In this document: one piece after another, positions 1-64,000 of the stretch
Layout of the letters: each line of letters starts with the position of its first letter
How positions within the stretch are numbered: the first letter of the stretch is position 1
Assembly (NCBI GenBank): GCA_014799685.1
Contig: JAAVHN010000018.1
Location: 85,857 to 149,856 of the forward strand
DNA: 64,000 nucleotides
Source: Subdoligranulum sp.
GTDB taxonomy: Bacteria > Bacillota > Clostridia > Oscillospirales > Ruminococcaceae
Direction: 5' to 3'
Made by a program: the position numbers and the translations under genes
Notes under the pieces: model-generated
Told to the model about the DNA's origin: nothing
Seen by the model: only the letters and a program-made list of their open reading frames with translations
Database searches by the model: none

Positions 1-622
1 TAAGATCGCCCTCCTGCAGCTCTACAAAGCCGCCCCACTGCGCATCCTCACCGACGGCTGCAACCGTCGCGGCGGCCGGCGCGGCCACAACATCGCCCGC
101 CTTGCCCGCGATGTCCATGCCGTTGTGCGTGCGCCAATCCTTCATCGTCTCGTTGAACACCAGCTCATTGCCGCTGAAGGTTTGCAGCGTCGCACCCGAT
201 TTGGGCGAGGCGAACAAAGGTTCCTGCACGATCTGCGAGCTTGCAGGCTCTTCGGGCGCGGGCGATTCGGGCGATGCACTCTGCGCCGCAGGCTGCGAGC
301 TGGATGAAGACGAAGCCGTACTTTGCCGCCTCGATGAAGACGAGGACGCGGTCTGCGAGGACGCATCCTTTGAAGATGCCGCCGGCGCCGACGACGACGG
401 CGCTACGGGAACGCCTTCCTGACTTTCGTCCACGGGTGTGTTTTGCTGCCATGGAATGTCCTCCTCTCCGAACGGGTCCGGCTGCGGACTCTGTTCCATC
501 CGGCTCATCATACTGTTGATGGCAAGAAAGCTTGCCGTCGCCGCACCCGCAATCACGAGCGCCAGCGCGAGGTAAAAGCCCTTGCCCTTCCAAAAATCTT
601 TGGCATGCCGATCTTTTTTCAT
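1..622 (-). CDS. M23 (LytM-type) metallopeptidase with N-terminal membrane anchor; 3' end runs off the window
   Basis: Absent from the ORF track because it is open at the window edge. Manual translation from ATG (complement of 620-622, GGAGG upstream) gives MKKDRHAKDFWKGKGFYLALALVIAGAATASFLAINS (TM), a Ser/Pro-rich linker, then TFSGNELVFNETMKDWRTHNGMDIAGKAGDVVAAPAAATV with the HxxxD motif (HNGMD) of peptidase M23. No stop codon down to position 1. Confidence 0.8.
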   Translation of the reverse strand, partial: MKKDRHAKDFWKGKGFYLALALVIAGAATASFLAINSMMSRMEQSPQPDPFGEEDIPWQQNTPVDESQEGVPVAPSSSAPAASSKDASSQTASSSSSRRQSTASSSSSSQPAAQSASPESPAPEEPASSQIVQEPLFASPKSGATLQTFSGNELVFNETMKDWRTHNGMDIAGKAGDVVAAPAAATVAAVGEDAQWGGFVELQEGDL

Positions 623-870
623 GTTTCCTTTTCCTCCCTGCCGCGCCCGCCTTCCGAAAAGAGGGTGGGCAGCTGCTGTGATACCTCTATTTTGGGTTTT
701 CATCTGCCGGAATATACATGCACCCGCAAAGGCATTTGTGACAAAAACGTAAAAACACCGGCGGCAGGCAGGCAAGAAAAACAAACAGCACTTGCGTTTT
801 TGGCCGTGAGAAAGTACAATAATATAGGAATAGACGCGCGGCGCGGTGCGCCGCGGGAGGCGGTGTGCGA

Positions 871-2283
871 ATGAGAGAAGAATATTATGATATGCCGGAC
901 GTCTGCCGGAACTGCGGCAGACCGCTGGCGGACCAGGACGGAGACCTGTGCCCTGCCTGCCGCGCAATGGAGGCGGCCAAGGCGCAGTATTTAAAACGGG
1001 AAAACATCAAGCGCCCGCGCCGGCGGCGTGTGAACCGCACCACGCGGGGGATGCTGGTTGCGGTATGCGTGCTGGCCGTGCTGTTCCTCGGCCTTTGCAC
1101 CGCCGCCACAGTGCTCTATGAGACGCACCGTCCCGATGTGTTCCTCTCGGCCCTGGACGCGGCGCTCGCAGCGGGCGATGTGCGCACGGTAAAGGGCATG
1201 CTGGCCGGCAGCGATCTCGCCATCTCGGACGAGGGCGCGGCGGCGCTGTGCCGCGCATTTGCCGACGAAACGCGCCGCGCCGCGCTGTACGAGCAGCTTT
1301 CCGCGCAGGTGGTCGACCCGGCTGCGTCCGGGCAATTCCCCGCGTTGCGCCTTGTAAAGACCCCTGTTTTCTTCGGCTACGGCGATTACACAGTCTCCGT
1401 GCACAGCGTGCAGCTTCTGCTGCACTCACCGGCGCGCAACCTGCTGCTCTCGCTGGACGGCATTCCCCGCACGGGTGAGCAGGTCGCCGACGGCATCCTG
1501 TACCGCAACCTGTTCCCGGGCCTCTACACCTGCACGGTGACGGGCGTGACGGCGGCGGGCCAATCCGTCTCGAGCGGCGGGGTGGAGCTGACGCTCTTTT
1601 CCGACGCCGCGCCCTCGCTGTTTGACGGCGCACTGCCTATCGCGGCGGTGACGGTTTCGGGCTGCGTAAACGATGAAGCCATCATCACCGTGGACGGCGT
1701 TGCCGTGGCGGAAAAAGCCGTGAACGGCACCGTCAGCCTGCCGGAAATCGCTGTGGGCAGCACCGTCGGCATGCAGTACACGTCGCCCTGGGGCGCGGTG
1801 ACGACCGCCACGGCGCAGTTTTCCGACGCCGCAAACCCGGCGCTCACGTTTTCCGATTTTGTCACGCAGGGCGGCGTTCCCTCTGCGGAGGAGCTGAACT
1901 CCCTGCTCTCCATCTGCTATGCCACGTATTTTGACGCCATGAACCAGCGCGACGCATCGCTGCTGGGCGGCTGCACCGACGCGTACCGGAACGCAATCGC
2001 GGAGAGCGTCGCCTCGGACGCGCACGAGGGCACGCTCTATATCATGGGATTGGCCGAATGCAGCCCCGCCGCCATCAAGAGCACGACGGTGGACGGCGCA
2101 CCGTATATCTCCTGCTACGCAAAATGCACCTACGACCAGGTAGACCGGGAGACCAGCGAGCAGACCGAGGAAGTGTCTTACGCCGTCTGCCGCTTCACCT
2201 GGGCCGACGGCTGGAAGCTGAACGACCTGGCCGATTCCTCCGAGGAAGCCTTCAACGCCGCCTCGCTGGATGCGCTGCCCTGA
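871..2283 (+). CDS. zinc-ribbon, single-pass membrane protein of TcaA/YvbJ type
   Basis: ORF 865-2283. N-terminal CxxC...CxxC (CRNCGRPL...CPAC), Arg-rich stretch, TM (MLVAVCVLAVLFLGLC), then a large extracytoplasmic region ending in an NTF2-like segment. ATG 871 lies 10 nt after GGGAGG; GTG 865 and ATG 892 are alternatives. Confidence 0.65.
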   Translation: MREEYYDMPDVCRNCGRPLADQDGDLCPACRAMEAAKAQYLKRENIKRPRRRRVNRTTRGMLVAVCVLAVLFLGLCTAATVLYETHRPDVFLSALDAALAAGDVRTVKGMLAGSDLAISDEGAAALCRAFADETRRAALYEQLSAQVVDPAASGQFPALRLVKTPVFFGYGDYTVSVHSVQLLLHSPARNLLLSLDGIPRTGEQVADGILYRNLFPGLYTCTVTGVTAAGQSVSSGGVELTLFSDAAPSLFDGALPIAAVTVSGCVNDEAIITVDGVAVAEKAVNGTVSLPEIAVGSTVGMQYTSPWGAVTTATAQFSDAANPALTFSDFVTQGGVPSAEELNSLLSICYATYFDAMNQRDASLLGGCTDAYRNAIAESVASDAHEGTLYIMGLAECSPAAIKSTTVDGAPYISCYAKCTYDQVDRETSEQTEEVSYAVCRFTWADGWKLNDLADSSEEAFNAASLDALP

Positions 2284-2394
2284 GGGGAAGGGCCGGAGCG
2301 AAAGGCGTTCCTGTCGGAATCGGGATATCTGCAAAATTATGGAGATCTCCCTGCGGACGTGATATACTGAATTTGAAACAGCCGATAAGAAAGG

Positions 2395-3348
2395 ATGTGC
2401 GTGCCGATGGGCTTTCTGCCAAAAGACGCGGAAATTTTACCGCCCTCCGACGACCGGGTGTTTAAGCTGCTTCTTACTTCCCCGGAGGCAAAGCAGGGGC
2501 TGATGAATCTGATCTCTGCCGTCATTGGCCGCAATGTTGTAGAGGTTGTCCTCCATGTAAATGAGCCGCCTGCCGAGGATATCAACGATAAAGGCGAGCG
2601 ATTTGATGTCAACTGCAAGATTGACGACGGGAGTCAGATCAACATTGAGATGCAGTCGTCCCGGATGCAGGAGGACCTGGACGGACTGCATCGGAATCTG
2701 AAAGGGAAAAGCATCTATTATCTGACAGACCTGCATGCATCCCAGCCCGCCAAGGGGCTGCGCCGGTATGACAAACTGGCACGAACGCATCAAATCACCT
2801 TTTGTGCCTATACAATTTTTCCGGATGCGATGGAATATGTGAATGCATTTTCCATGCGTCATGATCAAACCGGCGATCTGCTGAGCGACGCGCTGCATAT
2901 CACATTTGTGGAACTTTCCAAGCTGGAAGAAATTATAAAGAAACCCGTCAATGAGATGACGGATTTAGACAAGTGGTCGGTATTTTTTGAATACGCGTCC
3001 GACCCGGAACACCGGGAATCGGTGAATGAGGTCATTGAATCGGAGGAGGTGTTGCAAATGGCTGGAAATCTGCTGATGAGCATCAGCCAAAATGAGCGGG
3101 AGCGCGCGATCTATCGCAGCCGCCGGAAATATCAAACAGATCTGCAGTCCGATTTTGCGACGGCGGAGGACAGAGGACGTGTGTTGGGCCGCGCGGAGGG
3201 CTTGAGCGATGCTGTCCGTAATTTGATGGACAGCTTGGGCATGCCTTTGGAGCAAGCGATGTCTGTACTGAAGATTCCGGCCGAGGAACAGCCGAAGTAC
3301 CGCGAGCTGCTGCAAAGCAACAATGACTCTGCCGGAAGAATTCAATAA
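2395..3348 (+). CDS. Rpn family recombination-promoting nuclease / putative transposase (PD-(D/E)XK, YhgA-like)
   Basis: 317 aa. N-terminal DRVFKLLL...GLMNLISAVIG, then ERFDVNCKIDDGSQINIEMQ (D...E.Q nuclease core) and a helical C-terminal region, typical of the PDDEXK_2/TIGR01784 family. Visibly lower GC than its flanks. ATG 2407 is an alternative start. Confidence 0.75.
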   Translation: MCVPMGFLPKDAEILPPSDDRVFKLLLTSPEAKQGLMNLISAVIGRNVVEVVLHVNEPPAEDINDKGERFDVNCKIDDGSQINIEMQSSRMQEDLDGLHRNLKGKSIYYLTDLHASQPAKGLRRYDKLARTHQITFCAYTIFPDAMEYVNAFSMRHDQTGDLLSDALHITFVELSKLEEIIKKPVNEMTDLDKWSVFFEYASDPEHRESVNEVIESEEVLQMAGNLLMSISQNERERAIYRSRRKYQTDLQSDFATAEDRGRVLGRAEGLSDAVRNLMDSLGMPLEQAMSVLKIPAEEQPKYRELLQSNNDSAGRIQ

Positions 3349-3389
3349 CCGGTGTAAACACCTTTGGAGGTTTAAGGACTACCCATATC

Positions 3390-3440
3390 AAGGGGCTGTT
3401 GCACAAGGGAAGCCTTGAGCAACAGCCCCTTGCTTTTTTT
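3390..3440 (+). terminator. rho-independent terminator after the Rpn gene
   Basis: AAGGGGCTGTTGC (3390-3402) pairs with GCAACAGCCCCTT (3419-3431), followed by GCTTTTTTTA. The loop holds an inner CAAGG/CCTTG hairpin. Confidence 0.65.
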
Positions 3441-3870
3441 ATTCCCGCTCCCCTTCCGCGCCGTCCGCCGGGCAATGCTTCTGGCGTATTTGCCGCACCA
3501 TGCGCCACACACCGTTTTCAGGCACCCAGAGCGTATGGAGCGTCTCCCATGTGCCGCCGGCATCCTGCCGCGCAGCATCTGCAGCCAGTGTCCCGCCTCC
3601 GGGCCCGGGTAAAACACGCAGGCTGTACCGCCAGCCGTCCGGTGCGTCGGCTGTCAGCGCGCGCAGCTGCCGCTCCACGGCGCAAAGCTCCGGCAGCGGC
3701 GGCGGCTGCAAAACCATATCGCCGCACAGCAGCAAAACAAGCGCCAGCGCCGCCGTACAGCAAGCCATCCGCCGTACCCGCTTTGGCGCCGCCGCACTGC
3801 ACACCGTCCGCTGCATCCGCTGCAATGCCGCCGCGCAGTATCTCGCCCACCGCTTCGCGACCCCTCGCAT
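3439..3870 (-). CDS. hypothetical small secreted or membrane-anchored protein
   Basis: Frame of ORF 3439-3903. ATG 3870 is preceded by TGGGGGGA. Basic N-terminus then hydrophobic MACCTAALALVLLLCG. High GC3. No recognised family, and several competing GC-artefact ORFs overlap it. Confidence 0.4.
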   Translation of the reverse strand: MRGVAKRWARYCAAALQRMQRTVCSAAAPKRVRRMACCTAALALVLLLCGDMVLQPPPLPELCAVERQLRALTADAPDGWRYSLRVLPGPGGGTLAADAARQDAGGTWETLHTLWVPENGVWRMVRQIRQKHCPADGAEGERE

Positions 3871-4143
3871 GCGATCCCCCCATTCCAGACCCGTTCCGTC
3901 CACTCTGCATACTTCTTATAGATTATACTCAATATATTTAGTATAGTCAATGATTTGAGTATGGTAAAGTGAAGAAAAGCCGGAAGGGCTGCGCGTATCA
4001 CAGACGTGCTGCACCGCAGGCGCGCTGTTCGACAGACACGCCGTACAGCAAGTCGTGCCATACAGGCAGGCGTGCCGCGCTGCCGCTGTGCCGCGGGCGG
4101 GCAGCTGCCCTTCCGGGATGTCCGGTGGGAAGAGGTGGCGCGT

Positions 4144-4350
4144 GTGATCAGCTATGATCCGTTTTACCGCACGCTGTACAAAAAGAACATCACAGAATAC
4201 CAACTCATCTTCAAGCACGGCGTTTCGGCCAATACGCTGCACCGCATGAAGCACGGCGAGACCATCACGCTGAAAACGCTGGATACGCTGTGCTTTATTC
4301 TCGATTGCCCCGTATCCGATGTGATCGAATACCGGCGGGATGCCGAATAA
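4144..4350 (+). CDS. XRE/Cro-type helix-turn-helix transcriptional regulator (about 68 aa)
   Basis: C-terminal part of ORF 4006-4350: VISYDPFYRTLYKKNITEYQLIFKHGVSANTLHRMKHGETITLKTLDTLCFILDCPVSDVIEY, the short YozG-like HTH type. GTG 4144 follows GAAGAGGTGG; the upstream part of the ORF looks non-coding. Confidence 0.7.
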   Translation: MISYDPFYRTLYKKNITEYQLIFKHGVSANTLHRMKHGETITLKTLDTLCFILDCPVSDVIEYRRDAE

Positions 4351-4406
4351 CAGCCGGCCTTTGCCCTTTGGCACACAAAAGCAGCCCCCCTTCTGCGATT
4401 TTGCGC

Positions 4407-4460
4407 AAAAAACGGCGACCGCCAATCCCCTGTTCGGGGGTAAGGCAGCCGCCGTTTTTT
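4407..4460. terminator. bidirectional terminator between the convergent XRE gene and proS
   Basis: AAAAAACGGCGACCGCC ... GGCAGCCGCCGTTTTTT, an imperfect long stem with an inner CCCC/GGGG hairpin. There are A-runs on the 5' side and T-runs on the 3' side. Confidence 0.5.
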
Positions 4461-4537
4461 ACTTCATAATGCACGATCCGTAATGGATGGAACCGCGGAC
4501 GCATACGAAAGCGTGAAATTTTTATAAAAGCACCCGT

Positions 4538-5974
4538 TCAATACGCCTTGCCCCACACCACCATCGTCCTGGCGGGCTTGCCGCAGCAGGGGCATACGTC
4601 GGAGAGCTTTTCCTGCTCGAACGGCATGTTGCGGCTCGTCAGCCCGGCCTTTTCCTTCATCATTTCCTCGCAGGCAAGATCCCCGCACCACATGGTTTTG
4701 ATGTAGCCGTTCTCGCCCGCCGCAAGTTTTTGCACCTCGTCCATCGTTGTGGCCGTCCAGGTGCGCTTGGCGCGGTTTTCGGCGGCGCGGCCATACAGGT
4801 TTTTGGCCAGCGCGTCCAGCAGCGCGGGCACGGCCGTCTCTAACTCATCCCACTTGACGAACGATTTTTCACGCGTGTCGCGGCGCACCAGCACGCACTG
4901 CTCCTTTTCGATGTCCTTCGGGCCCACCTCCAGGCGCAGGGGCACGCCCTTCATCTCCCACTGGGCAAATTTCCAGCCGGGGCTGTTGTCGCTGCCGTCC
5001 ACCTTCACGCGCACGAATTTCGCAAGCTTTTCGCGCAGCTCCTCGGCCTTTTCCAGCACGCCGGGCTTGTGCGCGGCCACGGGCACGATCACCACCTGGA
5101 TGGGCGCGACGGCGGGCGGCAAAATCAGGCCTTCGTCGTCGCCGTGCGTCATGATGATGGCGCCGATCAGGCGCGTGCTGGCGCCCCAGCTCGTCTGGAA
5201 CGGATACTGCAGCGTATTGTCGCGCCCGGCGAACTGCACGCCGAACGCGCGCGAGAAGCCGTCGCCGAAATAGTGGCTGGTGCCGCTCTGCAGCGCCTTG
5301 CCGTCGTGCATCATGGCTTCGATGGAATAGGTGGCCTCTGCGCCCGCAAACTTTTCCTTCTCGGTCTTCTTGCCCTTCAGCACGGGGATGCACAGATCCT
5401 TTTCGCAGAAATCGGCATATTCCTCCAACTGGCGCTCGGTCTCGGCGATGGCCTCTTCGGCTGTTTCGTGGATGGTGTGCCCCTCCTGCCACAGGAATTC
5501 GCGCGAGCGCAGGAACGGACGCGTCGTTTTTTCCCAGCGCACCACGCTGCACCACTGGTTGTACTTCATGGGCAGGTCGCGGTACGAGTGCAGCACGTGC
5601 GCAAAGTGGTCGCAGAACAGCGTCTCGCTGGTGGGGCGCACGCACAGCCGGTCTTCCAGCTGCTCGGAACCGCCCATCGTCACCCACGCCACCTCGGGCG
5701 CAAAGCCCTCCACGTGGTCCTTCTCCTTTTGCAGCAGGCTCTCCGGGATCAGAAGCGGCATCGAGACGTTTTCATGGCCGGTGGCCTTAAAGCGCGCGTC
5801 CATCAGATGCATGATGTTCTCCCAGATGGCGTAGCCGTACGGCCGCAGGATCACAAAGCCTTTCACGGTGGAATAATCCACGAGCTCCGCTTTCAAACAG
5901 ATATCGGTATACCACTGGGTAAAATCCTCGTTGATGGGGGTGATGGCCTCCACTAACTTTTTGTTTTCGCTCAT
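4538..5974 (-). CDS. proS: proline--tRNA ligase (archaeal/eukaryotic-like type lacking the INS editing domain)
   Basis: 478 aa: [35 protein letters not shown]...RPTSETLF...FLWQEGHT... and a C-terminal CPCCGKPA zinc motif, the full-length class II ProRS pattern. Confidence 0.95.
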
Positions 5975-6124
5975 AATTTTCTACTCCCTTTCTTTCCCTT
6001 TCCCGCTGCAAAGCATCTGCCCACTGTGCCCGTGGCAGCACATCAAATTGTTGAGGAATGATTTCCGAAAGATGCATCCTGAACAGACATTCCTTGAAAT
6101 ACGCCCCAACCGCCCGATAATCTC

Positions 6125-6158
6125 AAAAAAGCCCCCACGCGAACCGCCTGGGGGCTTT
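6125..6158 (-). terminator. rho-independent terminator after acpP
   Basis: Minus strand reads AAAGCCCCCAGGCGGTTCGCGTGGGGGCTTTTTTGAG. Confidence 0.7.
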
Positions 6159-6175
6159 GTCGTCTGCAAAATCCT

Positions 6176-6403
6176 TTAAGAATTTTCTTCGATGTAGCGG
6201 ACAACGTCACCGACCGTGCGGAAATTTTCGATCTGGTCGTCCGGAACCTCCATGTTGAATTCATCCTCGAGCGACATAACAAGGTCGACAAGATCCAGGC
6301 TGTCCGCCTCGAAATCCTCCATAATATCGGAGTCCATTGTGATGCTGTCTTCCTCCAGATCAAGCTGGTCGCAGATGATCTCACGGATACGTTCAAAGAC
6401 CAT
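6176..6403 (-). CDS. acpP: acyl carrier protein
   Basis: MVFERIREIICDQLDLEEDSITMDSDIMEDFEADSLDLVDLVMSLEDEFNMEVPDDQIENFRTVGDVVRYIEENS, with the DSLD phosphopantetheine-attachment motif. ATG 6403 follows GGAGGG. The upstream part of ORF 6176-6520 is a non-coding extension. Confidence 0.9.
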   Translation of the reverse strand: MVFERIREIICDQLDLEEDSITMDSDIMEDFEADSLDLVDLVMSLEDEFNMEVPDDQIENFRTVGDVVRYIEENS

Positions 6404-6599
6404 AACTCTACCCTCCATCCTGCTGTGCGCAGCGCGCAATGATTCTATAAAATTTATAGCGTGTTTCATATGAGATGTCAAGCGGATTCGAAAACTTTTT
6501 TTGCTTTCCCGCAAAAACATTTGTACCCACTGTTATTTTGTGCCGGAAAATGCTGTTTTTGCAAATTTTTTCGGCAGCGCCGGTCGATCCGGAGTTCCC

Positions 6600-8678
6600 C
6601 TATTCCCTGTGCCCGTCGCTTTCGATGGGCGTGATCTCCGACAGCGCCGACCGCATTCTTGGCTCGTAGAAGCAGAAGCGCCCGCGCCCGCCGTGCTTGA
6701 CGGTATACAGCGCCTGATCCGCCGCGTGGAACAGCGCGTCGAAATCGCGGCCCACGGTCTCCGTCAAAGCGACGCCCATGCTGATGGAGATGGTGAAATC
6801 CCGGAATTGGCCGGTGAGCGCGTGGAACAGGCGGTTCACCGCAAGGTCGATGTTCTCGCAGTATTCCAGCGAGACAAGGAACTCGTCCCCGCCCGCGCGT
6901 GCCGCAATGTCATCGCCGCGCACATTGGTGCGCAGCTTGTCGGCAATGTGCATGAGAACGTCGTTGCCGAAGAGGTGCCCGTAGGTATCGTTGGCGGCTT
7001 TGAAGTGGTCCAGATCGAACAGAATCAGCGCAAAATGGCTTGCGTGCCGCTCCTCCATCCGCTGCTCCGTCAAGCGGCGCGCGAACGCGAGGTTGTACAG
7101 GTTGCACAGCGCGTCATGGCTGGCCATCTGCTCCAAATTCGACATACGCGTGCGCATGTCGTGGATATCGATCACCTTGCCGATGGCGCCCATATACCGG
7201 GGCGGCTCGTCGCTCGTCCAGGTGGCGCGCGCGATGAAGCGCGTCCAGCGCGCCTCGCCGTCGACATTCATCCGGCATTCGAATTCCACCACGGGATTCT
7301 CCGGGGTGGTGTCGTGCAGCTCGGCGGCCAGCTCCTCCAAATCGGTATCGCGCAAAATGGCCCGCACCGCGTGGTTGTCGCGCGGGTTCATCAGCACCTC
7401 GTCCAGCCCCATCCGCTTTGCGCCCCAGGAGGAGATGGTAACGAGCGGCGGCTCGGCCGTGTACTCGAACTGCAGCTCCTGCGACATCGCCGCAAAGAAG
7501 CTGTACTTCATGCGCTCGTGCTCCAAAAGGCGCAGCGTCCGGTCGGAGGCCGTCACATATTCCTGCCGGCTCACCTCCTGTACGAGGCGCTGCGATTTCT
7601 TCGGCGCGAAATAATTCTCCAGCGCGTCCTCCAGCTCGGCGGCCAGCGTGGCGGCATGCTCTTTCAGGCATTCCAGCAAAAGCGGGTTGAACGTGCCGCA
7701 TTCCCCGGCGAGGATCATCTCCACCGCGCGGTCGTGCGGATAGGGGGGTTTGTAGACGCGCTGGCTCGTCAGTGCGTCGTACACATCGGCCAGCGCCACC
7801 ACCTGGGCCGCGATGGGGATCTCGTCCCCGGCAAGGCCGTCCGGATAGCCGCGGCCGTCCCAGCGCTCGTGATGCCAGCGGCAGATGTCGTGCGCCATCA
7901 GCATCAGCGGCTCGTCGCGGTGCATGGGCAGCGCATCCATCATCCGCGCACCCTCGATGGTGTGCGTTTTCATCACCGCAAACTCCTCCGGCGTCAGCCG
8001 GCCGGGCTTGTTCAGGATCTCCTCGGGGATGGCAATCTTGCCGATATCGTGCAGCGCGGCCGCCGTGGAGATCATCAGAATATCGCCCGGCGCGATCTTG
8101 TACTGATCGGTTTTTGCCAGAAGCTTGCGCAGCAAGAGGTCGGTAAGCACGCGGATGTGCAGCACGTGGGTGCCGCTCTCGCCGTTGCGGAATTCCACGA
8201 TGTGGCTCAGCACATCTACCATCAGTGTATTCTGCCGCTCGGTTTCCTGTATCTGCTGCGCCAGCTGTTCGGTAAGATTTTTTTGCTTGGTATACAAAAA
8301 GATCGTGTTGATCACGCGCCGCTGCACGATCATCTCGTCGAACGGGCGGCCGATGAAATCCGTGCAGCCTAATTTATACGCGCGCTCGATGTTCGCGCTG
8401 TCGCTCTCGGACGAAATCATGATGACGGGCACGTCCTCGATCCAGCCCTGGGTGTTCATCTCCTCCAGCACGCCGAAGCCGTCGATCCCGGGCATCACGA
8501 TGTCCAGAAGCATCAGCGAAAGCTCGCCCTCGTGCTTTTGCAGCGCCGCGATGGCCTGCACACCGTTTTCCGCCTCGATGATCTCGTAATCCTTTGCCAG
8601 CATCACGGAAAGGATCGCACGGTTCATCTCCGCGTCGTCCACGATTAGAATTTTTTGCCGTTTTCTGCGTTGTTCCAT
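6600..8678 (-). CDS. response regulator with REC, HD-GYP, PAS-like and GGDEF domains
   Basis: Starts at MEQRRKRQKILIVDD (ATG 8678 after GAGGAG). REC (LLDIVMPGIDG), HD-GYP (HDIGK ... HHERWDGRGYPDGL), a PAS-like middle region, and GGDEF (RGDD I-site five residues before AGGDEF). Confidence 0.9.
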   Translation of the reverse strand: MEQRRKRQKILIVDDAEMNRAILSVMLAKDYEIIEAENGVQAIAALQKHEGELSLMLLDIVMPGIDGFGVLEEMNTQGWIEDVPVIMISSESDSANIERAYKLGCTDFIGRPFDEMIVQRRVINTIFLYTKQKNLTEQLAQQIQETERQNTLMVDVLSHIVEFRNGESGTHVLHIRVLTDLLLRKLLAKTDQYKIAPGDILMISTAAALHDIGKIAIPEEILNKPGRLTPEEFAVMKTHTIEGARMMDALPMHRDEPLMLMAHDICRWHHERWDGRGYPDGLAGDEIPIAAQVVALADVYDALTSQRVYKPPYPHDRAVEMILAGECGTFNPLLLECLKEHAATLAAELEDALENYFAPKKSQRLVQEVSRQEYVTASDRTLRLLEHERMKYSFFAAMSQELQFEYTAEPPLVTISSWGAKRMGLDEVLMNPRDNHAVRAILRDTDLEELAAELHDTTPENPVVEFECRMNVDGEARWTRFIARATWTSDEPPRYMGAIGKVIDIHDMRTRMSNLEQMASHDALCNLYNLAFARRLTEQRMEERHASHFALILFDLDHFKAANDTYGHLFGNDVLMHIADKLRTNVRGDDIAARAGGDEFLVSLEYCENIDLAVNRLFHALTGQFRDFTISISMGVALTETVGRDFDALFHAADQALYTVKHGGRGRFCFYEPRMRSALSEITPIESDGHRE

Positions 8679-8902
8679 ATTGTTCTCCTCGTTTCCCGTC
8701 AGGCTTTTCACGGCACGTGCCGGAATGCGCGGTGTTGTTGATTTTCTTTTTCCCTGCCATGACGCAATGCCGCCGGAGGCGGCTGCGGCAAAACAGGCGG
8801 GCGCACACACGCGGTTTTGCGCACAGTAATGCAATGTGCCCGGGCGCTGCGCGCCGGCGCGGCGTATGCAGAGCAAACGCCGCACCGGCGGCACCCGGGC
8901 TT

Positions 8903-8931
8903 ATTATACTATAATTCACACGTTTTGTCTA
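8903..8931 (-). promoter_or_regulatory. sigma-70-type promoter for the REC-HD-GYP-GGDEF gene
   Basis: Minus strand reads TAGACA, 17 nt, TATAAT (-35 at 8926-8931, -10 at 8903-8908). It sits about 225 nt upstream of the start codon. Confidence 0.5.
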
Positions 8932-8982
8932 CGATTTGAAGACGCTTGATGGGGCCGCGGAGGAAAATGGAGGAAGTCAGGG

Positions 8983-9607
8983 CTATCCCAACATCCAGCG
9001 AACAATATCCTGCGCCTTTTCTTCATCAAACGGAGCCCCCCACTTGTTGAACTCCTCCAGTGACAATACCCTCATGTTCCGAATGCAATACGGCTTTTCC
9101 ATAAAAGCAAGGCAAACATGGTTTGCCAGCAGATCCTGCCAGCCGTCCCGGCTGATGGGGCTCAGAACATGATCGCACAATATAAAATTATGCGTATTTC
9201 TCAGCGCCCGTTCTTCTGCCGGTTTTTCATCTGTATGCATCCAGTGGTACCGGTTGCCCTCCAAATGGATCGCCAGCAGAGAGAGCATGCTTGCCCTGTT
9301 GTCTGCGCTTCCATCGCTGCCGGATCAACTCGTCCAACGCGTAATATCCGAAGAGCGTGGAGGTTTCTGCGAGTATTGTCGTTACGCCTGCTTTCAGCAG
9401 CTTTTTCAGGGTGCGGCGCACATATCTGCGGTATTGCCTGCTTTTTTGCATGCTGCAGTCCGAATCCTCCCTGACGCCAAAAAAGAGCGCTGTCCGGGAC
9501 GGGTCCAACCCGGAAACGGTATTTTGAATGCTCTTTTCCGGCGATCTGGCACGCGTATCGGATAAAAACTGTATGATCTGAAGCATCTCCGTATATTCCA
9601 GGCACAT
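8983..9607 (-). pseudogene. SLOG-fold (DUF1273/YpsA-like, tentative) gene split into two overlapping ORFs by an apparent frameshift
   Basis: ORF 9227-9607 (TALFFGVRE...LKKLLKAGVTTILAETSTLFGYYALDELIRQ) and ORF 8983-9288 (LSLLAIHLEGNRYHWMH...ILCDHVLSPIS) overlap by 62 nt in different frames. Read together they resemble one DUF1273-like protein. The second frame is open upstream to 9327. Confidence 0.4.
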
Positions 9608-9676
9608 TTCTCATTTCTCCCTTCAAAATTCCTTTTTCTGGCCGAAACGCGGGTATTTTGAATATTATACCATAAG

Positions 9677-9692
9677 TTTTACATTTGTAAAA
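9677..9692. promoter_or_regulatory. perfect palindrome in the divergent intergenic region (candidate operator)
   Basis: TTTTACA-TT-TGTAAAA (7-bp arms), between the SLOG-like gene (minus) and the tandem XRE genes (plus). Confidence 0.3.
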
Positions 9693-9749
9693 TATATTGT
9701 CTTTTGCCAATACTATTTTTTTGGATGCAGGGCTAAACTTATTGACAAA

Positions 9750-10121
9750 ATGATGCCCGGGGGTGATATTTTGCCAGAAAAAGATCGTGCATTGATAAAA
9801 GCGATCGGCAAACGTGTTGCATTACGTCGGCGAGAATTAAAGCTGACGCAAGAGCAACTTGCCGAACGCGCGAATCTTTCTCAGCAATATATCGCATCTC
9901 TGGAGTGCGGTATCAGGGGACTTGGTGCGGAGAGCATTATTAAGCTTTCAAGAGCATTGCAGGTAAGCGCAGACTATCTCTTATTCGGGATCGAAAACAG
10001 TGAAGAATTCCGACGGTTTGACGATATGATCCGGCCGCTCAGCGCAAAGGAGCTGCTTGCACTTGAAGAAGTGATACAAGCATTTCTGAAAGTATGTGGA
10101 AATTCGGAGCGGGATAATTGA
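9750..10121 (+). CDS. XRE family HTH transcriptional regulator (copy 1 of a tandem pair)
   Basis: 123 aa: LTQEQLAERANLSQQYIASLECGIRGLGAESIIKLSRALQVSADYLLFG, plus a C-terminal helical extension. An alternative TTG start at 9771 follows GGGGGTG. Confidence 0.8.
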   Translation: MMPGGDILPEKDRALIKAIGKRVALRRRELKLTQEQLAERANLSQQYIASLECGIRGLGAESIIKLSRALQVSADYLLFGIENSEEFRRFDDMIRPLSAKELLALEEVIQAFLKVCGNSERDN

Positions 10122-10153
10122 TCGTTGTACGACCGCGATACTTATAAGAAAAA

Positions 10154-10522
10154 ATGCTGCTCGGATGTGATATTTTGTCAGAAAAAGACAGAGCGTTAAT
10201 CAAAGAAATCGGCCAGCGTGTGCAATCTCGCCGGCGGCAATTGCGGTTGACGCAGGATGAATTAGCCGAACGCGCAAATCTTTCTTCGCAATATGTTGGC
10301 TGTGTAGAGAGCGGCCTTAAAGGACTTCGCGAGGAGACCATCATAAAACTCTCAAAAGCGTTACAGGTAAGCGCAGACTACATCCTGTTCGGCACGGCCG
10401 GCGGCGAGGATTACCGCCAGTTTGACGATATGATCCGGCCGCTCAGCGGAAAAGAATTGCTTGGGCTGGAAGAAATGGTAAAAGTTTATCTGATGGCTTG
10501 CGGCCATGCGGAATGGGACTGA
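10154..10522 (+). CDS. XRE family HTH transcriptional regulator (copy 2, paralog of copy 1)
   Basis: 122 aa, colinear with copy 1 (DILSEKDRALIKEIGQRV...LTQDELAERANLSSQYVGCVESGLKGL...FDDMIRPLSGKELLGLEE). An alternative TTG start lies at 10175. Confidence 0.8.
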   Translation: MLLGCDILSEKDRALIKEIGQRVQSRRRQLRLTQDELAERANLSSQYVGCVESGLKGLREETIIKLSKALQVSADYILFGTAGGEDYRQFDDMIRPLSGKELLGLEEMVKVYLMACGHAEWD

Positions 10523-10554
10523 TTTTTACAGAAAGCGATACCCATAAAATGGAA

Positions 10555-10600
10555 GAGCCGGCGGCTGCCCCTGATGCAGCTTGCCGGCTCATTGTTTTTT
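10555..10600 (+). terminator. rho-independent terminator after the XRE pair
   Basis: GAGCCGGC (10555-10562) pairs with GCCGGCTC (10583-10590), followed by ATTGTTTTTT. Confidence 0.6.
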
Positions 10601-10694
10601 GCCGCGAGGTGCCGCCCATAAAAATGGGCCGGCTGCTTTTTTTGCCCGCGCCCGTCCTGTGTCCGCCGATTTCTTGCGCCGGTTTCTCACGCGG

Positions 10695-10774
10695 GTTTCC
10701 GGCAAACTTCACACACGTTTCCGGCAAACTTCACACACGTTTCCGGCAAACTTCACACGCGTTTCCGGCAAACC
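10695..10774. repeat. 22-bp direct tandem repeat, 3.6 copies
   Basis: GTTTCCGGCAAACTTCACACAC occurs at 10695, 10717 and 10739 (one A-to-G change), with a partial fourth copy at 10761-10774. It lies about 130 nt upstream of ilvD. Confidence 0.9.
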
Positions 10775-10903
10775 ATTGTTTTTTGGCCGGTTTGATTGCG
10801 GTTTCGTGCCAACTGTGATACAATAAATTCAACAAAACCGATCCGGGTGCCGCGGGAATGCCGCGCCGTATCCGGCGATCAACCGGGGAGAGGGGTTTTT
10901 ATC

Positions 10904-12571
10904 ATGCAGCGTATCAGTGAATCCGTAGTCAGGGGCGCGGAGCGCGCGCCGAACCGCAGCCTGTTTTATGCGCTTGGGTATACCGACGAGGAGTTGGAGC
11001 GGCCGCTCATCGGCGTCGTCAGCGCCCACAGCGAGATCGTGCCCGGCCACGCCCATCTGGACAAGCTCGCCGACGCCGTCAAGGACGGCGTTCGCATGGC
11101 GGGCGGCACGCCCGTGCTCGTGCCCGCCATCGGTGTGTGCGACGGCATCGCGATGGGCCACATCGGCATGAAGTATTCCCTGCCCAGCCGCGAGCTCATC
11201 TGCGACAGCGTGGAGACGATGGCCCGCGCGCACGCGTTCGACGGCCTGGTGCTTGTGCCGAACTGCGACAAAATCGTGCCCGGCATGCTGATGGCCGCCG
11301 CGCGGCTGAACATCCCGTCCATCGTGGTGAGCGGCGGGCCGATGCTCTCGGGCCGGCAGGGCACGCGCCACGTCTCGCTTTCCCAAATGTTCGAGGCCGT
11401 CGGCAGCTACAAAGCCGGCCTCATCGGCGGCGACGTGCTGGACGATTACACCAAAAACACCTGCCCCGGCTGCGGCAGCTGCTCGGGCATGTACACCGCC
11501 AACAGCATGAACTGCCTGTGCGAGGCCATCGGCATGGCGCTGCCCGGCAACGGCACCATTCCCGCCGTATACGCCGCGCGCACGCAGCTGGCAAAGCACG
11601 CGGGCATGCGCATCATGGATTTGGTGGAAAAGAACATCCGCCCGCGCGACATCTTAACGCCCGCCGCGTTCAAAAACGCGCTGGCGACGGATATGGCGCT
11701 GGGCTGCAGCACCAACAGCGTGCTGCACCTGCTGGCCATCGCGAACGAGGCCGGCGTGCCCATGAGCCTTACCACGTTCAACGAGATGAGCGCAAAGGTG
11801 CCGAACTTCTGCCACCTTGCGCCCGCCGGCCCCACGCATATGGAAGACCTCTACGCCGCGGGCGGCGTGCCCGCCGTAATGGCGCAGCTGGCCGGGCTGG
11901 GCCTGCTGGATACCACGCTGCCCACCGTGACGGGCAAAACCGTGGGCGAAAACCTCGCCGGGGCGCAGAACAAAAACCCGGACGCCATCCGGCCCATCGA
12001 CAACCCTTACAGCACCACGGGCGGCATCGCCATTTTGTGGGGCAACATCGCCGAGGACGGCTGCGTCGTAAAGCGCAGCGCCGTCGCGCCCGAGATGCTG
12101 GTGCACAGCGGCCCGGCGCGCGTATTTGACGGCGAGGAGAGCGCCATCGACGCCATCTACAACGGCCGCATCCAGCCGGGCGACGTGGTCGTCATCCGGT
12201 ACGAGGGCCCCGTGGGCGGCCCGGGCATGCGCGAAATGCTCAACCCCACCAGCGCGCTGGCCGGCATGCAGCTGGATAAATCCGTCGCGCTCATCACCGA
12301 CGGGCGCTTCTCGGGCGCGTCGCGCGGTGCGTCCATCGGCCACGTCGCGCCCGAGGCCGCCGCGGGCGGCGCGATCGGGCTGATCGAAGAGGGCGACATC
12401 ATCGAGATCGACATCCCCGCCGGCAAGCTGAACGCGCGCGTGAGCGACGAGATGCTGGCCGCGCGCCGCGCAAACTGGACGGCCCCCGCCTCCAAGGCAC
12501 CCGCGGGCTGGCTGGCGCGCTACGCGAAGCTCGTATCCGGCGCCAACGAGGGCGCGGTGATGAAGCAGTAA
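10904..12571 (+). CDS. ilvD: dihydroxy-acid dehydratase
   Basis: [49 protein letters not shown]...[12 protein letters not shown]...[17 protein letters not shown]... ATG 10904 follows GGGGAGAGGGG. The upstream part of ORF 10796-12571 is non-coding. Confidence 0.95.
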
Positions 12572-12576
12572 AGGGC

Positions 12577-12837
12577 GGCAGAGCAAGCGTTTTCCGGGCG
12601 ACAGAACAAACGCCACCCCGCCCGCGCAAGAGTGTTTCCCCGGGGGGTGGCGGGTGTTTGTGCCGTGCAGGGAGGCGTGGGCCCGTGGGAGCCCGGAAAA
12701 AGCACCGGCGAAGCCTTGGAGCCGGTGCCCGGGCGGACGCGGGGCGCCCGCGCCGACCAAACGGCACAAATACCCTGCCGGACCCGCCCGGCAGAGCAAG
12801 CGTTCCCCGGGCGGCAGAACAAGCGTTTCCCCGCCCG
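12577..12837. repeat. two 48-nt direct repeats (about 85% identical) flanking a 165-nt spacer
   Basis: 12577-12624 is GGCAGAGCAAGCGTTTTCCGGGCGACAGAACAAACGCCACCCCGCCCG. 12790-12837 is GGCAGAGCAAGCGTTCCCCGGGCGGCAGAACAAGCGTTTCCCCGCCCG. Each copy is itself two roughly 23-nt GGCAGARCAAGCGTT subunits. Confidence 0.8.
12611..12662 (+). terminator. possible terminator after ilvD
   Basis: CGCCACCCC (12611-12619) pairs with GGGGTGGCG (12644-12652), then GGTGTTTGTG. The loop is long and the U-tract weak. Confidence 0.35.
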
Positions 12838-12874
12838 TCACGATAATTTGTAATTGAAAAGGGGGTTCCCCACC

Positions 12875-14374
12875 ATGCCTGCGCACGAAACACAGGGAGA
12901 AGCGCTCTCCCGCCGCAACCTCTGGGCGTATCCGGCCGGGACGATCGGCCGCGATATGGCCTTCTGCATGTTCAACAACTACCTGCTCACATATGTGCTG
13001 TTCACCAAGACGCTCACAGCCGCGCAGTTCGCATGTATCAGCGCCGTCATGGTGGCGGCGCGCATCTTCGACGCGTTCAACGACCCCATCATGGGCAACA
13101 TCATCGAGGCGACGCGCACGCGCTGGGGCAAATTCAAGCCCTGGATCGCCATCGGCGGCCTTTTGAGCATCATCGTGTTCATCACGTCGTTTTCCACCAC
13201 GCTGCAGGGCTGGAGCTATGTGGCGGTGTTCGGCGTGCTGTATTTTGCCTACAGCATTACATATACGATGAACGACATCGCCTATTGGGGCATGGTGCCG
13301 TCGCTTGCGCGCCGCGCGGACGACCGCAACCGCCTTACCTCCCGCACGGTGCTGTTCGCGGGCGTGGGGCAGTTTTTGGGCGGCGTCGTCGTGCCCACGT
13401 TCACGGCGGGCAGCCTTGTCATCGGCGGCAACGCCGTCACGGCGTACCGCGTGGTGGTGTGGATGGTGTGCGCCCTGTTCGCGGGCACGCAGCTCATCAC
13501 GCTGCTTGCGGTGCGCGAGCCGGTGCACGGCGATGAGCCGCCCGCCGAAAAGGTCAGCCTGAAAAAGACGGTTGCCGTCATTGCCCGCAACGATCAGCTG
13601 GTTTGGTGCGCGGTGATTTTTCTGATTTTCTCCGTGGCGCAGACGCTGATGGGCGCGGGCCTCTCGGTGACGTACCTCTATTTTGAATTCGGCTACAACG
13701 GCCTGCTGCTCTCGATCTTCAGCATCCTCGGCAACCTGGCCGCCGCGGTGCTGATGATCGTGTTCGCGGGGCTCTCGAACCGCTTTTCGCGCGCGCAGCT
13801 CGTGCGCACAGGCGCGTTTGCGTCGGCGGCGGGCTATGGTGGCATTCTGCTCTGCGGGCTTGTGATCCCGCGCGAACTGTGGCTGTTCAAGTTTGCGATG
13901 CTCACCGTCAGCAACCTGTTTGCGATGCTGGGGCAGACGCTTGTCTATCTGATCCTGATCATCTGCATCGCCAACACCATTGAGTACAACGAGTGGAAAA
14001 CGGGCCGCCGCGAGGAGGGCATCGTGTTTTCCGTGCGCCCGTTCATCACGAAATTCGCCAGCGCGCTGGTGCAGCTGATGGTGCTGATCATTTATCTCGC
14101 CGTGGGCGTGCGCAGCGTGACGAACCGCATCTCGGACCTCGAAAACGCAGCCTCGCAGGGCGCGATCTCCGTGGCGGAAAAGACGGCGCAGATCGAAAGC
14201 GTGCTGCAGGGCGTGCCGGGCGGCCAGAGCGCGGCGCTGCTTGTCTGCATGACGCTGATCCCGGCGGCGCTGCTGCTGATCTCTTACGGCATCTACCGCA
14301 AAAAATACACCATCACCGAGGAAGCCTACGAGCAGATGACCCGCGAGATTGCCGCCCGGCACGCCGCGGAATGA
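12875..14374 (+). CDS. glycoside-pentoside-hexuronide (GPH):cation symporter family MFS transporter
   Basis: MPAHETQGEALSRRNLWAYPAGTIGRDMAF...RIFDAFNDPIMGNIIEATRTRWGKFKPWI... with about 12 TM segments, the MelB/YicJ/XynP signature. ATG 12875 follows AAAGGGGG. Confidence 0.85.
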   Translation: MPAHETQGEALSRRNLWAYPAGTIGRDMAFCMFNNYLLTYVLFTKTLTAAQFACISAVMVAARIFDAFNDPIMGNIIEATRTRWGKFKPWIAIGGLLSIIVFITSFSTTLQGWSYVAVFGVLYFAYSITYTMNDIAYWGMVPSLARRADDRNRLTSRTVLFAGVGQFLGGVVVPTFTAGSLVIGGNAVTAYRVVVWMVCALFAGTQLITLLAVREPVHGDEPPAEKVSLKKTVAVIARNDQLVWCAVIFLIFSVAQTLMGAGLSVTYLYFEFGYNGLLLSIFSILGNLAAAVLMIVFAGLSNRFSRAQLVRTGAFASAAGYGGILLCGLVIPRELWLFKFAMLTVSNLFAMLGQTLVYLILIICIANTIEYNEWKTGRREEGIVFSVRPFITKFASALVQLMVLIIYLAVGVRSVTNRISDLENAASQGAISVAEKTAQIESVLQGVPGGQSAALLVCMTLIPAALLLISYGIYRKKYTITEEAYEQMTREIAARHAAE

Positions 14375-14461
14375 TCTTCTGCCCGGCGCGTTTCGTCTGA
14401 AAAAACGCGTCAAGAACACATCAAGAACACATATTGACAGGATGAAAGAAAGGAGCACCCC

Positions 14462-15472
14462 ATGAAAGGAAAAAGCTGGCAGACTTTGCTGTCGATTGGC
14501 GTCATCGCCGCGGCGGCGGATATCGCGGCGGCAGAGGTGTTTTATCGCTTTGCCCTCACGCAGAAAATGGATAAGAGCGTCGCGTTCAATGCGCCGCATA
14601 ACCGCCCCACACTGCAAACCGGCAAGACGCCGCGGGACGATAAGGCCTGGCTGCGTGCGCTGCCGCATACGGATTGGCTGATGGTATCCGAGGACGGGCT
14701 GCGCTTGCACGCAATATGCGTGGAGACACAGCCCGGCGCCCCGTGGGCGGTGCTTTGCCACGGCTATACGGGCAAATGCGTGGATATGGCCGAATTCGCG
14801 CGCGAATTTTATGCCGCAGGCTTCAACCTGCTTTTGCCGGACGCGCGCGGCCACGGCCAGAGCGAGGGCGGCTATATCGGCATGGGCTGGCCCGAGCGGC
14901 GCGACGTCTGCGGCTGGGTAAACCGCATCAACGAGCGCTGCGGCGCGCCCGACATCGTGCTGATGGGCGTCTCGATGGGCGGCGCCACCGTGATGATGAC
15001 ATCGGGCGAGGCGCTGCCCGAAAACGTGCGCGCCATCGTGGAGGACTGCGGCTACACCTCGGCGTGGGACGAATTCCGCTATCAGATGAAGCGCACGTTC
15101 AGCGTGCCGCCGTTCCCCGTGCTGTATACCACCGACGCGCTGCTGCGCCGCCGGGCCGGCTTTTCGATGCGCGAGGCAAGCGCCGTGCAGCAGCTGAAAA
15201 AATGCCGCACGCCGATGCTGTTCATCCACGGCGGAAAAGACGCGTTCGTGCCGTTTGAAATGCTGAACCGGGTGTATGCCGCCGCAAGCTGCCCGAAGGA
15301 GCTGTACATCGTACCCGAGGCCGGCCACGCCGAATCGCGCGCCGCAAACCCTGAGCGCTACTGGCAGCGCGTGTTCGGCTTTTTGAACCGCTGGATGACG
15401 CTGCCCGACGCCGCGCAAATATGGACGGATGCGGCGCAGGGCCCGGAGCACACCGGGGAAAGCCCTGAATAA
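14462..15472 (+). CDS. alpha/beta hydrolase with N-terminal membrane anchor
   Basis: 336 aa. Anchor LLSIGVIAAAADIAAA, HGYTG oxyanion region, GVSMGG nucleophile elbow, and a late HGGKD...GH. RBS GAAAGGAG. Confidence 0.8.
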   Translation: MKGKSWQTLLSIGVIAAAADIAAAEVFYRFALTQKMDKSVAFNAPHNRPTLQTGKTPRDDKAWLRALPHTDWLMVSEDGLRLHAICVETQPGAPWAVLCHGYTGKCVDMAEFAREFYAAGFNLLLPDARGHGQSEGGYIGMGWPERRDVCGWVNRINERCGAPDIVLMGVSMGGATVMMTSGEALPENVRAIVEDCGYTSAWDEFRYQMKRTFSVPPFPVLYTTDALLRRRAGFSMREASAVQQLKKCRTPMLFIHGGKDAFVPFEMLNRVYAAASCPKELYIVPEAGHAESRAANPERYWQRVFGFLNRWMTLPDAAQIWTDAAQGPEHTGESPE

Positions 15473-15651
15473 ACCCGAATTTACATCCTCAATTTTACGG
15501 TGGGCGGGTTTCTCCGGTTTTCCGTTGCCGCCGCGTCGAGGGGGATTTTTTCTTCCTGCTGCAATTTATCCCCGTATTGGACATCATCAGCGCTGCGTAC
15601 CTCCTGCGCCGCTATCCCGCACCGGATCCGGATCTGGGAAATTAAAAAAAC

Positions 15652-15713
15652 AAAACGGAGCCCCGGAACCCGCCGCCGCTTATGGCCGGCCTGTTCCGGG
15701 GCTTTTCCGTTTT
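15652..15713. terminator. strong bidirectional-looking hairpin terminator
   Basis: AAAACGGAGCCCCGGAAC ... GTTCCGGGGCTTTTCCGTTTTT, with an A-run on the 5' side and a T-run on the 3' side. Confidence 0.55.
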
Positions 15714-15922
15714 TACATTTTTCGGAAACCTCTCACTCCGGCGCTTTGGCGGGTTCTTTGGGGAAGCCCGCCAAACAGAGCCCCCACCCCCCAAAAAAGA
15801 AATTTTTTCGAAAACCACAGAAAAAAACCTGTTTTTTCCCTCTTGAAGCCTTTTTTTGTCATGGGCTTTGTGCTATATTAGGATAGGTGTATTTTATCAT
15901 TTTGCGAAAGGGGGCGGATGGA

Positions 15923-17188
15923 ATGGAAGTGGATATCATGCTGCCGGGGCCGGTGCGCGGCATTTTGTCAACGCTGCAGCAGCAGGGCCATTCGGCGTTC
16001 GCCGTGGGCGGCTGCGTGCGGGACAGTCTGCTCGGCCGCCCGCCCTGCGATTGGGACGTCTGCACCTCCGCCCGCCCGGGCGAGATCCAGGCCGCGTTCC
16101 CCGGCAAGTGCCTGTCCGCACCCGGCGTGCGCCACGGCACAATCACCGTCCTTTTGGAGCATACCCCCTATGAGGTGACCACCTTCCGCACCGACGGCGC
16201 GTATTCCGACCACCGCCACCCCGACGGCGTGCGCTTTGTGCGCAGCGTGTCGGAGGATCTGGCGCGCCGCGATTTCACCGTAAACGCCATGGCCTACTCC
16301 CCCGCCTCCGGCCTCATCGATCCGTTCGGCGGCGCGCGGGACCTGGCCGCCAAACGCCTGCGCTGCGTGGGCGACCCCGTGCGGCGCTTTTCCGAGGACG
16401 CGCTGCGCATCCTGCGCATGACGCGCTTTGCCGCATCGATGGGCTTTTCCATCGAGCAGCGCACCGAGGCCGCCGCGCTGCAGCAATGCGAGGTACTGGC
16501 GCAGCTTTCGGTGGAACGCTGCCGGGATGAGTTTTGCAAGATGCTCTCCGGCCGCTGGGCGCCTCGTGTACTGCACGGGCAGCGCGCGCTGTTCCTGCCG
16601 CTGCTGCCCAGCGCCGCCAAAACGTCCGAGCGCGCATGGGAGGAAGCCGTCAGCGCCATTGCCGCCGCGCCGGGCGAGCTGGGCATCCGCTTCGGCATTT
16701 TGTGCCGCGTGGTATCACCCGCGCATCTGGCGCCCCTGTGCCCGGACGCAAAAACGGCGCAGACAGCCGCGCTGCTGGCCGAATATGCCGAGGACCCCCT
16801 GCGGGCGCTGCCCTCGATGGTGCGGCGCTGGCTGCACCGCCTTGGCGCCGAAACGCTGCAGCGCCTTATCTGCCTGCAGGCCGCTTTTGCCGCCGCCAGG
16901 GGCGACAGCGCAAAGCAGGTTGAACTCGTGGAATTTGCCGAGCTGCTGCGCCGCGCGTTGGAAAGCGGCGCGTGCTGGCAGCGCGCACAGCTTGCGGTAA
17001 ACGGCGCCGACGCGCTCGAAGCCGGCATTCCGGAGGGCGAGGAAGTGGGCGCCGCGCTGAAGGCGCTGCTGGAACGCGTGATCGACGGCACGCTGCCCAA
17101 CGAACGCGGCGTGCTGCTGGAGCAGCTGGCCGCCTGGCGCGCGAACGCCGGCTGCGAGCAGTGCACGATCCCGGCCGAAAAAGCTTGA
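15923..17188 (+). CDS. cca: CCA-adding tRNA nucleotidyltransferase
   Basis: [48 protein letters not shown]...[11 protein letters not shown]..., the poly(A) polymerase/CCA family head domain. ATG 15923 follows AAAGGGGG. Confidence 0.9.
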
Positions 17189-17508
17189 AGACAAAAAGCC
17201 CGAGGCCGAAAAAGCTTGAAATGCCGCCGGGCTCCGGCTCGTTTTATAAAGACAGAGGATTTGGAAAAACGGCTTTTTATCCGCCGGGGCAAGTTCTGCA
17301 TATTCTGAAACAGGCTTTGCCAAAGGGGCGCAATGGGGCTCTGCAAATGCGAGGATCTCCCAAACGGGTATGGCGCAATCCCCAAAGCAGCCCGGCAAAT
17401 CAAATCCTCAAAGCAGACCAACAGACGGATGAAATCCCAGGCTATTTGCCCAAAGCCCCAACCGATTTCCCAATTCAATTTTTACTGCAACAGAGAGGAG
17501 AACCGCCT

Positions 17509-18648
17509 GTGCTGCACACAAACACAGTGGCCGCCGTGATCGTGGCGGCGGGCGCGTCGCGCCGGATGGGCTTTGATAAGCTGTCCTATCCGCTTTGCGG
17601 CGGCACGGTGCTGGAATACAGCGTGCGCGCGTTCGATGCGCACCCGATGATCGACGAGATCATCCTCGTCACAGGGGAAAACACGGCCGCCGCAAAAGCC
17701 GCCGCAAAAAACTGCGCAAAGCCCGTGCAGCTTGTGCCCGGCGGCGCCACGCGCGTGCAGAGCGTGTGTGCGGGCCTTGCCGCCGTGCACAGCGATTATG
17801 TCGCCATCCACGACGCAGCCCGGCCGTTCGTCTCCCCGCAGGTGATTGCCGGTGCGCTCGAGGCGGCATATGAAACAGGCGCCGCCGCCCCCGCCGTGCC
17901 GGTGAAAGATACGATCAAGCGCGCGGAAAACGCCGTCGTGACAGAGACGCCGCCGCGCGAAGCGCTGTTCGCCGTACAAACGCCGCAGTGCTTTCGCACG
18001 GCGCTCTATCGCGAAGTGCTCTCCGGCGGCGTGCCGGACGATGCGACGGACGACTGTTCTCTGTTCGAGCGCGCGGGCCTGCCCGTGCGGCTCACGCAGG
18101 GCGATTACGCCAATTACAAGATCACGACGCGCGAGGATTTGCCCGCGCAAAAAAAGGGAGGGAACGCGATGCGCATCGGACACGGCTACGACGTGCACCG
18201 GCTGGTGACGGGGCGCGCGCTGATTTTAGGCGGCGTCACGATCCCCTGCGAAAAAGGGCTGCTCGGCCATTCGGACGCGGACGTATTGACGCACGCCGTG
18301 ATGGACGCGCTGCTGGGCGCAGCCGCGCTGGGCGATATCGGGGGGCTCTTCCCCGACACCGACCCCGCCTACGCGGGCGCGGACAGCACCGGCCTCTTGC
18401 GCGAGGTGCGCCGCGTGCTGGCGCAAAACGGCTGGGCCGTCGAAAACCTCGACGCAACCGTGCTGTGCCAGGCGCCGAAGCTGGCCCCGCACATCGCCGC
18501 CATGCGCGAAAATCTGGCGGCCGCGCTGGAAATGCCCTTTGCGGACGTCTCGGTAAAGGCCACCACCGAGGAAAAGCTGGGCTTTACCGGAAGCGGCGAG
18601 GGCATCGCCGCCCACTGCGTATGCCTGCTGCGCCGCGCCGGGGCATAA
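17509..18648 (+). CDS. ispDF: bifunctional 2-C-methyl-D-erythritol 4-phosphate cytidylyltransferase / 2-C-methyl-D-erythritol 2,4-cyclodiphosphate synthase (IspD-IspF fusion)
   Basis: GTG 17509 follows AGAGGAG. IspD part: [19 protein letters not shown]...[10 protein letters not shown]. It continues without a stop through ...PAQKKGGNA into the IspF part: [12 protein letters not shown]...[26 protein letters not shown]. The upstream 537 nt of ORF 16972-18648 is artefact. Confidence 0.9.
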
Positions 18649-18856
18649 AGCTTTTTCTTAAAATAATTCATCATGCGCAATATACACCATTCAGCCCCGG
18701 CCCCCCGCAAACCATGCATTATGAATTGTGAATTTAAAAACCCCGGCCGCCATCGGTACAACCTCTAAAATCCATTCGGAACAAAAAGAGATTTTGTCGC
18801 ATCTGATGAAATTCATCCCCGGGGCCGCAGGATGCAATTTCCTGCCGAAATTTTCT

Positions 18857-18885
18857 TTTGCGCAAAGCGGGAAGTGTGGTATACT
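18857..18885 (+). promoter_or_regulatory. candidate extended -10 promoter upstream of cdaA
   Basis: TGTGGTATACT (TGn + TATACT at 18880-18885) with a weak -35 (TTTGCG). The same GTGGTATACTGT core recurs upstream of fbp at 44676-44687. Confidence 0.3.
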
Positions 18886-19007
18886 GTTATTATACATATC
18901 TACCCGCCGTCATAAACCATGCATGGCAAAGCATGCACGGTTCCCGATACAAAACGAACCATGGGCAGCATCCCCGCACGCGGGGTGCAGAATGGAGGCA
19001 TCGCATC

Positions 19008-19889
19008 ATGGATCTGCTGCAGTCCACCTGGTACAACCTTATCCAGCAGATGCGGAATAATTTTAATCCCATCGTGGACATTCTGGATATTCTGATCGTA
19101 ACATTTTTGATCTATGAGGTCATCGCGCTGGCGCGGCAGACGCACGCGGTACAGCTGGCGAAGGGCATCCTTGTGATTCTGGCGGCATACGCCGTGGCCA
19201 GTGTTGTAAAGCTGCGCACGCTGGTGTGGATCATCAACAGCGTGATGAATTTCGGCATCATCGCGCTTGTCGTGATGTTCCAGCCGGAGCTGCGCCGCGC
19301 GCTGGAACAGGTGGGCAGCACAAGCCTGTTCGGCATCCGCCTGTTTAAGGGAAGGGCCGACCCCGGAGACCTGCGCGCGCAGTGGCAGAACGCCATCGTC
19401 GCGGTGTGCGATTCCGCCGAGCGCATGGCCGATTCCCGCACGGGCGCGCTGATGGTGCTGGAGCGCCGGACGAACCTCTCGGAGATCTTAAAAACCGGCA
19501 CGGTGCTGAACGCCGATATCACGCCCGAAATGCTGGGCACGATCTTTTACGAGGGCACGCCGCTGCATGACGGCGCGGTGGTGGTGCGCAACGGGCGCAT
19601 CGAGGCGGCCGGATGCGTGCTGCCGCTCTCGAACAATTTGGAGATTGGCAAGGACATGGGCACGCGCCATCGCGCCGCGCTGGGCCTGAGCGAAAATTCC
19701 GACGCGGTAATCGTCGTCGTCAGCGAGGAGACGGGCATCATCTCGCTTGCGAAAAACGGCGTGCTCATCCGCCGGCTGGACCGGCAGAACCTGTTCAATA
19801 TGCTGGAGGCCGACATGGTGCCGCCCGCTGTGGAAGAGAAAAAACGCCCGTTCTGGAGGAGAAAGCATGAAAAACAGCAAGACGAATGA
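19008..19889 (+). CDS. cdaA: diadenylate cyclase CdaA (membrane-bound DAC domain)
   Basis: MDLLQSTWYNL... with three N-terminal TM helices, then a DAC domain (...GALMVLERRTNL...GTPLHDGAVVVRNGRIEAAGCVLPLS...MGTRHRAALGLSENSDAVIVVVSEETG). ATG 19008 follows GGAGG. Confidence 0.93.
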   Translation: MDLLQSTWYNLIQQMRNNFNPIVDILDILIVTFLIYEVIALARQTHAVQLAKGILVILAAYAVASVVKLRTLVWIINSVMNFGIIALVVMFQPELRRALEQVGSTSLFGIRLFKGRADPGDLRAQWQNAIVAVCDSAERMADSRTGALMVLERRTNLSEILKTGTVLNADITPEMLGTIFYEGTPLHDGAVVVRNGRIEAAGCVLPLSNNLEIGKDMGTRHRAALGLSENSDAVIVVVSEETGIISLAKNGVLIRRLDRQNLFNMLEADMVPPAVEEKKRPFWRRKHEKQQDE

Positions 19890-21195
19890 CGTCTCCTCTG
19901 TGAAGACGCAGAAAAAAACGCGCAAAAGCTGGCTGGACCGCCTGCTCTCCAGCCGCTGGATCTCGATCCTCCTCTCGCTGGTGATGGCCATCCTGCTGTG
20001 GGTCACCGTCATTTTGCAGCAGCCGACACAAACCTACATCATCGCCGGCGTTCCCGTTTCCTACGATTACAATTCGCCGCTGTATACCGGCGCGTCGCTC
20101 GATATCATCAACCGCACCGATCTGCGCGTGACGGTTTCGATCAAGGGCGACAGCAGCGTCATCAGCAATGTGAGCGCCGCGGACATCGTCGTCTATCCCG
20201 ATTATTCCGATGTTTCGCGCTCCGGCACACCGGGCGAATACACGCTGCCGCTGCGCGCGCGCCGTTCGGACAATTCGCTGCAAAAATTCGAGATCGACTC
20301 CGTCACGCCCGGCAATATCGAGATCTCGTTCGCGCAGATAGGCACGCAGAAGTTCCCTGTGGAGGTCGACGCCTCCATCGACCCCGCCGAGGGTTATTAT
20401 CTGGGCGAAAAACAGACATCGCCCACCGAGGTGACGCTGCGCGGCCCCGTGGAGGAGCTGGCGCGCGTGAAGCGCGTGGCGGCCCGCGTCGAGAGCGACG
20501 AGCCGCGCGACCGCACAATGCTCGACAGCGCCGGGCTGGAATTCTTCGACGAAAACGGCGAACCCGTCGAGCGCGGCAGCATCACCGTGCTGGAGGGCGA
20601 CCAGGTTGAGGTAACGATCCCGGTGCTGAAGATCAAAGAGGTGCCGCTGCGGTTTGAATTCAGCAACGTGCCGTCGGGCTACGATCCCGCGGTGCTGCGG
20701 GCCAGCATCTCGCCCGCAGCCATCCGCATCGCGGGCGCGGCCGATCTTGTGGACGGCATCGAGAGCATCAACGCCGGCTTCATCAACCTCACGCGCATCC
20801 AGCTGGGCAAAACCGAAACGCTGCGCATCCCGCTTGCGGACGGGCTGGTGAATGTGGATGGCGTCCAGGACGCCACGGTCAGCTTCAATACCCGCGGCTA
20901 CGACGAGCCGCACACCATCACGGTAAACGACATCCGCGTGACGAACGCGCCCGCCGGCGTTTCGGTGAAGGTGATCACCGAGATGCTGCAGAATGTAACG
21001 CTCGTGGGCGAAACGGAAGAGCTGGCCGAGCTCTCCCCGGCGGACGTGATCGCGCTGGTGGACGCCTCCGCACAGAACATCACGGTGCGCGGCAGCGGAC
21101 AGCAGCAGTTCAGCGCACAGATCATTGTCACAGGCACGCGCACGGTATTTGCCACCGGTACCTATTCCGTGCTGTGCGAGATCACGGTGGAATGA
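19867..21195 (+). CDS. cdaR: CdaR (YbbR-domain) regulator of CdaA
   Basis: MKNSKTNDVSSVKTQKKTRKSWLDRLLSSRWISILLSLVMAILLW (anchor), followed by repeated YbbR-like beta domains. The start overlaps the cdaA 3' end by 23 nt and follows GGAGGAG. Confidence 0.85.
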   Translation: MKNSKTNDVSSVKTQKKTRKSWLDRLLSSRWISILLSLVMAILLWVTVILQQPTQTYIIAGVPVSYDYNSPLYTGASLDIINRTDLRVTVSIKGDSSVISNVSAADIVVYPDYSDVSRSGTPGEYTLPLRARRSDNSLQKFEIDSVTPGNIEISFAQIGTQKFPVEVDASIDPAEGYYLGEKQTSPTEVTLRGPVEELARVKRVAARVESDEPRDRTMLDSAGLEFFDENGEPVERGSITVLEGDQVEVTIPVLKIKEVPLRFEFSNVPSGYDPAVLRASISPAAIRIAGAADLVDGIESINAGFINLTRIQLGKTETLRIPLADGLVNVDGVQDATVSFNTRGYDEPHTITVNDIRVTNAPAGVSVKVITEMLQNVTLVGETEELAELSPADVIALVDASAQNITVRGSGQQQFSAQIIVTGTRTVFATGTYSVLCEITVE

Positions 21196-22781
21196 TGCTG
21201 CTTGTGCGGGATATCCGCCTGCCGCTTTCGGCGGGCGAGGACGAGGCTGTTGCGCGGGCGCTGAAAATCGCGGGCCTGCGGCGCGCCGATGTGGCCGGGG
21301 CGGGCATCGCAAAGCTTTCGGTGGACGCACGCCGCGGCAAACCGAGCCTGGTCTATACCGTGGCGCTCACGCCGGCCGAAGGGGGTGCACAGCGCTCGTT
21401 TGAGCACTGTGCGCCCTGTGTTTCCGTCGTGGAGCCCGCCGTGTTTTGCGTACAGAACGGCACGCGGCGTTTGGAGCATCCGCCCGTGGTGTGCGGCCTT
21501 GGCCCCGCGGGGCTGTTTGCGGCGCTGCTGCTGGCGCGGCAGGGCTTTGGGCCCATTGTGCTGGAGCGCGGCCCCGCGGTGGAGCAGCGCGCCGCCGCCG
21601 TGGAACGCTTTATCAAAACCGGAATCCTGGACGAAACTGCGAACATCCAGTTCGGCGAGGGCGGCGCGGGCACGTTTTCGGACGGCAAGCTGACGACGCG
21701 CATCCACGACCCGCTGTGCGCATTTGTCACCGGGACGCTGCTGGCGCACGGGGCCCCGCCGGAAATCTCCTTCCGGCAAAAGCCGCACATCGGCACGGAC
21801 GTGCTGCGCGGCGTCATCGTCTCGCTGCGGCGCGAGATCGAATCGCTGGGCGGGCAGGTGCGCTTTTGCACGCCGCTCACGGGCCTGCGGCTGCAGGGCG
21901 GAAGGCTCTGCGCCGTGCGCACGCCCGCGGGCGAGATCCCATGCGAGGCGCTGGTGCTGGCGCCCGGCCATTCGGCGCGCGATACGTTTGCGATGCTGGA
22001 CGAAACGGGCTTTTTGCTGCACGCAAAGCCGTTTTCCGTCGGGTTTCGCGCCGAGCACCTGCAGAGCCGTATCGAGGAGGGCCTCTATCACGAGGCCGCC
22101 GGGCATCCCGCATTGCCGCGCGGAGAATATCAGCTTTCGGCCCATGTGGGCGCGCGGTGCGTGTATACGTTCTGCATGTGTCCGGGCGGCAGCGTGGCGG
22201 CCGCCGCCAGCGAGGCGGGCCGCGTTGTCACAAACGGCATGAGCTTCCACGCGCGCGACGGCAAAAACGCCAATGCCGCCGTGGTGGTAAGCGTAAGCGA
22301 GGCCGATTTCGGCGGCGACGCGCGCAAAGCGATCGCATTCCAGCGCACGCTGGAGCAGCGCGCCTTTGCGGCGGGCGGCGGCGGATACGCGGCCCCGGCC
22401 GAAAATATCGCAAGCTTTCTCGCGGGCGCGGGCATGCTGCGCGTTACGTCGGTACAGCCCACGTATCCGCGCGGCATTTCGGCGTGCAGCTTGGGCACGC
22501 TGCTGCCGGAGGAGCTGTCGGAGAGCTTGCGCGCGGGGCTTTCGGTGTTCGCGCGCCGGCTGCCCGGCTATACCGCGCCCGAGGCGGTTTTGACGGGGCT
22601 TGAAACGCGCACCTCCAGCCCGGTGCGCCTTGCGCGCGGCGGGGACGGCCAAAGCACCGAGGTGCCCGGCGTCTGGCCCTGCGGCGAGGGCGCGGGCTAC
22701 GCGGGCGGCATCATGTCCGCCGCGGTGGACGGCCTGCGCGCGGCGGAGCATATTGTGCGGATGTACTGCCCGGCGGAGTGA
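21192..22781 (+). CDS. FAD-dependent protein (COG2509-type NAD(FAD)-utilizing dehydrogenase)
   Basis: MMLLVRDIRLPLSAGEDEA...VVCGLGPAGLFAALLLARQG (dinucleotide fold) ...FCMCPGGSVAAAASE...GEGAGYAGGIMSAAVDG. There is an ATGA start/stop overlap with cdaR. Confidence 0.8.
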   Translation: MMLLVRDIRLPLSAGEDEAVARALKIAGLRRADVAGAGIAKLSVDARRGKPSLVYTVALTPAEGGAQRSFEHCAPCVSVVEPAVFCVQNGTRRLEHPPVVCGLGPAGLFAALLLARQGFGPIVLERGPAVEQRAAAVERFIKTGILDETANIQFGEGGAGTFSDGKLTTRIHDPLCAFVTGTLLAHGAPPEISFRQKPHIGTDVLRGVIVSLRREIESLGGQVRFCTPLTGLRLQGGRLCAVRTPAGEIPCEALVLAPGHSARDTFAMLDETGFLLHAKPFSVGFRAEHLQSRIEEGLYHEAAGHPALPRGEYQLSAHVGARCVYTFCMCPGGSVAAAASEAGRVVTNGMSFHARDGKNANAAVVVSVSEADFGGDARKAIAFQRTLEQRAFAAGGGGYAAPAENIASFLAGAGMLRVTSVQPTYPRGISACSLGTLLPEELSESLRAGLSVFARRLPGYTAPEAVLTGLETRTSSPVRLARGGDGQSTEVPGVWPCGEGAGYAGGIMSAAVDGLRAAEHIVRMYCPAE

Positions 22782-23098
22782 GTTCTTTGAGGAACGTCCG
22801 CTCTTTTTGTGGAAGTCATCTTCTATGCGGAACGTCCTTCCTTTCTCAGCGTGAGAAAGGAAGCGAAAGAGCGCCGGGGACTTGCGATTGTCCCCGGACC
22901 CCTTAAACGCTAAATAAGGAATGATTTTTCACGGCCCCGCTAACAGTAAGAATGACATGACGCGGGGCCCTGATGTGAAAAATCAGATTTTAATTGACGG
23001 ATAGAGGAAAATCCTCTTCCCCACGGGAACGTGAGTTGTCACTGGAACTCGCCTGGAGCAGGAGCGCTGAAACCCAAGAGCAATGATGGAGGGATCTT

Positions 23099-24325
23099 AT
23101 GAACGATCCATATAACAATAACGGCTATAACGACAACGGCCGCAGGCCGCCGGACGATCTGAGCCGCAGCATCGAGACGGAGGTGCGCCGGACGCTCGAC
23201 GCCGTGGCAGCCACCATCCGGGACGCGGCGCGCGGGGTGGGCGATACCCTGCGCGAGGACGAAAGCCTGCAGCGCACGGTGCAGGAACTGGGCGCTGCGG
23301 CGCGCAGCGGCATGGAGAGCGTGCGGCAGGGCATCAGCCGTGCGCAGCGCGAGGCCGAGCGTGCCCAGCGCCGCAAAAAGCGCAAAAAGAAACGCGATTA
23401 CGCCAAAAAAGCGGCCGGCGCGCTGAGCGAGGCTGGCGGCATGCTGCTGGTTTCGGGCATATTGGGCGTGCTTTCGGCCACTGTTTGGCTTGAGGACGGC
23501 GGGTTTGCGGGGACAGCCGTTTTGGGCGTGATCGCGGCGTGGTTTTTGTGTGGTTCCCTGTTTTCGTTCTTCAAATCGCGCACGCTGCGGCGCATCGCCT
23601 CGTATCAAAGCGTTCTGGGCGAGCGCGCGTACTGCTCGCTGGCCGAGCTGTCGGAGCTCACCGGCAGAAGCCAAACCGCCATCCGGCGCGACCTGCACAA
23701 GCTCATCAGCATGGGCAAGTACGAGGATGTGTACCTTGCGCCGGACGGCTCGCGCCTGTTCTCGAACGAAACGGCCTACCGGCTGTATCTGGCGCACCGC
23801 ACGCAGAGCGAGGAGGCCCGGTATGAGGCCCGCGCCGAAGCACTGCGGCAGGAGGCGGCGCAGCCCGCACCGGCGGCCGAGCCCGAAGAAGCAGCCGCGC
23901 CCGGTGTGCTGGAGGAATGCCGCGCCTTTTTGAGCGAGCTGCGCGAACAGCAGCGCCTGTTCACGGATGCCGCCGTATTGGAGCAGACGCAGCGCATCGA
24001 GGCGCAGACCGTGCGCGTGATCGCGTGGCTGGAAAAGCATCCCGAGGGCGAGGGGCAGATCCGCCGGTTTGTCAATTATTACATGCCCACGACGCTCAAG
24101 TTGGTGCGCACCTACAACGAGGTGAGCCCGCAGGCCGACAGCAGCAGCGTGGCCGCGTCCATCCAGACGGATATCTGCGGCATTCTCTCCACGATCAACA
24201 CCGCGTTCCAAAGCCTGCAGAACAATCTTTTGAAGGATACCGCGATGGATGTTTCGGCCGAGATCTCGGCGCTGGAGACCGTCCTTGCGCAGGAGGGCCT
24301 GACGGACACGGAGTTTGGAATATAG
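23099..24325 (+). CDS. XpaC-family (5-bromo-4-chloroindolyl phosphate hydrolysis protein-like) membrane protein, paralog 1
   Basis: 408 aa. Basic/coiled N-terminus, two TM helices, a DeoR-like wHTH-looking segment (LAELSELTGRSQTAIRRDLHKLISMGKYE), and a C-terminal XpaC signature (RRFVNYYMPTTLKLVRTYNEV...DVSAEISALETVLAQEGL). Confidence 0.7.
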   Translation: MNDPYNNNGYNDNGRRPPDDLSRSIETEVRRTLDAVAATIRDAARGVGDTLREDESLQRTVQELGAAARSGMESVRQGISRAQREAERAQRRKKRKKKRDYAKKAAGALSEAGGMLLVSGILGVLSATVWLEDGGFAGTAVLGVIAAWFLCGSLFSFFKSRTLRRIASYQSVLGERAYCSLAELSELTGRSQTAIRRDLHKLISMGKYEDVYLAPDGSRLFSNETAYRLYLAHRTQSEEARYEARAEALRQEAAQPAPAAEPEEAAAPGVLEECRAFLSELREQQRLFTDAAVLEQTQRIEAQTVRVIAWLEKHPEGEGQIRRFVNYYMPTTLKLVRTYNEVSPQADSSSVAASIQTDICGILSTINTAFQSLQNNLLKDTAMDVSAEISALETVLAQEGLTDTEFGI

Positions 24326-24380
24326 TTTTTAGAGCGTTCAGAGCGTTCTGAACGCTCATAAAAAAGGAGGTGCTCCGCGG

Positions 24381-25664
24381 ATGGGCACGCTGATTTTTCT
24401 GATCTTTGTATTTTTTATCCTGATCCCGAAGCTGCAGCAGAAAAAGGCGCAGCAGGAAAAGATGCGGCGCGACTACGACGCGGCGCGCCGTGCCGAGGCT
24501 GCCGTGCGTGCCGCGCAGAACGCCGCGCAAAGCGCCGCGGCGGCCCAGCGCGCCGCCGAGCAGAATGCAGCCGCCGCGCGCCGCGCGCAGAATGCGGACG
24601 CCTATCCCCCGCCCACGCGGCAGCCCAAATATCAGCAGGGCGCCGGCGCGCAGGGCGAAAGCCTCTGGACGCGGATGAAAAACCTGAAGGGCGAGCAGGA
24701 CGCGCAGACGCTCTCGCTGAAAAAGACACTGGGCGTCATCCTCGGCGCGGTGGGCGGCGGGCTCTCGTGCCTGTTTGGTCTCGGTACGCTCCTGTCGGTC
24801 ACGGAATTTATTGAATCACTCTCCTACGGCTATTTCTTCGCGGATGAGCTGACGATATCGATCGTTTCCGCGCTGGTCACGGCGGGCGGCCTCTTCCTCG
24901 TGCGCACCGGCGCCGGCGTATACCGGCGCGCTAAAAACTTTGAATGGTACCGCGCCATCATCGGCGAGCGGCGCGAATGCCCCATCACGGACATCGCCCG
25001 CGCCACAGGCCGGGGTCCGCAGAAGGTGCTGCGCGATTTACAGGAACTGGTGCGCAACGGCTATTTCCCGCTGGGCTTTGCCGATGTGGAGACCGGCTGC
25101 TTTTACGCCGATAACGACGCGTACCGCGAGCGCAACCCTGAAAAGGCCAAGTGGGAAGATTCCGCCGTGCGCAGCCGGCCCGTGCCCCGGCCCCAGCCGG
25201 CGGCGCAGCCCACCCCTCAGCCCGAACCCGCGCCTGCACAAGCCGGCGCGCTCAGCGATGCGCAGCTGCGGGAATACAAGCGCCGGATGGAGCAGATCCA
25301 GGATCCCGCCCTGCACGAAAAGGCGGCACGCCTGTACGAGCACGCCGAGGATATTTTCGCCTGGGTCCAGCTGCATCCCGAGTGCACCGACGATGTGCGC
25401 CGCTTCTGCAGCTATTACCTGCCCACGGCAAATAAGCTTTTGGCTACTTATAACGAGATCGCCCCGCACAAAAACGACAGCCAGGTGGCTGCAAACATCG
25501 AAAGCGAGGTCTCGCGCGTACTGGACACGATGACAACGGCCTTCCGCGGCCTGATGGACAACCTTTTGCAAAACACCGCCGTGGACATGCAGGCCGAGAT
25601 CTCGGCGCTCGAAACCGTCCTCGCCCAGGAGGGCCTCACGCAAAACGGGCTGACACTGCAATAG
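24381..25664 (+). CDS. XpaC-family membrane protein, paralog 2
   Basis: 427 aa with the same layout: TM, Ala/Gln-rich coil, TMs, ITDIARATGRGPQKVLRDLQELVRNGYF, and the C-terminal RRFCSYYLPTANKLLATYNEI...DMQAEISALETVLAQEGL. RBS AGGAGG. Confidence 0.7.
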   Translation: MGTLIFLIFVFFILIPKLQQKKAQQEKMRRDYDAARRAEAAVRAAQNAAQSAAAAQRAAEQNAAAARRAQNADAYPPPTRQPKYQQGAGAQGESLWTRMKNLKGEQDAQTLSLKKTLGVILGAVGGGLSCLFGLGTLLSVTEFIESLSYGYFFADELTISIVSALVTAGGLFLVRTGAGVYRRAKNFEWYRAIIGERRECPITDIARATGRGPQKVLRDLQELVRNGYFPLGFADVETGCFYADNDAYRERNPEKAKWEDSAVRSRPVPRPQPAAQPTPQPEPAPAQAGALSDAQLREYKRRMEQIQDPALHEKAARLYEHAEDIFAWVQLHPECTDDVRRFCSYYLPTANKLLATYNEIAPHKNDSQVAANIESEVSRVLDTMTTAFRGLMDNLLQNTAVDMQAEISALETVLAQEGLTQNGLTLQ

Positions 25665-25709
25665 CGTGCAGGCCGCCCCCCAATCCATTCAGAAAAGGAG
25701 CCCTTTCCC

Positions 25710-27758
25710 ATGGTATACCGTTCCTGGCAGATCACCCGCCCCGACCCTGCGCGCTGCGACGCTTTGTGCAAAGCGCTGGGTCTGCCGCGGCTTGTGTGCG
25801 GTGTACTGTGCGCGCGCGGGCTGGATACGCCCGAGGCGGCGCGCGCGGTGTGCAGCGGGGAGAGCCCTTTTCCCGACCCGATGCTGCTGCCCGGCATGGC
25901 TGCGGCGGTGGAGCGCATCCGCCGCGCCATTGACGGCGGCGAGCGCATCGCCGTGTTCGGGGATTACGACGTGGACGGCGTCACCGCCACCGCGCTTTTG
26001 TACCTGTACCTCGATTCCGTCAGCGCCGACGTCTACTACAAGCTGCCCAGCCGCGGGGACGACGGCTACGGCCTGTTCCCCCATGTTGTGGAGCAGATGG
26101 CGGCGAAGGGCGTGCGGCTCATCGTCACCGTGGACAACGGCATCTCGGCGCATGAAGCCGCCGGTGCGGCGCGCAGCCTCGGCGTGGACATTGTGGTGAC
26201 GGACCACCACCTGCCGCCCCCCGCCCTGCCGGACGCCGTGGCCGTTGTGGACCCCCAGCTGCCGGGCAGCGACGAGGCCTACCGCGGCCTTTCGGGCGCG
26301 GGCGTGGCGTTTTTGCTTGCGGCGGCCCTAGAGGACTGCCCGCCCGAGGATCTGCTGCCCTTTTACGGTGACCTTGCAGCCGTGGGCACCGTCGCCGATA
26401 TCATGCCGCTCACAGGCGTGAACCGCCGCATCGTCAAGGCGGGCCTCGCGCTGCTGCAGCAAACCGATCGCCCCGGCATCGCGGCCTTGCTGGAAACATG
26501 CGGCCTCGCGGGGAAACCCCTGACGGCGGAAAACATTTCGTTCGCGCTCGCGCCGCGCCTGAACGCGGCCGGCCGCATGGACAGCGCCACCGGCGCGCTG
26601 GAGCTGCTTTTGTGCGAGGACCCGGACGAGGCCGAAGAATGGGCCGGGCATCTGGAGCAAAAAAACGCCGCCCGCCAGAAGGCCGAGCAGGAAATTTTAC
26701 AGGACGTGTTCGATACCATCGCGGCGGACGATTCCTATCGCGCCGACCGCGTGCTTGTCGTGTGGGGACGCGGCTGGCATCCGGGCGTCATCGGCATCGT
26801 AGCCTCCCGTGTGGTGGAGCGCTGCGGCAAACCCGCGATCGTTGTCTCCATCGACGAAAACGGCGAGGGACGCGGCTCCGGGCGCAGCATCAGCGGCTTT
26901 TCGCTGTACGACGCCATCGCGGCCTGCTGCGAAATGCTCATCCGGTTCGGCGGCCATGCGCAGGCGGCGGGACTTTCTATCCGGGAGGAACAGCTGCCCG
27001 CGTTTCGCAGCGCCGTAAACGCGTGGACGATCCAGACAAATCCCGTTCCGGTGCGCCCGGCGCTGCGGCTCGATCTGCCGGTGCTCATCGGCGAGCTGCA
27101 CGAGCGGGACGTGGAATCGCTTTCGGTGCTGGCGCCGTTCGGCAGCGGCAACCCCGCGCCGCTGTTTCTCATCGAAAATGCCGTGATCGAATCGGTCTCC
27201 CCGCTCAGCGAGGGCAAGCACACCCGCCTGCGCCTGCGGCAGGGGCAGGGCGTGCTCTCGGCCGCGCTGTTCGGCCGCGCGCCCGAAACGCTCGGCTACG
27301 CGGTGGGCGATGCCGTGGACGCCGCCGTCAGCCTCTCCGTTTATGAAGGAAAAAACGGCCCGATGCTCTCGGCGCGCCTGCGCGAGCTGCGCCCCGCCGG
27401 GCTGGACGAACAATATTTGGAGGGAACCGCCCTGTACGAGGCATTCGCGTGCGGTGCGCCGCTGAACGATGCGCAGCGCGCACAGCTGCGCCCCGTGCGC
27501 GCGGATACCGTCGCGCTGTACCGCGCGCTGGGCGCCGGAAAGGACGGCGTTCCCGCGGATGATCTGCGCCCGCTGTTTGCGCGGCTGGGCGCCGGGAACG
27601 CGGGCAAGGCGCTCGTTTCGCTGGAGGCGCTGCGCGAGCTGAACCTCGCCGAGGTATGTGAAACGCCGCGCGGCGCGCGGTGGCGGCTGGTGCCGTCCAC
27701 GGAAAAGAAGGATCTTTCGTCCGCGCCCATTTTACGCAGATTGGAGGCAGCGCAGTAA
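25710..27758 (+). CDS. recJ: single-stranded-DNA-specific exonuclease RecJ
   Basis: 682 aa with DHH motifs: IAVFGDYDVDGVTATALL, VTVDNG, VVTDHH, and GGHAQAAG in the DHHA1 region. Confidence 0.93.
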   Translation: MVYRSWQITRPDPARCDALCKALGLPRLVCGVLCARGLDTPEAARAVCSGESPFPDPMLLPGMAAAVERIRRAIDGGERIAVFGDYDVDGVTATALLYLYLDSVSADVYYKLPSRGDDGYGLFPHVVEQMAAKGVRLIVTVDNGISAHEAAGAARSLGVDIVVTDHHLPPPALPDAVAVVDPQLPGSDEAYRGLSGAGVAFLLAAALEDCPPEDLLPFYGDLAAVGTVADIMPLTGVNRRIVKAGLALLQQTDRPGIAALLETCGLAGKPLTAENISFALAPRLNAAGRMDSATGALELLLCEDPDEAEEWAGHLEQKNAARQKAEQEILQDVFDTIAADDSYRADRVLVVWGRGWHPGVIGIVASRVVERCGKPAIVVSIDENGEGRGSGRSISGFSLYDAIAACCEMLIRFGGHAQAAGLSIREEQLPAFRSAVNAWTIQTNPVPVRPALRLDLPVLIGELHERDVESLSVLAPFGSGNPAPLFLIENAVIESVSPLSEGKHTRLRLRQGQGVLSAALFGRAPETLGYAVGDAVDAAVSLSVYEGKNGPMLSARLRELRPAGLDEQYLEGTALYEAFACGAPLNDAQRAQLRPVRADTVALYRALGAGKDGVPADDLRPLFARLGAGNAGKALVSLEALRELNLAEVCETPRGARWRLVPSTEKKDLSSAPILRRLEAAQ

Positions 27759-29935
27759 TGGAGGAAAAGGAAAAAACCGCCGTTAAAACCTACGCGGATT
27801 TAAAGCAGGCAATCGTGGATTCCGGCCGGCCCTACGATCATGACGCCATTGAGCGCGCCTATCTCATGGCCGAAAAGGCGCACGCGGGGCAAAAGCGCCT
27901 TTCGGGCGAGCTGTATGTCAGCCACCCCATCGCTGTGGCGTGCCTTGTCGTGGATCTCGGGCTGGACACCAACTCTGTGATCGCGGCACTTTTGCACGAC
28001 GTTGTCGAGGATACCGACATCACCTCGGACGACGTGCGCGCGGCGTTCGGCAGCGATGTGGCGCTGCTGGTGGACGGCGTGACAAAGCTCACGCAGATGA
28101 CGTTTTCCTCGGTGGAGGAGCAGCAGGCCGAGAACCTGCGCAAGATGCTGCTGGCGATGAGCCATGATGTGCGCGTGATGCTCATCAAGCTGTGCGACCG
28201 GCTGCACAACATGCGCACCGGCGATGGCTGGCCGGAGCAGAAGCGCCGCGACAAGGCGCTGGAGACGATGGAGGTCTACGCGCCCATCGCCCACCGCCTC
28301 GGCATGAGCAATGTCAAGGAGGAGCTGGAAGACCGCAGCCTGCGCTATCTCGACCCTGTCGGCTATCAGGACATCAACGACGCCCTCACCAAAAACGGCG
28401 CGGCCGATTCGTTCATCGCGGGCATCGCGGAAAAGATCCGCGAGCGGCTGGCGGAGCTTGGCATGGGCGACTGCACCATCAAAAAACGCGTAAAAAGCGT
28501 GTACGGCATCTACCGCAAGATGTATATGCAGAACCGCTCGTTTGAGGAAATTTACGATGTGTACGCCGTGCGCATCATCCTGAACACCGTCGGCGAATGC
28601 TACAACGCGCTGGGCGTCATCCACGATATGTACCACCCCATCCCCAGCCGCTTCAAGGATTATATCTCCACGCCAAAGCCCAACCTCTACAAATCGCTGC
28701 ACACGACGGTGATCGGGCACGAGGGCATCCCGTTCGAGGTACAGATCCGCACCTGGGAGATGGACCAGACCGCCGAATACGGCGTGGCCGCGCACTGGAA
28801 ATATAAGGCGGGCGTGAGCGCAAAGGATAAGTTGGACGACCGCATCGCGTGGGTACGCCAGCTGCTGGAGAGCCAGCGCGAGAGCGACGACGCGGGCGAT
28901 TTGCTGCACGAGATTAAAAGCGAGCTGCTGCCCGAGGACGTGTTCGCCTTTACGCCGCGGGGCGATGTCATCAACCTGCCCGCGGGCGCAACGGCCATCG
29001 ATTTTGCCTACGCCATCCATTCCGCCGTCGGCAACCGCATGGTGGGCGCCAAGGCGAACGGGCGCATCGTGCCCATCGATCACAAGGTTGCCACGGGCGA
29101 GATCATCGAGGTGATCACCGGCCCGCAGGACAAGGGCCCCAGCCGCGACTGGCTGAACATCGTCGCCACGAGCGAGGCGCGGAACAAAATCCGCAACTGG
29201 TTCAAAAAAGAGCGCAAGGAGGAGAACATCGCCGAGGGCAAGGCCGCGCTCGAAAAGGAGCTGCGGCGCAATTTAGTGACGATCCCGGCCGAAAAATACG
29301 ATGCGTTCATGGCGGATCTGGCCCGCCGCCAGCGCCTGAACACGCCCGAGGAGCTGTATGCCGCCATCGGCTACGGCGGGCTGCAGCTCTCGCGCCTGAT
29401 GATCAAGATCAAGGACGAGTATGCGCGCCTGCTGAAGGAAAAAGACCCCGCCGAGGTGCTGAGCGTCCCCATCAAAAAGCACAAGGCCAGCGAGGGCGTC
29501 ATCGTCGAGGGGCTTGATAACTGCGTGGTGAAATTTGCCAAGTGCTGCAATCCGCTGCCCGGCGACGACATCATCGGCTTTATCACGCGCGGCTTCGGCG
29601 TTTCGATCCACAAGCGCAGCTGCCCGAACGCGAGCAGCGGCCTTTTGGGCGAGGAGGCGCCCCGCTGGGTGAGCGCCCGCTGGGCGGACAGCGTGAAGGA
29701 GAGCTTTAAATCCTCGCTGGAGATCTCTGCGATGGACCGCGACGGCCTGATGGCCGACGTGGCGGTGCTCATCGCGGAAATGCACCTGCCGTGCTACGCC
29801 ATCTCGGCCCGGCAGCTGCCCGACGGCCGCGCCACCATGACGCTGACCATCGGCGTCAACAACACCGAGCACCTGAACACCGTCATCAGCCGGCTGCGCA
29901 AGATCAAGAGCATTACGAATATTAACAGGGTGTAG
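27758..29935 (+). CDS. relA: bifunctional (p)ppGpp synthetase/hydrolase RelA/SpoT homolog
   Basis: MEEKEKTAVKTYADL...HAGQKRLSGELYVSHPIAVA (HD), ...YRKMYMQNRSFEEIYDVYAVRII...YKSLHTTV (synthetase), then TGS and ACT-like C-terminal domains. The ATG overlaps the recJ TAA (TAATG). Confidence 0.93.
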   Translation: MEEKEKTAVKTYADLKQAIVDSGRPYDHDAIERAYLMAEKAHAGQKRLSGELYVSHPIAVACLVVDLGLDTNSVIAALLHDVVEDTDITSDDVRAAFGSDVALLVDGVTKLTQMTFSSVEEQQAENLRKMLLAMSHDVRVMLIKLCDRLHNMRTGDGWPEQKRRDKALETMEVYAPIAHRLGMSNVKEELEDRSLRYLDPVGYQDINDALTKNGAADSFIAGIAEKIRERLAELGMGDCTIKKRVKSVYGIYRKMYMQNRSFEEIYDVYAVRIILNTVGECYNALGVIHDMYHPIPSRFKDYISTPKPNLYKSLHTTVIGHEGIPFEVQIRTWEMDQTAEYGVAAHWKYKAGVSAKDKLDDRIAWVRQLLESQRESDDAGDLLHEIKSELLPEDVFAFTPRGDVINLPAGATAIDFAYAIHSAVGNRMVGAKANGRIVPIDHKVATGEIIEVITGPQDKGPSRDWLNIVATSEARNKIRNWFKKERKEENIAEGKAALEKELRRNLVTIPAEKYDAFMADLARRQRLNTPEELYAAIGYGGLQLSRLMIKIKDEYARLLKEKDPAEVLSVPIKKHKASEGVIVEGLDNCVVKFAKCCNPLPGDDIIGFITRGFGVSIHKRSCPNASSGLLGEEAPRWVSARWADSVKESFKSSLEISAMDRDGLMADVAVLIAEMHLPCYAISARQLPDGRATMTLTIGVNNTEHLNTVISRLRKIKSITNINRV

Positions 29936-29939
29936 GCGG

Positions 29940-29974
29940 AATTCACAATTCACAGTTCATAATTCATCATTGAT
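29940..29974. repeat. AT-rich heptanucleotide tandem repeat (AATTCAY-like, 5 units)
   Basis: AATTCAC AATTCAC AGTTCAT AATTCAT CATTGAT, starting 5 nt after the relA stop. A related AATTCAC AATTCAT AATGCAT lies on the minus strand at 18714-18734. Confidence 0.85.
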
Positions 29975-30090
29975 GCGGTGGAAATGCTTTTGGCTTTACA
30001 CGATAAGGGCGGTGTGGCTTTGGGTTTTGCGGGGTATTTCTGATTGGATCGGTGAAGCGATGAGCTGATGAAACAGCTGGGGGGATCCCT

Positions 30091-30741
30091 ATGAAAAAGA
30101 AGCGGGTTTTGTGGATCGGCTGCGGCATCGTTTTGGCCGTGGGTGTTCTTTTGGCCGCTTTGTTTTTCTTCGCGCTCGGCCGCGGCATCGACAGCCTCGC
30201 GGGCACCGTCGGCGGCTATTTCGAACGGGAGGAGGCCCGCAGCGCGCTTTACCAGAGCATTGTGGACGACGTGGCGGAAAGCGAGCCGCTGTTCGCAGGC
30301 GCCTCGCAGGCCGGCCTTGTCTACAGCTGGGGTGCGGAGACGCCGGACAAAACGAGGCCGAACTACTTCTTCCTCCCCGATTCCCTGCACGACGATTATT
30401 GCGCGTACTGGCTGGAGGGCGTCGACCCGTCCGCCCTGTATGAGGGCTATAACCAGGATCTGTGGGAAACCGGCGACCCTGTATTTTATGCGATCCACAT
30501 TTCCAAAACGACTTTCCCCTCCGACACCGATGTCGAGGGCATTCCGCTGAAGGCCGGCAAGGACTACTATTTTGTGGATATTTATGACAAGGCGATCTAT
30601 TACCGGTATGTTTCCCGCTATCAGGATGCGGAGCATTATACGGTCCTCTCCGAATTCCGCTGCTTCGAGTACGGCGCCGTCAAGAGCTGGCTCTATTATC
30701 AGGAAGACGGGGAATGGGTGAAGGAAGCGCTGCCGGAATAG
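30091..30741 (+). CDS. hypothetical membrane-anchored protein
   Basis: 216 aa. MKKKRVLWIGCGIVLAVGVLLAALFFFAL anchor, then an Asp/Tyr-rich soluble domain. RBS GGGGGGA. No family recognised. Confidence 0.6.
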   Translation: MKKKRVLWIGCGIVLAVGVLLAALFFFALGRGIDSLAGTVGGYFEREEARSALYQSIVDDVAESEPLFAGASQAGLVYSWGAETPDKTRPNYFFLPDSLHDDYCAYWLEGVDPSALYEGYNQDLWETGDPVFYAIHISKTTFPSDTDVEGIPLKAGKDYYFVDIYDKAIYYRYVSRYQDAEHYTVLSEFRCFEYGAVKSWLYYQEDGEWVKEALPE

Positions 30742-30909
30742 TGCGGGCGGTGCAAAAGGCGCCGGAGCTGTCCGGAACCTGTTTCTGACAGGCTTCGCCG
30801 ATATTCAGCGGCCGGCAAATCGGCAGCGATGCCGGGAGCGGCGATACAAAAGCAGACCCGGGCAGAACCCGGAAACAAACTTTGGAACAAATTTTGGGAG
30901 GTGACGCCC

Positions 30910-31365
30910 ATGCGCGCGGTGATCCAGCGTGTGAGCGGGGCGAGCGTTACGGTAAACGGCGGCGCGCCGCGCACCATCGGGCGGGGGCTTGTGATATTGC
31001 TGGGCGTGAAGGATACCGATACGCTCGCCATCTGCGAAAAGTTAGCGCAAAAGTGCGCCGGCCTGCGCATTTTTGACGATGCGGACGGCAAGCTGAACCT
31101 CTCGGCCGAGGAGCTGGGGCTGGAGGCGCTCGTGGTCTCGAACTTTACGCTGTACGGCGATACCAAAAAGGGCAAGCGGCCCAGCTTCATCGCCGCCGCA
31201 AAGCCGCCCCTCGCCGTCGACGCCTATGAATTGTTCGTGGCCGGGCTGCGCAAAACCGGCCTTTCCGGCGTACAGACGGGCGAATTCGGCGCCGAGATGC
31301 AGGTGACGCTCACCAACGACGGCCCCATCACCATCGTGATCGATACCGATGAATGGAAAAAATAA
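30910..31365 (+). CDS. dtd: D-aminoacyl-tRNA deacylase
   Basis: MRAVIQRVSGASVTVNGGAPRTIGRGLVILLGVKDTD...LVVSNFTLYGDTKKGKRPSF...MQVTLTNDGPITIVIDT. ATG 30910 follows GGGAGG. Confidence 0.92.
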   Translation: MRAVIQRVSGASVTVNGGAPRTIGRGLVILLGVKDTDTLAICEKLAQKCAGLRIFDDADGKLNLSAEELGLEALVVSNFTLYGDTKKGKRPSFIAAAKPPLAVDAYELFVAGLRKTGLSGVQTGEFGAEMQVTLTNDGPITIVIDTDEWKK

Positions 31366-31484
31366 CCGTTTTGCGGGCGCCGGTGCCGAAAGCCGGAAGC
31401 GGAACATACAGAATCGTGGAACGGAAACTGGATCCTGCACATGATCCACACGCCGGAACCCGTAAAAAATACGGAGGAACCAAC

Positions 31485-32072
31485 ATGAAAACCTATCACA
31501 TCCCCGCGGCCCCGCCGCTTCGCACCAATACGTTTTTGCTCATCGGCGAAAACGGCAAGGCCGCCGCCATCGACCCGAACGCAGACGCTGCGGAATATCT
31601 GCGCCTGTTAGAAGAGTACGGCGCGCAGCTGACGCACATCCTGCTCACACACGGCCACTACGACCATGTGGGCGCGGTGGAAGCGCTGCGCGAAAAAACG
31701 GGCGCCGGGGTGTGGCTGAACCCACAGGATACGGCGGGCGACAGGCTTTTCCCCTTTACAACGCCGGATCATGCCTATATCGACGGCGAGACCATCACCG
31801 TTGACACCGACCTTGCCTTTCAGGTGATCGCCACGCCCGGCCACAGCGCCGGTTCGGTGTGCCTTTTGTGCGGCGGGCTGCTCTTTTCCGGCGATACGCT
31901 CTTTGCATGCGATATCGGCCGCACGGATTTAGCCGGCGGCGACATGGACGCCATGCGCCAAAGCCTCGCAAAGCTCTGCAAGGCCGTGACGCAGGATGTG
32001 AAGGTGCTGCCCGGGCATGAGGAGTTCTCCACGATGGACTACGAAAAAGAGCACAACCCGTATCTGAAATAG
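31485..32072 (+). CDS. MBL-fold metallo-hydrolase (GloB-like)
   Basis: MKTYHIPAAPPLRTNTFLL...ILLTHGHYDHVGA (HxHxDH) ...TPGHSAGS...GDTLF...LPGHEE. ATG 31485 follows ACGGAGGA. Confidence 0.85.
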   Translation: MKTYHIPAAPPLRTNTFLLIGENGKAAAIDPNADAAEYLRLLEEYGAQLTHILLTHGHYDHVGAVEALREKTGAGVWLNPQDTAGDRLFPFTTPDHAYIDGETITVDTDLAFQVIATPGHSAGSVCLLCGGLLFSGDTLFACDIGRTDLAGGDMDAMRQSLAKLCKAVTQDVKVLPGHEEFSTMDYEKEHNPYLK

Positions 32073-32102
32073 CGTTTCGGGCTTAAAGGGAGGGACCATG
32101 CG

Positions 32103-32654
32103 TTGATCGTAAAGGACGACAGAGGGAACGAGCTGCTGGAAATCATTCGCACCAGAGAGAAAACAGCCGATACAACGTATGCACCGATCACGCACTGTCT
32201 TGCGGTTGTAAAAATCGGCTCCGATTATTTGCTGGGTTGGAACCGGTACCGGCAGGATTGGGAAATCTTTGGCGGATGCAGGGAAAACAAAGAGACGTTG
32301 ACGGAATGCATCCGGCGCGAATGCAAGGAAGAACTGGGCCTGCAAAATGTAGATTTTTCATGGATCGGCCTGATGCACTATCACATGGCGCCCGGCTATT
32401 TCCATCCGGAATGGCACGAGGAATACGGGGGACTCTATGGAATCAGCCTGCCCCCGGAAGCGATGGAGGCCATCGGTCGGGAGCGCATCGACAAAGAAGA
32501 AATTGAAAAACTGGCGTTTTACAGCGAAATAAAGGGAAAAGAAAAAATCGCAGCGATCGATGAAAAATTGCTTGAATATTGGGATCGGGGAATTTCCCTC
32601 GCACCCACTCCCCTCACCAAGTCTGAACACGAAGTTCTAAACTCGAAGCTCTAA
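32103..32654 (+). CDS. NUDIX hydrolase
   Basis: TTG start after AAAGGGAGGGA. Nudix box GGCRENKETLTECIRRECKEELGL (Gx5Ex7REUxEExGU). Visibly lower GC. The last roughly 11 codons and the stop lie inside the heptanucleotide repeat tract. Confidence 0.8.
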   Translation: MIVKDDRGNELLEIIRTREKTADTTYAPITHCLAVVKIGSDYLLGWNRYRQDWEIFGGCRENKETLTECIRRECKEELGLQNVDFSWIGLMHYHMAPGYFHPEWHEEYGGLYGISLPPEAMEAIGRERIDKEEIEKLAFYSEIKGKEKIAAIDEKLLEYWDRGISLAPTPLTKSEHEVLNSKL

Positions 32655-32725
32655 ACTCTGAACTCTAAGCTCTAAACTCTGAACTCTAAACTCTAAACTC
32701 TGAACTCTGAACTCTAATCTAAAAA
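32621..32725. repeat. heptanucleotide microsatellite (CTCTRAA)n, about 11 clean and 4 degenerate units
   Basis: CTCGAAG CTCTAAA CTCTGAA CTCTAAG CTCTAAA CTCTGAA CTCTAAA CTCTAAA CTCTGAA CTCTGAA CTCTAAT (32642-32718), with degenerate flanking units. It spans the Nudix stop codon and ends at the poly-A/poly-G RBS of hemZ. Confidence 0.95.
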
Positions 32726-32788
32726 GGGGGGTGCACTGCCATCGAGCTCTATCTTCGCGGCCTTGCCTCCGGCTATGAGCCGGAGCAC

Positions 32789-34243
32789 GTGACGCGCCTG
32801 TTTTTTCCGGATGCGCACCTGACAAGGCAATGGCCTTCCCACCGCGCCGATACCGTCGCCGTGCTGCGGAACAGGCATCGCCTTGTCTGTGCCGTGCGGC
32901 AGAACGGAAAATGCACTGTACGCATGCTGTCCACTGCGCCCGGCAGAGGAACGCTTCCCCGGGCGGCGGCTGTTTGTGCAACTGTCTCCGATGCCCGCGC
33001 GGAGGAATACGAAACCTGCCGCGCGCTGTTTTTGCTGCTGCGCAAGGTGACGGGCATCTGCCCGCCGTGGGGCATGCTCACCGGCGTGCGCCCCGTGCGC
33101 CTTGTGCGCGAGCGGCGGCAGCCGGGCGAATCGGACGAGGCGTTCGGCGCGCGGCTGCACGAAACGCACTTCGTCAGCGGCGAGAAATTCCGTCTTGCCG
33201 TGCGCACGGCTGCGAATCAGACCGAAGCCCTCGCGTACAATACCCCGCAAAGCTATAGCCTTTACATCTCCATTCCGTTCTGCCCCTCGCGGTGCAGCTA
33301 TTGCAGCTTCGTCTCGCGCACCACGGCCAGCTCCGGCCACCTGATCGAGCCCTATCTGCAAAACCTCTGCCGGGAGCTTGCAGCAATCAGCGCGCTGGCG
33401 CAGCGCAACCGTCTGAAGTTAGAGACGATTTACATCGGCGGCGGCACGCCCACGGCCATCTCCGCCGCGCAGCTGCGCGGGCTGATGCAGGCTGTGCAGG
33501 ACAATTTCGACGTGCCCGCGGTGCGCGAATACACGGTGGAGGCCGGCCGGCCCGACTGCACCACGCCCGAAAAGCTGGCCGTCATCAAGGAATACGGCGC
33601 GACGCGCGTTTCCATCAACCCGCAGACGCTGAACGATGCAGTGCTCACCGCCATCGGCCGCCGCCACACCGCGCAGGACATCTTAGATTGCTTCGCCGAG
33701 GCAAGGCGGCAGGGCCATGACAATATCAACATGGACCTGATCGCCGGGCTGCCGCACGATACGCCCGAGGGCTTTTTGCATACGCTGCACGGCGTGCTGG
33801 CGCTCGGCCCCGAGAACATCACCGTGCACACGCTCACGCTGAAGCGCGCGTCGAACCTTGTCATCGAGCACGCGCCAACGGATTACGGCGACGTTGCCCG
33901 CATGCTGCGCTCGTGCGCGCTGCTGGGCGAAAACGGCTACGAGCCGTATTACCTCTACCGCCAGAAGGGCACGCTGCAAAATTTGGAAAACACCGGGTAT
34001 ACAAAGCCCGGATTCGCCGGATTGTATAATATATTCATCATGGAGGAGGTGCACACGATCCTTTCCGCCGGGGCGGGCGGCTCCACAAAGCTGGTCGGCC
34101 CGGATGGCGCGATCCGGCGCATTTTCAATTACAAATATCCGACAGAGTACATCGAGCGCTTTGACACCGTGCAGGCGCGCAAACAGGGAGTTGATGATTT
34201 TTATGGGAAATACCGAGATTTGGATCCCCAAGCGTTTGGTTGA
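32789..34243 (+). CDS. hemZ: oxygen-independent coproporphyrinogen dehydrogenase-like radical SAM protein HemZ
   Basis: YSLYISIPFCPSRCSYCSF (CxxxCxxC), ...IYIGGGTPT...EAGRPD...SINPQT...NMDLIAGLP...YYLYRQK...NIFIMEE, colinear with Bacillus HemZ. 32789 is the first canonical (GTG) start, but HemZ-like sequence (IELYLRGLASGYEPEHVTRLFFP) continues in frame upstream to the stop at 32720-32722. Confidence 0.85.
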   Translation: MTRLFFPDAHLTRQWPSHRADTVAVLRNRHRLVCAVRQNGKCTVRMLSTAPGRGTLPRAAAVCATVSDARAEEYETCRALFLLLRKVTGICPPWGMLTGVRPVRLVRERRQPGESDEAFGARLHETHFVSGEKFRLAVRTAANQTEALAYNTPQSYSLYISIPFCPSRCSYCSFVSRTTASSGHLIEPYLQNLCRELAAISALAQRNRLKLETIYIGGGTPTAISAAQLRGLMQAVQDNFDVPAVREYTVEAGRPDCTTPEKLAVIKEYGATRVSINPQTLNDAVLTAIGRRHTAQDILDCFAEARRQGHDNINMDLIAGLPHDTPEGFLHTLHGVLALGPENITVHTLTLKRASNLVIEHAPTDYGDVARMLRSCALLGENGYEPYYLYRQKGTLQNLENTGYTKPGFAGLYNIFIMEEVHTILSAGAGGSTKLVGPDGAIRRIFNYKYPTEYIERFDTVQARKQGVDDFYGKYRDLDPQAFG

Positions 34244-35135
34244 AACGGGGCTTTTGAACCTTGCGGCCGCCGCGCCCGAGACGCTGGTGGCGTACTGCGA
34301 GCAGGATTATGCCGCGCGCATCGCCGACGCCGCGGCACAGATCGAGGCGAGCGGCGCGCATGTGGTGATGCTCACGGGCCCCTCGGCCTCCGGCAAAACC
34401 ACCACCGCACACAAGATCGCTGGTTGCATCGCTGCCCGCGGCAAGCGCAGCGTCGTCGTCTCGCTGGATAACTTCTATAAGGATGTAAAGGATTATCCGC
34501 TTCTGCCGGACGGCACCCCGGATTACGAAAGTGTCGACGCGCTGGACGTCGCCGAGATCAACAACTGCCTGCTCTCGCTTGTGGAGACGGGCAAGGCAGA
34601 AATCCCCGATTTCGATTTCAGCCGCGAGCAGCGGCGCCAGGGCGTGATCCCCATCGAGGTGGGCGACGGCGTTGTGGTGGTGGAGGGCATCCACGCGCTG
34701 AACCCGCGCCTGACGGCGCTTTTGCCCGAGGGCAGCGCCTTCAAAATCTATACCAGCATGCGCGAGGAGTATTCCGCGAACGGCCGGCGCGCCATCGCCA
34801 CGCGGGATATCCGCCTTGCGCGCCGCATGGTGCGCGACCACAAGTTCCGCGGCCACTCGCTGGAAAAGACGTTTTCCATGTGGCCGGCCGTTTGCGAGGG
34901 CGAGGATAAGAACATCAAGGTGTTCAAGCCCGAGGCCGATATGATTCTGGATACGAGCTTTTCCTACGAGGTGTGCTGCCTTGCGCCGTTCGTGGCCGAG
35001 CTGCGCGGCGGCCTTGCGCCCGATTCCCCCTATGCCGCCCAGTTGGAGGAGCTGTGCACACTGTTCGCGCTGTGCGCGCCCATCGCCGAATCGTACATGC
35101 CGCGCGATTCCATGCTGCGGGAATTCATCGGCTGA
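34194..35135 (+). CDS. uridine kinase family / nucleoside kinase-like P-loop protein
   Basis: ...VVMLTGPSASGKTTTAHKI (Walker A) ...VVVEGIHALNPRL...RDIRLARRMVRDHKFRGHS... The start is ATG 34194 or 34203 and overlaps the hemZ 3' end. Confidence 0.75.
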   Translation: MIFMGNTEIWIPKRLVETGLLNLAAAAPETLVAYCEQDYAARIADAAAQIEASGAHVVMLTGPSASGKTTTAHKIAGCIAARGKRSVVVSLDNFYKDVKDYPLLPDGTPDYESVDALDVAEINNCLLSLVETGKAEIPDFDFSREQRRQGVIPIEVGDGVVVVEGIHALNPRLTALLPEGSAFKIYTSMREEYSANGRRAIATRDIRLARRMVRDHKFRGHSLEKTFSMWPAVCEGEDKNIKVFKPEADMILDTSFSYEVCCLAPFVAELRGGLAPDSPYAAQLEELCTLFALCAPIAESYMPRDSMLREFIG

Positions 35136-35274
35136 AAATCAGACGGCGGACGCGGCCCGGCTTGACGCGAACCGCAGAGGCGGCCGCCGGGCCCCGCCCT
35201 CTCCCGATGGGAAAACAGCCGGACTTCTTTCCCGGCTGCCTTATAAAAATAAAAATGACAAGGAGATGCTGTAT

Positions 35275-35640
35275 ATGAACGCATTGGATCGCCTGGCGGA
35301 TGTCGCCGCCGTATGCGCAGACGCCGTGCTGCAAACCACCGGTGAGCTGGCGCAAAAGGGCAAACAGCAGGCCCAGCTGCTGAAGTTAGAACATCAGCTG
35401 AGCCGCGCGCAGCGCCAGCTGGGCGCGCTGGTATACACGCTGCGCAAAACAAACACGGAAAACGAAGCGCTCATCGCGCGCTATATCGACGCCATCGCGG
35501 ATCTGGAGGTGCAGATCGCCGGAATGCGCGTCAGGGAAACCGGCGCACCCGAGGAGGAAGACGCCGTATATTGCCCGCAGTGCGGCGCGCAGGTGCAGGC
35601 CGACGCCCTGTTCTGCCCCGCCTGCGGCGGAAAGCTGTAA
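35275..35640 (+). CDS. zinc-ribbon domain protein with coiled-coil N-terminus
   Basis: MNALDRLADVAAV...coiled coil...VYCPQCGAQVQADALFCPACGGKL. ATG 35275 lies 9 nt after AGGAG. Confidence 0.7.
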   Translation: MNALDRLADVAAVCADAVLQTTGELAQKGKQQAQLLKLEHQLSRAQRQLGALVYTLRKTNTENEALIARYIDAIADLEVQIAGMRVRETGAPEEEDAVYCPQCGAQVQADALFCPACGGKL

Positions 35641-35772
35641 AAAAGCCCGGGCGGCCGCGCCTGCCTTTGGGCCGGTTTCCCCTGCCCCGGCCAAAAAGCC
35701 GCCGTCAAAACAGCATCTTCATGCCGAAACCCGAAAAAAGCCCGAAAAACAGGCATTTTTTCAAAAAAATGC

Positions 35773-35801
35773 TTGCAATGCAGTGCGCTATCATGTAAAA
35801 T
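35773..35801 (+). promoter_or_regulatory. sigma-70-type promoter upstream of mazG
   Basis: TTGCAA (35773-35778), 17 nt, TAAAAT (35796-35801). Confidence 0.5.
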
Positions 35802-35837
35802 AGATAGGCAGGTTTTGGGAAAGGGTGTGGAAGCAGG

Positions 35838-36629
35838 GTGCAGGAGCTGATCGAACGCCTGCTCGCAAAAGAGCGCTATACGATGGGCGATCTGCGCGAT
35901 ATCGTCGCACTTCTGCGCGACCCGGACACCGGCTGCCCGTGGGATAAGGTGCAGACGCACGCCAGCATCCGCAAAAACTTCATTGAGGAAACCTACGAGG
36001 TGGCTGACGCCATCGACCTTGCTGACGCGCACCTTTTGTGCGAGGAGCTGGGCGACGTATTGCTTCAGGTGGCGCTGCACACGCAGATGGAAGCCGAGCA
36101 GGGCGCCTTCACGTTCGACGACGTGTGCACCGGCATCTGCAAAAAGCTGATTGCACGGCACCCGCACATTTTTGCGCAGAGCGATGCGCAGACCGAAACG
36201 CCGAAACGCACGCCGGACGAGGTGCTGGATACGTGGGAGCAGATCAAGCGCCGCGAAAAGCACCGCGAGGGGCTGGCGCAGGATCTCGCGAGCGTGCCGC
36301 GCGCGCTGCCCGCCCTGATGCGCGCCCAGAAGGTGGCCAAACGCGCGGCGGGGCACGGCGTTTCCCAGCCGGATACACAGGCCGCGCTGCAAGCGCTGGC
36401 AGATCGCGCAGCGGCGCTGCAAGCAGCCGCCGAGGAGGCCGCTGCCGCCAAGGCGGACAGCGCCGGTGCAAACGAGCAGCGCAGGCTGCTGGGCGAGGTG
36501 CTTTTTGCGGCCGCGGACGCCGCACGCTTTCTTGGCTGCGACGCCGAGGAGGCGCTGGGCGAGGCAACGGAGCGCTTTGCCGAACATCTGAAACGCATGG
36601 AACACCCCGACGCATCCGCCCCGGATTGA
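35838..36629 (+). CDS. mazG: nucleoside triphosphate pyrophosphohydrolase MazG
   Basis: GTG start. LRDPDTGCPWDKVQTHASIRKNFIEETYEVADAI...EELGDVLLQVALH...ARHPHIF, plus a second degenerate MazG repeat (LLGEVLFAAADAARFLGCDAEEAL). Confidence 0.9.
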   Translation: MQELIERLLAKERYTMGDLRDIVALLRDPDTGCPWDKVQTHASIRKNFIEETYEVADAIDLADAHLLCEELGDVLLQVALHTQMEAEQGAFTFDDVCTGICKKLIARHPHIFAQSDAQTETPKRTPDEVLDTWEQIKRREKHREGLAQDLASVPRALPALMRAQKVAKRAAGHGVSQPDTQAALQALADRAAALQAAAEEAAAAKADSAGANEQRRLLGEVLFAAADAARFLGCDAEEALGEATERFAEHLKRMEHPDASAPD

Positions 36630-36644
36630 ATGCCCGCAGCCGGG

Positions 36645-36800
36645 GCACACTGTATCCTGAAAGGGTACGTGAAAGATGCATCCCGAACGGGCCTCTGGAA
36701 CGAAGCATCCTGAAAGGGTGCTCGAAAAGAAACATCCCAAAGGGTACCCGGAAAGAAACACCCCTGAAAAGGGCACATCCCCAAGGGCTGCACACTGTAT
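36645..36800. repeat. tandem array of 5-6 degenerate 26-27-nt units, each a small hairpin with a GAAA-type loop, bounded by an 11-nt direct repeat
   Basis: Units: GTATCC-TGAAA-GGGTAC, GCATCC-CGAAC-GGGCC, GCATCC-TGAAA-GGGTGC, ACATCC-CAAA-GGGTAC, ACACCCC-TGAAAA-GGGCAC, CATCCC-CAA-GGGCTG. The ATCC cores fall at 36654, 36680, 36707, 36734, 36760 and 36777. GCACACTGTAT occurs at both ends (36645-36655 and 36790-36800). The array lies between mazG and hup. Confidence 0.8.
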
Positions 36801-36863
36801 TGCTTTTCCCAGAGCGGTCTCCGCTTTGAGAACAAATATTAAAACATTCGGAGGGTATACAAA

Positions 36864-37139
36864 ATGACGAAAGTAGATCTGGTTGCGAAAGTTGCCGCGG
36901 AAGCGGATCTGACCAAAAAGGACGCCGAGAAGGCCGTTGCCGCCGTGCTGGGCGGCATCACCGAGGCGCTGAAGTCCGGGGATAAGGTTTCTCTGGTGGG
37001 CTTCGGCACGTTCGAGGCGAAGCAGCGCGCTGCCCGCACCTGCCGCAATCCCCGCACCGGCGAGCCCACCCCTGTGCCCGCGACGGTCGCGCCCGTCTTC
37101 AAGGCCGGCAAGGCTCTGAAGGACGCCGTGGCGAAATAA
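36864..37139 (+). CDS. hup: HU family DNA-binding protein
   Basis: MTKVDLVAKVAAEADLTKKDAEKAVAAVLGGITEALKSGDKVSLVGFGTFEAKQRAARTCRNPRTGEPTPVPATVAPVFKAGKALKDAV. Confidence 0.95.
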   Translation: MTKVDLVAKVAAEADLTKKDAEKAVAAVLGGITEALKSGDKVSLVGFGTFEAKQRAARTCRNPRTGEPTPVPATVAPVFKAGKALKDAVAK

Positions 37140-37202
37140 GCTTTTTCTTTACCGCCCAAAGCAGTACGCTGCAAACCGGGCAAAACCGAACCAAAAGCGT
37201 TT

Positions 37203-37237
37203 GCAGCCGGGGGATTTCTCCGGCTGCGTTTTTGTTT
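37203..37237 (+). terminator. rho-independent terminator after hup
   Basis: GCAGCCGG (37203-37210) pairs with CCGGCTGC (37220-37227), followed by GTTTTTGTTT. Confidence 0.7.
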
Positions 37238-37301
37238 GCCGCGCCATATTTTGCGCGGCGGGGCCATTGCGGACGATCGTAAATGGGGGAGAAAAAAACC
37301 G

Positions 37302-37664
37302 ATGCAAAAGGAACCGCTTGGAACAGATCGCGTGCGTGTGATCAAAATCGGCAAAGAGGCTTTGTTTGAGTTTCTCTATGAGCAGTTTATCGAGCATCAG
37401 GAACAATTTTTTGATATCGATGCGCTGGAGGCCGCTGATTTTTTTGAGGTGGATTGGGAAAACGGACAGTTCCTTTTCGGCGTCCAGCGATCGGAGGATG
37501 CAGACGGCAATTTCCTCCCCTGCCCCTGTGCGGATCTGGATCTGAAAAAGCTGATGCGCAATCTGCCGGATACGGCATCCTCCCTGTACGCATGCAGCAG
37601 CCGCTATCAGGAATATTCCAAATCTGAATTGCTTGCACTTTCCGAAAAGCCGGAAGAACCATAA
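37302..37664 (+). CDS. hypothetical acidic cytoplasmic protein
   Basis: MQKEPLGTDRVRVIKIGKEALFEFLYEQFIEHQEQFFDIDALEAADFFEVDWENGQFLF... ATG 37302 follows GGGGGAG. No family recognised. Confidence 0.55.
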   Translation: MQKEPLGTDRVRVIKIGKEALFEFLYEQFIEHQEQFFDIDALEAADFFEVDWENGQFLFGVQRSEDADGNFLPCPCADLDLKKLMRNLPDTASSLYACSSRYQEYSKSELLALSEKPEEP

Positions 37665-37690
37665 AAAACTGAAAAAAGGAGGGCATCCCC

Positions 37691-38563
37691 ATGCGCAGCG
37701 TCACCGTACTTGCGCCCGCAAAGCTGAATCTCACCCTGGATATCACGGGCGTCCGGCCGGACGGATACCATACTGTCGATATGATCATGCAGGCCGTGAG
37801 CCTGTACGAGCGCGTCACCGTGCGCAAAAGCGAGGGCTTCTCGCTCGCGCTGCCCGGCTCGAACGTTCCCGCAAACGAGCACAACACCGCGTGGAAGGCG
37901 GCGCGCGCCTTTTTGGACGAGACGGGCCTTTTGGCGGGCGCCGCCATTACGGTGGAAAAGCACGTGCCGGTGCGCGCCGGAATGGCGGGCGGCAGCGCCG
38001 ATGCAGCCGCCGTGCTGGTGGCGCTGAACGCGCTGTACGGCGCGCGCCTCCCCGAAGAAGCGCTCTGCGCCATCGGCGCGCGGGTGGGGGCGGACGTGCC
38101 GTTCTGCATTTTGGGCGGCACGGCGCGGGCCACGGGCATCGGCGAACGGCTGGAACGGCTTTCGCCCTGTCCGCCGTGCTTCTTTACGGTGTGCATGCCA
38201 AAGGGCGGCATCTCCACGCCGCAGGCCTATGCGCGGTACGACGCGCTTGGAACAGACGATCGCCCGGATACGGCCGCCGCGCTTGCGGCGCTTTGTCGGG
38301 GCGACTTGCCGGCGCTCTGCGCGCAGATGAAAAACGCACTCAGCTTTTCCAGCGCCGGCCGCGACACCGCGCCCATCTGCCGCATTCTGCGCGAACACGG
38401 CGCCGCCGCCGCGCTGATGACAGGCAGCGGCGCGGCCGTGTTCGGCGTGTTCGAACGGGAGGCCGCCGCCACCGCCGCGCGCGGCGCGCTGGCCGCCCGG
38501 TATCCGCGCGCCTGGGTGCTTTCCCCGGATCCGCAGGGCGCGCGCATCGTACATACAACCTGA
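37691..38563 (+). CDS. ispE: 4-(cytidine 5'-diphospho)-2-C-methyl-D-erythritol kinase
   Basis: MRSVTVLAPAKLNLTLDITGVRPDGYHTVDMIMQAVSLYE...VEKHVPVRAGMAGGSADAAAVLVALN, the GHMP kinase motif. Confidence 0.92.
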   Translation: MRSVTVLAPAKLNLTLDITGVRPDGYHTVDMIMQAVSLYERVTVRKSEGFSLALPGSNVPANEHNTAWKAARAFLDETGLLAGAAITVEKHVPVRAGMAGGSADAAAVLVALNALYGARLPEEALCAIGARVGADVPFCILGGTARATGIGERLERLSPCPPCFFTVCMPKGGISTPQAYARYDALGTDDRPDTAAALAALCRGDLPALCAQMKNALSFSSAGRDTAPICRILREHGAAAALMTGSGAAVFGVFEREAAATAARGALAARYPRAWVLSPDPQGARIVHTT

Positions 38564-38633
38564 GGAACCTCTGAGTCAATTGCCGCGCGTCTCTGCGGCA
38601 ATTGATTCAGAGCTTCCCTGACCGGCTTCAAAC

Positions 38634-38676
38634 AAAAGAGCGATCCCTCCTGACGCGGGACCGCTCTTTTGTTTTT
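38634..38676 (+). terminator. rho-independent terminator after ispE
   Basis: AAAAGAGCG ... CGCTCTTTT followed by GTTTTT. It is preceded by another hairpin, TCAATTGCCGC/GCGGCAATTGA, at about 38575-38607. Confidence 0.65.
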
Positions 38677-38836
38677 ATGGCCTTTGCACCATGCGCAGGC
38701 GCGTCCATGGGCCAACCGCCGCGCAGCGGCGGCGTTTGGGCCGGGGGAAAACTTACCCGCCGAACCGGTCCGCCGGCTGCATCAAAGCTTTTCGAAAAAA
38801 ACGGCTGAAAAAATATGGCTGCGGCTGATTCAAATA

Positions 38837-38865
38837 ATGACAAACGCAGAAAAACATGGTATAAT
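38837..38865 (+). promoter_or_regulatory. sigma-70-type promoter for the hybrid histidine kinase
   Basis: ATGACA (38837-38842), 17 nt, TATAAT (38860-38865). Confidence 0.5.
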
Positions 38866-38936
38866 TTTATAATCAGCCGAAAACCGGCCATCAGTTTTTA
38901 AAACACACAATACCTTACCGAAAGAGGGTGCAGAAA

Positions 38937-41174
38937 ATGAAGATGCCCATCGAAGAAGAACGCCTCATGGAACGGGTATGGATGGTTTTGCGCCTTGCCG
39001 GGGAAAACGGGCTGGAAGCCGAGGCGATCGACGCGCTGCCGCCGGAAGCGCTTTCTGCGCAGGGGATCGATCCGGATATGCTGCGGGAGGTGCGCGGATT
39101 TCTGCAGTTTTTGGACGAGATCCCCGGCAGCTTTCTCATTTACCGCGCCTCGGACGACGAGCGCATCGTCTTCGCGAACCGGGGGCTTTTGCGGCTGTTT
39201 GGGTGCGCATCCATCGCGGAGCTGCGCGCGCTCACGGGCAATTCGTTCCGGGGTATTGTGCATCCCGACGACCTCGACGCCGTGGAACAAAGCATCTCCC
39301 GGCAGATCGAGGGCAGCGACGGCCGGCTGGACTATGTGGAATACCGCATCCGGCGCAAGGACGGCACGGTGCGCCGTGTGGAGGATTACGGCCATTTGGT
39401 GCACGGCCGGAACACGGAGGATTTTTTCTATGTGTTTCTGGGCGACGCAACGGAAAAATACGAGCGCCGCGAACGCGAGCGCATTCTGCTCCAGAGCGCC
39501 GCGCGGGAAAAAGACCGCGAAATGCAAAAGCTCATCCAGCATTATGACGCCGAGCGCGCGCTGATCAATCAGGAATACCTGCGCCGCCTCGAGGTGATTG
39601 AGGGTCTCAGCATCAACTACGAATCGATTCTGTTTGCCGACCTCGATGCCGACCAGGTGCTGCCGTACCGGCTGAGCGTGCGCACGCAGCCCATGTTTGA
39701 AACACACCTTTCCCTGCGTGCATACAGCGAATATGCGGCGGAGTACGCGCAGCGCTGGGTACATCCCGAGGACCGGGAACGGGTTGCCAGGATGACCTCC
39801 GTCGGCCACATCCGGGAGGCGCTGGCGCAAAATTCATCCTTCTATTTCAATTACCGCGTGCTGATGGAGGAAGAGACGCAATATCTCCAGCTGCGCGTCG
39901 TCGCCGTTGGGGAAAGCGAGGGCCGGTGCTCGCAGATCGTATTGGGCTTTCGCAGTGTGGACGAGGAGATCCGGCGCGAGATGGAGCAAAAGCAGATCCT
40001 CGCGCAGGCGCTTACCAACGCAAACCTCGCCGTCACGGCCAAAAATACATTCCTCTCCAACATGTCGCACGATTTGCGCACACCGCTGAATGCGATCATC
40101 GGCTTTGCGCAGCTTGCAAAAAATTATGCCGGCGACCCAAAAGAACTGCTTGGATATCTCGATCGCATCGAGGCATCCGGCCGGCAGCTGTTTGAACTCA
40201 TCAGCAAGCTGCTGGAGCTGGCGAATATGGAATCGGAGGAATCCTCCGTGGCCGAGGTGGAATGCGTTCTGCGCGACATCGCACAGGATGTTTACCACTA
40301 CCTGCGCCCGCAGGCACAGGAAAAGGCCATCGATTTTTCCATGGAGATCGGCCGCCTGCGGCACGAGACGATTTTCAGCGATCCGGAAAAGCTGCATCAG
40401 CTGCTGATGTATCTTGCCAACAACGCAATCACTTACACGCCGCCGGAAGGGCGTGTGACGATCTCCATCGAGGAAAAAGAAGAAAAACTCGGACAGTATG
40501 CGTCTTACAGCATCCGTGTGCAGGATACGGGCATCGGTATCGGAGAGGAATTTCTGGAACAGATCTTTGAGCCGTTCTCCCGCGAAAAAAACACCACGCT
40601 CAGCGGCGTGCATGGCGCAGGGCTGGGGCTTTCCATCGTCAAGAACATCGTCGACATGATGGGCGGCACCATCGACGTGCAGAGCAGGCCGGACGAGGGC
40701 AGCACCTTCACGGTCGGGCTGAATTTCCGCGTGCGGGAAGATAAAGCGCCCACTCTTCGGGCGAAGGAAGCCGATACACCGCCCGTGTGCGGCAGGAACG
40801 TTCTTGTTGTGGAAGACAACGAGATCAATATGCAGATCGAAAAGGCGCTGCTGAAGATGAAAGGCTTTTCCGTGGATACCGCAGAGGACGGCAGCATCGC
40901 GCTGGAAAAGATACGCCGCGCCGCACCCGGCCAATACGACGTGATCCTGATGGATCTGCAAATGCCGGTGATGGACGGCTGGCAGGCCGCCGCAGAGATC
41001 CGGAAGTTAGAGAACCCGGCGCTCGCGAGCATCCCGATCATCGCCGTCAGCGCCAATTCCCTCAAAGAGGATGTGCGCCACTCGATGGAGAGCGGCATGA
41101 ACGCCCACCTGCCCAAGCCCATCGACATCAACGAGATCGTGCGGCAGATCGAGGCGCTGGTGCCAGGCATGTGA
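38937..41174 (+). CDS. PAS-domain hybrid sensor histidine kinase / response regulator
   Basis: Cytoplasmic (no TM seen). PAS (RIVFANRGLLRLFG...YVEYRIRRKDGTVRRVED), a second PAS-like region, HisKA (FLSNMSHDLRTPLNAI), HATPase (NAITYTP...DTGIGI...GAGLGLSIV), and a C-terminal REC (VLVVEDNEINMQI...ILMDLQMPVMDG...LPKP). ATG 38937 follows GAGGG. Confidence 0.9.
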   Translation: MKMPIEEERLMERVWMVLRLAGENGLEAEAIDALPPEALSAQGIDPDMLREVRGFLQFLDEIPGSFLIYRASDDERIVFANRGLLRLFGCASIAELRALTGNSFRGIVHPDDLDAVEQSISRQIEGSDGRLDYVEYRIRRKDGTVRRVEDYGHLVHGRNTEDFFYVFLGDATEKYERRERERILLQSAAREKDREMQKLIQHYDAERALINQEYLRRLEVIEGLSINYESILFADLDADQVLPYRLSVRTQPMFETHLSLRAYSEYAAEYAQRWVHPEDRERVARMTSVGHIREALAQNSSFYFNYRVLMEEETQYLQLRVVAVGESEGRCSQIVLGFRSVDEEIRREMEQKQILAQALTNANLAVTAKNTFLSNMSHDLRTPLNAIIGFAQLAKNYAGDPKELLGYLDRIEASGRQLFELISKLLELANMESEESSVAEVECVLRDIAQDVYHYLRPQAQEKAIDFSMEIGRLRHETIFSDPEKLHQLLMYLANNAITYTPPEGRVTISIEEKEEKLGQYASYSIRVQDTGIGIGEEFLEQIFEPFSREKNTTLSGVHGAGLGLSIVKNIVDMMGGTIDVQSRPDEGSTFTVGLNFRVREDKAPTLRAKEADTPPVCGRNVLVVEDNEINMQIEKALLKMKGFSVDTAEDGSIALEKIRRAAPGQYDVILMDLQMPVMDGWQAAAEIRKLENPALASIPIIAVSANSLKEDVRHSMESGMNAHLPKPIDINEIVRQIEALVPGM

Positions 41175-41270
41175 TCCATCCCCCGCCCCCGGCACTGCCG
41201 GGGACACCCGCAAAAAAGGCGTATCACGGAACGCGAAGTCCTGCGATACGCCTGCCCTTACAAACACTTT

Positions 41271-41315
41271 GGGGCTGTTGCGCAAGGTTTTTCCTTGGAC
41301 AACAGCCCCTTTTTC
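41271..41315 (+). terminator. rho-independent terminator, homologous in sequence to the one at 3390-3440
   Basis: GGGGCTGTTGC (41271-41281) pairs with CAACAGCCCC (41300-41309), followed by TTTTTC. The loop holds the same inner CAAGG/CCTTG hairpin as the 3390 element. Confidence 0.6.
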
Positions 41316-41334
41316 AATATCCCCCGACGGAAGC

Positions 41335-42999
41335 TTACGAGTGGTGCGCGTCGGCATGATGGCCGGAAGAATGGCCGGAATGATGACCGGAAGCGCCGGA
41401 ATTGCCGGAATTGCCAAAGCTGCCGGGCGCATTGGAAGCCGCTGTGCCGTGGTGGTGGCCTGCCTCGGTGCAGTCGAGCGCACAGGCGTGGTGGTGTTCA
41501 TAATCGGCGCAATCGGCAGGGCAATCGTGGTGGTGCGCGGCGTCCGTGCAGGCGGGGTCGCTGCAGCCCATGCCGGGGAGGAAGGCTGCTGCGGCAGGGG
41601 CTGCATCGGGCGTGCCCGGCAAGGGCGGATCGCTTTGCGTGTTCCCCTCCTGCATATTATTCGCGCCCGGGGATCCGGCTGTACCCGAGGGATTCGCCGC
41701 CCCTGCGGGATTGGCTGTGCCCGAAGGATTCGCTGCCCCTGCGGGATTCACTGTACCCGAGGGGGCGGCGGGATTCGGGCTTACCGGTATCACGGAGCAG
41801 CCCACCAGCGTGCCCAGGCTCATTGCCAGGATGACGGCGCATACAAACACCGCCGCACCGTTCTTCTTTTCCGTTTTTGTCAAAATATTTTGGAACCGTT
41901 TTTTCATAATCCGTTTTCCTCCGTAAAAATTCGTTGACAGCGCGGTCTTTTTGGCGCTTTGTTTCTGCAGTGCAGAGAGCAGCGCCTCTGCGTACGCTTT
42001 CCGCTCCGGATAGCTGAGATCCTTTATCACCCGTTCGTCACAGGATAGCTCCATATCGACCGCCGCTTCCCGCTGCATCACCCAGACCAGCGGATTCCAC
42101 CAGTAAACCGCGCGAACGGCCTCAAAAAGCAGCTTGCAATACAAGTCTCCCCGTTTCAGGTGAACGAGCTCATGCTTCAAAATAAAAGAGAGTTCCTCCG
42201 CGCTGTATTGCGCCTTTGGCAGCACCAGAACAGGGCGTAAAAAGCCGGTGAGCATGGGGCTGGAGGCCTCCGGGTACCCTATGACGGATACCGCGCTGCG
42301 GATTTGCAATTCGCCTTTCAGCTTCCGCAGCAGGCGCAAAACCGCTTCATCCTGTACGGCACTGCCTTTTTTGCGAAGCCGGCGCCGATAGAGCAGATAG
42401 CTGCCCAGGGGTACGCACATCATGGCCACGCTGCCGGACACCCAGACGCCGGCGATGAGGTCCAGCCATGAAATACGGTTGCCCGTATCTTCCGGCTGCG
42501 CCGCAATGGGCGCTGTCATTTGCGCCGGGAGCGCAACGATCACCCGCCCGCGGGGCGCTTCGGCGGCCGGTGTCTCCGGCGCTGTTTGTCCCCGTTCCGG
42601 TTCCGCTTCGGGCGCCGGTTCCGGCTCCAATTCCGGATTGGCTTCGGACGCCGATCCCGGCTCCAATTCCGGATTGGCTTCGGACGCCGATCCCGGCTCC
42701 AATTCCGGATTGGCTTCGGACGCTGATCCCGGCTCCAATTCCGGCCCCGACCCCAGCTTCGTTTCGGGCGCCGGGCCTGCCATTGCCGGAATTTCCCCCT
42801 GCGGCCGCAGCTCTGCCGCCGTTCCCCCGCTGCCTCCCCCGAACGGGAACAGCAGCCGCGCTGCCAGCACGATCCAGACCCAATACTTCCACCTTGCGGC
42901 ATAGCGCCGATCGAAAAGCGGTGTGAGCAACAGCAGCAAAACGATCATCAGGCTGACCGGGAGCGAGATCTCTAAAAAAGCAAGAAACAGATCCGTCAT
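41335..42999 (-). CDS. BlaR1/MecR1-like M56 family membrane metalloprotease with a low-complexity, His/Cys-rich extracytoplasmic C-terminal tail
   Basis: 554 aa. N-terminal TMs, (GSASEANPELEP)x3 loop repeat, HExxH (KHELVHLKRGD), final TM (AAVFVCAVILAMSLGTLVGC), Pro/Ala/Gly repeats, then CSDPACTDAAHHHDCPADCADYEHHHACALDCTEAGHHH...GHHSGHSSGHHADAHHS. There is an ATGA overlap with the upstream BlaI-family gene. Confidence 0.85.
   Translation of the reverse strand: MTDLFLAFLEISLPVSLMIVLLLLLTPLFDRRYAARWKYWVWIVLAARLLFPFGGGSGGTAAELRPQGEIPAMAGPAPETKLGSGPELEPGSASEANPELEPGSASEANPELEPGSASEANPELEPEPAPEAEPERGQTAPETPAAEAPRGRVIVALPAQMTAPIAAQPEDTGNRISWLDLIAGVWVSGSVAMMCVPLGSYLLYRRRLRKKGSAVQDEAVLRLLRKLKGELQIRSAVSVIGYPEASSPMLTGFLRPVLVLPKAQYSAEELSFILKHELVHLKRGDLYCKLLFEAVRAVYWWNPLVWVMQREAAVDMELSCDERVIKDLSYPERKAYAEALLSALQKQSAKKTALSTNFYGGKRIMKKRFQNILTKTEKKNGAAVFVCAVILAMSLGTLVGCSVIPVSPNPAAPSGTVNPAGAANPSGTANPAGAANPSGTAGSPGANNMQEGNTQSDPPLPGTPDAAPAAAAFLPGMGCSDPACTDAAHHHDCPADCADYEHHHACALDCTEAGHHHGTAASNAPGSFGNSGNSGASGHHSGHSSGHHADAHHS
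42623..42744. repeat. near-perfect 36-bp in-frame tandem repeat, 3.4 copies, inside the M56 gene
   Basis: GGCTCCAATTCCGGATTGGCTTCGGACGCCGATCCC starts at 42623, 42659 and 42695 (one C-to-T change), with a partial copy to 42744. It encodes GSASEANPELEP repeats on the minus strand. Confidence 0.95.
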
Positions 43000-43385
43000 C
43001 GCCGCTCGTCCTCCAGCCGGTCCAGAAACGCCCTCAGCTCCGCGATATCAGAATCCCCGATCGCCCGGTCGCTGTACAGTGTCGCCACGAGATCCTGTAT
43101 GGAATTGTGATACAGCTTTTCCAGAAAACGCCTGCTTGTACCCGCTTTGTATGCGTGCTCCGGGATCACCGGGGAATACAGATTGCTACCCGTCGAACGG
43201 TCGCAGCTTACAAAGCCCTTGCCGCACAGCCGTGCCAGGGAGGTCATCAAGGTGGAAAGCTGCCACTTTCTTCGCGCCTGTAATTCTTTTAAGATATAAT
43301 TCGAGGGCACCGGGGCCTCGCTGCTCCAGATCACCTGCATGATCTCCAGCTCCGCCTCGCCCAGCTTCTTCTGCGTATTATCCAT
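42996..43385 (-). CDS. BlaI/MecI/CopY family transcriptional repressor
   Basis: MDNTQKKLGEAELEIMQVIWSSEAPVPSNYILKELQARRKWQLSTLMTSLARLCGKGFVSCDRSTGSNLYSPVI...DIAELRAFLDRLE, the winged-helix Penicillinase_R pattern with no CopY-type C-terminal Cys motif. ATG 43385 follows GGGAGGG. Confidence 0.85.
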   Translation of the reverse strand: MDNTQKKLGEAELEIMQVIWSSEAPVPSNYILKELQARRKWQLSTLMTSLARLCGKGFVSCDRSTGSNLYSPVIPEHAYKAGTSRRFLEKLYHNSIQDLVATLYSDRAIGDSDIAELRAFLDRLEDERR

Positions 43386-43423
43386 CCCATGTGCCCTCCC
43401 GGTATGATGCGCCCGCATATCCA

Positions 43424-43453
43424 TATTATACAAGCGTATAATACAGGTGTCAA
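43424..43453 (-). promoter_or_regulatory. consensus promoter with overlapping 20-bp palindromic operator for the blaI/blaR1-like operon 1
   Basis: Minus strand reads TTGACA (43448-43453), 17 nt, TATAAT (43425-43430). The palindrome TATTATAC-GCTT-GTATAATA (43424-43443) covers the spacer and the -10. Confidence 0.6.
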
Positions 43454-43600
43454 GCCTTTTGTAAAAATCCCCATTCGGTACTGTATTGCTGCGCGCAAAA
43501 TCTCGGGGAACACATCGGCGGTTTTCGTGGAACGCGCCGGCCCGGCAATCAGAAACCGAATTGGAATTTTCCGGAAATCTGTGAAAGCTGCAGCCTCCCG

Positions 43601-44491
43601 CTACACCCCTTCCAAATCAAAGGCAGGAGTGTATTCTTCTTTTGCGCTGCTGCGCTGCTGCATGTAGCCCTCTTCCAGCCCCAGCGATACCGCGTAGTCC
43701 ACGGCGCGCCGGTATTCATACGTAGAGATGCGGCGGCTGAGCGCCTTGTGCTGCGCCGCCTTGTAAAACGGCGTATACTGGCTCATCAAACTCAGCAAAA
43801 AGCCGCCGCGCGGCAGCGCGGCCAGATAGTCCAGCACGGCGCGGGTATCCGCGTCCGCGTTCGGCAGCGCCAGATGACGCACGATCACGCCGCTTTGCAG
43901 CATGCCGTCCGCATCGAACCGGGGCGGGCCCGCCTGCGCGAGCATCGCCTCCAGCGCGGCGCTTGCCACGGTAAAATAATCCGGCGCGGCGGAATACTCC
44001 GCCGAAAGCGCGGCGGAGCAGTATTTGAAATCCGTCAGCCAGATATCCACATACCCGCGCAGTGCGGCGACGGCCTGTGCCGTCTCGTACCCGCCCGTAT
44101 TGTATACCACCGGGATCGAGAGCCTGCCTTTTACAAGATCCAGCGCCGCGCATACCCACGGCAGGTAGTGCCCCGCCGTGACAAGGTTCAGATTGTGCGC
44201 GCCCTGCTGCTGCAGCGAAAGGAAAATTTCCGCAAGGCGCTCCACGGAAATTTCTTTGCCGAAATTTCCGGCGCTGATGGCATGGTTCTGGCAGTAGCAG
44301 CACCGCAGCGCGCAGCCGGAAAAGAACACCGTGCCGCTGCCGCGCACACCGGAGATGCACGGCTCCTCCCAAAAATGCAGCGCCGCCCGCGCGGCCTTTA
44401 TGCGCGCGCCGCCGCCGCAGAGGCCCTGCGTCTTCGTCCTGTCCGCCCCGCACCGCCGCGGGCACAGGGTGCAGTGTGTGGGAATGTTCAT
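43601..44491 (-). CDS. radical SAM protein, PflX-like (putative glycyl-radical activating enzyme family)
   Basis: MNIPTHCTLCPRRCGADRTKTQGLCG...VFFSGCALRCCYCQN (CxxxCxxC) ...LVTAGHYLP. 296 aa. RBS AAAGGAGGG. Confidence 0.8.
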   Translation of the reverse strand: MNIPTHCTLCPRRCGADRTKTQGLCGGGARIKAARAALHFWEEPCISGVRGSGTVFFSGCALRCCYCQNHAISAGNFGKEISVERLAEIFLSLQQQGAHNLNLVTAGHYLPWVCAALDLVKGRLSIPVVYNTGGYETAQAVAALRGYVDIWLTDFKYCSAALSAEYSAAPDYFTVASAALEAMLAQAGPPRFDADGMLQSGVIVRHLALPNADADTRAVLDYLAALPRGGFLLSLMSQYTPFYKAAQHKALSRRISTYEYRRAVDYAVSLGLEEGYMQQRSSAKEEYTPAFDLEGV

Positions 44492-44837
44492 TGGGCGGCC
44501 CTCCTTTCTTTTGCGTTCCCCGCTTTGTACAAATTGCCTGCCGCGCGAGACCTGTATGCAGAAAGCGATTTTTCGCGCGTGTTGTCGTTTGTATCACTTA
44601 TGCCGCCTGCTTCATTTTCTTCATTTGCGATGTTGCTTTGTATGCATCGAATAGTATACCATCTTTTTCCGATTTGTGGTATACTGTATTCATTCTAAAA
44701 GCTCTGCGTCTGTCATTCGACGGCCGGCCGCACCGGCGGCGGTTCCAAACGCGGCGCGATGCGGGAACAAAGCTTCCCCGCCATTTTTCTGCCATTTACC
44801 GGCATTTGCCATCACTTTCATCGGGAGGGAGCAGACG

Positions 44838-46823
44838 ATGCAGCCGATCGTGCACGATCCACAACAAAAGTTTCTCGCGCAGCTTGCCCGGGAGTATCCC
44901 ACCGTCGCGGCGGCCTCCAGCGAGATCATCAACCTGCAGGCGATCCTGCGCCTGCCCAAATCCACCGAGCACTTTATGAGCGACCTGCACGGCGAGGCCG
45001 ACGCGTTCACGCACATCCTCGGCAACGCCTCGGGCGTCATCCGGGAAAAGGTCGACCGCGTGCTGGCAAACGAATTATCCGCCGCCGAGCGCGCCGAATT
45101 TGCCACGCTCATCTACTACCCCGCACAAAAGCTGGCGCAGCTGAAGCCCCGGCAGACGGATCTTGCCGCCTGGTACCGGCTGACGCTGTACCGGCTGATC
45201 GACGTGTTCCGCATGACGGCCTCGAAGCACACGCGCAGCTTTGTGCGCAAATGCCTGCCGGAGGGCTTCGCCTATATTTTGGACGAGCTGCTGCACGCGC
45301 ACTTTGAGGATCACGACAAGGAGCTCTACTACGGCAGCATCGTCGATTCCATCGTGGACGTCGGCCGCGCGGACGATTTCATCGTCGCGCTCGCGCAGCT
45401 CATCCAGCGCATGGCCGTGTTCCGCCTGCACATCGTGGGCGACATCTTTGACCGCGGCGCGCGGCCGGATGTGATTTTGGATAAGCTGATGCGCCACCAC
45501 GCGGTGGATATCCAGTGGGGCAACCACGATGTGGAATGGATGGGCGCGGCGGCCGGCAGCGACGCGTGCGTGGCCAGCGTCGTGCACGTGACGCTCAGCT
45601 ATAATAATTTGGAGACGTTAGAGGACGGCTACGGCATCAGCCTGCGGCCGCTCTCGCAATTTGCCGAGGAAGTCTACCGCGATACGGACGTCTCCGGCTT
45701 CTGGCCGAAGCTGACGGAGGCGGGCGAGTATTCCCCGGCGGATCTTGCCCGCACCGCGCGCATGCACAAGGCCATCGCCGTAATGCTGTTCAAGGCAGAA
45801 TGCGCGCTCATCGACCGCAACCCGGATTTCGGCATGCAAAGCCGCGCGCTGCTGCGGCGCGTGAATTTCGTCACGCAGACGATCGAGATCGACGGCGCGG
45901 AATACCACATGAAGGACTGCGATTTCCCCACCGTCGACCCCGCCGACCCCGCCGCGATGACGCCCGGCGAGCGCGACGTACTGGACAAGCTGTGCCAGAG
46001 CTTTATGCAGAGCGACAAGCTGGCGCGCCATGTGCGGTTCCTGTACGCCAAGGGCAGCGTCTACCACATGGAGAACAACAACCTGCTGTTCCACGGCGCG
46101 GTACCGCTGGACGAAACCGGACAGCTGGCCGGGGTGGAATACGGCGGGCGGCGTTATGCCGGCCGCGCGTGGATGGATCAATGCGAGCGCATGGCGCGGC
46201 AGGGGTATTTTGCCCCGGCGGGCAGCGCGGCCCGGCAGCGCGGGCAGGATTTTCTCTATTATCTATGGTGCGGGCCGCTCTCGCCCATCTTCGGGCGCGA
46301 CCGCATGGCCACGTTTGAGCACCTCTTTGTAGACGGCGAATTTTCCGAGCGCAAAAACCCCTATTATCTGTACATCGAAAACGAGGATGAGGCCATCGCG
46401 CTGCAAACCGCCCGGCTGATTTTCGACGAATTCGGGCTTGATTTTGAGAACGGACACATCATCAACGGGCACATTCCGGTGCGCGCGGCCAGCGGCGAAC
46501 AGCCCGTGAAGGCGGGCGGCAAGCTGATCGTGATCGACGGCGGCTTCTGCAAGGCGTACCACCGGCGCACGGGCATCGCGGGGTACACGCTGATCGCGTC
46601 GTCGCGCGGGCTTTCGCTGCGCAGCCACGGCCCGTTCGAGAGCACCCAGAAAGCCATCTCGGAGAACCTCGACATTTTATCCACCACGGATATGTTCGAG
46701 CCGAGCGGCAAGCGCGTCTATGTGGCGGATACCGACGAGGGCGCGGGCATGAAAGAGCGCATCGCCGATTTGAAGCAGCTGCTCGCCGCCTACGCGGACG
46801 GCAGCATCAAGGAACAGGCGTGA
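44838..46823 (+). CDS. fbp: class 3 fructose-1,6-bisphosphatase
   Basis: MQPIVHDPQQKFLAQLAREYPTVAAASSEIINLQAILRLPKSTEHFMSDLHGEADAFTHIL...HIVGDIFDRGARPD...WGNHD... 661 aa, the Firmicutes Fbp type. ATG 44838 follows GGGAGGGA. Confidence 0.93.
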   Translation: MQPIVHDPQQKFLAQLAREYPTVAAASSEIINLQAILRLPKSTEHFMSDLHGEADAFTHILGNASGVIREKVDRVLANELSAAERAEFATLIYYPAQKLAQLKPRQTDLAAWYRLTLYRLIDVFRMTASKHTRSFVRKCLPEGFAYILDELLHAHFEDHDKELYYGSIVDSIVDVGRADDFIVALAQLIQRMAVFRLHIVGDIFDRGARPDVILDKLMRHHAVDIQWGNHDVEWMGAAAGSDACVASVVHVTLSYNNLETLEDGYGISLRPLSQFAEEVYRDTDVSGFWPKLTEAGEYSPADLARTARMHKAIAVMLFKAECALIDRNPDFGMQSRALLRRVNFVTQTIEIDGAEYHMKDCDFPTVDPADPAAMTPGERDVLDKLCQSFMQSDKLARHVRFLYAKGSVYHMENNNLLFHGAVPLDETGQLAGVEYGGRRYAGRAWMDQCERMARQGYFAPAGSAARQRGQDFLYYLWCGPLSPIFGRDRMATFEHLFVDGEFSERKNPYYLYIENEDEAIALQTARLIFDEFGLDFENGHIINGHIPVRAASGEQPVKAGGKLIVIDGGFCKAYHRRTGIAGYTLIASSRGLSLRSHGPFESTQKAISENLDILSTTDMFEPSGKRVYVADTDEGAGMKERIADLKQLLAAYADGSIKEQA

Positions 46824-46927
46824 CACAAACAGCGCGATTTCTCCGCCCGGCACGCGAGCGTTCCCCAGGCGGCAGAATAAACGCCGCTCGTCGTCTTTTC
46901 ATTTACGACATTCAGGAGGACTTTATC

Positions 46928-47716
46928 ATGCAGCAACCAAAACCCGGCACGGCGCTCGTATTTGAGGCGTGCGAAAATTTCCGCGAGCTGGGCGGATACA
47001 CCGGCTGCGGCGGCAAACATGTGCGGTACGGCGTCTTTTACCGCGCCCCCGCGCTGGCCAACATCCATACCCCGGCCGACCGCGAGCATTTTCTCTCTCT
47101 CGGCATCCGCACGGCGTTCGATTTCCGCTCCGGGGCCGAGCGCGCCCTCACGCCGGACCCGGAATTTCCGGGCGTAAAGAACATCGCGATCAACGCCCTG
47201 TTCGCCCCGGACGGCAGCGAACAGAACTTTGATTTGGAGGAAATCGTGCGCACCGAGGAGGGCATGCGCCTTTTGACGGACGGCGTACATGAAAGCTACG
47301 TGCGCATGCCGTTTGAGAACCCCGCCTACAAGGCGCTGTTCGCGGCCATCCTCGCGGGCGAAACGCCGGTGCTCTTTCACTGCACCGCCGGCAAGGACCG
47401 CACGGGCGTCGCCGCCGCGCTCATCCTGCGCACGCTCGGCGTCTCGCGCGAGGACATCCTCGCTGATTATCTCTTGACAAACGAATACCGCGCCCGATCG
47501 AGCGCGGCGTTTTGTAAAACGCTCGAGCAGATGGGCGTGCCCGCGCCCAAAGCCGCCGAGGTGGCGCGCGTGGGCTGCTGCGTGCGGCGCGAAAGCCTCG
47601 AGAGCGCGCTGGATATCATCGACGCGCGCTATCCCCGCTTTGAGGATTATCTGGCCGAACAGCTCGACGTGGACGCGGCCGCGCTTGCCGGCTTGCGCGA
47701 GCGGTATTTGGCGTGA
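46928..47716 (+). CDS. protein-tyrosine phosphatase family protein (Y_phosphatase3-like)
   Basis: MQQPKPGTALVFEACENFRELGGY...VLFHCTAGKDRTGVAAALIL (HCxxGxxRT P-loop). ATG 46928 follows CAGGAGGA. Confidence 0.85.
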   Translation: MQQPKPGTALVFEACENFRELGGYTGCGGKHVRYGVFYRAPALANIHTPADREHFLSLGIRTAFDFRSGAERALTPDPEFPGVKNIAINALFAPDGSEQNFDLEEIVRTEEGMRLLTDGVHESYVRMPFENPAYKALFAAILAGETPVLFHCTAGKDRTGVAAALILRTLGVSREDILADYLLTNEYRARSSAAFCKTLEQMGVPAPKAAEVARVGCCVRRESLESALDIIDARYPRFEDYLAEQLDVDAAALAGLRERYLA

Positions 47717-47993
47717 TCCATTTTCCTGCCGCCGGCCGGATGCCGGAATCACAGCCTGCGCTGTCGCCGCCGGCCGGAATTTCGGGAAAGCAAACCTTCC
47801 CGCCGGCCGCGGGCGGGAAGCAAGCCGCCCTGCTGCCGGCCAAAGCATCCAAAGCAACTGCCGCGCTGCCGGCCGGCGTCAAATACCCGGCGGTATTCAA
47901 AATCGATTTTCTCTCAAAAATGTGTTGCTCTGCAAGGTTTTCCCCTGTACAGCAGCGCGTTTTTCTTTTAACGAAATTTTTATCCTGCGGCCC

Positions 47994-48044
47994 TTGACAA
48001 ATGATTCTACAGGCTGTAGTATATATTTATACTACAGCCTGTAG
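47994..48044 (+). promoter_or_regulatory. promoter plus perfect 38-bp palindromic operator for blaI/blaR1-like operon 2
   Basis: TTGACA (47994-47999), 17 nt, TAGTAT. CTACAGGCTGTAGTATA (48007-48023) is the exact inverted repeat of TATACTACAGCCTGTAG (48028-48044). Each arm contains a TACA-N3-TGTA box of the kind bound by BlaI/MecI repressors. Confidence 0.7.
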
Positions 48045-48059
48045 AACGAGGTGTTCCCT

Positions 48060-48419
48060 ATGACGGATTTTAAAATCGGTTCTGCCGAGGCGCGCTTTGC
48101 CGATTTGATCTGGGCGCATGAACCGATCGCGTCCGGGCAGCTGGCAAAGCTGGGCGCCGCCGAATTTTCCTGGAAGAAAACCACGTCGTTCACGGTGCTG
48201 AAGCGCTTGTGCGACCGGGGCCTTTTTCAGAACGAAAACGGCACCGTCACCTCGCTTGTTTCGCGCCAGGAATTTTACGCCCGGCACGGCGAACAGGTCG
48301 TGGCTGGGGGCTTTGGCGGCTCGCTTCCCGCTTTTGTGGCCGCCTTCGGCTCCCGGAACAAGCTCTCGGACGCCGAAATCGAAGAACTGGAAAAGATCAT
48401 CGAAAGCATGAGGGAGTGA
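48060..48419 (+). CDS. BlaI/MecI/CopY family transcriptional repressor
   Basis: MTDFKIGSAEARFADLIWAHEPIASGQLAKLGAAEFSWKKTTSFTVLKRLCDRGLFQNENGTVTSLVSRQEFYA... ATG 48060 follows GAGGTG. Confidence 0.85.
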   Translation: MTDFKIGSAEARFADLIWAHEPIASGQLAKLGAAEFSWKKTTSFTVLKRLCDRGLFQNENGTVTSLVSRQEFYARHGEQVVAGGFGGSLPAFVAAFGSRNKLSDAEIEELEKIIESMRE

Positions 48420-48423
48420 TCGT

Positions 48424-50439
48424 ATGCCCGCAAATCTTTTTATCCGCATCCTCGATATGAGCAAAACGGCCGGTGTCGTGATCCTTTTCGTGCTCGCGGC
48501 GCGGCTGCTTTTGAAAAAGGCGCCGAAGTGGATCTCCTACGCCCTGTGGGCGGTAGTGCTGTTCCGCCTGCTCTGCCCGCTGTCCGTTGAGTCGCCCGTG
48601 AGCATCGTTCCCGCAATGACACCTGCCGCGCAGAATTACCGCCTTGCGGACGAGCCGGTCTCCCCCGCCGGCGCAGGGCTCGCCGCGTACCGTGCCGTCG
48701 GCGACGCGCTGAACGGCGGGCTGGGCACCCAGTATATCCGGACGACCGAGACGGACGAAAACGGATCGCCCCGGTATGTGACCGCCGACTGGTGGAGCGT
48801 CTGGATCCTGTTCGGGCAATATGTCTGGCTCGCGGGCATCGCCGTGATGCTGCTGCGCAGCGTTATTTCGTATGCGAAGCTCCGCCGAAAACTCCGGATT
48901 TCCATCCCGCTGCGGGACAATATCTATCTTGCGGACGATATCGAATCGCCCTTTGTGATCGGGCTGCTCTGTCCGAGGATCTATCTTCCCTGCGGCCTCG
49001 ACGAAAAAGAACAGGCGTATATCCTTCTGCACGAGCAGTACCACATCGAGCGAAAAGACCACATCTGGAAGGCATTGGCGTTTCTGGCGCTGTGCCTCCA
49101 CTGGTTCAACCCGCTGGTGTGGCTGGCCTTTGTGCTGGCGAGCAGGGATATGGAAATGAGCTGCGACGAGGCCGTGCTGCGCGGGGTGGGCGATGACATC
49201 CGGTCCGGATACGCCGCCTCGCTTCTGGCGCTCGCCACCGGCCGCCGCATCATCGCCGGAACGCCGCTCGGCTTTGGAGAGGGAAACGCAAAGCAGCGCA
49301 TCCGGAATCTGGGGAAATGGAAGCAGCCCGTCCTCTGGGCCGTGATCGCCGCGGCAGCCGCCGCGCTTTTGCTCACGGTGTGCCTTGCCACAAACCCGGC
49401 CGGCGGCAGCGGGAAAACGCAGGAGCTCACCGGCCTTGTCACAGGGATTCGGACAGACGAAAACGGCGATTTGACGGCCATTGTGCTCCAAACGAGCGGC
49501 GGGAAGGAAACCGGCATCCTGCTTACAGAAGAAACCATCGCGTTCCCGCCGGGAAGCGGCGCCTGGACTTCGGAGGAAGGGCGCGCCGCATTCCGGGCGG
49601 CGCTCGCGCCGGACAGCCTGATCATCGCCGACTGCACCCGCGGCAAGCATACGCTTGCCGCAGACGGCGGCGCGCAAATCGCCGCCTATGAGGCGCGCAG
49701 GATCCAAATCAGCGGGCAGCTTCTCCGCGGCGCCGCCGCTGCGCAGGACGGGACAATTCTTGATGTGCTGGAGGACAATATCTGGCAGCGCCGCACCTAT
49801 CAGCTGGCAGACGGAACCGAGCTGCTGCAGGTAAACGCCCCGCACGGCCCCCAAAACAGTTATGTGGGTGGCGTCGAGGGCTTTGAGACCCTGAGCGAAA
49901 CAGCGCAGGAACAATTGGCCGCTTTTTATAACAGCCGCGGCCTGCTGTATGACGAACAGGATGTACTGGAACAGGTCTATTCCCTCTACCAGCAGTTGGG
50001 CGCGGATTTTCGCCCCGGCCTTGTGGAACAAAGCGTTTCCGCCTGTGCCTCCAATGACCGGATCCTCTATTTCCTCACCGCCGTCACCCTGCCCACCGGC
50101 CGGGAAAACGGGAATATTTGCTGGGAGGTTCGCCTGTGCGACGCCTTCGACCGGGAGACAGGCGCGCGCATCGACACCTGGGATCTGTTCACCGCGCCCA
50201 AAGAGACGGTGATACAGGCCCTGCTGGATGCAGGCGGTATCACCGGCTATCCCCTGCGGGCCGAAATGGAGGCCGCCGTCTGGGACGGGCAAATCATTTT
50301 CTTTCCCGACGGCATCTCGGTAGAGTTTGCGCCGGGCGCGCTGCCCGGCGAGCCGAATACTGTTGGCTTTGGCGTAGACTACACGCCTGTGATCCGGGCG
50401 CTGCTGCAGGATTGGGCCATACCGGATGGCCGCGGTTGA
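48424..50439 (+). CDS. BlaR1/MecR1-like M56 family membrane metalloprotease with a roughly 330-aa uncharacterised extracytoplasmic domain
   Basis: 671 aa. TMs, HExxH (LLHEQYHIERKDH), later TM (PVLWAVIAAAAAALLLTVC), then a C-terminal domain with no SxxK/PBP-like motifs that I can see. Confidence 0.85.
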   Translation: MPANLFIRILDMSKTAGVVILFVLAARLLLKKAPKWISYALWAVVLFRLLCPLSVESPVSIVPAMTPAAQNYRLADEPVSPAGAGLAAYRAVGDALNGGLGTQYIRTTETDENGSPRYVTADWWSVWILFGQYVWLAGIAVMLLRSVISYAKLRRKLRISIPLRDNIYLADDIESPFVIGLLCPRIYLPCGLDEKEQAYILLHEQYHIERKDHIWKALAFLALCLHWFNPLVWLAFVLASRDMEMSCDEAVLRGVGDDIRSGYAASLLALATGRRIIAGTPLGFGEGNAKQRIRNLGKWKQPVLWAVIAAAAAALLLTVCLATNPAGGSGKTQELTGLVTGIRTDENGDLTAIVLQTSGGKETGILLTEETIAFPPGSGAWTSEEGRAAFRAALAPDSLIIADCTRGKHTLAADGGAQIAAYEARRIQISGQLLRGAAAAQDGTILDVLEDNIWQRRTYQLADGTELLQVNAPHGPQNSYVGGVEGFETLSETAQEQLAAFYNSRGLLYDEQDVLEQVYSLYQQLGADFRPGLVEQSVSACASNDRILYFLTAVTLPTGRENGNICWEVRLCDAFDRETGARIDTWDLFTAPKETVIQALLDAGGITGYPLRAEMEAAVWDGQIIFFPDGISVEFAPGALPGEPNTVGFGVDYTPVIRALLQDWAIPDGRG

Positions 50440-50768
50440 ACCGAACTTCCTTTTTTGGCAAGGACGGTTTCAATATCTCTGCCGCTATAAAGCACACGGA
50501 TGATGCTGACAGTCTTCTGCTCTGAATTTGGAATGTAAAACACGCAATACTTGCCCACAACCATAACACGCATTCCCCGGCTGAGCCAAGGCTCGTGCTG
50601 ATACCGATGGTACCGTTCCGGCATCTGATCCAGCGAAAAGATCTTACATTCCAACCGGGCAAACACGTTTTCCGCACTTTCAACCGAATGCAGTTCTGTC
50701 GCGATGTGTTCAAAAATCTCCCGTAAATCGGCATCAGCTTGCCGGGTAATCTCAACGGAATAATTTAT
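50379..50768 (-). CDS. RelE/ParE family type II toxin, with no canonical start codon in the homologous frame (possible 1-nt frameshift near the start)
   Basis: Frame of ORF 50379-50666, extended upstream: (I)NYSVEITRQADADLREIFEHIATELHSVESAENVFARLECKIFSLDQMPERYH...YCVFYIPNSEQKTVSIIRVLYSGRDIETVL. The only nearby ATG (50775-50773, overlapping the antitoxin stop) is in the +1 frame and stops after 8 codons. Confidence 0.6.
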   Translation of the reverse strand: MNYSVEITRQADADLREIFEHIATELHSVESAENVFARLECKIFSLDQMPERYHRYQHEPWLSRGMRVMVVGKYCVFYIPNSEQKTVSIIRVLYSGRDIETVLAKKGSSVQPRPSGMAQSCSSARITGV

Positions 50769-51055
50769 ACCCCATAATCCTTTCGGATGTCTGCAAATAC
50801 CTGTACAGCCGGTTTCACCCGTCCGGCCATCAGATCTTCATAGCCCTTTTCCAGTTCGGCATCCAGCTCGGCCGCACTCATTTGCCCCAGATCCGGCAGC
50901 TTCATCGAAAACGGGATACCGCGCTGCAGGATAATCTGCCGGTAAAACATATTGATTGCACTGGATACCGAAATGCCCAAGGTATCCAAAATCGCCTCGG
51001 CCTGCTCTTTGATATCCGGCTCAATGCGCGCGTACAAATTTCCTGTTTTTGCCAT
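50765..51055 (-). CDS. RelB/DinJ family type II antitoxin
   Basis: MAKTGNLYARIEPDIKEQAEAILDTLGISVSSAINMFYRQIILQRGIPFSMKLP... a ribbon-helix-helix DinJ-type N-terminus. RBS AAAGGAG. Confidence 0.85.
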   Translation of the reverse strand: MAKTGNLYARIEPDIKEQAEAILDTLGISVSSAINMFYRQIILQRGIPFSMKLPDLGQMSAAELDAELEKGYEDLMAGRVKPAVQVFADIRKDYGV

Positions 51056-51094
51056 ATTCGGTTCGAACTCCTTTCATTTTTGGGCTTTATTCAT

Positions 51095-51123
51095 AGTATA
51101 TCATTTTGTACGTACATTCGCAA
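51095..51123 (-). promoter_or_regulatory. promoter of the relB/parE module with a palindromic operator in the spacer
   Basis: Minus strand reads TTGCGA (51118-51123), 17 nt, TATACT (51095-51100). The perfect 10-bp palindrome TGTACGTACA (51107-51116) sits inside the spacer. Confidence 0.55.
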
Positions 51124-51162
51124 TACATTTTTGAAATAGGGTATCAGTCAGGAAAAATCAAG

Positions 51163-51211
51163 TATAACACAAAATCCGAACCCGTCGCCAACTGGCAAAA
51201 GGTTCGGATTT
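51163..51211 (-). terminator. rho-independent terminator downstream of the tRNA
   Basis: Minus strand reads AAATCCGAACC ... GGTTCGGATTT followed by TGTGTT. Confidence 0.55.
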
Positions 51212-51219
51212 CGCTTGTG

Positions 51220-51296
51220 TGGTGGGGTCTCAGGGGCTCGAACCCTGGACCGGCCGGGTATGAGCCGGCTGCTCTAACCAACTGAGCTAAGACCCC
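51220..51296 (-). tRNA. tRNA with CAT anticodon: elongator tRNA-Met, or tRNA-Ile2 if lysidine-modified; CCA encoded
   Basis: Minus strand reads GGGGTCTTAGCTCAGTTGGTTAGAGCAGCCGGCTCATACCCGGCCGGTCCAGGGTTCGAGCCCCTGAGACCCCACCA. It folds into a full cloverleaf: 7-bp acceptor, GCTC/GAGC D stem, GCCGG/CCGGC anticodon stem with loop CTCATAC, and CAGGG/CCCTG T stem with TTCGAGC loop. G1-C72 pairing excludes an initiator tRNA. Confidence 0.93.
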
Positions 51297-51578
51297 ATGC
51301 TGATTTGTGTAATCATTATACAACTTTTTCTCCAAAAAGAAAAGCCCTATTTTTCAACGCGCCCAAAACGCGCCCAAAATACTGTTTTTCGCACCTAAAA
51401 CAGCCGGGGCCGGGAGACACGTCGGGGCGCGTCGAATGCTCCCTTCAGCATTCGATCCCCCCCGTACTTTAACCCCCGTCTGTACGCAAAAAACCTTGCA
51501 TGGGAACTGGCTGCAGGGAATTCAATCGATGCGCAAATCGACGGTCTACGCCGACGGTCTGTGCGCCGAATCTATCAT

Positions 51579-51607
51579 TTGCACCGTCCCCCGCTTTATG
51601 ATATACT
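51579..51607 (+). promoter_or_regulatory. extended -10 promoter upstream of the GH88 gene
   Basis: TTGCAC (51579-51584), 17 nt, TG-A-TATACT (-10 at 51602-51607). A GC-rich hairpin (GGCCGCAGGGCCCG/CGGGCCTGCGGCC, about 51640-51673) follows in the 5' UTR. Confidence 0.45.
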
Positions 51608-51718
51608 GATACCATACGAAACAGCAACCCGGGAAACGGACGCAGCGGCCGCAGGGCCCGCACGGGCCTGCGGCCATGATCATAAAAAGCACGCAAAAAA
51701 ACAACAAGGAGGCAAAAC

Positions 51719-52906
51719 ATGGAAAATCGAGCGGCGGCATGCTCCGACCGGGAGTGGCTGGAACAGGTTTACGGGAAGCTGGCGGTGAAAATGAAGGCAC
51801 AGTGCGAACGCATCGGCAGCAGCATCCCTTACACCACCGGCAAGGACGGAAAGTATCACGACATTGAAGAGGGGCCCTGGGGCATCGGCTTCTGGACGAA
51901 CGGCTTTTGGCCCGGCATGCTGTGGCAGATGTATGAGGCCACCGGCGACGAGGCATACCGCAAGGCTGCCGCCGGCGTGGAGGAGCGGCTGGATGTGCTG
52001 CTGAAAAGCTGCGAGACGGTGGACCACGACGTGGGCTTCCTGTTTTTGCCCTCCGCCGTGGCCAACTACCGCAAAACCGGCGACGCCGAGGCCCGGCGCC
52101 GGGGATTGCTGGCGGCAAGCCTGCTGGCCTCGCGCTACAATCTGGACGGAAAATTCATCCGCGCCTGGCCCGATGCGATGGGCAAAATGGCCGAGATGAT
52201 GGGCGGAGGCGACGTGCGCGGCTGGATGATCATCGACTGCATGATGAACATTCCCCTGCTGTACTGGGCCAGTGAGGAGACCGGCGATCCCCGCTTCAAA
52301 AAGATCGCCGTCAACCACGCCAAGACCGCGCAGCAGTATATCGTCCGGCCCGACGGCAGCTGCAACCACATCGTCGCGTTCGACCCGGAGACGGGCGAAT
52401 ATTTGAACAACCCCGGCGGGCAGGGGTATGCGACGGGGTCGTCCTGGAGCAGGGGTCAATCCTGGGCCGTGTACGGCTTTGCTTTAAGCTACCGGCACAC
52501 GGGGGACGAATCCTTCCTGAATACCGCCAAGCAATGCGCCCATTACTGCATCGCCAACATGGCCGTGAACGACTGGCTGCCGCTGGTGGATTACCGCGCG
52601 CCGGCCGAGCCGGTGAAATACGATTCCACCGCCGCCATGTGCACCGCCTGCGGCCTTTTGGAGATCGCCGAACATGTGAGCGAGCATGAGAAGCCGTTCT
52701 ACACCAAAGCGGCCTGCCGCATCCTGCGCGCCTGCGAAGAAAAATTTGCCAATTGGGATCCACAGCAGGATTCCATCCTCACCGGCGGCACGTTTTTCTA
52801 TCACGACCCCACCGGAGAGAACACCGAGGTGCCCATCATTTACGCCGACTACTATTTCATCGAGGCCGTTCTGCGCCTGAAGGGGAACGCCCTGTTTCTG
52901 TGGTGA
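51719..52906 (+). CDS. glycoside hydrolase family 88 (unsaturated glucuronyl hydrolase-like)
   Basis: 395 aa: ...GFWTNGFWPGMLWQMYEATGD...HDVGFLF...IIDCMMNIPLLYWA...PDGSCNHIVAFDPETGE...QGYATGSSWSRGQSWAVYGF...IYADYYFIEA, the (alpha/alpha)6 UGL signature. Confidence 0.85.
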   Translation: MENRAAACSDREWLEQVYGKLAVKMKAQCERIGSSIPYTTGKDGKYHDIEEGPWGIGFWTNGFWPGMLWQMYEATGDEAYRKAAAGVEERLDVLLKSCETVDHDVGFLFLPSAVANYRKTGDAEARRRGLLAASLLASRYNLDGKFIRAWPDAMGKMAEMMGGGDVRGWMIIDCMMNIPLLYWASEETGDPRFKKIAVNHAKTAQQYIVRPDGSCNHIVAFDPETGEYLNNPGGQGYATGSSWSRGQSWAVYGFALSYRHTGDESFLNTAKQCAHYCIANMAVNDWLPLVDYRAPAEPVKYDSTAAMCTACGLLEIAEHVSEHEKPFYTKAACRILRACEEKFANWDPQQDSILTGGTFFYHDPTGENTEVPIIYADYYFIEAVLRLKGNALFLW

Positions 52907-53163
52907 CCGTTCCCGTAACGACCGCTTGCGCGGCGGCTGTTTGCGCAGCGATCCGAACGGAACAGAGGCTGCCCGGCGGCGCAAAAAACGCGACAGATAC
53001 GCTCTGAAAAAGGATCCCTATCCGGTTTTGGAGCGCCCCGGCAGGAAGTGTTCCGGTAATCACATCGCTCTCTTGCCGGAATTTTTGCGGCGGCAGTCCG
53101 TCACCGGATCGGGCATCCGGGGGGGATCTAACTCCAAATCCGATTTGCAAAGGGGTTGCTTTG

Positions 53164-54282
53164 ATGGAACAAAACAAAACAATCGGCATCATCGGCGCAG
53201 GGGCACTGGGCATCCTGTACGGAGCGCGCATGACGCAGGCGCTGGGCCAGAGCCGCGTGTTTTTCGTCGCCGACGAAGCGCGCGCCGCGCGCTACGGGCG
53301 CGAGGGCTTTTTCTGCAACGGCGCGCCGTGCGCGCTGCGCGTGGTGACGCCCGCCGAAGCCGCACAGCCTGCCGAAGCCAAAAGGAACGGGCTTTGGCAC
53401 TGCGACGCACTGCGTCCGCAGACGCGTTTCGGAGCTCAACCGAGCGAAGCGAGGCTCTTAGCGCGGAGATGTCGCGCCCAAGCAAGCAACCGCTGCGAAG
53501 CAGCGGCTTTTAGCGAGCCGGAGACCCCGCGGGAATATGCGGGGCCCGTGACGCTCGCGATCTTCGCGGTGAAGGGGCCGGGGCTTTTGGAGAGCATCGA
53601 GACGATGCGGCCGTTCATCGGCGCGGACACCATCGTGCTTTCGCTGCTCAACGGCGTCTCCAGCGAACAGACGCTTTGCGAGGCGTTCGGCGCGGCACAT
53701 GTGCTGTATGCCGTGGCGCAGGGCACGGACGCCACGCGCGTGGGCACGGCGGTAACGTACCGCAACGAGGGCCAGATTCTGATCGGCAGCGGCACGGGGC
53801 AGCGAACGCCCGATGTGGAAACGGCGCAGGCGCTGCTGGCCGCGGGCGGCGCGCCCGTGGTGGTGTGCGATGATATCCTTTTCCGCCAATGGAGCAAGCT
53901 GATGCTGAACGTGGGCCTGAACCAGGCGTGCGCGGTGCACGATGTGCCCTACGGCGGCGTGCAAAAGCCCGGCGCGCCGCGCGATACGATGCTGGCCGCC
54001 ATGCGCGAGGCGCAGACGCTGGCCGCGCGCGAGGGCATCACGCTGACGGACGCGGACATCGACGCCTGGATGCAGATGACGGACAAACTGAACCCGGCGG
54101 GAATGCCCTCGATGCGCCAGGATACCCTCGCGCACCGCAAAACCGAGGTGGAGCTTTTCTCCGGCACGATCCGCCGCCTGGGCCAAAAGCATGGCGTGCC
54201 CACACCGGTAAACGACTGGCTGTATGAACGCATCTTGGAAATTGAGAAAAGTTACACAGGCATTTCGCCGAGTGCGAGCTGA
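53164..54282 (+). CDS. panE: 2-dehydropantoate 2-reductase (ketopantoate reductase) carrying a roughly 55-aa in-frame insertion
   Basis: MEQNKTIGIIGAGALGILYGARM (Rossmann GxGxxG) ...LAIFAVKGPG...LLNGV...SKLMLNVGLNQ...SMRQD...EVELFSG. About 372 aa against the usual 300-320; the extra segment maps to about 53365-53545. Confidence 0.8.
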   Translation: MEQNKTIGIIGAGALGILYGARMTQALGQSRVFFVADEARAARYGREGFFCNGAPCALRVVTPAEAAQPAEAKRNGLWHCDALRPQTRFGAQPSEARLLARRCRAQASNRCEAAAFSEPETPREYAGPVTLAIFAVKGPGLLESIETMRPFIGADTIVLSLLNGVSSEQTLCEAFGAAHVLYAVAQGTDATRVGTAVTYRNEGQILIGSGTGQRTPDVETAQALLAAGGAPVVVCDDILFRQWSKLMLNVGLNQACAVHDVPYGGVQKPGAPRDTMLAAMREAQTLAAREGITLTDADIDAWMQMTDKLNPAGMPSMRQDTLAHRKTEVELFSGTIRRLGQKHGVPTPVNDWLYERILEIEKSYTGISPSAS

Positions 54283-54401
54283 CGATCTTGAAAACCGTAT
54301 CCCGGAAGCATCCGAAATGCTTCCGGGCAAATGGGACAAGCATTTGCGGCCCGCTTCAGAAATTTATGCCGTGAATTTTTCAGCAGATGGGGAAATCGGA
54401 C

Positions 54402-54890
54402 ATGCAGATCATATTGGATCCGGATCAATACGACCGTATTTGGGACAAAGTTCAGCATGAGTTTCATTTTTCCCCCTATGGTTCTCCCTATGGCTGCACC
54501 GATCAAAGCCCATGGATCTCCTTTCCCTTCCCATGCAAAAAATACCGGCTGGACCGCCTCTTTTCCGAGGAGCAGGAAAAGATCATCCGTTCCATTTTTC
54601 GCAATATAAATCCCCGGGAGATGTATGCGCTGGATTGGCAGCACGGTTGCTTTCTCTATGACCCCCGCGAGGAGATCCCTTTCGGCTATTGGTTCCATGA
54701 CGCCACACGAAATTGCAATGTATATTTTCCCAGCTATTACCCGGATGGCGACTATCATTTTTTCGCATCGCTGGATTGGTCCATCGGCCTCTACGGGCAT
54801 CCGTGGAGAGAAGAAATGATCGTTGCAGGAGAAGCGTTGATCCGGGAATTTGAGCGCGTGCAGAATGCGCTTCCGGTCACAGCGCTGTAA
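54402..54890 (+). CDS. hypothetical cytoplasmic protein (possibly DUF2716-like, tentative)
   Basis: MQIILDPDQYDRIWDKVQHEFHFSPYGSPYG...MYALDWQHGCFLYDPREEIPFGYWFHD...YYPDGDYHFFASLDWSIGLYGHPW. Low-GC islet. ATG 54402 follows GGGGA; ATG 54387 is an alternative. Confidence 0.6.
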   Translation: MQIILDPDQYDRIWDKVQHEFHFSPYGSPYGCTDQSPWISFPFPCKKYRLDRLFSEEQEKIIRSIFRNINPREMYALDWQHGCFLYDPREEIPFGYWFHDATRNCNVYFPSYYPDGDYHFFASLDWSIGLYGHPWREEMIVAGEALIREFERVQNALPVTAL

Positions 54891-54947
54891 AGACCGCGTT
54901 TTTCAAAATGCATTGCATGAGAACAAAGGGAGAAAACAACACAAATA

Positions 54948-54995
54948 CCGCCCCCTGAGGTGCCGAAGCATCCCAAAGGGCGGCATTCTTTTTTG
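54948..54995 (+). terminator. possible terminator; its loop carries a CATCCCAAAGGG motif
   Basis: CCGCCC (54948-54953) pairs with GGGCGG (54978-54983), then CATTCTTTTTTG. Confidence 0.4.
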
Positions 54996-55062
54996 TATCT
55001 TTTCATCGGGGTTCTATTTTGCTGCAGACCCCCCATTTTTAAATTCCTTATGCCTGCGGATC

Positions 55063-56547
55063 TTACGCAATGCCCTTTACATAAAACGCATAGCTTGCCG
55101 TGCCGCCGTAGCCGCCTGCGGTGTCCCACCGGGCGGTGACCTCGTAGATATAGCCGCCCGGCTTCACCTCAATGGCGTAACCGCCCCCGGCCGCGCTGCC
55201 CAAAACGCGCACCGTCTCGCCTTTGGCGGCGGTGTTGCCCCAATCCGCGTCGCTCCAGCAGCGCACGCGCACAATCTCGTCCGGCGCCGCGCCCTGCGGG
55301 AAGATTAGATCGAGCGTGCGGTCGTTCTCCATTTCCAGCGCGGGCGAGAGCTGCGCCTTACAGCTGAGCGGGTGCGCGCTGTCCGCCTCGGTATCCGCAA
55401 CCGTCCCGTCGGCGTTTTTGCTCTGCCACGAATAGCCGCCCTGCAGCGTGGTGTGGTTCATCCGGTCGAGCGTACCGATCACCGTCATCACAGGCGGCTG
55501 CTCCAATACCGTCACGGCCTCGCCGCTGCGCAGCAGATCGTTCGCGTATTGGTTCAGCGCCTCGCACGGCGCGTATTTGGTGCGGTAGCCCACGCCGTCA
55601 ATCACAAGGAACGGATTATACGCCATGACCTGCGTCTGCGCGCCATCTGCAAAGGTCAGCGTGAAGATCACGCCCTGCCCGCAGTATTCCGTATAAGAAT
55701 TGTCCCGGCTGTAGACGATCACATCCTGCAAAAGCCCGGCCAGTTCTTCTATATCCGGAATTTCCAGCGTGGTATCGGGCGGCGCCAGGCACACCGTAGC
55801 GAATGTGATCTCGTCCGCGCTCAGCGCCCGGAACGGTTTGCCGCCGTAGGTGACCGGGAATTTTTTCCGGCTTGGCGCATCCCCTCCGGCCGCGCTGAAC
55901 GCGCCGTCGCCGTCCTCAGCGGGGGAGGGCGCCGGAACATCCTGGTTTTCCATCGAACCGGCTTCATACAGTGATTCCTCCGTCACGCTGTCGCGCGGGC
56001 TGGCTTCGCCCGAGGGCGCCCCTGCGGGCGCATCCGGCGCGCCGACGTCCATTGTTTCGGCCGTATCGCACGCCGCGGGCGCAGTGTCTGCGGGCGCGCA
56101 GCTATCCGCACCCGCCGCCGCGCCCTCCATCTGCAGCGCCATATCGCTGTTGTTGCCGGCCCCGCAGCCGCGCAGCGTCGTCATGGGCAGGATCGCCAGC
56201 ATGGCCATTGCCGCAATGGGCAGCGCGGCGCGGCGCAGGTGCACGGCAAGCGGCACAGGTTTTTGGGCCGTCGTATTTTTTGCGGATGCCTTTTTGGCAA
56301 GTGCATTTTTTGTGGGTGCGCACCCTGTCCCGGCAGACACAGGAACAGGCGCATCAGCAGAGGCAGGCGTACCGGCAGATGCGGGTGCAGGAGCAGCGGC
56401 GGATACAGGATCCGCCGGGCCGCCGAACCCGGCCCGGCCCTCCCGCTGCTGCCGTTCCAGCGCGTGCATCTTTTCCAGCGTCTCGGCCTTCCACGCCTCG
56501 CTGGGGGCGAGCTTGCCGAATGCAGAAATGTAATCGTCCTTATACAT
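55063..56547 (-). CDS. putative anti-sigma factor: single-pass membrane protein with a large uncharacterised extracytoplasmic domain
   Basis: MYKDDYISAFGKLAPSEAWKAETLEKMHALE (short cytoplasmic N-terminus), Ala/Pro-rich linker, TM (AALPIAAMAMLAILPM), then a roughly 330-aa C-terminal domain. The start overlaps the stop of the ECF sigma gene (ATGTATAA). Confidence 0.6.
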   Translation of the reverse strand: MYKDDYISAFGKLAPSEAWKAETLEKMHALERQQREGRAGFGGPADPVSAAAPAPASAGTPASADAPVPVSAGTGCAPTKNALAKKASAKNTTAQKPVPLAVHLRRAALPIAAMAMLAILPMTTLRGCGAGNNSDMALQMEGAAAGADSCAPADTAPAACDTAETMDVGAPDAPAGAPSGEASPRDSVTEESLYEAGSMENQDVPAPSPAEDGDGAFSAAGGDAPSRKKFPVTYGGKPFRALSADEITFATVCLAPPDTTLEIPDIEELAGLLQDVIVYSRDNSYTEYCGQGVIFTLTFADGAQTQVMAYNPFLVIDGVGYRTKYAPCEALNQYANDLLRSGEAVTVLEQPPVMTVIGTLDRMNHTTLQGGYSWQSKNADGTVADTEADSAHPLSCKAQLSPALEMENDRTLDLIFPQGAAPDEIVRVRCWSDADWGNTAAKGETVRVLGSAAGGGYAIEVKPGGYIYEVTARWDTAGGYGGTASYAFYVKGIA

Positions 56548-57031
56548 CGTCAAACTCCCCTTTCAAGGCGGTTTTCAGCAGCTTGCGGGCGCGCGCCAAC
56601 TGGGAGAGCACGGTATTCTGCGGCATCTCCAGCAGCGCGGCGATCTCGCCGGTGGCGTAGCCCTCGATATAATATAAGTAGATCACCTGCCGGTATTTTT
56701 TCGGCAGGCGGTTCACGGCGTCCACTACGGCCGTCTCCGCCGGGGTGAACGGCGTATCGGGGAAATCCTCGGTAAGGCCCGTGGTTTTGCGCTGCCACGC
56801 GCTGCGAAAAAAGCTTTTGCAGCGGTTCGCCGTCACGCGCAGCAGCCACGCCTTCTCGTGCGCGGCGCTCTCGAACACGGGCTTCGCGCGGACATAGCTG
56901 AGGAACACCTCCTGCGCAATATCCTCGGCGTCGGCGCGGTTTTTCACCATGGCGTAGGCGGCGGAAAACACCGTTCCCGCATAGCGCTCCAAAATCTGCT
57001 CGGCGCTTGTACAAACGGCTGCTTCGCCCAT
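56540..57031 (-). CDS. ECF-type RNA polymerase sigma-70 family factor
   Basis: MGEAAVCTSAEQILERYAGTVFSAAYAMVKNRADAEDIAQEVFLSY (region 2) ...LPKKYRQVIYLYYIEGYATGEIAALLEMPQNTVLSQLARARKLLK (region 4). ATG 57031 follows GGAGAGGGGG. Confidence 0.88.
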   Translation of the reverse strand: MGEAAVCTSAEQILERYAGTVFSAAYAMVKNRADAEDIAQEVFLSYVRAKPVFESAAHEKAWLLRVTANRCKSFFRSAWQRKTTGLTEDFPDTPFTPAETAVVDAVNRLPKKYRQVIYLYYIEGYATGEIAALLEMPQNTVLSQLARARKLLKTALKGEFDDV

Positions 57032-57349
57032 CGCGTTTCCCCCTCTCCGTGAAGATTTTCTTTCTGTTTTTGTGAAGTGATAAAGGAACCTCTGAATAAA
57101 TCGCCGCGCGCATCTCGACGTCAAATTTCCCGCCTGTCTTTGCCCCAAAAAAGCGGCGGTACCGGAAGGCTGGGAGCCTGCCTGCGCGGCAAAAACCGAA
57201 AGCCTGCCTGCACATCCGGAGCAGCTTTGTTTTTTGCCAGGGCCGTCCCAAAGCCCGGCGCCCGCTTTGGCGAAACTCCGGATATCCTTTACACGCTCCA
57301 CAAATACAAATTATTGCACACACGGCAAAATTTTGCAAATCGGTTCCAT

Positions 57350-57380
57350 GAAAAAAGGGCCGGATCATCCAGCCCTTTTC
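57350..57380 (-). terminator. rho-independent terminator of the yhfC...ybjQ operon
   Basis: Minus strand reads AAAGGGCTGGATGATCCGGCCCTTTTTTCATGG, about 105 nt downstream of the ybjQ-like stop. Confidence 0.65.
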
Positions 57381-57486
57381 TGCGGTTCCCGCAATATTCC
57401 GCCACGGTCTTTCCGTCTGCCCGCAGCATCTTCGCGATATCCCCCGCGATTGTTCCGTTTATCCGCCGCACCCCTGCACCGGTGTG

Positions 57487-57798
57487 TTACCGATAGCGCA
57501 CCGCCGTGCCGTAGGCGATCACCTCGGCCGCGCCCTGCATCACCGAGGACGACCCGTAGCGCATGTTGACAACCGCGTCCGCACCCAGCGCCTCGGCCTC
57601 GTCCACCATGCGCTTGGTGGCGATCTGGCGCGCCTCGATGAGCATCTCGGTATACCCGACGATCTCGCCGCCCACGAGCGTTTTCATGCCGGCCATAAAG
57701 TCTTTGCCAAAGTTTTTCGATTGCACCACCGTCCCCTTTACGATTCCGAGCGCCTCGATCTCTTTGCCGGGAATGTGGTCAATATTGAGCAGCAGCAT
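57487..57798 (-). CDS. YbjQ family (UPF0145, putative heavy-metal-binding domain) protein
   Basis: MLLLNIDHIPGKEIEALGIVKGTVVQSKNFGKDFMAGMKTLVGGEIVGYTEMLIEARQIATKRMVDEAEALGADAVVNMRYGSSSVMQGAAEVIAYGTAV. ATG 57798 follows GGAGGAG. Confidence 0.88.
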   Translation of the reverse strand: MLLLNIDHIPGKEIEALGIVKGTVVQSKNFGKDFMAGMKTLVGGEIVGYTEMLIEARQIATKRMVDEAEALGADAVVNMRYGSSSVMQGAAEVIAYGTAVRYR

Positions 57799-58144
57799 CT
57801 TCTTCTCCTCCTTCAATTTCTTTCAGTCTTGCTTTCAGGCTGAACCAGAGCGGGATCACGCTGACAAGTTCGAAGCCTGTGAGAACCAGTGTCAATTTTG
57901 CAGGAAAGCCTGCCGGATCGAGCCCGGCGCGCACCCAGAGCAGCAGGCCTGCCGCCGCAAGATGCATCGCCGTGAACAGCACGGCGCTTTGGATGGCACT
58001 TTTACGACGCCCCTTCTTGCGGTCTGCAGCTGTGCAATCTGCGCATGCACGATCCGCGGCCGTGCATCCCTCGACCGTCTGGTCTGTAACCATTCGATCC
58101 GCGGCCGTTCGCTCCGCGCCGCTTTCAGTATTTTTTGGCTTCAT
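57779..58144 (-). CDS. small 2-TM membrane protein, paralog B of the MerR C-terminal tail module
   Basis: MKPKNTESGAERTAADR..., basic patch (KKGRRKS), two TM helices, and the tail LKARLKEIEGGEEDAAAQY. ATG 58144 follows AAGGAGAAGAGG, which lies inside the preceding gene. Confidence 0.6.
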   Translation of the reverse strand: MKPKNTESGAERTAADRMVTDQTVEGCTAADRACADCTAADRKKGRRKSAIQSAVLFTAMHLAAAGLLLWVRAGLDPAGFPAKLTLVLTGFELVSVIPLWFSLKARLKEIEGGEEDAAAQY

Positions 58145-58388
58145 CCTCTTCTCCTTTGTCAATCTCGCGCAGGCGCTGGAACAGCACGATCACAACGCCC
58201 ACGGCAATGGCAATGCCCACGAGCAACACCGGCAGCATCATCAGCAGAACGGGCCGCGTCTCTTCCCCAAGCTCCCGCAGCGCGGCTGCCGGGGCGCCGA
58301 AATACAGCGCCAGGAACACCACAACCACCACCGCCGCCAGAGCGGCCGCACGCTTTTTCTTTCCTTTGTCAGTACCGTTTTGCATCAT
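58125..58388 (-). CDS. small 2-TM membrane protein, paralog A of the MerR C-terminal tail module
   Basis: MMQNGTDKGKKKRAAALAAVVVVVFLALYFGAPAAALRELGEETRPVLLMMLPVLLVGIAIAVGVVIVLFQRLREIDKGEEDEAKKY. The start ATG 58388/58385 lies inside the 3' end of the MerR gene, after GGGGGAG. Confidence 0.6.
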   Translation of the reverse strand: MMQNGTDKGKKKRAAALAAVVVVVFLALYFGAPAAALRELGEETRPVLLMMLPVLLVGIAIAVGVVIVLFQRLREIDKGEEDEAKKY

Positions 58389-59019
58389 CGATCTCCCCCT
58401 TTCCGATTTCCCGGATGCGCAGCACCAGCGCATACACAACGCCCACGATCATCAGCGCCGGAACGGCGATGGTCACTGCGACCAGCGGCAGGGGCGGCAC
58501 CTCCTCCGGCTCCGTCAAAACGGCCCACAGAAACAGGCCAATCGCTCCCGCCATCAGCGCCACGAACACCACCGTCACCACGACGGGCGCCACATAGCGC
58601 GTGCGGACATCCCGCTTTTGCTGGTCGTGGAACGTCGTGCCGGCGCGCTCGAGCGATTCCACCTCCTGCAGGAAGCCCTCCGCGTCCAGCTCGGAAAGCG
58701 GCACCTCGCACGTTTGCAAAAGGCCGCACAAGCGCACCGCCTCGTCCAGATTGCGCCGCTCGCGTTCCAGCGTTACAAGGTGGCGGCGCAGCCCGTCGCC
58801 GACGGTCTGCGTGCCCTCGCGCATGCGGCGGATCTCCTCGATGGGCACGCCCAACTTGCGCAGCAGCTTGATGCGCCGCAGCGTGGCCACCTCGGCCTCG
58901 CCGTAATCCCGGTAGCCGTTTTCGCTGTTGCGGCCGGGCGCAAGCAGGCCCTTCTCCTCGTAAAAGCGGATATTCTTTTTGGTGATGCCGACAAGCGCCT
59001 CCACCTCGTTGATCTTCAT
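58369..59019 (-). CDS. MerR family transcriptional regulator fused to a C-terminal 2-TM membrane domain
   Basis: MKINEVEALVGITKKNIRFYEEKGLLAPGRNSENGYRDYGEAEVATLRRIKLLRKLGVPIEEI (MerR HTH), a coiled-coil dimerisation helix, then RYVAPVVVTVVFVALMAGAIGLFLWAV...LPLVAVTIAVPALMIVGVVYALVLRIREIGKGEIDDAKRY. ATG 59019 follows GGAAGGAGG. Confidence 0.85.
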   Translation of the reverse strand: MKINEVEALVGITKKNIRFYEEKGLLAPGRNSENGYRDYGEAEVATLRRIKLLRKLGVPIEEIRRMREGTQTVGDGLRRHLVTLERERRNLDEAVRLCGLLQTCEVPLSELDAEGFLQEVESLERAGTTFHDQQKRDVRTRYVAPVVVTVVFVALMAGAIGLFLWAVLTEPEEVPPLPLVAVTIAVPALMIVGVVYALVLRIREIGKGEIDDAKRY

Positions 59020-59067
59020 TGCGCCGCCTCCTTCCCTGCACAAAATTCCCGGAACAGCGTCCCGGCT

Positions 59068-59256
59068 TTAGAAAAGATTGCATATGACCACAATGATCAG
59101 GATAACAGCCGCATGCAATATCCACGTCCATACATTCCCAAAATTCATTGTATAGCCAAGCCCGCTGCGCGGCCGTTTGACAATGATCCTCTTATCACCC
59201 CGGTTGAAATAGATCCTTCCGGTGATCCAGCCGTCATTCTGATTTGTTGGTTTCAT
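59068..59256 (-). CDS. DUF5808-like small membrane protein
   Basis: MKPTNQNDGWITGRIYFNRGDKRIIVKRPRSGLGYTMNFGNVWTWILHAAVILIIVVICNLF. The FY.N..D.R..V.K..G.G.T.NF pattern matches my recollection of DUF5808. ATG 59256 lies 9 nt after GAAGGTG. Confidence 0.6.
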   Translation of the reverse strand: MKPTNQNDGWITGRIYFNRGDKRIIVKRPRSGLGYTMNFGNVWTWILHAAVILIIVVICNLF

Positions 59257-59286
59257 AGCGCTCTGCACCTTCTGAAAAGGGAGTTA

Positions 59287-60075
59287 TTATTCCGGCTTCC
59301 CCAAAGTCTCCGGCAATTTCTTATAGACCCCCGCCGCGTACCACACCGCCAGCGCCGCAAGGGCTGCCGCCAGAAGCTCCGTCACGATGATCGGGAAAAA
59401 CGCGTTGCTCACCACCGCGCAGAAATCGACTGCGGCATGCATCAGCACCGCCGCAAAAAACAGGCCGCGCTTTCCGGGCTGCGTCTCAGAAGCGAACACC
59501 AGCACCGAGAGCGCCATGTGCAGCGCCATCGCGGAAATGCGCTCGAAGCCGGCCCACAGGAAGGTGGCGGCCGGGATCGCTCTCAGCTGCTCCACGGCGG
59601 CCAGCAACTCCTGCGGCCGCGCTCCGCCCGCGCCCGCCATCGTCATCAGTTCGCCTGAATTTGCCATCGACAGCAGCACAAGGTTGGAGATGTACGTCAC
59701 CGAGAGCAGCAGCGCGGCCTCGCACCCGCCGTGCCCGATGCCGTAGCCGAGCGCCGTCACGCGCGTGCGGTGCTTTCTTAAAATAAACCGGAACGCCACA
59801 CGCCGCCCCGTCTCTTCAAAAATACCCGCCGCAAGCCCGCCGTACAGGCCGTACAGCCAGATATTGCTCTGGAGCATCGCGCCCAGCGGCGTGCGGAGCA
59901 GCACCACATTGTGCATGGCCGATTCCGCCACCATCGCAAACAGGAAAAAGATCCCCGCGCCCACAAAGAAATCCAGCCAGCTGCCGCCGCGCTTTTTCAA
60001 AAACACCATCACCGCAAACGGCAGGGTGAGAAACAGCGCCGCAAGGCCGCCCATCATGAGAGTTGTTGCCGTCAT
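59287..60075 (-). CDS. YhfC family intramembrane metalloprotease (DUF2324)
   Basis: 262 aa, polytopic. LYGGLAAGIFEETGRRVAFRFIL and GYGIGHGGCEA closely match the conserved EE...R and GHGG motifs of Bacillus YhfC. RBS GGAGAGGGAG. Confidence 0.85.
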   Translation of the reverse strand: MTATTLMMGGLAALFLTLPFAVMVFLKKRGGSWLDFFVGAGIFFLFAMVAESAMHNVVLLRTPLGAMLQSNIWLYGLYGGLAAGIFEETGRRVAFRFILRKHRTRVTALGYGIGHGGCEAALLLSVTYISNLVLLSMANSGELMTMAGAGGARPQELLAAVEQLRAIPAATFLWAGFERISAMALHMALSVLVFASETQPGKRGLFFAAVLMHAAVDFCAVVSNAFFPIIVTELLAAALAALAVWYAAGVYKKLPETLGKPE

Positions 60076-60219
60076 GTTATTCGCTCCCTCTCCGAAACAT
60101 GGAACTCTGACACAGAAGCGCCATACCGGGACACCGTGCCGGTACGGGACTCGGCTGCCTACGCGTGTATTTCCGCTTTGGCCGTGCGCCGCCCTGCCGC
60201 GTTCGGTTTTACTGCCTCT

Positions 60220-60250
60220 ATTCTATACTTTCCAGCAGGGGGAAGGTCAA
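60220..60250 (-). promoter_or_regulatory. MerR-type promoter (19-bp spacer with internal dyad) of the yhfC...ybjQ operon
   Basis: Minus strand reads TTGACC (60245-60250), 19 nt (TTCCCCCTGCTGGAAAGTA), TAGAAT (60220-60225). The dyad ACCTTCC-N7-GGAAAGT matches at 6 of 7 positions and spans the -35 and spacer. It lies about 145 nt upstream of yhfC. Confidence 0.5.
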
Positions 60251-60281
60251 GAGGGGACGGAAAAATTTTTCTTTGCGGCAG

Positions 60282-60316
60282 ACAAAACCGGCAAATTTCG
60301 TCCAAAAATTTGCCGG
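60282..60316 (-). terminator. rho-independent terminator after the MATE gene
   Basis: Minus strand reads CCGGCAAATTT-TTGGACG-AAATTTGCCGG followed by TTTTGTC. Confidence 0.7.
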
Positions 60317-60337
60317 CATTGCGCTTATTGATCCGCC

Positions 60338-61735
60338 TTATTGTTCCGCAGCCGTGCCACGCGGGGCCGGGGCGATCTCGCCGGCCAAACGCGCATAGAT
60401 CACATAGGAGATTATCACATTGATCAGGTCCGCCGTCATCTGCGTCCACACGATGCCGCTCATGCCAAAGAGCATGTCCATGAGGAACAAAATCGGGATA
60501 TTGAGGCAAAGCTGCCGGATCACGGCAAGGTAAAACGAAACCTTTCCCCGATCCACCGCCTGCATAAAATGCACCATGTGAAAGCTGAGGAACATGAAGG
60601 GCGTGGCAAAGCAGCGCGATTGCAGGAATTGCGTGCCGAACCGCACCGTGTCCGCGTCCGAGATAAAGGCCCCTACAATGTACGGCGCGCAGATGCGGTA
60701 GAGCGCCACGCAGAGCACCGAAACGATCAATCCCGCCCGCCGCGCCGTCCGGAAGAAATCTTTCATCCTCCCGTAATTTTTGGACGCGTAATTATACGCC
60801 ACCAGCGGCGTCATGCCGAGGCAGATGCCGATGCCGATATTCAGCGGCAGGCGCTCCACCTTCAATACGATGCCGATGGCCGCGAGCTCGAGATCCCCAT
60901 GGCCCGCCGCCAGCCGGTTGATGACAATATTGCACAGATCAAAAAGCAGCAGGCTCATGGCGGCGGGGATGCCCACGGAAAAGAGGGACCCCATCGATTC
61001 CCGCCGGATCTTTTCCACGCGGCGCGGCAGCGCAAGCACCGTGGCGCCCTCCAGCCTTTTGTATATGATAATAAAATACAGCAGCATGATGACATTGGAA
61101 AGCATTGTCGCAACCGCCGCGCCCATCACCTGATAGCCGTCCGGGAAGATCACGAACATGAAAATCGGGTCCAGAATCACGTTCAGAACGCCGCCCATCC
61201 CGAGGCCGAAGCCCGCCTCCCGGGAATAGCCGATGTTGCGCACCATGGAGCTCATGGTATTGGCCAGAACGGTGGGCAGGCAGCCGATCACCACCACGAA
61301 CAGCAGGTATTGCCTGGCAAAACCGATCGTATCCTCACTGGCGCCCAGAAGCCGCAGCAGGGGGTTCATAAAGAGAAGGCACAGGACGGAAAAGGCAAGC
61401 GAAGATGCGGCGGCCATCACCAGGCTCAGCGAGGCCACCCGTTTCGCCTCATCTTCCTCGCCGCCGCCCAGCAGGCGGACCACCAGACTGCCGCCGCCCA
61501 CGCCGAACAGATTGGCAATGCCCGTCGTCATGAGAAACACCGTCAGCACCAGCGCCGACGCCGCCACCATGTAGGGGTTGTTCGTCTGCCCGATAAACCA
61601 GGTGTCCGCCACGTTGTAAACCAGCGCGATGAGCTGGCTGATGATGGTTGGGATCGCCATCTTCGCCAGCGCGCGGGGAACGGGCCATGTCTCGAAAACA
61701 TCCTTTGCCGTTTCATTTGCTGCGTTCGATTTCAT
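60338..61735 (-). CDS. MATE family efflux transporter
   Basis: 465 aa, 12 TM. WPVPRALAKMAIPTIISQLIALVYNVADTWFIGQ... and the second-half repeat SLFSVGIPAAMSLLLFDLCNIVINRL, typical of MatE domains. Confidence 0.9.
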   Translation of the reverse strand: MKSNAANETAKDVFETWPVPRALAKMAIPTIISQLIALVYNVADTWFIGQTNNPYMVAASALVLTVFLMTTGIANLFGVGGGSLVVRLLGGGEEDEAKRVASLSLVMAAASSLAFSVLCLLFMNPLLRLLGASEDTIGFARQYLLFVVVIGCLPTVLANTMSSMVRNIGYSREAGFGLGMGGVLNVILDPIFMFVIFPDGYQVMGAAVATMLSNVIMLLYFIIIYKRLEGATVLALPRRVEKIRRESMGSLFSVGIPAAMSLLLFDLCNIVINRLAAGHGDLELAAIGIVLKVERLPLNIGIGICLGMTPLVAYNYASKNYGRMKDFFRTARRAGLIVSVLCVALYRICAPYIVGAFISDADTVRFGTQFLQSRCFATPFMFLSFHMVHFMQAVDRGKVSFYLAVIRQLCLNIPILFLMDMLFGMSGIVWTQMTADLINVIISYVIYARLAGEIAPAPRGTAAEQ

Positions 61736-61913
61736 CTGTTTGATCCTGTTCCTTTCTGTCTATCCTTTTAAGCCAAGGAACAGTATAAACCCTGCCGCAA
61801 AGAAAAGCAAGGCAATCCGGCAGGATGCCTGGAGTTTTGGCGCCTGCCGGGCTTCTGATGCCTGTCGGGTTTCTGACCTCTGCCGGATTTCGCCGCGATG
61901 CCGCCGGATTTTC

Positions 61914-63533
61914 CTATAAGGTCTGCAAGATCTGCGCCCCGCGGCTGCACACCCAGTGCCAGAGAGCTGCGGCGGCGAGCAGCAGCAGCGCCGCAGCCAG
62001 CGCGCAGAAGCCGGCAAAGCCCAGCGCACGGCCGCCCACGGCCCACAGCAGCGCGCCCAGCCCCACGGCGAGCATGCCGCCGAAGATGCCCACCGCGCTG
62101 GCTGCCGATTGCTTCACAATGATCGTATCGTTGTCGCAGTCCATACGGGGCAGCAGCAGGTTTACCGTCAGGCCATACACCGGCGTAAACAGCCCGAAGC
62201 ACATGCAGAGGAGCAGCAACCCCAGCGCATCCGCCGCATCCGGTGCATAGCCGGCCCACAGCAGCACCACGCTCACCGCCGCCGGAACGGCGGACATCAG
62301 CACATTCAGCAGCGCCTTTGCGCCGAACAGCGCGCGGGGCGGGACGGGCGCTTCCTTTAAGATCCAGAGCGTTTTGCCTTCCAGGCTGATGGATACGCAC
62401 GCGGTGTTGATCATTGCCTGCACCGTGCAGAGGAGCAGCGCCGCCATCGGCAGTGCCGCCCCGACGCCGCCGAGCTGGGCCAGCACCGGCAGCACCTGCC
62501 CGCGCATGACAAGCGCATACACCGCCATGCCCAAAAGCATCACCGCGCCAACCCCGGTGTTCATCACATAGATCGTCGTGCCGAAATAGCGGCGGCATTC
62601 CTTGGCGAACAGCGCCGCAAACATGCCGCTCGTTTTTACCCCGCGCAGCTTGTAATCGCTGCGCAGCACATGGCTCGCAAGGCGCGAGAGGATCTTTTTA
62701 TACTGCGTGCCGATGGCCCAGACGAGCGCCAGAAACGGCAGCAGCGAAAGCAGAAGAAAGCCGCAAAGCCCCAGCGCGCACTGCGCCGCGCCGGCGCCCG
62801 CGAGGGCGTCCAGCAGCAGGCCGAACGGCAGCAGCCATGTGTGCAGCGTGCGCCGCATGCCGGCAAGATCGCGCAGCAGCATCTCCAGCGTGCGGTTCAC
62901 CTGCATGCTGCCCACCAGCACTATACAGACGAAGGCCATGCCCAGAACCGTGCCAACGGCGGCCTTGTGCCGCAGCCGGCCCGAGACATACGCGATGAGC
63001 CAGCCGCCCAGCAGCGCCAGCGCGGAGGGCAGCAGCGGCAAAAACGGGATGATGAGCAAAAGGCGCACACAGAACAGCGCCGCCTGCCCCGCCGGAAGCC
63101 CCGCGCACAGCAGATAGCAGACGCCCGTGGGCGCCATCCACAGCCCGCAGAAGACCAGATTTTCCAGATACAGCGCCAGCACCTTGCCCAGCACCACGGT
63201 AAACGCGGAGACCGGCAGCGTCAGCATGATGTCGTTATCCTTGCTGCCGAACACAAGGCCGCTCGCCGCGAAGATCGTAAGCAGCAGCGACATCATGCCC
63301 GCCATCATGGCCATCAGCGGCAGGGCCAGATCGACCGCGCCGGATTCTGCCAGCATCTGCGTGAGCACAAAGCTGTACGTGGCCGAGAGATACAGCGCCA
63401 AAAACGCCATCAGCGCCAGCGCGCCAAGGCCGCTTGCCGCCTTCTTTTTGCTTTTGCGCGCGCCGCTCTGGAACGAAAACGCCCGCAGCATCAGGCGGAA
63501 ATTTAATTTTAGCAAAACCCACAGTTTATACAT
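61914..63533 (-). CDS. polytopic permease of a putative ABC exporter (ABC-2-like)
   Basis: MYKLWVLLKLNFRLMLRAFSFQSGARKSKKKAASGLGALALMAFLALYL... About 539 aa with many TM helices, immediately downstream of an ABC ATPase. ATG 63533 follows AGAGGG. The N-terminal extension in ORF 61914-63656 reads through the upstream repeats in another register. Confidence 0.75.
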   Translation of the reverse strand: MYKLWVLLKLNFRLMLRAFSFQSGARKSKKKAASGLGALALMAFLALYLSATYSFVLTQMLAESGAVDLALPLMAMMAGMMSLLLTIFAASGLVFGSKDNDIMLTLPVSAFTVVLGKVLALYLENLVFCGLWMAPTGVCYLLCAGLPAGQAALFCVRLLLIIPFLPLLPSALALLGGWLIAYVSGRLRHKAAVGTVLGMAFVCIVLVGSMQVNRTLEMLLRDLAGMRRTLHTWLLPFGLLLDALAGAGAAQCALGLCGFLLLSLLPFLALVWAIGTQYKKILSRLASHVLRSDYKLRGVKTSGMFAALFAKECRRYFGTTIYVMNTGVGAVMLLGMAVYALVMRGQVLPVLAQLGGVGAALPMAALLLCTVQAMINTACVSISLEGKTLWILKEAPVPPRALFGAKALLNVLMSAVPAAVSVVLLWAGYAPDAADALGLLLLCMCFGLFTPVYGLTVNLLLPRMDCDNDTIIVKQSAASAVGIFGGMLAVGLGALLWAVGGRALGFAGFCALAAALLLLAAAALWHWVCSRGAQILQTL

Positions 63534-63733
63534 ATATAACGCCCTCTTGTATCCATTTTTCAGCGCGGAGGATCGTATCTTTCTCCCACAGTTTATCCAT
63601 GCACAACGTCCTCTCGCGTCCATTTTCCGGCGCGGAAGAGCGTATGTTTTTTCCATAGTTTATTCATTTGCGCCGCCCTCTCGCATCCATTTTCAGCGCG
63701 GAGGAACATACCCCTTCCCATAAGCTCACGCAT
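63534..63733. repeat. three tandem 66-67-bp repeats duplicating the ATPase-stop / permease-start junction
   Basis: On the minus strand the units begin at ATGs 63733, 63667 and 63600, and the permease ATG at 63533 begins a fourth partial unit. Each unit carries GAGAGG/GGGAGG, 8-9 nt, then ATG-N-AAACTRTGG ... CTCCGCGCTGAAAATGGA... Confidence 0.9.
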
Positions 63734-64000
63734 GTCCGCCGCCCTCCCGTGCCAGCTCCAAAAACACCTGCTCCAGGCTCTCGTCGCCCACCACGGCGGC
63801 CGTATCGCCCATTTTCACAAGCTTTCCCTTCTGGACGATCGCGATGCGGTCGCACAGCTTTTCGGCCACCTCCAATACGTGGGTGGAGAAGATCACCGCG
63901 CCGCCCGCCTCGCACAGCTCGCGCAGAAAGCCCTTTAAAACAAACGCGGCCTGCGGATCCAGCCCGACGAACGGCTCGTCCAAAATCAGCAGCTTCGGCG
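63726..64000 (-). CDS. ABC transporter ATP-binding protein; 5' part lies outside the window
   Basis: The frame is open to the window edge: PKLLILDEPFVGLDPQAAFVLKGFLRELCEAGGAVIFSTHVLEVAEKLCDRIAIVQKGKLV, with Walker B, D-loop and H-switch. Confidence 0.88.
   Translation of the reverse strand, partial: PKLLILDEPFVGLDPQAAFVLKGFLRELCEAGGAVIFSTHVLEVAEKLCDRIAIVQKGKLVKMGDTAAVVGDESLEQVFLELAREGGGHA

Follow-up and report, generated by a model that had tools for sequence, protein, structure and literature searches.

A BlaI/M56 operon whose membrane protease ends in a Cys/His-rich module, a candidate extracytoplasmic metal-binding input

Known BlaI/M56 systems and the operon of the window

To our knowledge, few kinds of signalling system are as numerous in gut Firmicutes as pairs of a BlaI-family repressor and an M56 membrane protease, and beyond the beta-lactams almost none of their signals are known. 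The reference systems are BlaR1/MecR1–BlaI/MecI of Staphylococcus aureus and Bacillus licheniformis. A transpeptidase domain is found in only ~6% of M56 proteins, and non-beta-lactam pairs, such as CenIR of C. difficile and BlaIR of Mycobacterium, constitute the commonest M56 architecture (PMC13492132). In Synechocystis, a copper-dependent switch between cytochrome c6 and plastocyanin is governed by PetP, an M56-type protease that degrades PetR, a repressor of the BlaI/CopY family without the Cys motif of CopY; PetP has no C-terminal extracytoplasmic domain, and its authors propose that copper is sensed by two Met residues in the loop between transmembrane (TM) segments 2 and 3 (10.1101/2020.07.31.226407). 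CopY itself, one of the CopY/TcrY copper repressors of the same winged-helix family (PF03965), binds Cu(I)/Zn(II) directly through a C-terminal CxCx4CxC motif and without a protease. M56 sensors lacking a beta-lactam domain are already known to be common, and a copper-dependent one exists; the one described here is built on an undescribed domain.

The operon that we have analysed (Table 1) lies in a 64-kb stretch of DNA, hereafter the window. It resembles the BlaR1/MecR1 systems in encoding an M56 gluzincin protease with four predicted TM segments, in having the BlaI-family repressor gene immediately upstream, in carrying two predicted operator dyads at an autoregulated promoter, in the extracytoplasmic C-terminal region that starts straight after TM4, and in the conserved autocleavage-loop motif LS..F.G.K. 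It differs from them in having neither a transpeptidase (PBP) sensor nor a linked beta-lactamase or PBP2a gene, in a TM4 that ends in a lipobox, where BlaR1 has an SpsB site at Gly331, and in operator half-sites that read TTATAC/GTATAA rather than the TACA/TGTA of BlaI and MecI. With PetRP it shares a BlaI/M56 pair and a repressor devoid of the CopY motif, a likeness of architecture alone, and it departs from PetRP in its dedicated Cys6His6 module with a His tract and in its Gram-positive anaerobic host. As in CenIR and BlaIR, the C-terminal region is something other than a transpeptidase, but whereas disorder is predicted for the CenR tail, in which no motif is recognised, the tail here contains a discrete and widely shared domain made up mostly of metal-ligand residues.

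Table 1. Features of the BlaI/M56 operon, with positions in the window
Feature	Position	Strand	Basis or remark
M56 (BlaR1-type) membrane metalloprotease with Cys/His tail, 554 aa	41335..42999	-	Peptidase_M56 E=1.3e-50; orthologs P0001-P0004
BlaI/MecI-family winged-helix repressor, 129 aa, without C-terminal Cys motif	42996..43385	-	Penicillinase_R E=3.7e-27
Predicted sigma-70-type promoter of the blaI-M56 operon, TTGACA-17 nt-TATAAT	43425..43453	-	12/12 consensus matches
Operator dyad 1, TTATAC-N4-GTATAA, overlapping the -10 box	43426..43441	.	
Putative operator dyad 2, degenerate (ATATGC-GGGC-GCATCA), ~22 bp from dyad 1	43405..43420	.	
Predicted intrinsic terminator, two stable hairpins past the stop codon, with UUUUUU after the second	41208..41309	-	
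Acidic extracytoplasmic L2-loop tandem repeat, 36 bp, PELEPGSASEAN, 3.9 copies	42605..42744	-	Tandem Repeats Finder
Catalytic zinc motif H276-E-L-V-H280	42160..42174	-	Aligned to BlaR1 H201ExxH
Third-ligand motif E317xxxD321 (E317LSCD321)	~42037..42051	-	Aligned to BlaR1 E242xxxD
TM4, residues 381-401, ending in lipobox L-V-G-C401	41797..41859	-	Hydropathy
Linker 1, residues 402-472, Pro/Ala/Gly/Asn spacer, poorly conserved, variable in length	41584..41796	-	
45-aa Cys6His6 module, F473-H517, FLPGMGCSDPACTDAAHHHDCPADCADYEHHHACALDCTEAGHHH	41449..41583	-	
Linker 2, residues 518-537, Gly/Ser/Asn-rich, variable	41389..41448	-	
C-terminal His tract GHHSGHSSGHHADAHHS, HH-x(2-4)-HH type	41338..41388	-	

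The repressor belongs to the BlaI/MecI/CopY family, as judged by its score of 95.4 bits against the Penicillinase_R winged-helix profile (cut-off, 22.6). It fell below the cut-off of the BlaI/MecI equivalog and matched the CopY/TcrY model TIGR02698 in part, with 61 bits against a cut-off of 121.95, and neither a C-terminal Cys nor a CxCx4CxC motif was found in its sequence or in the alignment, in agreement with the preliminary description of this DNA. The likely start codon is the ATG at 43385, as that description had placed it, with a ribosome-binding site (GGGAGGG) 8 nt before it. The stop codon of the gene overlaps the start codon of the M56 gene (ATGA), and the two genes are thus translationally coupled.

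The M56 protein matched PF05569 with 172.7 bits (cut-off, 31). Its HExxH and ExxxD motifs, counterparts of the gluzincin motifs of BlaR1 (PMC9834060), are intact and are invariant in orthologs, and residues LSTNF358 align to the BlaR1 autocleavage site LSHS/F284. The protein aligns to residues 109-317 of S. aureus BlaR1 (8EXP); the aligned part is the protease region through the start of TM4. Hydropathy gives three clear membrane segments, and with a second helix read from the sequence the protein is predicted to have four, with the protease loop in the cytoplasm and the C-terminus outside it. The positive-inside rule fits this topology: residues 402-554 contain no Lys or Arg, against 34 in the cytoplasmic L3 loop. 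In keeping with the preliminary description, then, the tail is predicted to lie outside the cytoplasm. The protein had no match to the penicillin-binding transpeptidase domain (PF00905), and we reject beta-lactam sensing on that ground. Nor is it a member of BlaR1/MecR1 as defined by NCBIfam: its score against blaR1_generic was 145.9 bits against a cut-off of 400, over profile positions 105-325 alone. The sensor domain of BlaR1 is indeed missing, as had been proposed, but such a replacement is not unusual, given how few M56 proteins have a transpeptidase; 115 more distant homologs among the matches listed each had some other C-terminal domain.

The promoter is kept in the orthologous loci L001 and L004. 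Dyad 1 is the sole perfect match to its pattern in the window; perfect copies occur at the same position in L001, L002 and L004 and nowhere else in 49 loci. In L001 the second dyad is perfect too (9581-9596), and the copy in the window, which retains most of the dyad symmetry, is probably an operator as well. Downstream, the terminator region has a predicted fold of -60.9 kcal/mol (z=-6.0) and is predicted to end a two-gene operon; the hybrid histidine kinase gene beyond it (38928..41174, plus strand) is convergent with the operon. A search of the 64-kb window for operators returned just the operon's own promoter and one site, TACA-TT-TGTA at 9677, with two mismatches (at least two matches were obtained in 2 of 100 shuffles), and a regulon could not be derived from these 64 kb. 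Genes for metal transporters, metallochaperones or metalloregulators were not found beside the operon, either in the window or in syntenic orthologs, and a search of sequencing runs yielded gut-metagenome DNA alone and no RNA. We also considered the adjacent radical-SAM gene (43601..44491) as encoding a maturase of the Cys-rich tail and rejected the idea as unsupported because the gene is syntenic in orthologs, is not found beside other carriers of the module, and the tail is extracytoplasmic.

A constrained 45-residue module in the tail

From TM4 onward the tail consists of a spacer of Pro/Ala/Gly/Asn repeats, a Cys/His block and an HH-x-HH end; the part singled out in the preliminary description, 41335..41620, corresponds to residues 460-554. 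The repeats and the terminus are present as reported there. The former comprise two copies of NPAGAANPSGTA and a degenerate first copy, within a 36-bp tandem repeat of 2.4 copies (41677..41763). The block reads CSDPAC-TDAA-HHH-DCPADC-ADYE-HHH-ACALDC-TEAG-HHH, so that the letters of the three HHH-x-C-x3-C-like units seen earlier are there, but their register was wrong: what the 60 copies have in common is a threefold C-x(3-4)-C-x4-H-x-H unit. The composition of the tail is not due to chance; 16 of the 18 His residues of the protein fall within its last 82 residues (binomial P=9e-11 relative to the window's own proteins), and the remaining two are those of the HExxH motif.

What is new here is that the Cys/His block is one copy of an undescribed 45-residue module shared by many proteins. 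Its pattern is [FY]xx[GS]MGC-x4-C-x4-HxH-x-C-x3-C-x4-HxH-x-C-x3-C-x4-HxH, and the 60 copies align at this fixed length without insertions or deletions. The Met, the Gly, six Cys and six His are invariant, each HxH accepts His, Tyr, Phe or Trp at its middle position, and semi-conservation is seen at F1, T13, D14, P22, D24, Y28, L36 and D37. Residues 473-517 of the window protein match the pattern without a gap and are 38-91% identical to the other 38 aligned copies; a tblastn search with one of the lipoproteins described below (P0125) recovered the module at 41446..41583 (E=4e-20). A word-index homolog search with the 51-residue core gave no match, probably owing to its low-complexity words, and carriers were sought instead by exhaustive profile search. 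This identified 55 representative clusters at E<=1e-3, all from gut Clostridia (30 of them at E<=1e-10), and a search of loci with a tighter alignment (A5) added 45 further loci.

The module is also the most constrained part of the protein, with a pN/pS of 0.08-0.15, compared with 0.28-0.34 for the protease core, 0.67-0.75 for linker 1 and about 1 (to 1.1) for the L2 loop, the repeat of which varies from one to three copies across strains within a cluster of at least 90% identity. Among orthologs with an overall identity of ~70% the Cys/His block is almost invariant, which bears out the conservation expected of it, and among strains that differ in linker-repeat copy number the module is 100% invariant. 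For the module, these observations refute the view, scarcely credible in our judgement, that the tail is non-functional low-complexity sequence of biased composition: the flanking linkers do behave in that way, as repeats of variable copy number with a pN/pS near 1, but the module has profile matches in many clusters and loci, a fixed length and invariant ligands.

Searches of Pfam, NCBIfam and PDB sequences with the module gave no match. The module is a discrete, strongly constrained and mobile domain that lies outside the domain libraries. AlphaFold2, run on an alignment of 39 sequences, predicted no secondary structure (mean pLDDT, 57.7), a low-confidence model that is uninformative as to structure; the lack of a stable apo fold in the model would be expected of a metal-dependent fold, a circumstantial point. 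Short, Cys/His-dense, metal-binding sequences with little apo structure are familiar from the bacterial metallothioneins SmtA/BmtA, the His/Cys-rich metal store Hpn, the polyhistidine-triad (Pht) proteins and the His-rich loops of ZnuA/ZinT and COG0523 proteins. The Pht proteins are surface-exposed and have repeated His motifs; metallothioneins and Hpn are cytoplasmic. The sub-motif C-x4-C-TD-xS-HxH of the module also occurs in the linker of CobW/COG0523 metallochaperone GTPases, but none of these proteins matches the module as a sequence family, and we know of none that is fused to an M56 protease.

Lipoproteins, fusions and split operons

The Cys/His tail is real but not peculiar to this protein; the module is found mostly in stand-alone proteins. 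Most carriers are small lipoproteins in which one to four copies make up the mature part behind a signal peptide and lipobox, and it is this that places the module outside the cytoplasm. In searches of Pfam, NCBIfam and PDB sequences these lipoproteins gave no family, only weak matches to generic lipoprotein signal peptides. A similar HH-type ending is present on nearly all carriers of the module.

The module is also fused to M56 proteins of at least six unrelated lineages, no more than 39% identical to one another. The M56 protein of the window is 53% identical to a relative that lacks the module, and in other M56 proteins (of the P0124, P0135 and L013 type) the module comes after M23 peptidase domains. 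In seven species representatives the components are split: a blaI gene, an M56 gene and a gene for a module lipoprotein follow one another in the same direction, and the M56 protein in most of these operons has the HH tract without the module. The module has thus joined BlaI/M56 switches many times, and it is repeatedly tied to them through fusion and adjacency. Apart from blaI and M56 genes, no recurrent neighbour of module genes was found. Neighbours of the stand-alone lipoprotein genes are heterogeneous (ABC ATPases, MATE, HK/RR, acetyltransferase-like proteins and others), and a search beside them for metal transporters and regulators disclosed no recurring one.

A proposed switch and the alternatives to it

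We propose that the operon encodes an autoregulated BlaI/M56 proteolytic switch in which an extracytoplasmic metal-binding unit stands in place of the penicillin-binding sensor, a proposal to which we give an even chance of being correct. The unit would consist of the flexible spacer, one Cys6His6 module and the terminal HH-x-HH tract, its three C-x3/4-C-x4-H-x-H sub-sites probably giving one small metallothionein-like cluster or as many as three sites of the Cys2His2 type. A transition metal would occupy the module and the His tract at the outer face of the membrane; Zn(II), Ni(II), Co(II) and Cu(I) are all possible, and the sequence favours none of them. Occupancy would make the M56 protein change its conformation or its dimer state, the cytoplasmic HExxH protease would next cleave the BlaI-like repressor, and cleavage would relieve repression of the operon itself, at the two TTATAC-N4-GTATAA dyads over its promoter, and of unlinked targets outside the window. 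Metal binding, the identity of the metal, the direction of the response (to excess or to starvation) and its transmission to the protease are what we infer here. The conserved positions of the module are almost exclusively classical metal ligands, which is circumstantial evidence for metal chemistry, as are the sub-motif shared with CobW/COG0523 proteins and the copper-dependent precedent of PetRP. Against the proposal stand the lack of metal-related genes beside the operon and the heterogeneous neighbours of the stand-alone lipoprotein genes. Our best reading is that the module would serve as a metal-binding extracytoplasmic input, or as input and effector combined. It need not be the sole sensing element, or one at all, since M56 proteins with M23 domains carry it too. 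In split operons, moreover, the lipoprotein occupies the position of an effector gene, so that the metal-binding module may serve as an output, either in addition to being an input or in place of it.

Taken to its end, this last point would make the module mainly an output, a surface metal sponge or scavenger of the metallothionein or Pht kind whose amount is set by the BlaI/M56 switch, with the true sensing element to be sought in the L2 loop, in the HH tract or in an unrelated cue; as for the fused form, more of the tethered module would just be made once its autoregulated operon is derepressed. The abundance of stand-alone carriers speaks for such a role, as does the variation of their tandem copy number within a lineage. 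So do the split operons, in which the lipoprotein gene is the sole non-regulatory gene, often followed by a convergent gene, and the M56 protein usually has a His tract of its own. We nevertheless consider it rather unlikely, because at least five independent lineages acquired the covalent fusion with the sensor-protease, fusion of an abundant effector to a low-copy regulator would be unusual, and one copy per M56 protein affords little capacity for binding; the module could, moreover, be sensor and sponge at once. A thiol-redox sensor of oxygen or oxidants, already named as an alternative in the preliminary description, seems to us distinctly unlikely. Here, three CxxxC pairs, free or as Zn-thiolates, would form disulfides and so activate the M56 protease, much as in the zinc-thiolate switches RsrA and Hsp33 but outside the cell of a strict anaerobe. 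The six invariant Cys, arranged as three closely spaced pairs, fit such a switch equally well, and in gut Clostridia extracytoplasmic thiols can remain reduced. A pure disulfide switch, on the other hand, needs neither six invariant His nor an HH-x-HH tract, tandem multi-copy lipoproteins suit binding capacity better than sensing, and thioredoxin- or peroxidase-type neighbours do not recur.

Small Cys/His domains are often structural interaction modules, and the position of the module behind M23 peptidoglycan-hydrolase domains in some M56 proteins would suit a zinc-knuckle-like domain, its metal serving just to keep it folded, that binds a non-metal ligand (a cell-wall fragment, a peptide or a host molecule) or mediates metal-bridged oligomerisation. 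This we hold to be very unlikely: the few semi-conserved positions besides the ligands leave little specific recognition surface, and the accompanying His tract suggests labile metal binding.

If the module is indeed an input, it is a chemically readable one and provides, for an orphan M56 switch, a hypothesis of metal or redox sensing that can be tested directly. The module is, in addition, the hallmark of a family of small surface lipoproteins absent from domain libraries. These may have a part in the uptake or buffering of Zn, Ni, Co or Cu by anaerobic commensals of the gut, an environment in which both the host and sulfide limit metals.

Finally, we note that TM4 resembles an internal lipoprotein signal peptide: a Lys-rich stretch precedes it, and an n-region, an h-region and a lipobox ([LVI][ASTVI][GAS]C; here L-V-G-C401) are all present, yet the position is internal and not N-terminal. 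A broader interpretation, which we think unlikely, is that the Cys6His6 proteins of gut Clostridia are a hitherto unrecognised class that handles metal outside the cytoplasm and, together with BlaI/M56, makes up a surface system of two pieces by which metal is sensed and sequestered, and that in this M56 subfamily the TM4 signal would provide a lipid anchor at Cys401 with a possible cut by signal peptidase II. Anchoring or cleavage at Cys401 would make the fused proteins functionally equal to the split operons. It would also parallel S. aureus BlaR1, which sheds its sensor through SpsB, except that here the sensor would be retained. The lipobox is kept in 110 of 119 homologs, which suggests a processing step in M56 sensors not described before.

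The Cys6His6 module and its carriers

The preliminary description had reported repeats, a Cys/His block and a His-rich end in the tail of the M56 protein, and all of these are present; its coordinates, 41335..41620 of the window, correspond to residues 460-554. Its count of three HHH-x-C-x3-C units stands as well, but their register is slightly different: the conserved units are three C-x(3-4)-C-x4-H-x-H. They make up a 45-residue module (residues 473-517), which is followed by a second linker and a C-terminal His tract. Of the 18 His in the protein, 16 lie within the last 82 residues (P=9e-11), and the remaining two are catalytic. Conservation of the tail in orthologs was borne out, in that the block is kept by the four closest of 120 listed whole-protein homologs, and only by these (P0001, 93% identity; P0002-P0004, ~60% by BLASTP and ~70% in the alignment). 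The other 115 listed homologs, with local BLASTP identities of 38-56%, have unrelated C-terminal domains and are from Lachnospiraceae wherever a source is named.

A profile search with the 51-aa core against 1.84 billion representative proteins returned 55 clusters at E<=1e-3 (30 at E<=1e-10). Each of 60 extracted module copies has exactly 45 residues, with no indels; M5, G6, the six Cys and the six His are invariant in a 39-copy alignment, and the middle residue of HxH is free (H, Y, F or W). Most of the carriers are small, with lengths of 63-330 aa. They start with a signal peptide, in most cases one that has a lipobox such as LAGC or LTGC, contain one to four modules in tandem and finish in a sequence of the HH-x(2-4)-HH type. 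Scans of species-representative genomes and metagenomes gave 45 further loci. Where their records have titles, these mostly name Clostridia MAGs, and three give Bacteroides or Prevotella; one of the loci came from a metagenome of the human gut. Some isolate names ('Lapin', 'Mgla', 'MGBC') hint at the guts of rabbits and rodents. The Cys/His block is a mobile domain. It has no match in Pfam, NCBIfam or PDB sequences, and a literature search found no description of a 45-aa Cys6His6 domain. What appears to be new is this domain itself, without curated family or structure, together with the module lipoprotein family and the repeated recruitment of the module to M56 switches.

From comparison of the window with two orthologs, pN/pS is 0.08-0.15 for the module, 0.28-0.34 for the core of TM3, protease and TM4, 0.67-0.75 for linker 1 (the spacer between TM4 and module) and 0.78-1.10 for the L2 loop. 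In the cluster at >=90% identity, the 12-aa repeats of L2 and of the tail linker differ in copy number among strains, and module and His tract show no difference between any members. For the module, non-functional low complexity is excluded by the fixed-length family with invariant ligands and by the low pN/pS.

Several carriers depart from the typical form. In a lipoprotein lineage of the P0121 type (signal peptide MGNNKIWISLLALVFLLAGC; loci L011 and L041-L045) there are two, three or four tandem modules by assembly, and module copy number therefore varies. P0165 (352 aa; cluster members P0195-P0197) has neither M56 nor any Pfam match. Apparently it crosses the membrane once: a short N-terminal part would lie in the cytoplasm, and ~230 aa, one module and a His tract outside. 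It may be another type of transmembrane signalling protein. The matches P0174 and P0198 are CobW/COG0523-family GTPases, and P0174 has 7 tandem ...CSEPACTDASHSHxH..., equal to the sub-motif at the module start.

Other M56 proteins with Cys/His tails, which the preliminary description had proposed to look for, were found: representatives with a C-terminal module are P0124, P0126, P0135, P0145, P0160 and P0173, and loci L008, L009 and L013 have the same arrangement, each preceded by blaI. The module evidently joined M56 proteins several times independently, because module-bearing M56 domains are <=39% identical between lineages while the M56 protein of the window shares 53% identity with a relative that has no module. 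In P0124, P0135 and L013 one or two M23 peptidase domains lie between TM4 and module; the module can therefore attach to other extracytoplasmic domains.

The two parts also occur as separate proteins. Seven species representatives (L017, L020, L021, L025, L026, L028 and L032) have a split operon, in which blaI, a gene for an M56 protein of ~350-400 aa without the module and a gene for a module lipoprotein follow one another co-directionally with short gaps. Six of the seven M56 proteins have a His tract of their own at the end, e.g. GGSHDGHHSESHHDSSHHDGSHH. At L017 6224..7420 and its equivalents in L020, L025, L026, L028 and L032 this tract is long, e.g. GHHSESHHDSSHHDGSHH, and is preceded by a disordered-looking spacer of ~100 aa; the lipoprotein gene lies ~30-220 bp further on. 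No other recurring family suggestive of function was found among the neighbours of module genes. That module and M56 occur both fused and as neighboring genes is the best evidence obtained that the module works together with BlaI/M56 switches.

Protease half, topology and lipobox

Residues 185-389 align with residues 109-317 of Staphylococcus aureus BlaR1 (8EXP). In this alignment H276ELVH280 and E317xxxD321 coincide with H201ExxH and E242xxxD of BlaR1, and LSTNF358 with its autocleavage site LSHS/F284, as these are defined in PMC9834060. The residues concerned are unchanged in the four tail-bearing relatives, and the protease half is intact. A beta-lactam sensor is ruled out: there is no transpeptidase domain, and blaR1_generic, the match to which is restricted to the protease region, reaches 145.9 bits where the cut-off is 400. 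The preliminary description was thus right that a penicillin-binding sensor is missing. Its absence is ordinary: ~6% of M56 proteins have such a domain, and in the commonest architecture the C-terminal region that follows M56 has no annotation (PMC13492132).

Hydropathy gives clear hydrophobic segments at ~4-29, 178-203 and 381-405; the second helix (~39-53) was read from the sequence. Lys and Arg make up 34 of the 177 residues of L3 and none of the 153 of the tail; loop 1 has 4 among 9 residues, and L2, which is net acidic, 6 among 122. The predicted arrangement is that of BlaR1, with the N-terminus out, L3 with HExxH inside and the C-terminus out. The check on topology thus came out as the preliminary description had supposed: by prediction and comparison the tail is probably extracytoplasmic, because of this charge distribution and because the module forms the mature part of lipoproteins and secretory proteins with signal peptides.

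TM4 (residues 381-401) looks like an internal lipoprotein signal peptide, in which a Lys-rich n-region and then a hydrophobic core precede the lipobox L-V-G-C401. Of 119 homologs in this M56 subfamily, 110 share the feature, independent of the C-terminal domain, mostly as SLGTLVGC|S (LVGC in 88 of the 110), and the variable domain begins directly past the Cys. Further M56 lineages with the module show LTAC, LVAC or AVGC here. The sensor of S. aureus BlaR1 is released by SpsB (signal peptidase I), which cuts at the equivalent point behind TM4, at Gly331 (PMC9834060). The lipobox suggests lipidation of the sensor part and perhaps cleavage by signal peptidase II; if so, the sensor would stay on the membrane, paralleling the split operons. 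A literature search found no paper on such a lipobox in M56 proteins.

Function of the module

The module has 12 ligand residues in 45 positions, in addition to the His tract. AlphaFold2 gave no confident apo fold for it (mean pLDDT 57.7), and CobW/COG0523 GTPases have the sub-motif C-x4-C-TD-xS-HxH in the linker region where they bind metal. With the conservation of Cys and His and the location outside, these features point to binding of a transition metal. The Gly-Met-x-Cys of the module start, which we take to resemble the GMxCxxC loop of heavy-metal-associated domains, is a lead only. A thiol-redox switch would rest on the three pairs of Cys and leaves the equally invariant His and the His tract unexplained. 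It is also possible that metal stabilises a structural knuckle that binds another ligand, against which stands the small number of conserved non-ligand positions.

In canonical BlaR1, the TM helices relay events at the sensor outside to the protease, and BlaI is the direct substrate of the latter (PMC9834060); PetRP is a copper-dependent M56/BlaI pair (10.1101/2020.07.31.226407). PetRP is a precedent for metal-responsive proteolysis of a BlaI-type repressor, although it lacks a C-terminal domain, unlike the M56 protein of the window with its module and His tract. Because of this precedent, the BlaR1 signal route and the signs of metal binding, we favor a mechanism in which metal occupancy of module and His tract would be the input that controls repressor cleavage by the M56 protease. 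We put the chances of this at about even; Zn(II), Ni(II), Co(II) or Cu(I) may be the metal, and either its excess or its shortage the signal. The module may instead serve chiefly as output, as a metal sponge or scavenger on a tether, and the split operons, where the lipoprotein is encoded by the sole non-regulatory gene, fit this; an output of this kind is compatible with sensing and so does not exclude a sensor role.

Operon structure and neighboring genes

Features of the M56 operon and of other regions of the window
Feature	Position	Strand	Remarks
M56 protein gene	41335..42999	-	554-aa ORF; Peptidase_M56 E=1.3e-50
BlaI/MecI-family repressor gene	42996..43385	-	ATG 8 nt past GGGAGGG ribosome-binding site
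Sigma-70-type promoter	43453..43425	-	TTGACA-17-TATAAT, perfect; upstream of repressor gene
Perfect dyad	43426..43441		TTATAC-N4-GTATAA; encloses -10 box
L2-loop repeat	42605..42744		in-frame 36-bp tandem repeat PELEPGSASEAN; 3.9 copies
TM4	41797..41859		
Tail-linker repeat	41677..41763		in-frame 36-bp tandem repeat; 2.4 copies
Radical-SAM protein gene	43601..44491	-	296 aa; directly upstream of blaI
Second BlaI gene	48051..48419	+	
Second M56 gene	48424..50439	+	671 aa; HEQYH
BlaI/CopY-box-like palindrome	9677..9692		TTTTACATTTGTAAAA (TACA-TT-TGTA)
XRE-type HTH gene	9750..10121		
XRE-type HTH gene	10154..10522		

The start codon of the repressor gene was chosen after the orthologous loci, and its stop codon overlaps the M56 start codon (ATGA). 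A second dyad lies ~22 bp downstream of the first; the copy in the window is degenerate, that in the ortholog L001 perfect. The M56 stop codon is followed by two strong hairpins (z=-6), with a U-run after the second, and the next gene, for a hybrid histidine kinase, is convergent. With its promoter, dyads, hairpins, U-run and convergent neighbor, blaI-M56 is therefore a two-gene, apparently autoregulated operon.

The radical-SAM protein matches PF04055 at 30.4 bits, barely above the cut-off of 29.5, and PF13353 (4Fe-4S cluster domain); synteny of its gene extends to the orthologous loci L001, L002 and L004, and a functional link to the operon is not evident. In the M56 protein of the second BlaI/M56 pair, ~5 kb off, the C-terminal region of ~330 aa is a different one that lacks the module, and TM4 is not followed by a lipobox. 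The syntenic relatives L001 and L002 likewise have a second pair. The palindrome is of the classical type, its match near chance level, and lies ~60 bp upstream of the first of the two tandem XRE-type genes, in a segment of lower G+C (0.52).

Follow-up and report, generated by a model that had tools for sequence, protein, structure and literature searches.

Regulators of the MerR family switch their promoters while remaining bound to the DNA and are active as dimers. Several of them, such as BmrR, Mta and TipA, are activators that respond to hydrophobic drugs by switching on the genes of efflux pumps and, in many cases, the gene that encodes them. BcrR of Enterococcus faecalis drives an ABC exporter. 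In the LiaI-LiaH and PspB/C-PspA systems, a soluble oligomer is anchored at the membrane by small membrane proteins, which are co-induced by the stress regulator. For YbjQ/UPF0145 and YhfC, two widespread protein families whose folds have been solved or predicted, we know of no assigned function, and a literature search returned nothing functional on either. Likewise, no MerR member of the class of transmembrane transcription regulators was found in the literature search.

Here, we describe a locus from a Subdoligranulum sp. contig. The stretch of DNA that was analyzed comprises 64,000 nucleotides and is referred to as the window. We consider it fairly probable that the locus encodes a CueR-like, self-regulating one-component regulator of the MerR family that is integrated into the membrane (MerR-2TM), whose sensor module is paired with YbjQ and whose outputs include YhfC and an exporter.

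Results

A single promoter and a single strong terminator flank six genes on the minus strand (yhfC, a DUF5808 mini-gene, merR-2TM, s1, s2 and ybjQ), as the first-pass annotation had described; all six were confirmed, with slightly refined gene starts. The intrinsic terminator (57344..57379, minus strand) consists of a 14-bp stem followed by a U-run (-26.6 kcal/mol, z=-3.44), and none of 200 shuffled sequences folded as well as this hairpin (57379-57344). A hairpin between the DUF5808 gene and merR was not significant (folding z=0.44). Each 2TM gene overlaps the following gene by exactly 20 nt (merR-2TM/s1, s1/s2 and s2/ybjQ), and the tail codons of the 2TM genes contain both the ribosome-binding site (GGAG) and the ATG of the gene that follows, a detail absent from the first-pass annotation.

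The second gene (59068..59256, minus strand) encodes a mini-protein of 62 aa with one C-terminal TM helix and a weak match to DUF5808 (PF19124, 26.5 bits as compared to a cut-off of 26.3). The first-pass annotation had listed it among the genes of the operon. No DUF5808 homolog was found in 86 related loci. The gene (dN/dS 0.30) is present in the near relatives L088 and L089 (96% MerR identity) and absent from L090 (79%), and is thus a lineage-specific insert.

The regulator gene, merR-2TM (58369..59019, minus strand), encodes 216 aa with an N-terminal MerR-type winged helix-turn-helix (PF13411, MerR_1, E=2.6e-21; PF00376, E=1.1e-11). The CueR-like winged HTH and dimerization helix (residues 1-102) are followed by a juxtamembrane helix, TM1, TM2 and the acidic tail REIGKGEIDDAKRY. 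Hydropathy peaks at residues 146-164 and 182-200 (KD 2.6-2.8), and the AF2 model (pLDDT 88) has two long C-terminal helices (133-169 and 177-207) and a disordered tail, the pLDDT of the dimerization helix (73-102) being above 90. The membrane anchoring of this MerR, which had been suggested earlier, is thus upheld as a prediction, with HTH and membrane spans combined in one polypeptide as in transmembrane one-component regulators. Since the helices are even in number and the HTH is cytoplasmic, we infer an N-in/C-in topology; the loop outside the cell is short, and no ligand site is evident in it.

By sequence and fold, the closest relatives of MerR-2TM in the PDB are CueR, CadR and PbrR. The top Foldseek matches of the model are CadR and CueR, and BmrR and TipA are also among the structural matches. 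An assignment as a CueR Cu(I) sensor equivalog was rejected, because the NCBIfam model TIGR02044 scores 54 bits with a cut-off of 147.4, with the match confined to residues 9-74, and because the metal loop with Cys112/Cys120 is missing. Could the system nonetheless be a metal-homeostasis device, in which YbjQ serves as the metal-binding subunit in place of the lost CueR loop? The CueR/CadR/PbrR-like fold and the operator described below would be in line with this, as would the Pfam name of YbjQ, "putative heavy-metal-binding", and Cys98, the sole invariant cysteine of MerR-2TM, which is located inside the dimerization helix. However, next to the low CueR score and the missing loop, the YbjQ of the operon has no cysteine and only one, unconserved histidine, and the system has an ABC-2 type exporter and a protease as its outputs rather than metal pumps, such that we regard a metal device as very unlikely.

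The operon promoter (60220..60250, minus strand) carries a -35 element TTGACC (60250-60245) and a -10 element TAGAAT (60225-60220), and the operator dyad ACCTTCCCCCTGCTGGAAAGT (60247-60227, minus strand), with the pattern ACCTTCC-N7-GGAAGGT, lies inside the 19-bp spacer between them. Judged by its sequence, this is a MerR-family target promoter, the hallmark of which is an over-long spacer of 19-20 bp holding a dyad. The operator is the single such site in the window (0.18 expected by chance), and 26 of 29 bases of the promoter are identical to the E. coli copA/CueR operator (PcopA, upstream of copA). The same promoter architecture, with its operator, is found at most 150 nt upstream of merR-2TM in 76 of 80 species, and in the species comparison, TAnnnT downstream of the dyad is conserved only in the 19-bp register. 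We infer that MerR-2TM acts at this operator.

A probable further member of the regulon is an ABC exporter (61914..63998, minus strand), of which the window holds the permease (61914-63656) and the C-terminal 90 aa of a DrrA-type ATPase (63726-63998). Its promoter lies about 570 nt past the window end and has the same operator, which in this genome is found 4.4 kb upstream. In a locus (L212) that matches 6.9 kb of the window with 100% identity, TTGACC-ACCTTCCCCTTACCGGACGGT-TATACAAT is located about 90 nt upstream of the ATPase gene. In other lineages, the exporter or yhfC is located inside the merR-2TM-ybjQ operon, for instance in a tight merR-2TM-ybjQ-abcA-abcP operon (L133), and genes for HlyD, NfeD, TetR and a beta-lactamase-fold protein occur as putative outputs in other contigs. 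Together with the ABC-2 type exporter and the CPBP protease, these outputs suggest that the inducer is a toxic compound that is membrane-active or hydrophobic, or else envelope stress.

Among 120 metagenome contigs with the operator pattern, which were retrieved with a search pattern that excluded the E. coli spacer and are mostly high-GC gut contigs, the operator is followed by merR-2TM in about 26 and by genes for an ABC ATPase and a permease in about 50; the latter were counted by operator pattern plus ABC genes, and many are near-identical and come from few abundant gut species. CopZ-like genes follow the operator in 2 of the 120 matches, and a CopA-type ATPase adjoins the operon in some of the ABC-exporter contigs. 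Given an operator almost the same as that of E. coli CueR, this might indicate that a different, soluble CueR-type regulator (e.g., a copper or silver sensor) reads it, and that MerR-2TM is just another target or recognizes different DNA. Although a soluble CueR-like regulator of the same specificity may be encoded elsewhere in these genomes, we find this quite unlikely, since the HTH of MerR-2TM is itself closest to CueR, the site directly precedes merR-2TM in nearly all species, and the merR-2TM operons that include the exporter or yhfC contain no further regulator gene; the omission of the E. coli spacer and the predominance of high-GC gut contigs also speak against such a reader.

The two small genes s1 (58125..58388, minus strand, 87 aa) and s2 (57779..58144, minus strand, 121 aa) each encode two TM helices plus a tail, and they evolve fast, with dN/dS values of 0.41-0.83 and 0.25-0.49, respectively. 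The N-terminal extension of s2 is variable and of low complexity. All three 2TM modules end in E-I-x-x-G-E-x-D/E-x-A-x-x-Y-stop, as the earlier alignment of the tails had indicated, and sequence comparisons and motif-bearing clusters confirm that s1 and s2 are true paralogs of the 2TM-plus-tail module of the MerR protein. In most related loci, MerR-2TM and the majority of the small 2TM ORFs carry the motif at their C-terminus; with a strict pattern, 71 of 87 loci have two to four ORFs that end in it and 86 have one or more, and it is found in 1146 cluster representatives, far beyond chance. No Pfam or NCBIfam model matches the family above its cut-off in these 1146 clusters. The number of free 2TM genes is 0, 1, 2, 3 and 5 in 4, 11, 54, 2 and 1 species, respectively.

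The last gene, ybjQ (57487..57798, minus strand, 103 aa), is a member of UPF0145 with a full-length PF01906 match (E=4e-37, profile positions 1-102 of 103) and is the most constrained gene of the operon (dN/dS 0.06-0.09). Over the 80 species surveyed, the conserved core consists of MerR-2TM, zero to five small 2TM genes and then YbjQ (72 of 72 loci). In-frame 2TM-YbjQ fusions are found in six species loci and in all 120 of the protein clusters listed, nearly all with 92-100% query coverage. By hhalign, their N-terminal part is a homolog of the 2TM module (95%, E=3e-8), and a linker stands in place of the tail. Furthermore, a 2TM-YbjQ pair exists that lacks MerR and lies behind an ordinary promoter with a 17-bp spacer. 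YbjQ, which had been put forward as a component of the system, thus turns out to be its obligate partner. The YbjQ homologs in the PDB (1y2i, 1vr4, 2gtc) have five chains each, and on the basis of the fusions and the linkage, the tail of the 2TM proteins probably docks YbjQ, which is likely a pentamer, on the cytoplasmic side of the membrane.

Homologs that crystallize with five chains make an assembly of ten helices conceivable, and one small 2TM homolog has a weak Phage_holin_3_6 match. The 2TM proteins and YbjQ might therefore be seen as a pore- or holin-like effector from which MerR-2TM borrowed its anchor; the tail, whose codons bear the GGAG and ATG of the next gene, would then reflect tandem duplication and an embedded ribosome-binding site rather than a function. 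This seems highly improbable to us. Even without an overlapping gene, and with the embedded ATG gone, the tail is retained, which argues for selection at the protein level, and it is nearly invariant among MerR-2TM orthologs down to 38% identity. PADLOC or phage signals were absent.

The first gene, yhfC (59287..60075, minus strand, 262 aa, dN/dS 0.22-0.39), encodes a predicted intramembrane metalloprotease of the CPBP clan (PF10086, E=7e-45). The motifs EExxxR, [FY]xxxH and HxxxD/N, which we take to be the catalytic motifs of the CPBP family, are intact (E87-E88-x3-R92, Y111-x3-H115 and H213-x3-D217; EETGRR at 87, YGIGH at 111, HAAVD at 213), catalysis being a prediction from them. The first-pass annotation had cast YhfC as the controller of the system, in that regulated intramembrane proteolysis of MerR-2TM would release or destroy the DNA-binding half, with the free 2TM paralogs as decoy substrates. 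The intact motifs are in keeping with this, as is the position of yhfC, which is adjacent to merR-2TM in 21 of 71 species loci (about 30%) and lies inside the operon in L134 (merR-2TM-ybjQ-yhfC). In another locus (L216), a different CPBP-clan gene (Rce1-like, PF02517) takes the place of yhfC between another membrane MerR and a 2TM-tail gene, suggesting that proteases of this clan were recruited repeatedly, and the shared cytoplasmic tail lies near the membrane, where such enzymes act. A tie between the system and an intramembrane protease is therefore retained.

However, the linkage is partial and not the obligate co-occurrence of regulator and protease that defines such proteolytic systems: no yhfC was found within 6 kb in 50 of the 71 species, where an unlinked copy may lie elsewhere in the genome, and MerR-2TM, its tail and YbjQ are still conserved there. 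Moreover, a second operator copy is found upstream of yhfC in 18 of 21 yhfC loci as compared to 0 of 50 yhfC-less loci, which marks yhfC as a regulated output, downstream of the regulator. Since MerR activators function as DNA-bound dimers, release from the membrane is not needed, and a CueR-like core, once cut off from its sensor, would most likely be unable to switch states. The premise that intramembrane proteolysis is the typical control of membrane-tethered regulators was also too strong, as BcrR and likewise ToxR and CadC (PMC10269533) act from the membrane. Control of MerR-2TM by YhfC is thus unlikely in our judgment, and its cleavage is not required by our preferred reading.

One may also envisage that the acidic, Tyr-ending tail is at once the docking peptide for the YbjQ pentamer and the substrate of a CPBP-clan protease (YhfC, or elsewhere the Rce1-like enzyme), such that C-terminal clipping of MerR-2TM and its paralogs would set the holding of YbjQ and switch the regulator. 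This bacterial counterpart to CAAX-type C-terminal processing strikes us as doubtful, too, but if true, it would constitute a new kind of proteolytic feedback signaling and provide the first substrates and functions for YhfC and YbjQ.

Discussion

From the earlier interpretation of this locus, the membrane MerR, the 2TM paralogs, the YbjQ partner and a recurring CPBP-clan protease remain, whereas YhfC as the controller that releases MerR and DUF5808 as a component have to be given up. In the reading that we prefer, that of a regulator working from within the membrane, the MerR-2TM dimer would stay membrane-bound and sit on its operator promoters. A signal sensed in or at the membrane would turn these promoters on by the DNA untwisting that is usual for MerR proteins, thus raising MerR-2TM itself, the small 2TM paralogs, YbjQ, YhfC and the exporter. 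The ancestral unit may have been a 2TM-tail protein with YbjQ, which the tail would dock to the membrane. MerR-2TM, having this 2TM-tail module as well, could read the state of the 2TM-YbjQ complex, and the free paralogs might titrate or partner MerR-2TM and so provide feedback. In the lineage of the window, the merR-proximal promoter would have been lost, such that yhfC and the inserted DUF5808 gene now head a single transcript.

If this is correct, the uncharacterized YbjQ and YhfC are placed in a defined regulon with a readable operator, a regulator, a membrane partner family and an ABC exporter. This would be their first regulatory context, and it is found in common gut bacteria, the carriers being abundant gut Oscillospiraceae. 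A MerR protein built into the membrane would also represent a sensor design that is new to this intensively studied family. The promoter is simple, and the inducer can therefore be tested directly with a reporter, candidates being bile acids, bacteriocins, drugs and membrane damage.

With CueR and other metal-sensing MerR proteins (E. coli CueR at copA), MerR-2TM shares the winged HTH, the long antiparallel dimerization helix, and nearly the same operator in a 19-bp-spacer promoter. It differs in that the metal-binding loop and Cys pair are absent, the effector end is a 2TM hairpin with an acidic tail, the score is far below the CueR equivalog cut-off, and the system is self-regulated and linked to YbjQ. 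The scheme of a membrane-embedded DNA-binding sensor-activator that works without a partner kinase is that of BcrR, ToxR and CadC, and like BcrR, the system is proposed to drive an ABC exporter. However, the DNA-binding folds of those regulators are different (XRE or OmpR-type), and they lack both YbjQ and free paralogs of a membrane module. BmrR, Mta and TipA, in turn, are soluble and use GyrI-like or TipAS ligand domains, whereas the sensor of MerR-2TM is predicted to lie in the membrane.

As in RsiW/PrsW/RasP and TcpP/YaeL, a membrane-tethered transcription component is encoded near an intramembrane protease; here, though, the protease is linked in less than a third of species and is itself an operator target, there is no site-1 protease, and the MerR protein can act without being released. 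Finally, the 2TM-tail proteins and YbjQ parallel LiaI-LiaH and PspB/C-PspA without any sequence relationship, but in the present case, the regulator itself bears a copy of the anchor module.

Organization of the operon

The first-pass annotation had claimed a six-gene operon, and ORF listing, Pfam and NCBIfam scans, a re-reading of the start sites and terminator analysis confirmed six co-directional genes on the minus strand. The order starts with yhfC (59287-60075, minus strand like all that follow; 262 aa; PF10086, E=7e-45) and a DUF5808-like mini-gene (59068-59256; 62 aa; PF19124, 26.5 bits vs a cut-off of 26.3). MerR-2TM (58369-59019; 216 aa) comes next, with a MerR HTH at residues 9-76 and, as had been proposed for its C-terminal half, two hydrophobic helices (hydropathy peaks 146-164 and 182-200). 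It is followed by the free paralogues of this C-terminal module, s1 (58125-58388; 87 aa) and s2 (57779-58144; 121 aa), each with two hydrophobic helices, and by ybjQ (57487-57798; 103 aa; PF01906, E=4e-37). The likeness of the three 2TM-plus-tail modules likewise held, since they share the C-terminal ends LRIREIGKGEIDDAKRY, LREIDKGEEDEAKKY and LKEIEGGEEDAAAQY. Each 2TM-module gene overlaps the next gene by exactly 20 nt, such that the tail codons K/G-G-E and D/E-D/E-A also contain the following gene's ribosome-binding site (GGAG) and start codon (ATG).

A 14-bp hairpin followed by a U-run (57379-57344) is a convincing operon terminator (z=-3.4; 0 of 200 shuffles fold as well), and the MATE gene upstream of the operon has a terminator of its own (60317-60287). 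An internal terminator between DUF5808 and merR, which appeared in the pattern-scan list, was dismissed on its folding (z=0.44). An Rfam scan of the operon, its 5′ leader and its 3′ end found no riboswitch or attenuator, and the leader folds no better than shuffled sequences. Downstream of ybjQ and before the terminator, the 3′ untranslated region (57351-57486, minus strand) gave a sub-threshold PrrB/RsmZ match (18 bits vs a gathering value of 44, E=0.37), most likely by chance.

Directly downstream lie an ECF sigma factor gene and a gene for a 496-aa Ala/Pro-rich putative anti-sigma protein (55063-57034, minus strand). This pair was not counted as part of the system, because it is found beyond the operon terminator, has its own promoter-like site (57339-57310) and is a neighbour of the operon in no species beyond close relatives (L005 and L088). 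In the 96%-identity relative, a DHH/DHHA1 phosphoesterase gene lies between the MATE gene and yhfC (L088/L089:900-2456), which is missing from the window at 60076-60337. A defence-system or phage origin of the operon was also considered, but PADLOC returned a generic HTH match only.

Conserved core and accessory genes

Full-length MerR-2TM homologues with 56-79% identity were found in 80 species representatives, mostly Oscillospiraceae, and the genome collection yielded 425 confirmed relatives in total. Profile searches over all ORFs of the 80 species loci placed YbjQ downstream of MerR-2TM in 72 of the 72 loci with enough downstream sequence. Between the two there are most often two free small 2TM genes (54 species), less frequently one (11), none (4), three (2) or five (1). 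These neighbourhood counts define a core of MerR-2TM and YbjQ, usually with two free paralogues. The proposed yhfC-merR-2TM linkage stood in part: YhfC adjoins in 21 of the 71 loci with enough upstream sequence and not in the remaining 50, and is an accessory of this core. The DUF5808 gene, without a homologue in 86 loci by profile search, is a recent insert, limited to relatives with 96% MerR identity and missing at 79%. All-against-all clustering of neighbouring ORFs, the output of which was noisy because of spurious high-GC ORFs, revealed no other universal neighbour.

Relative to the 96%-identity relative, dN/dS is lowest for ybjQ (0.07) and merR-2TM (0.09), followed by DUF5808 (0.30) and yhfC (0.33). 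The small ORFs, for which a lack of constraint would have spoken against a function, have values of 0.41 (s1, up to 0.83 vs more distant relatives) and 0.49 (s2). Constraint on them is thus loose outside the tail, while the ORF, its hydropathy and the invariant tail are kept in 80 species. Most of the small 2TM ORFs in these loci, like MerR-2TM itself, end in the tail motif E-I-x-x-G-E-x-[DE]-[DE]-A-x-x-Y-stop, and a strict pattern for it is found at two to four ORF ends in 71 of 87 loci. In five loci (L022, L033, L037, L066, L070), the tail is retained without overlap with the next gene and with the embedded ATG mutated. Selection thus acts on its amino-acid sequence, and not just on the ribosome-binding site.

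The N-terminus of s2 (58003-58144, minus strand) is a low-complexity extension with TAADR/GDRT-like repeats. This tract is unstable, the protein having 121 aa in the window, 141 aa in the 96%-identity relative (L088:4876-5301) and approximately 86-91 aa elsewhere. MerR-2TM carries a single cysteine in the dimerisation helix, C98, without variation among 54 homologues with identities as low as 38%. This residue is not equivalent to the metal ligands of CueR, and could be a redox or metal contact.

The 2TM module and YbjQ

No Pfam or NCBIfam model matches the 2TM module above its cut-off. Our own profile retrieved 1146 cluster representatives (E ≤ 1e-3; 1.84 billion proteins searched), nearly all of which are either free proteins (78-95 aa) or fusions to MerR (approximately 216 aa). 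There are also apparent fusions to transketolase, GH25, a recombinase zinc ribbon or a histidine phosphatase, but the abrupt switch in sequence suggests that these gene calls are chimeric or frame-shifted.

In one clade (L064, L068, L072, L073, L083, L084), YbjQ and the last 2TM module form an in-frame fusion. A query with this fusion found proteins of 180-223 aa (mostly 190-196) in all 120 clusters listed, nearly all at 92-100% query coverage and from NCBI, JGI, ENA and Logan assemblies. The N-terminal half of the fusion is homologous to the free 2TM module (hhalign probability 95%, E=3e-8). Furthermore, two contigs carry a MerR-less cassette (L217, 3940-4529, and L218), in which a gene for a 2TM-tail protein of 78 aa overlaps ybjQ, again by 20 nt. 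The cassette is preceded by an ordinary promoter, TTGCAT-17 bp-TATAAT. This stand-alone pair is probably the ancestral cassette. Three solved YbjQ homologues contain five chains each. The AF2 model of MerR-2TM is confident (pLDDT 88) save for the last six residues, which would fit a docking peptide, and we infer that the tail may dock YbjQ at the membrane.

A CueR-like operator promoter

The window promoter consists of TTGACC (60250-60245) and TAGAAT (60225-60220, both minus strand), separated by a 19-bp spacer that is spanned by the dyad ACCTTCCCCCTGCTGGAAAGT. This operator-type site is unique in the 64-kb window, where 0.18 would be expected by chance, and it shares 26 of 29 bases with the E. 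coli copA promoter, which holds the CueR operator (5419 of 5426 E. coli genomes). In NCBIfam and PDB, the HTH of MerR-2TM likewise has its closest sequence relative in CueR, and the best structural matches are CadR, CueR and PbrR. In 76 of 80 species, the same promoter precedes merR-2TM by approximately 50 nt, with a conserved TAnnnT -10 element in the 19-bp register only. Where yhfC is adjacent, it is preceded by a second copy of the operator in 18 of 21 loci, as compared to 0 of 50 loci lacking yhfC. In the window's clade (the window, L005/L007, L010), the merR-proximal copy is decayed or gone, and the yhfC promoter now appears to head the whole operon. Judged from sequence, this pattern is the hallmark of a MerR activator that regulates its own expression, and yhfC would belong to its regulon.

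A palindrome that many loci carry approximately 335 nt before merR, AGCTTCCACCGTGGGGAAGGC, was rejected as an operator. It lies inside a divergent ORF of approximately 400 aa that is mutY-like by sequence motifs, and hence reflects coding conservation. Another palindrome, ATGGTATGATTATACCAT, which is perfect, is seen approximately 100-125 nt upstream of merR-2TM in several loci without yhfC (L028, L037, L055 and L033), where it overlaps with the 5′ end of the divergent mutY-like gene. In L041, L056, L086, L065 and L005, a partly degenerate second dyad copy is found approximately 100-120 nt upstream of merR-2TM, i.e., approximately 55 nt upstream of the main operator, without a good -35/-10 context.

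A putative wider regulon

An exact-pattern operator scan of metagenome contigs, with a pattern that excludes the E. coli spacer, returned 120 contigs. In approximately 50 of these, many of them near-identical and from a few abundant species, the first gene downstream encodes a DrrA-type ABC ATPase and the next one a permease of approximately 530 aa. MerR-2TM comes first in approximately 26, and YhfC, a TetR-family regulator, an NfeD-like, a secreted beta-lactamase-fold and an HlyD-family protein in a few contigs each. In 2 of the 120 contigs the site precedes CopZ-like genes, and we regard these two as genuine copper operators. The exporter permease, with a size of approximately 530-580 aa across contigs, has no Pfam or NCBIfam model.

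The window itself harbors such an exporter upstream of the MATE gene, with the permease at 61914-63656 (minus strand; 580-aa ORF, E=4e-23) and the C-terminus of the DrrA-type ATPase at 63726-63998 (minus strand), where it runs off the window end. On contig L212, which shares 6.9 kb with the window at 100% identity, the ATPase-permease pair lies at 3541-6198, and CTTGACCTTCCCCTTACCGGACGGTATACAAT precedes the ATPase approximately 570 nt beyond the window end. Two promoters with the operator are therefore present in this genome, at a distance of 4.4 kb. L133 carries the exporter within a single compact operon, merR-2TM-ybjQ-abcA-abcP, and L134 has the order merR-2TM-ybjQ-yhfC. The ABC exporter is thus a probable member of the MerR-2TM regulon.

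The role of YhfC

The first-pass annotation had proposed that YhfC, as an intramembrane protease, could release the membrane-bound MerR-2TM or degrade it. The catalytic motifs of YhfC are indeed intact (EETGRR at 87, YGIGH at 111, HAAVD at 213), and the protein recurs with the MerR-2TM system. Furthermore, contig L216 (68-1926) carries a different membrane-bound MerR with two TM helices, a C-terminal zinc ribbon and a different promoter, followed by an Rce1-like CPBP-clan protease (PF02517), a 2TM-tail protein (78 aa) and a truncated ORF that overlaps the latter by 20 nt. The arrangement seems to be a parallel version of the system, assembled from non-orthologous parts. Taken together, the intact motifs, the recurrence and L216 make a functional tie between the CPBP protease clan and 2TM-tail proteins likely. 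However, YhfC is dispensable in most species, and where present it mostly stands under the operator itself, as one expects of a target. MerR-type switching requires no release from the membrane. Thus, the module is real, but control of MerR-2TM by YhfC is not the best explanation for it; more speculatively, YhfC may process or clear tail-bearing proteins as feedback.

Comparison with known systems

On balance, we favor a MerR one-component regulator that is integrated into the membrane and has its own partner module, and consider this reading somewhat better than even. In the literature searched, we found no description of a membrane-bound MerR, nor of the function of YbjQ or YhfC. By analogy, the DNA-binding half of MerR-2TM and its promoter would work like those of CueR, but MerR-2TM scores below the CueR equivalog cut-off (54 bits vs 147) and is without the metal loop. 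In overall design it is akin to BcrR and other transmembrane one-component regulators, while the outputs of the system resemble those of multidrug MerR regulators. The combination of a small anchor and a soluble oligomer in 2TM-YbjQ, finally, recalls LiaI-LiaH.
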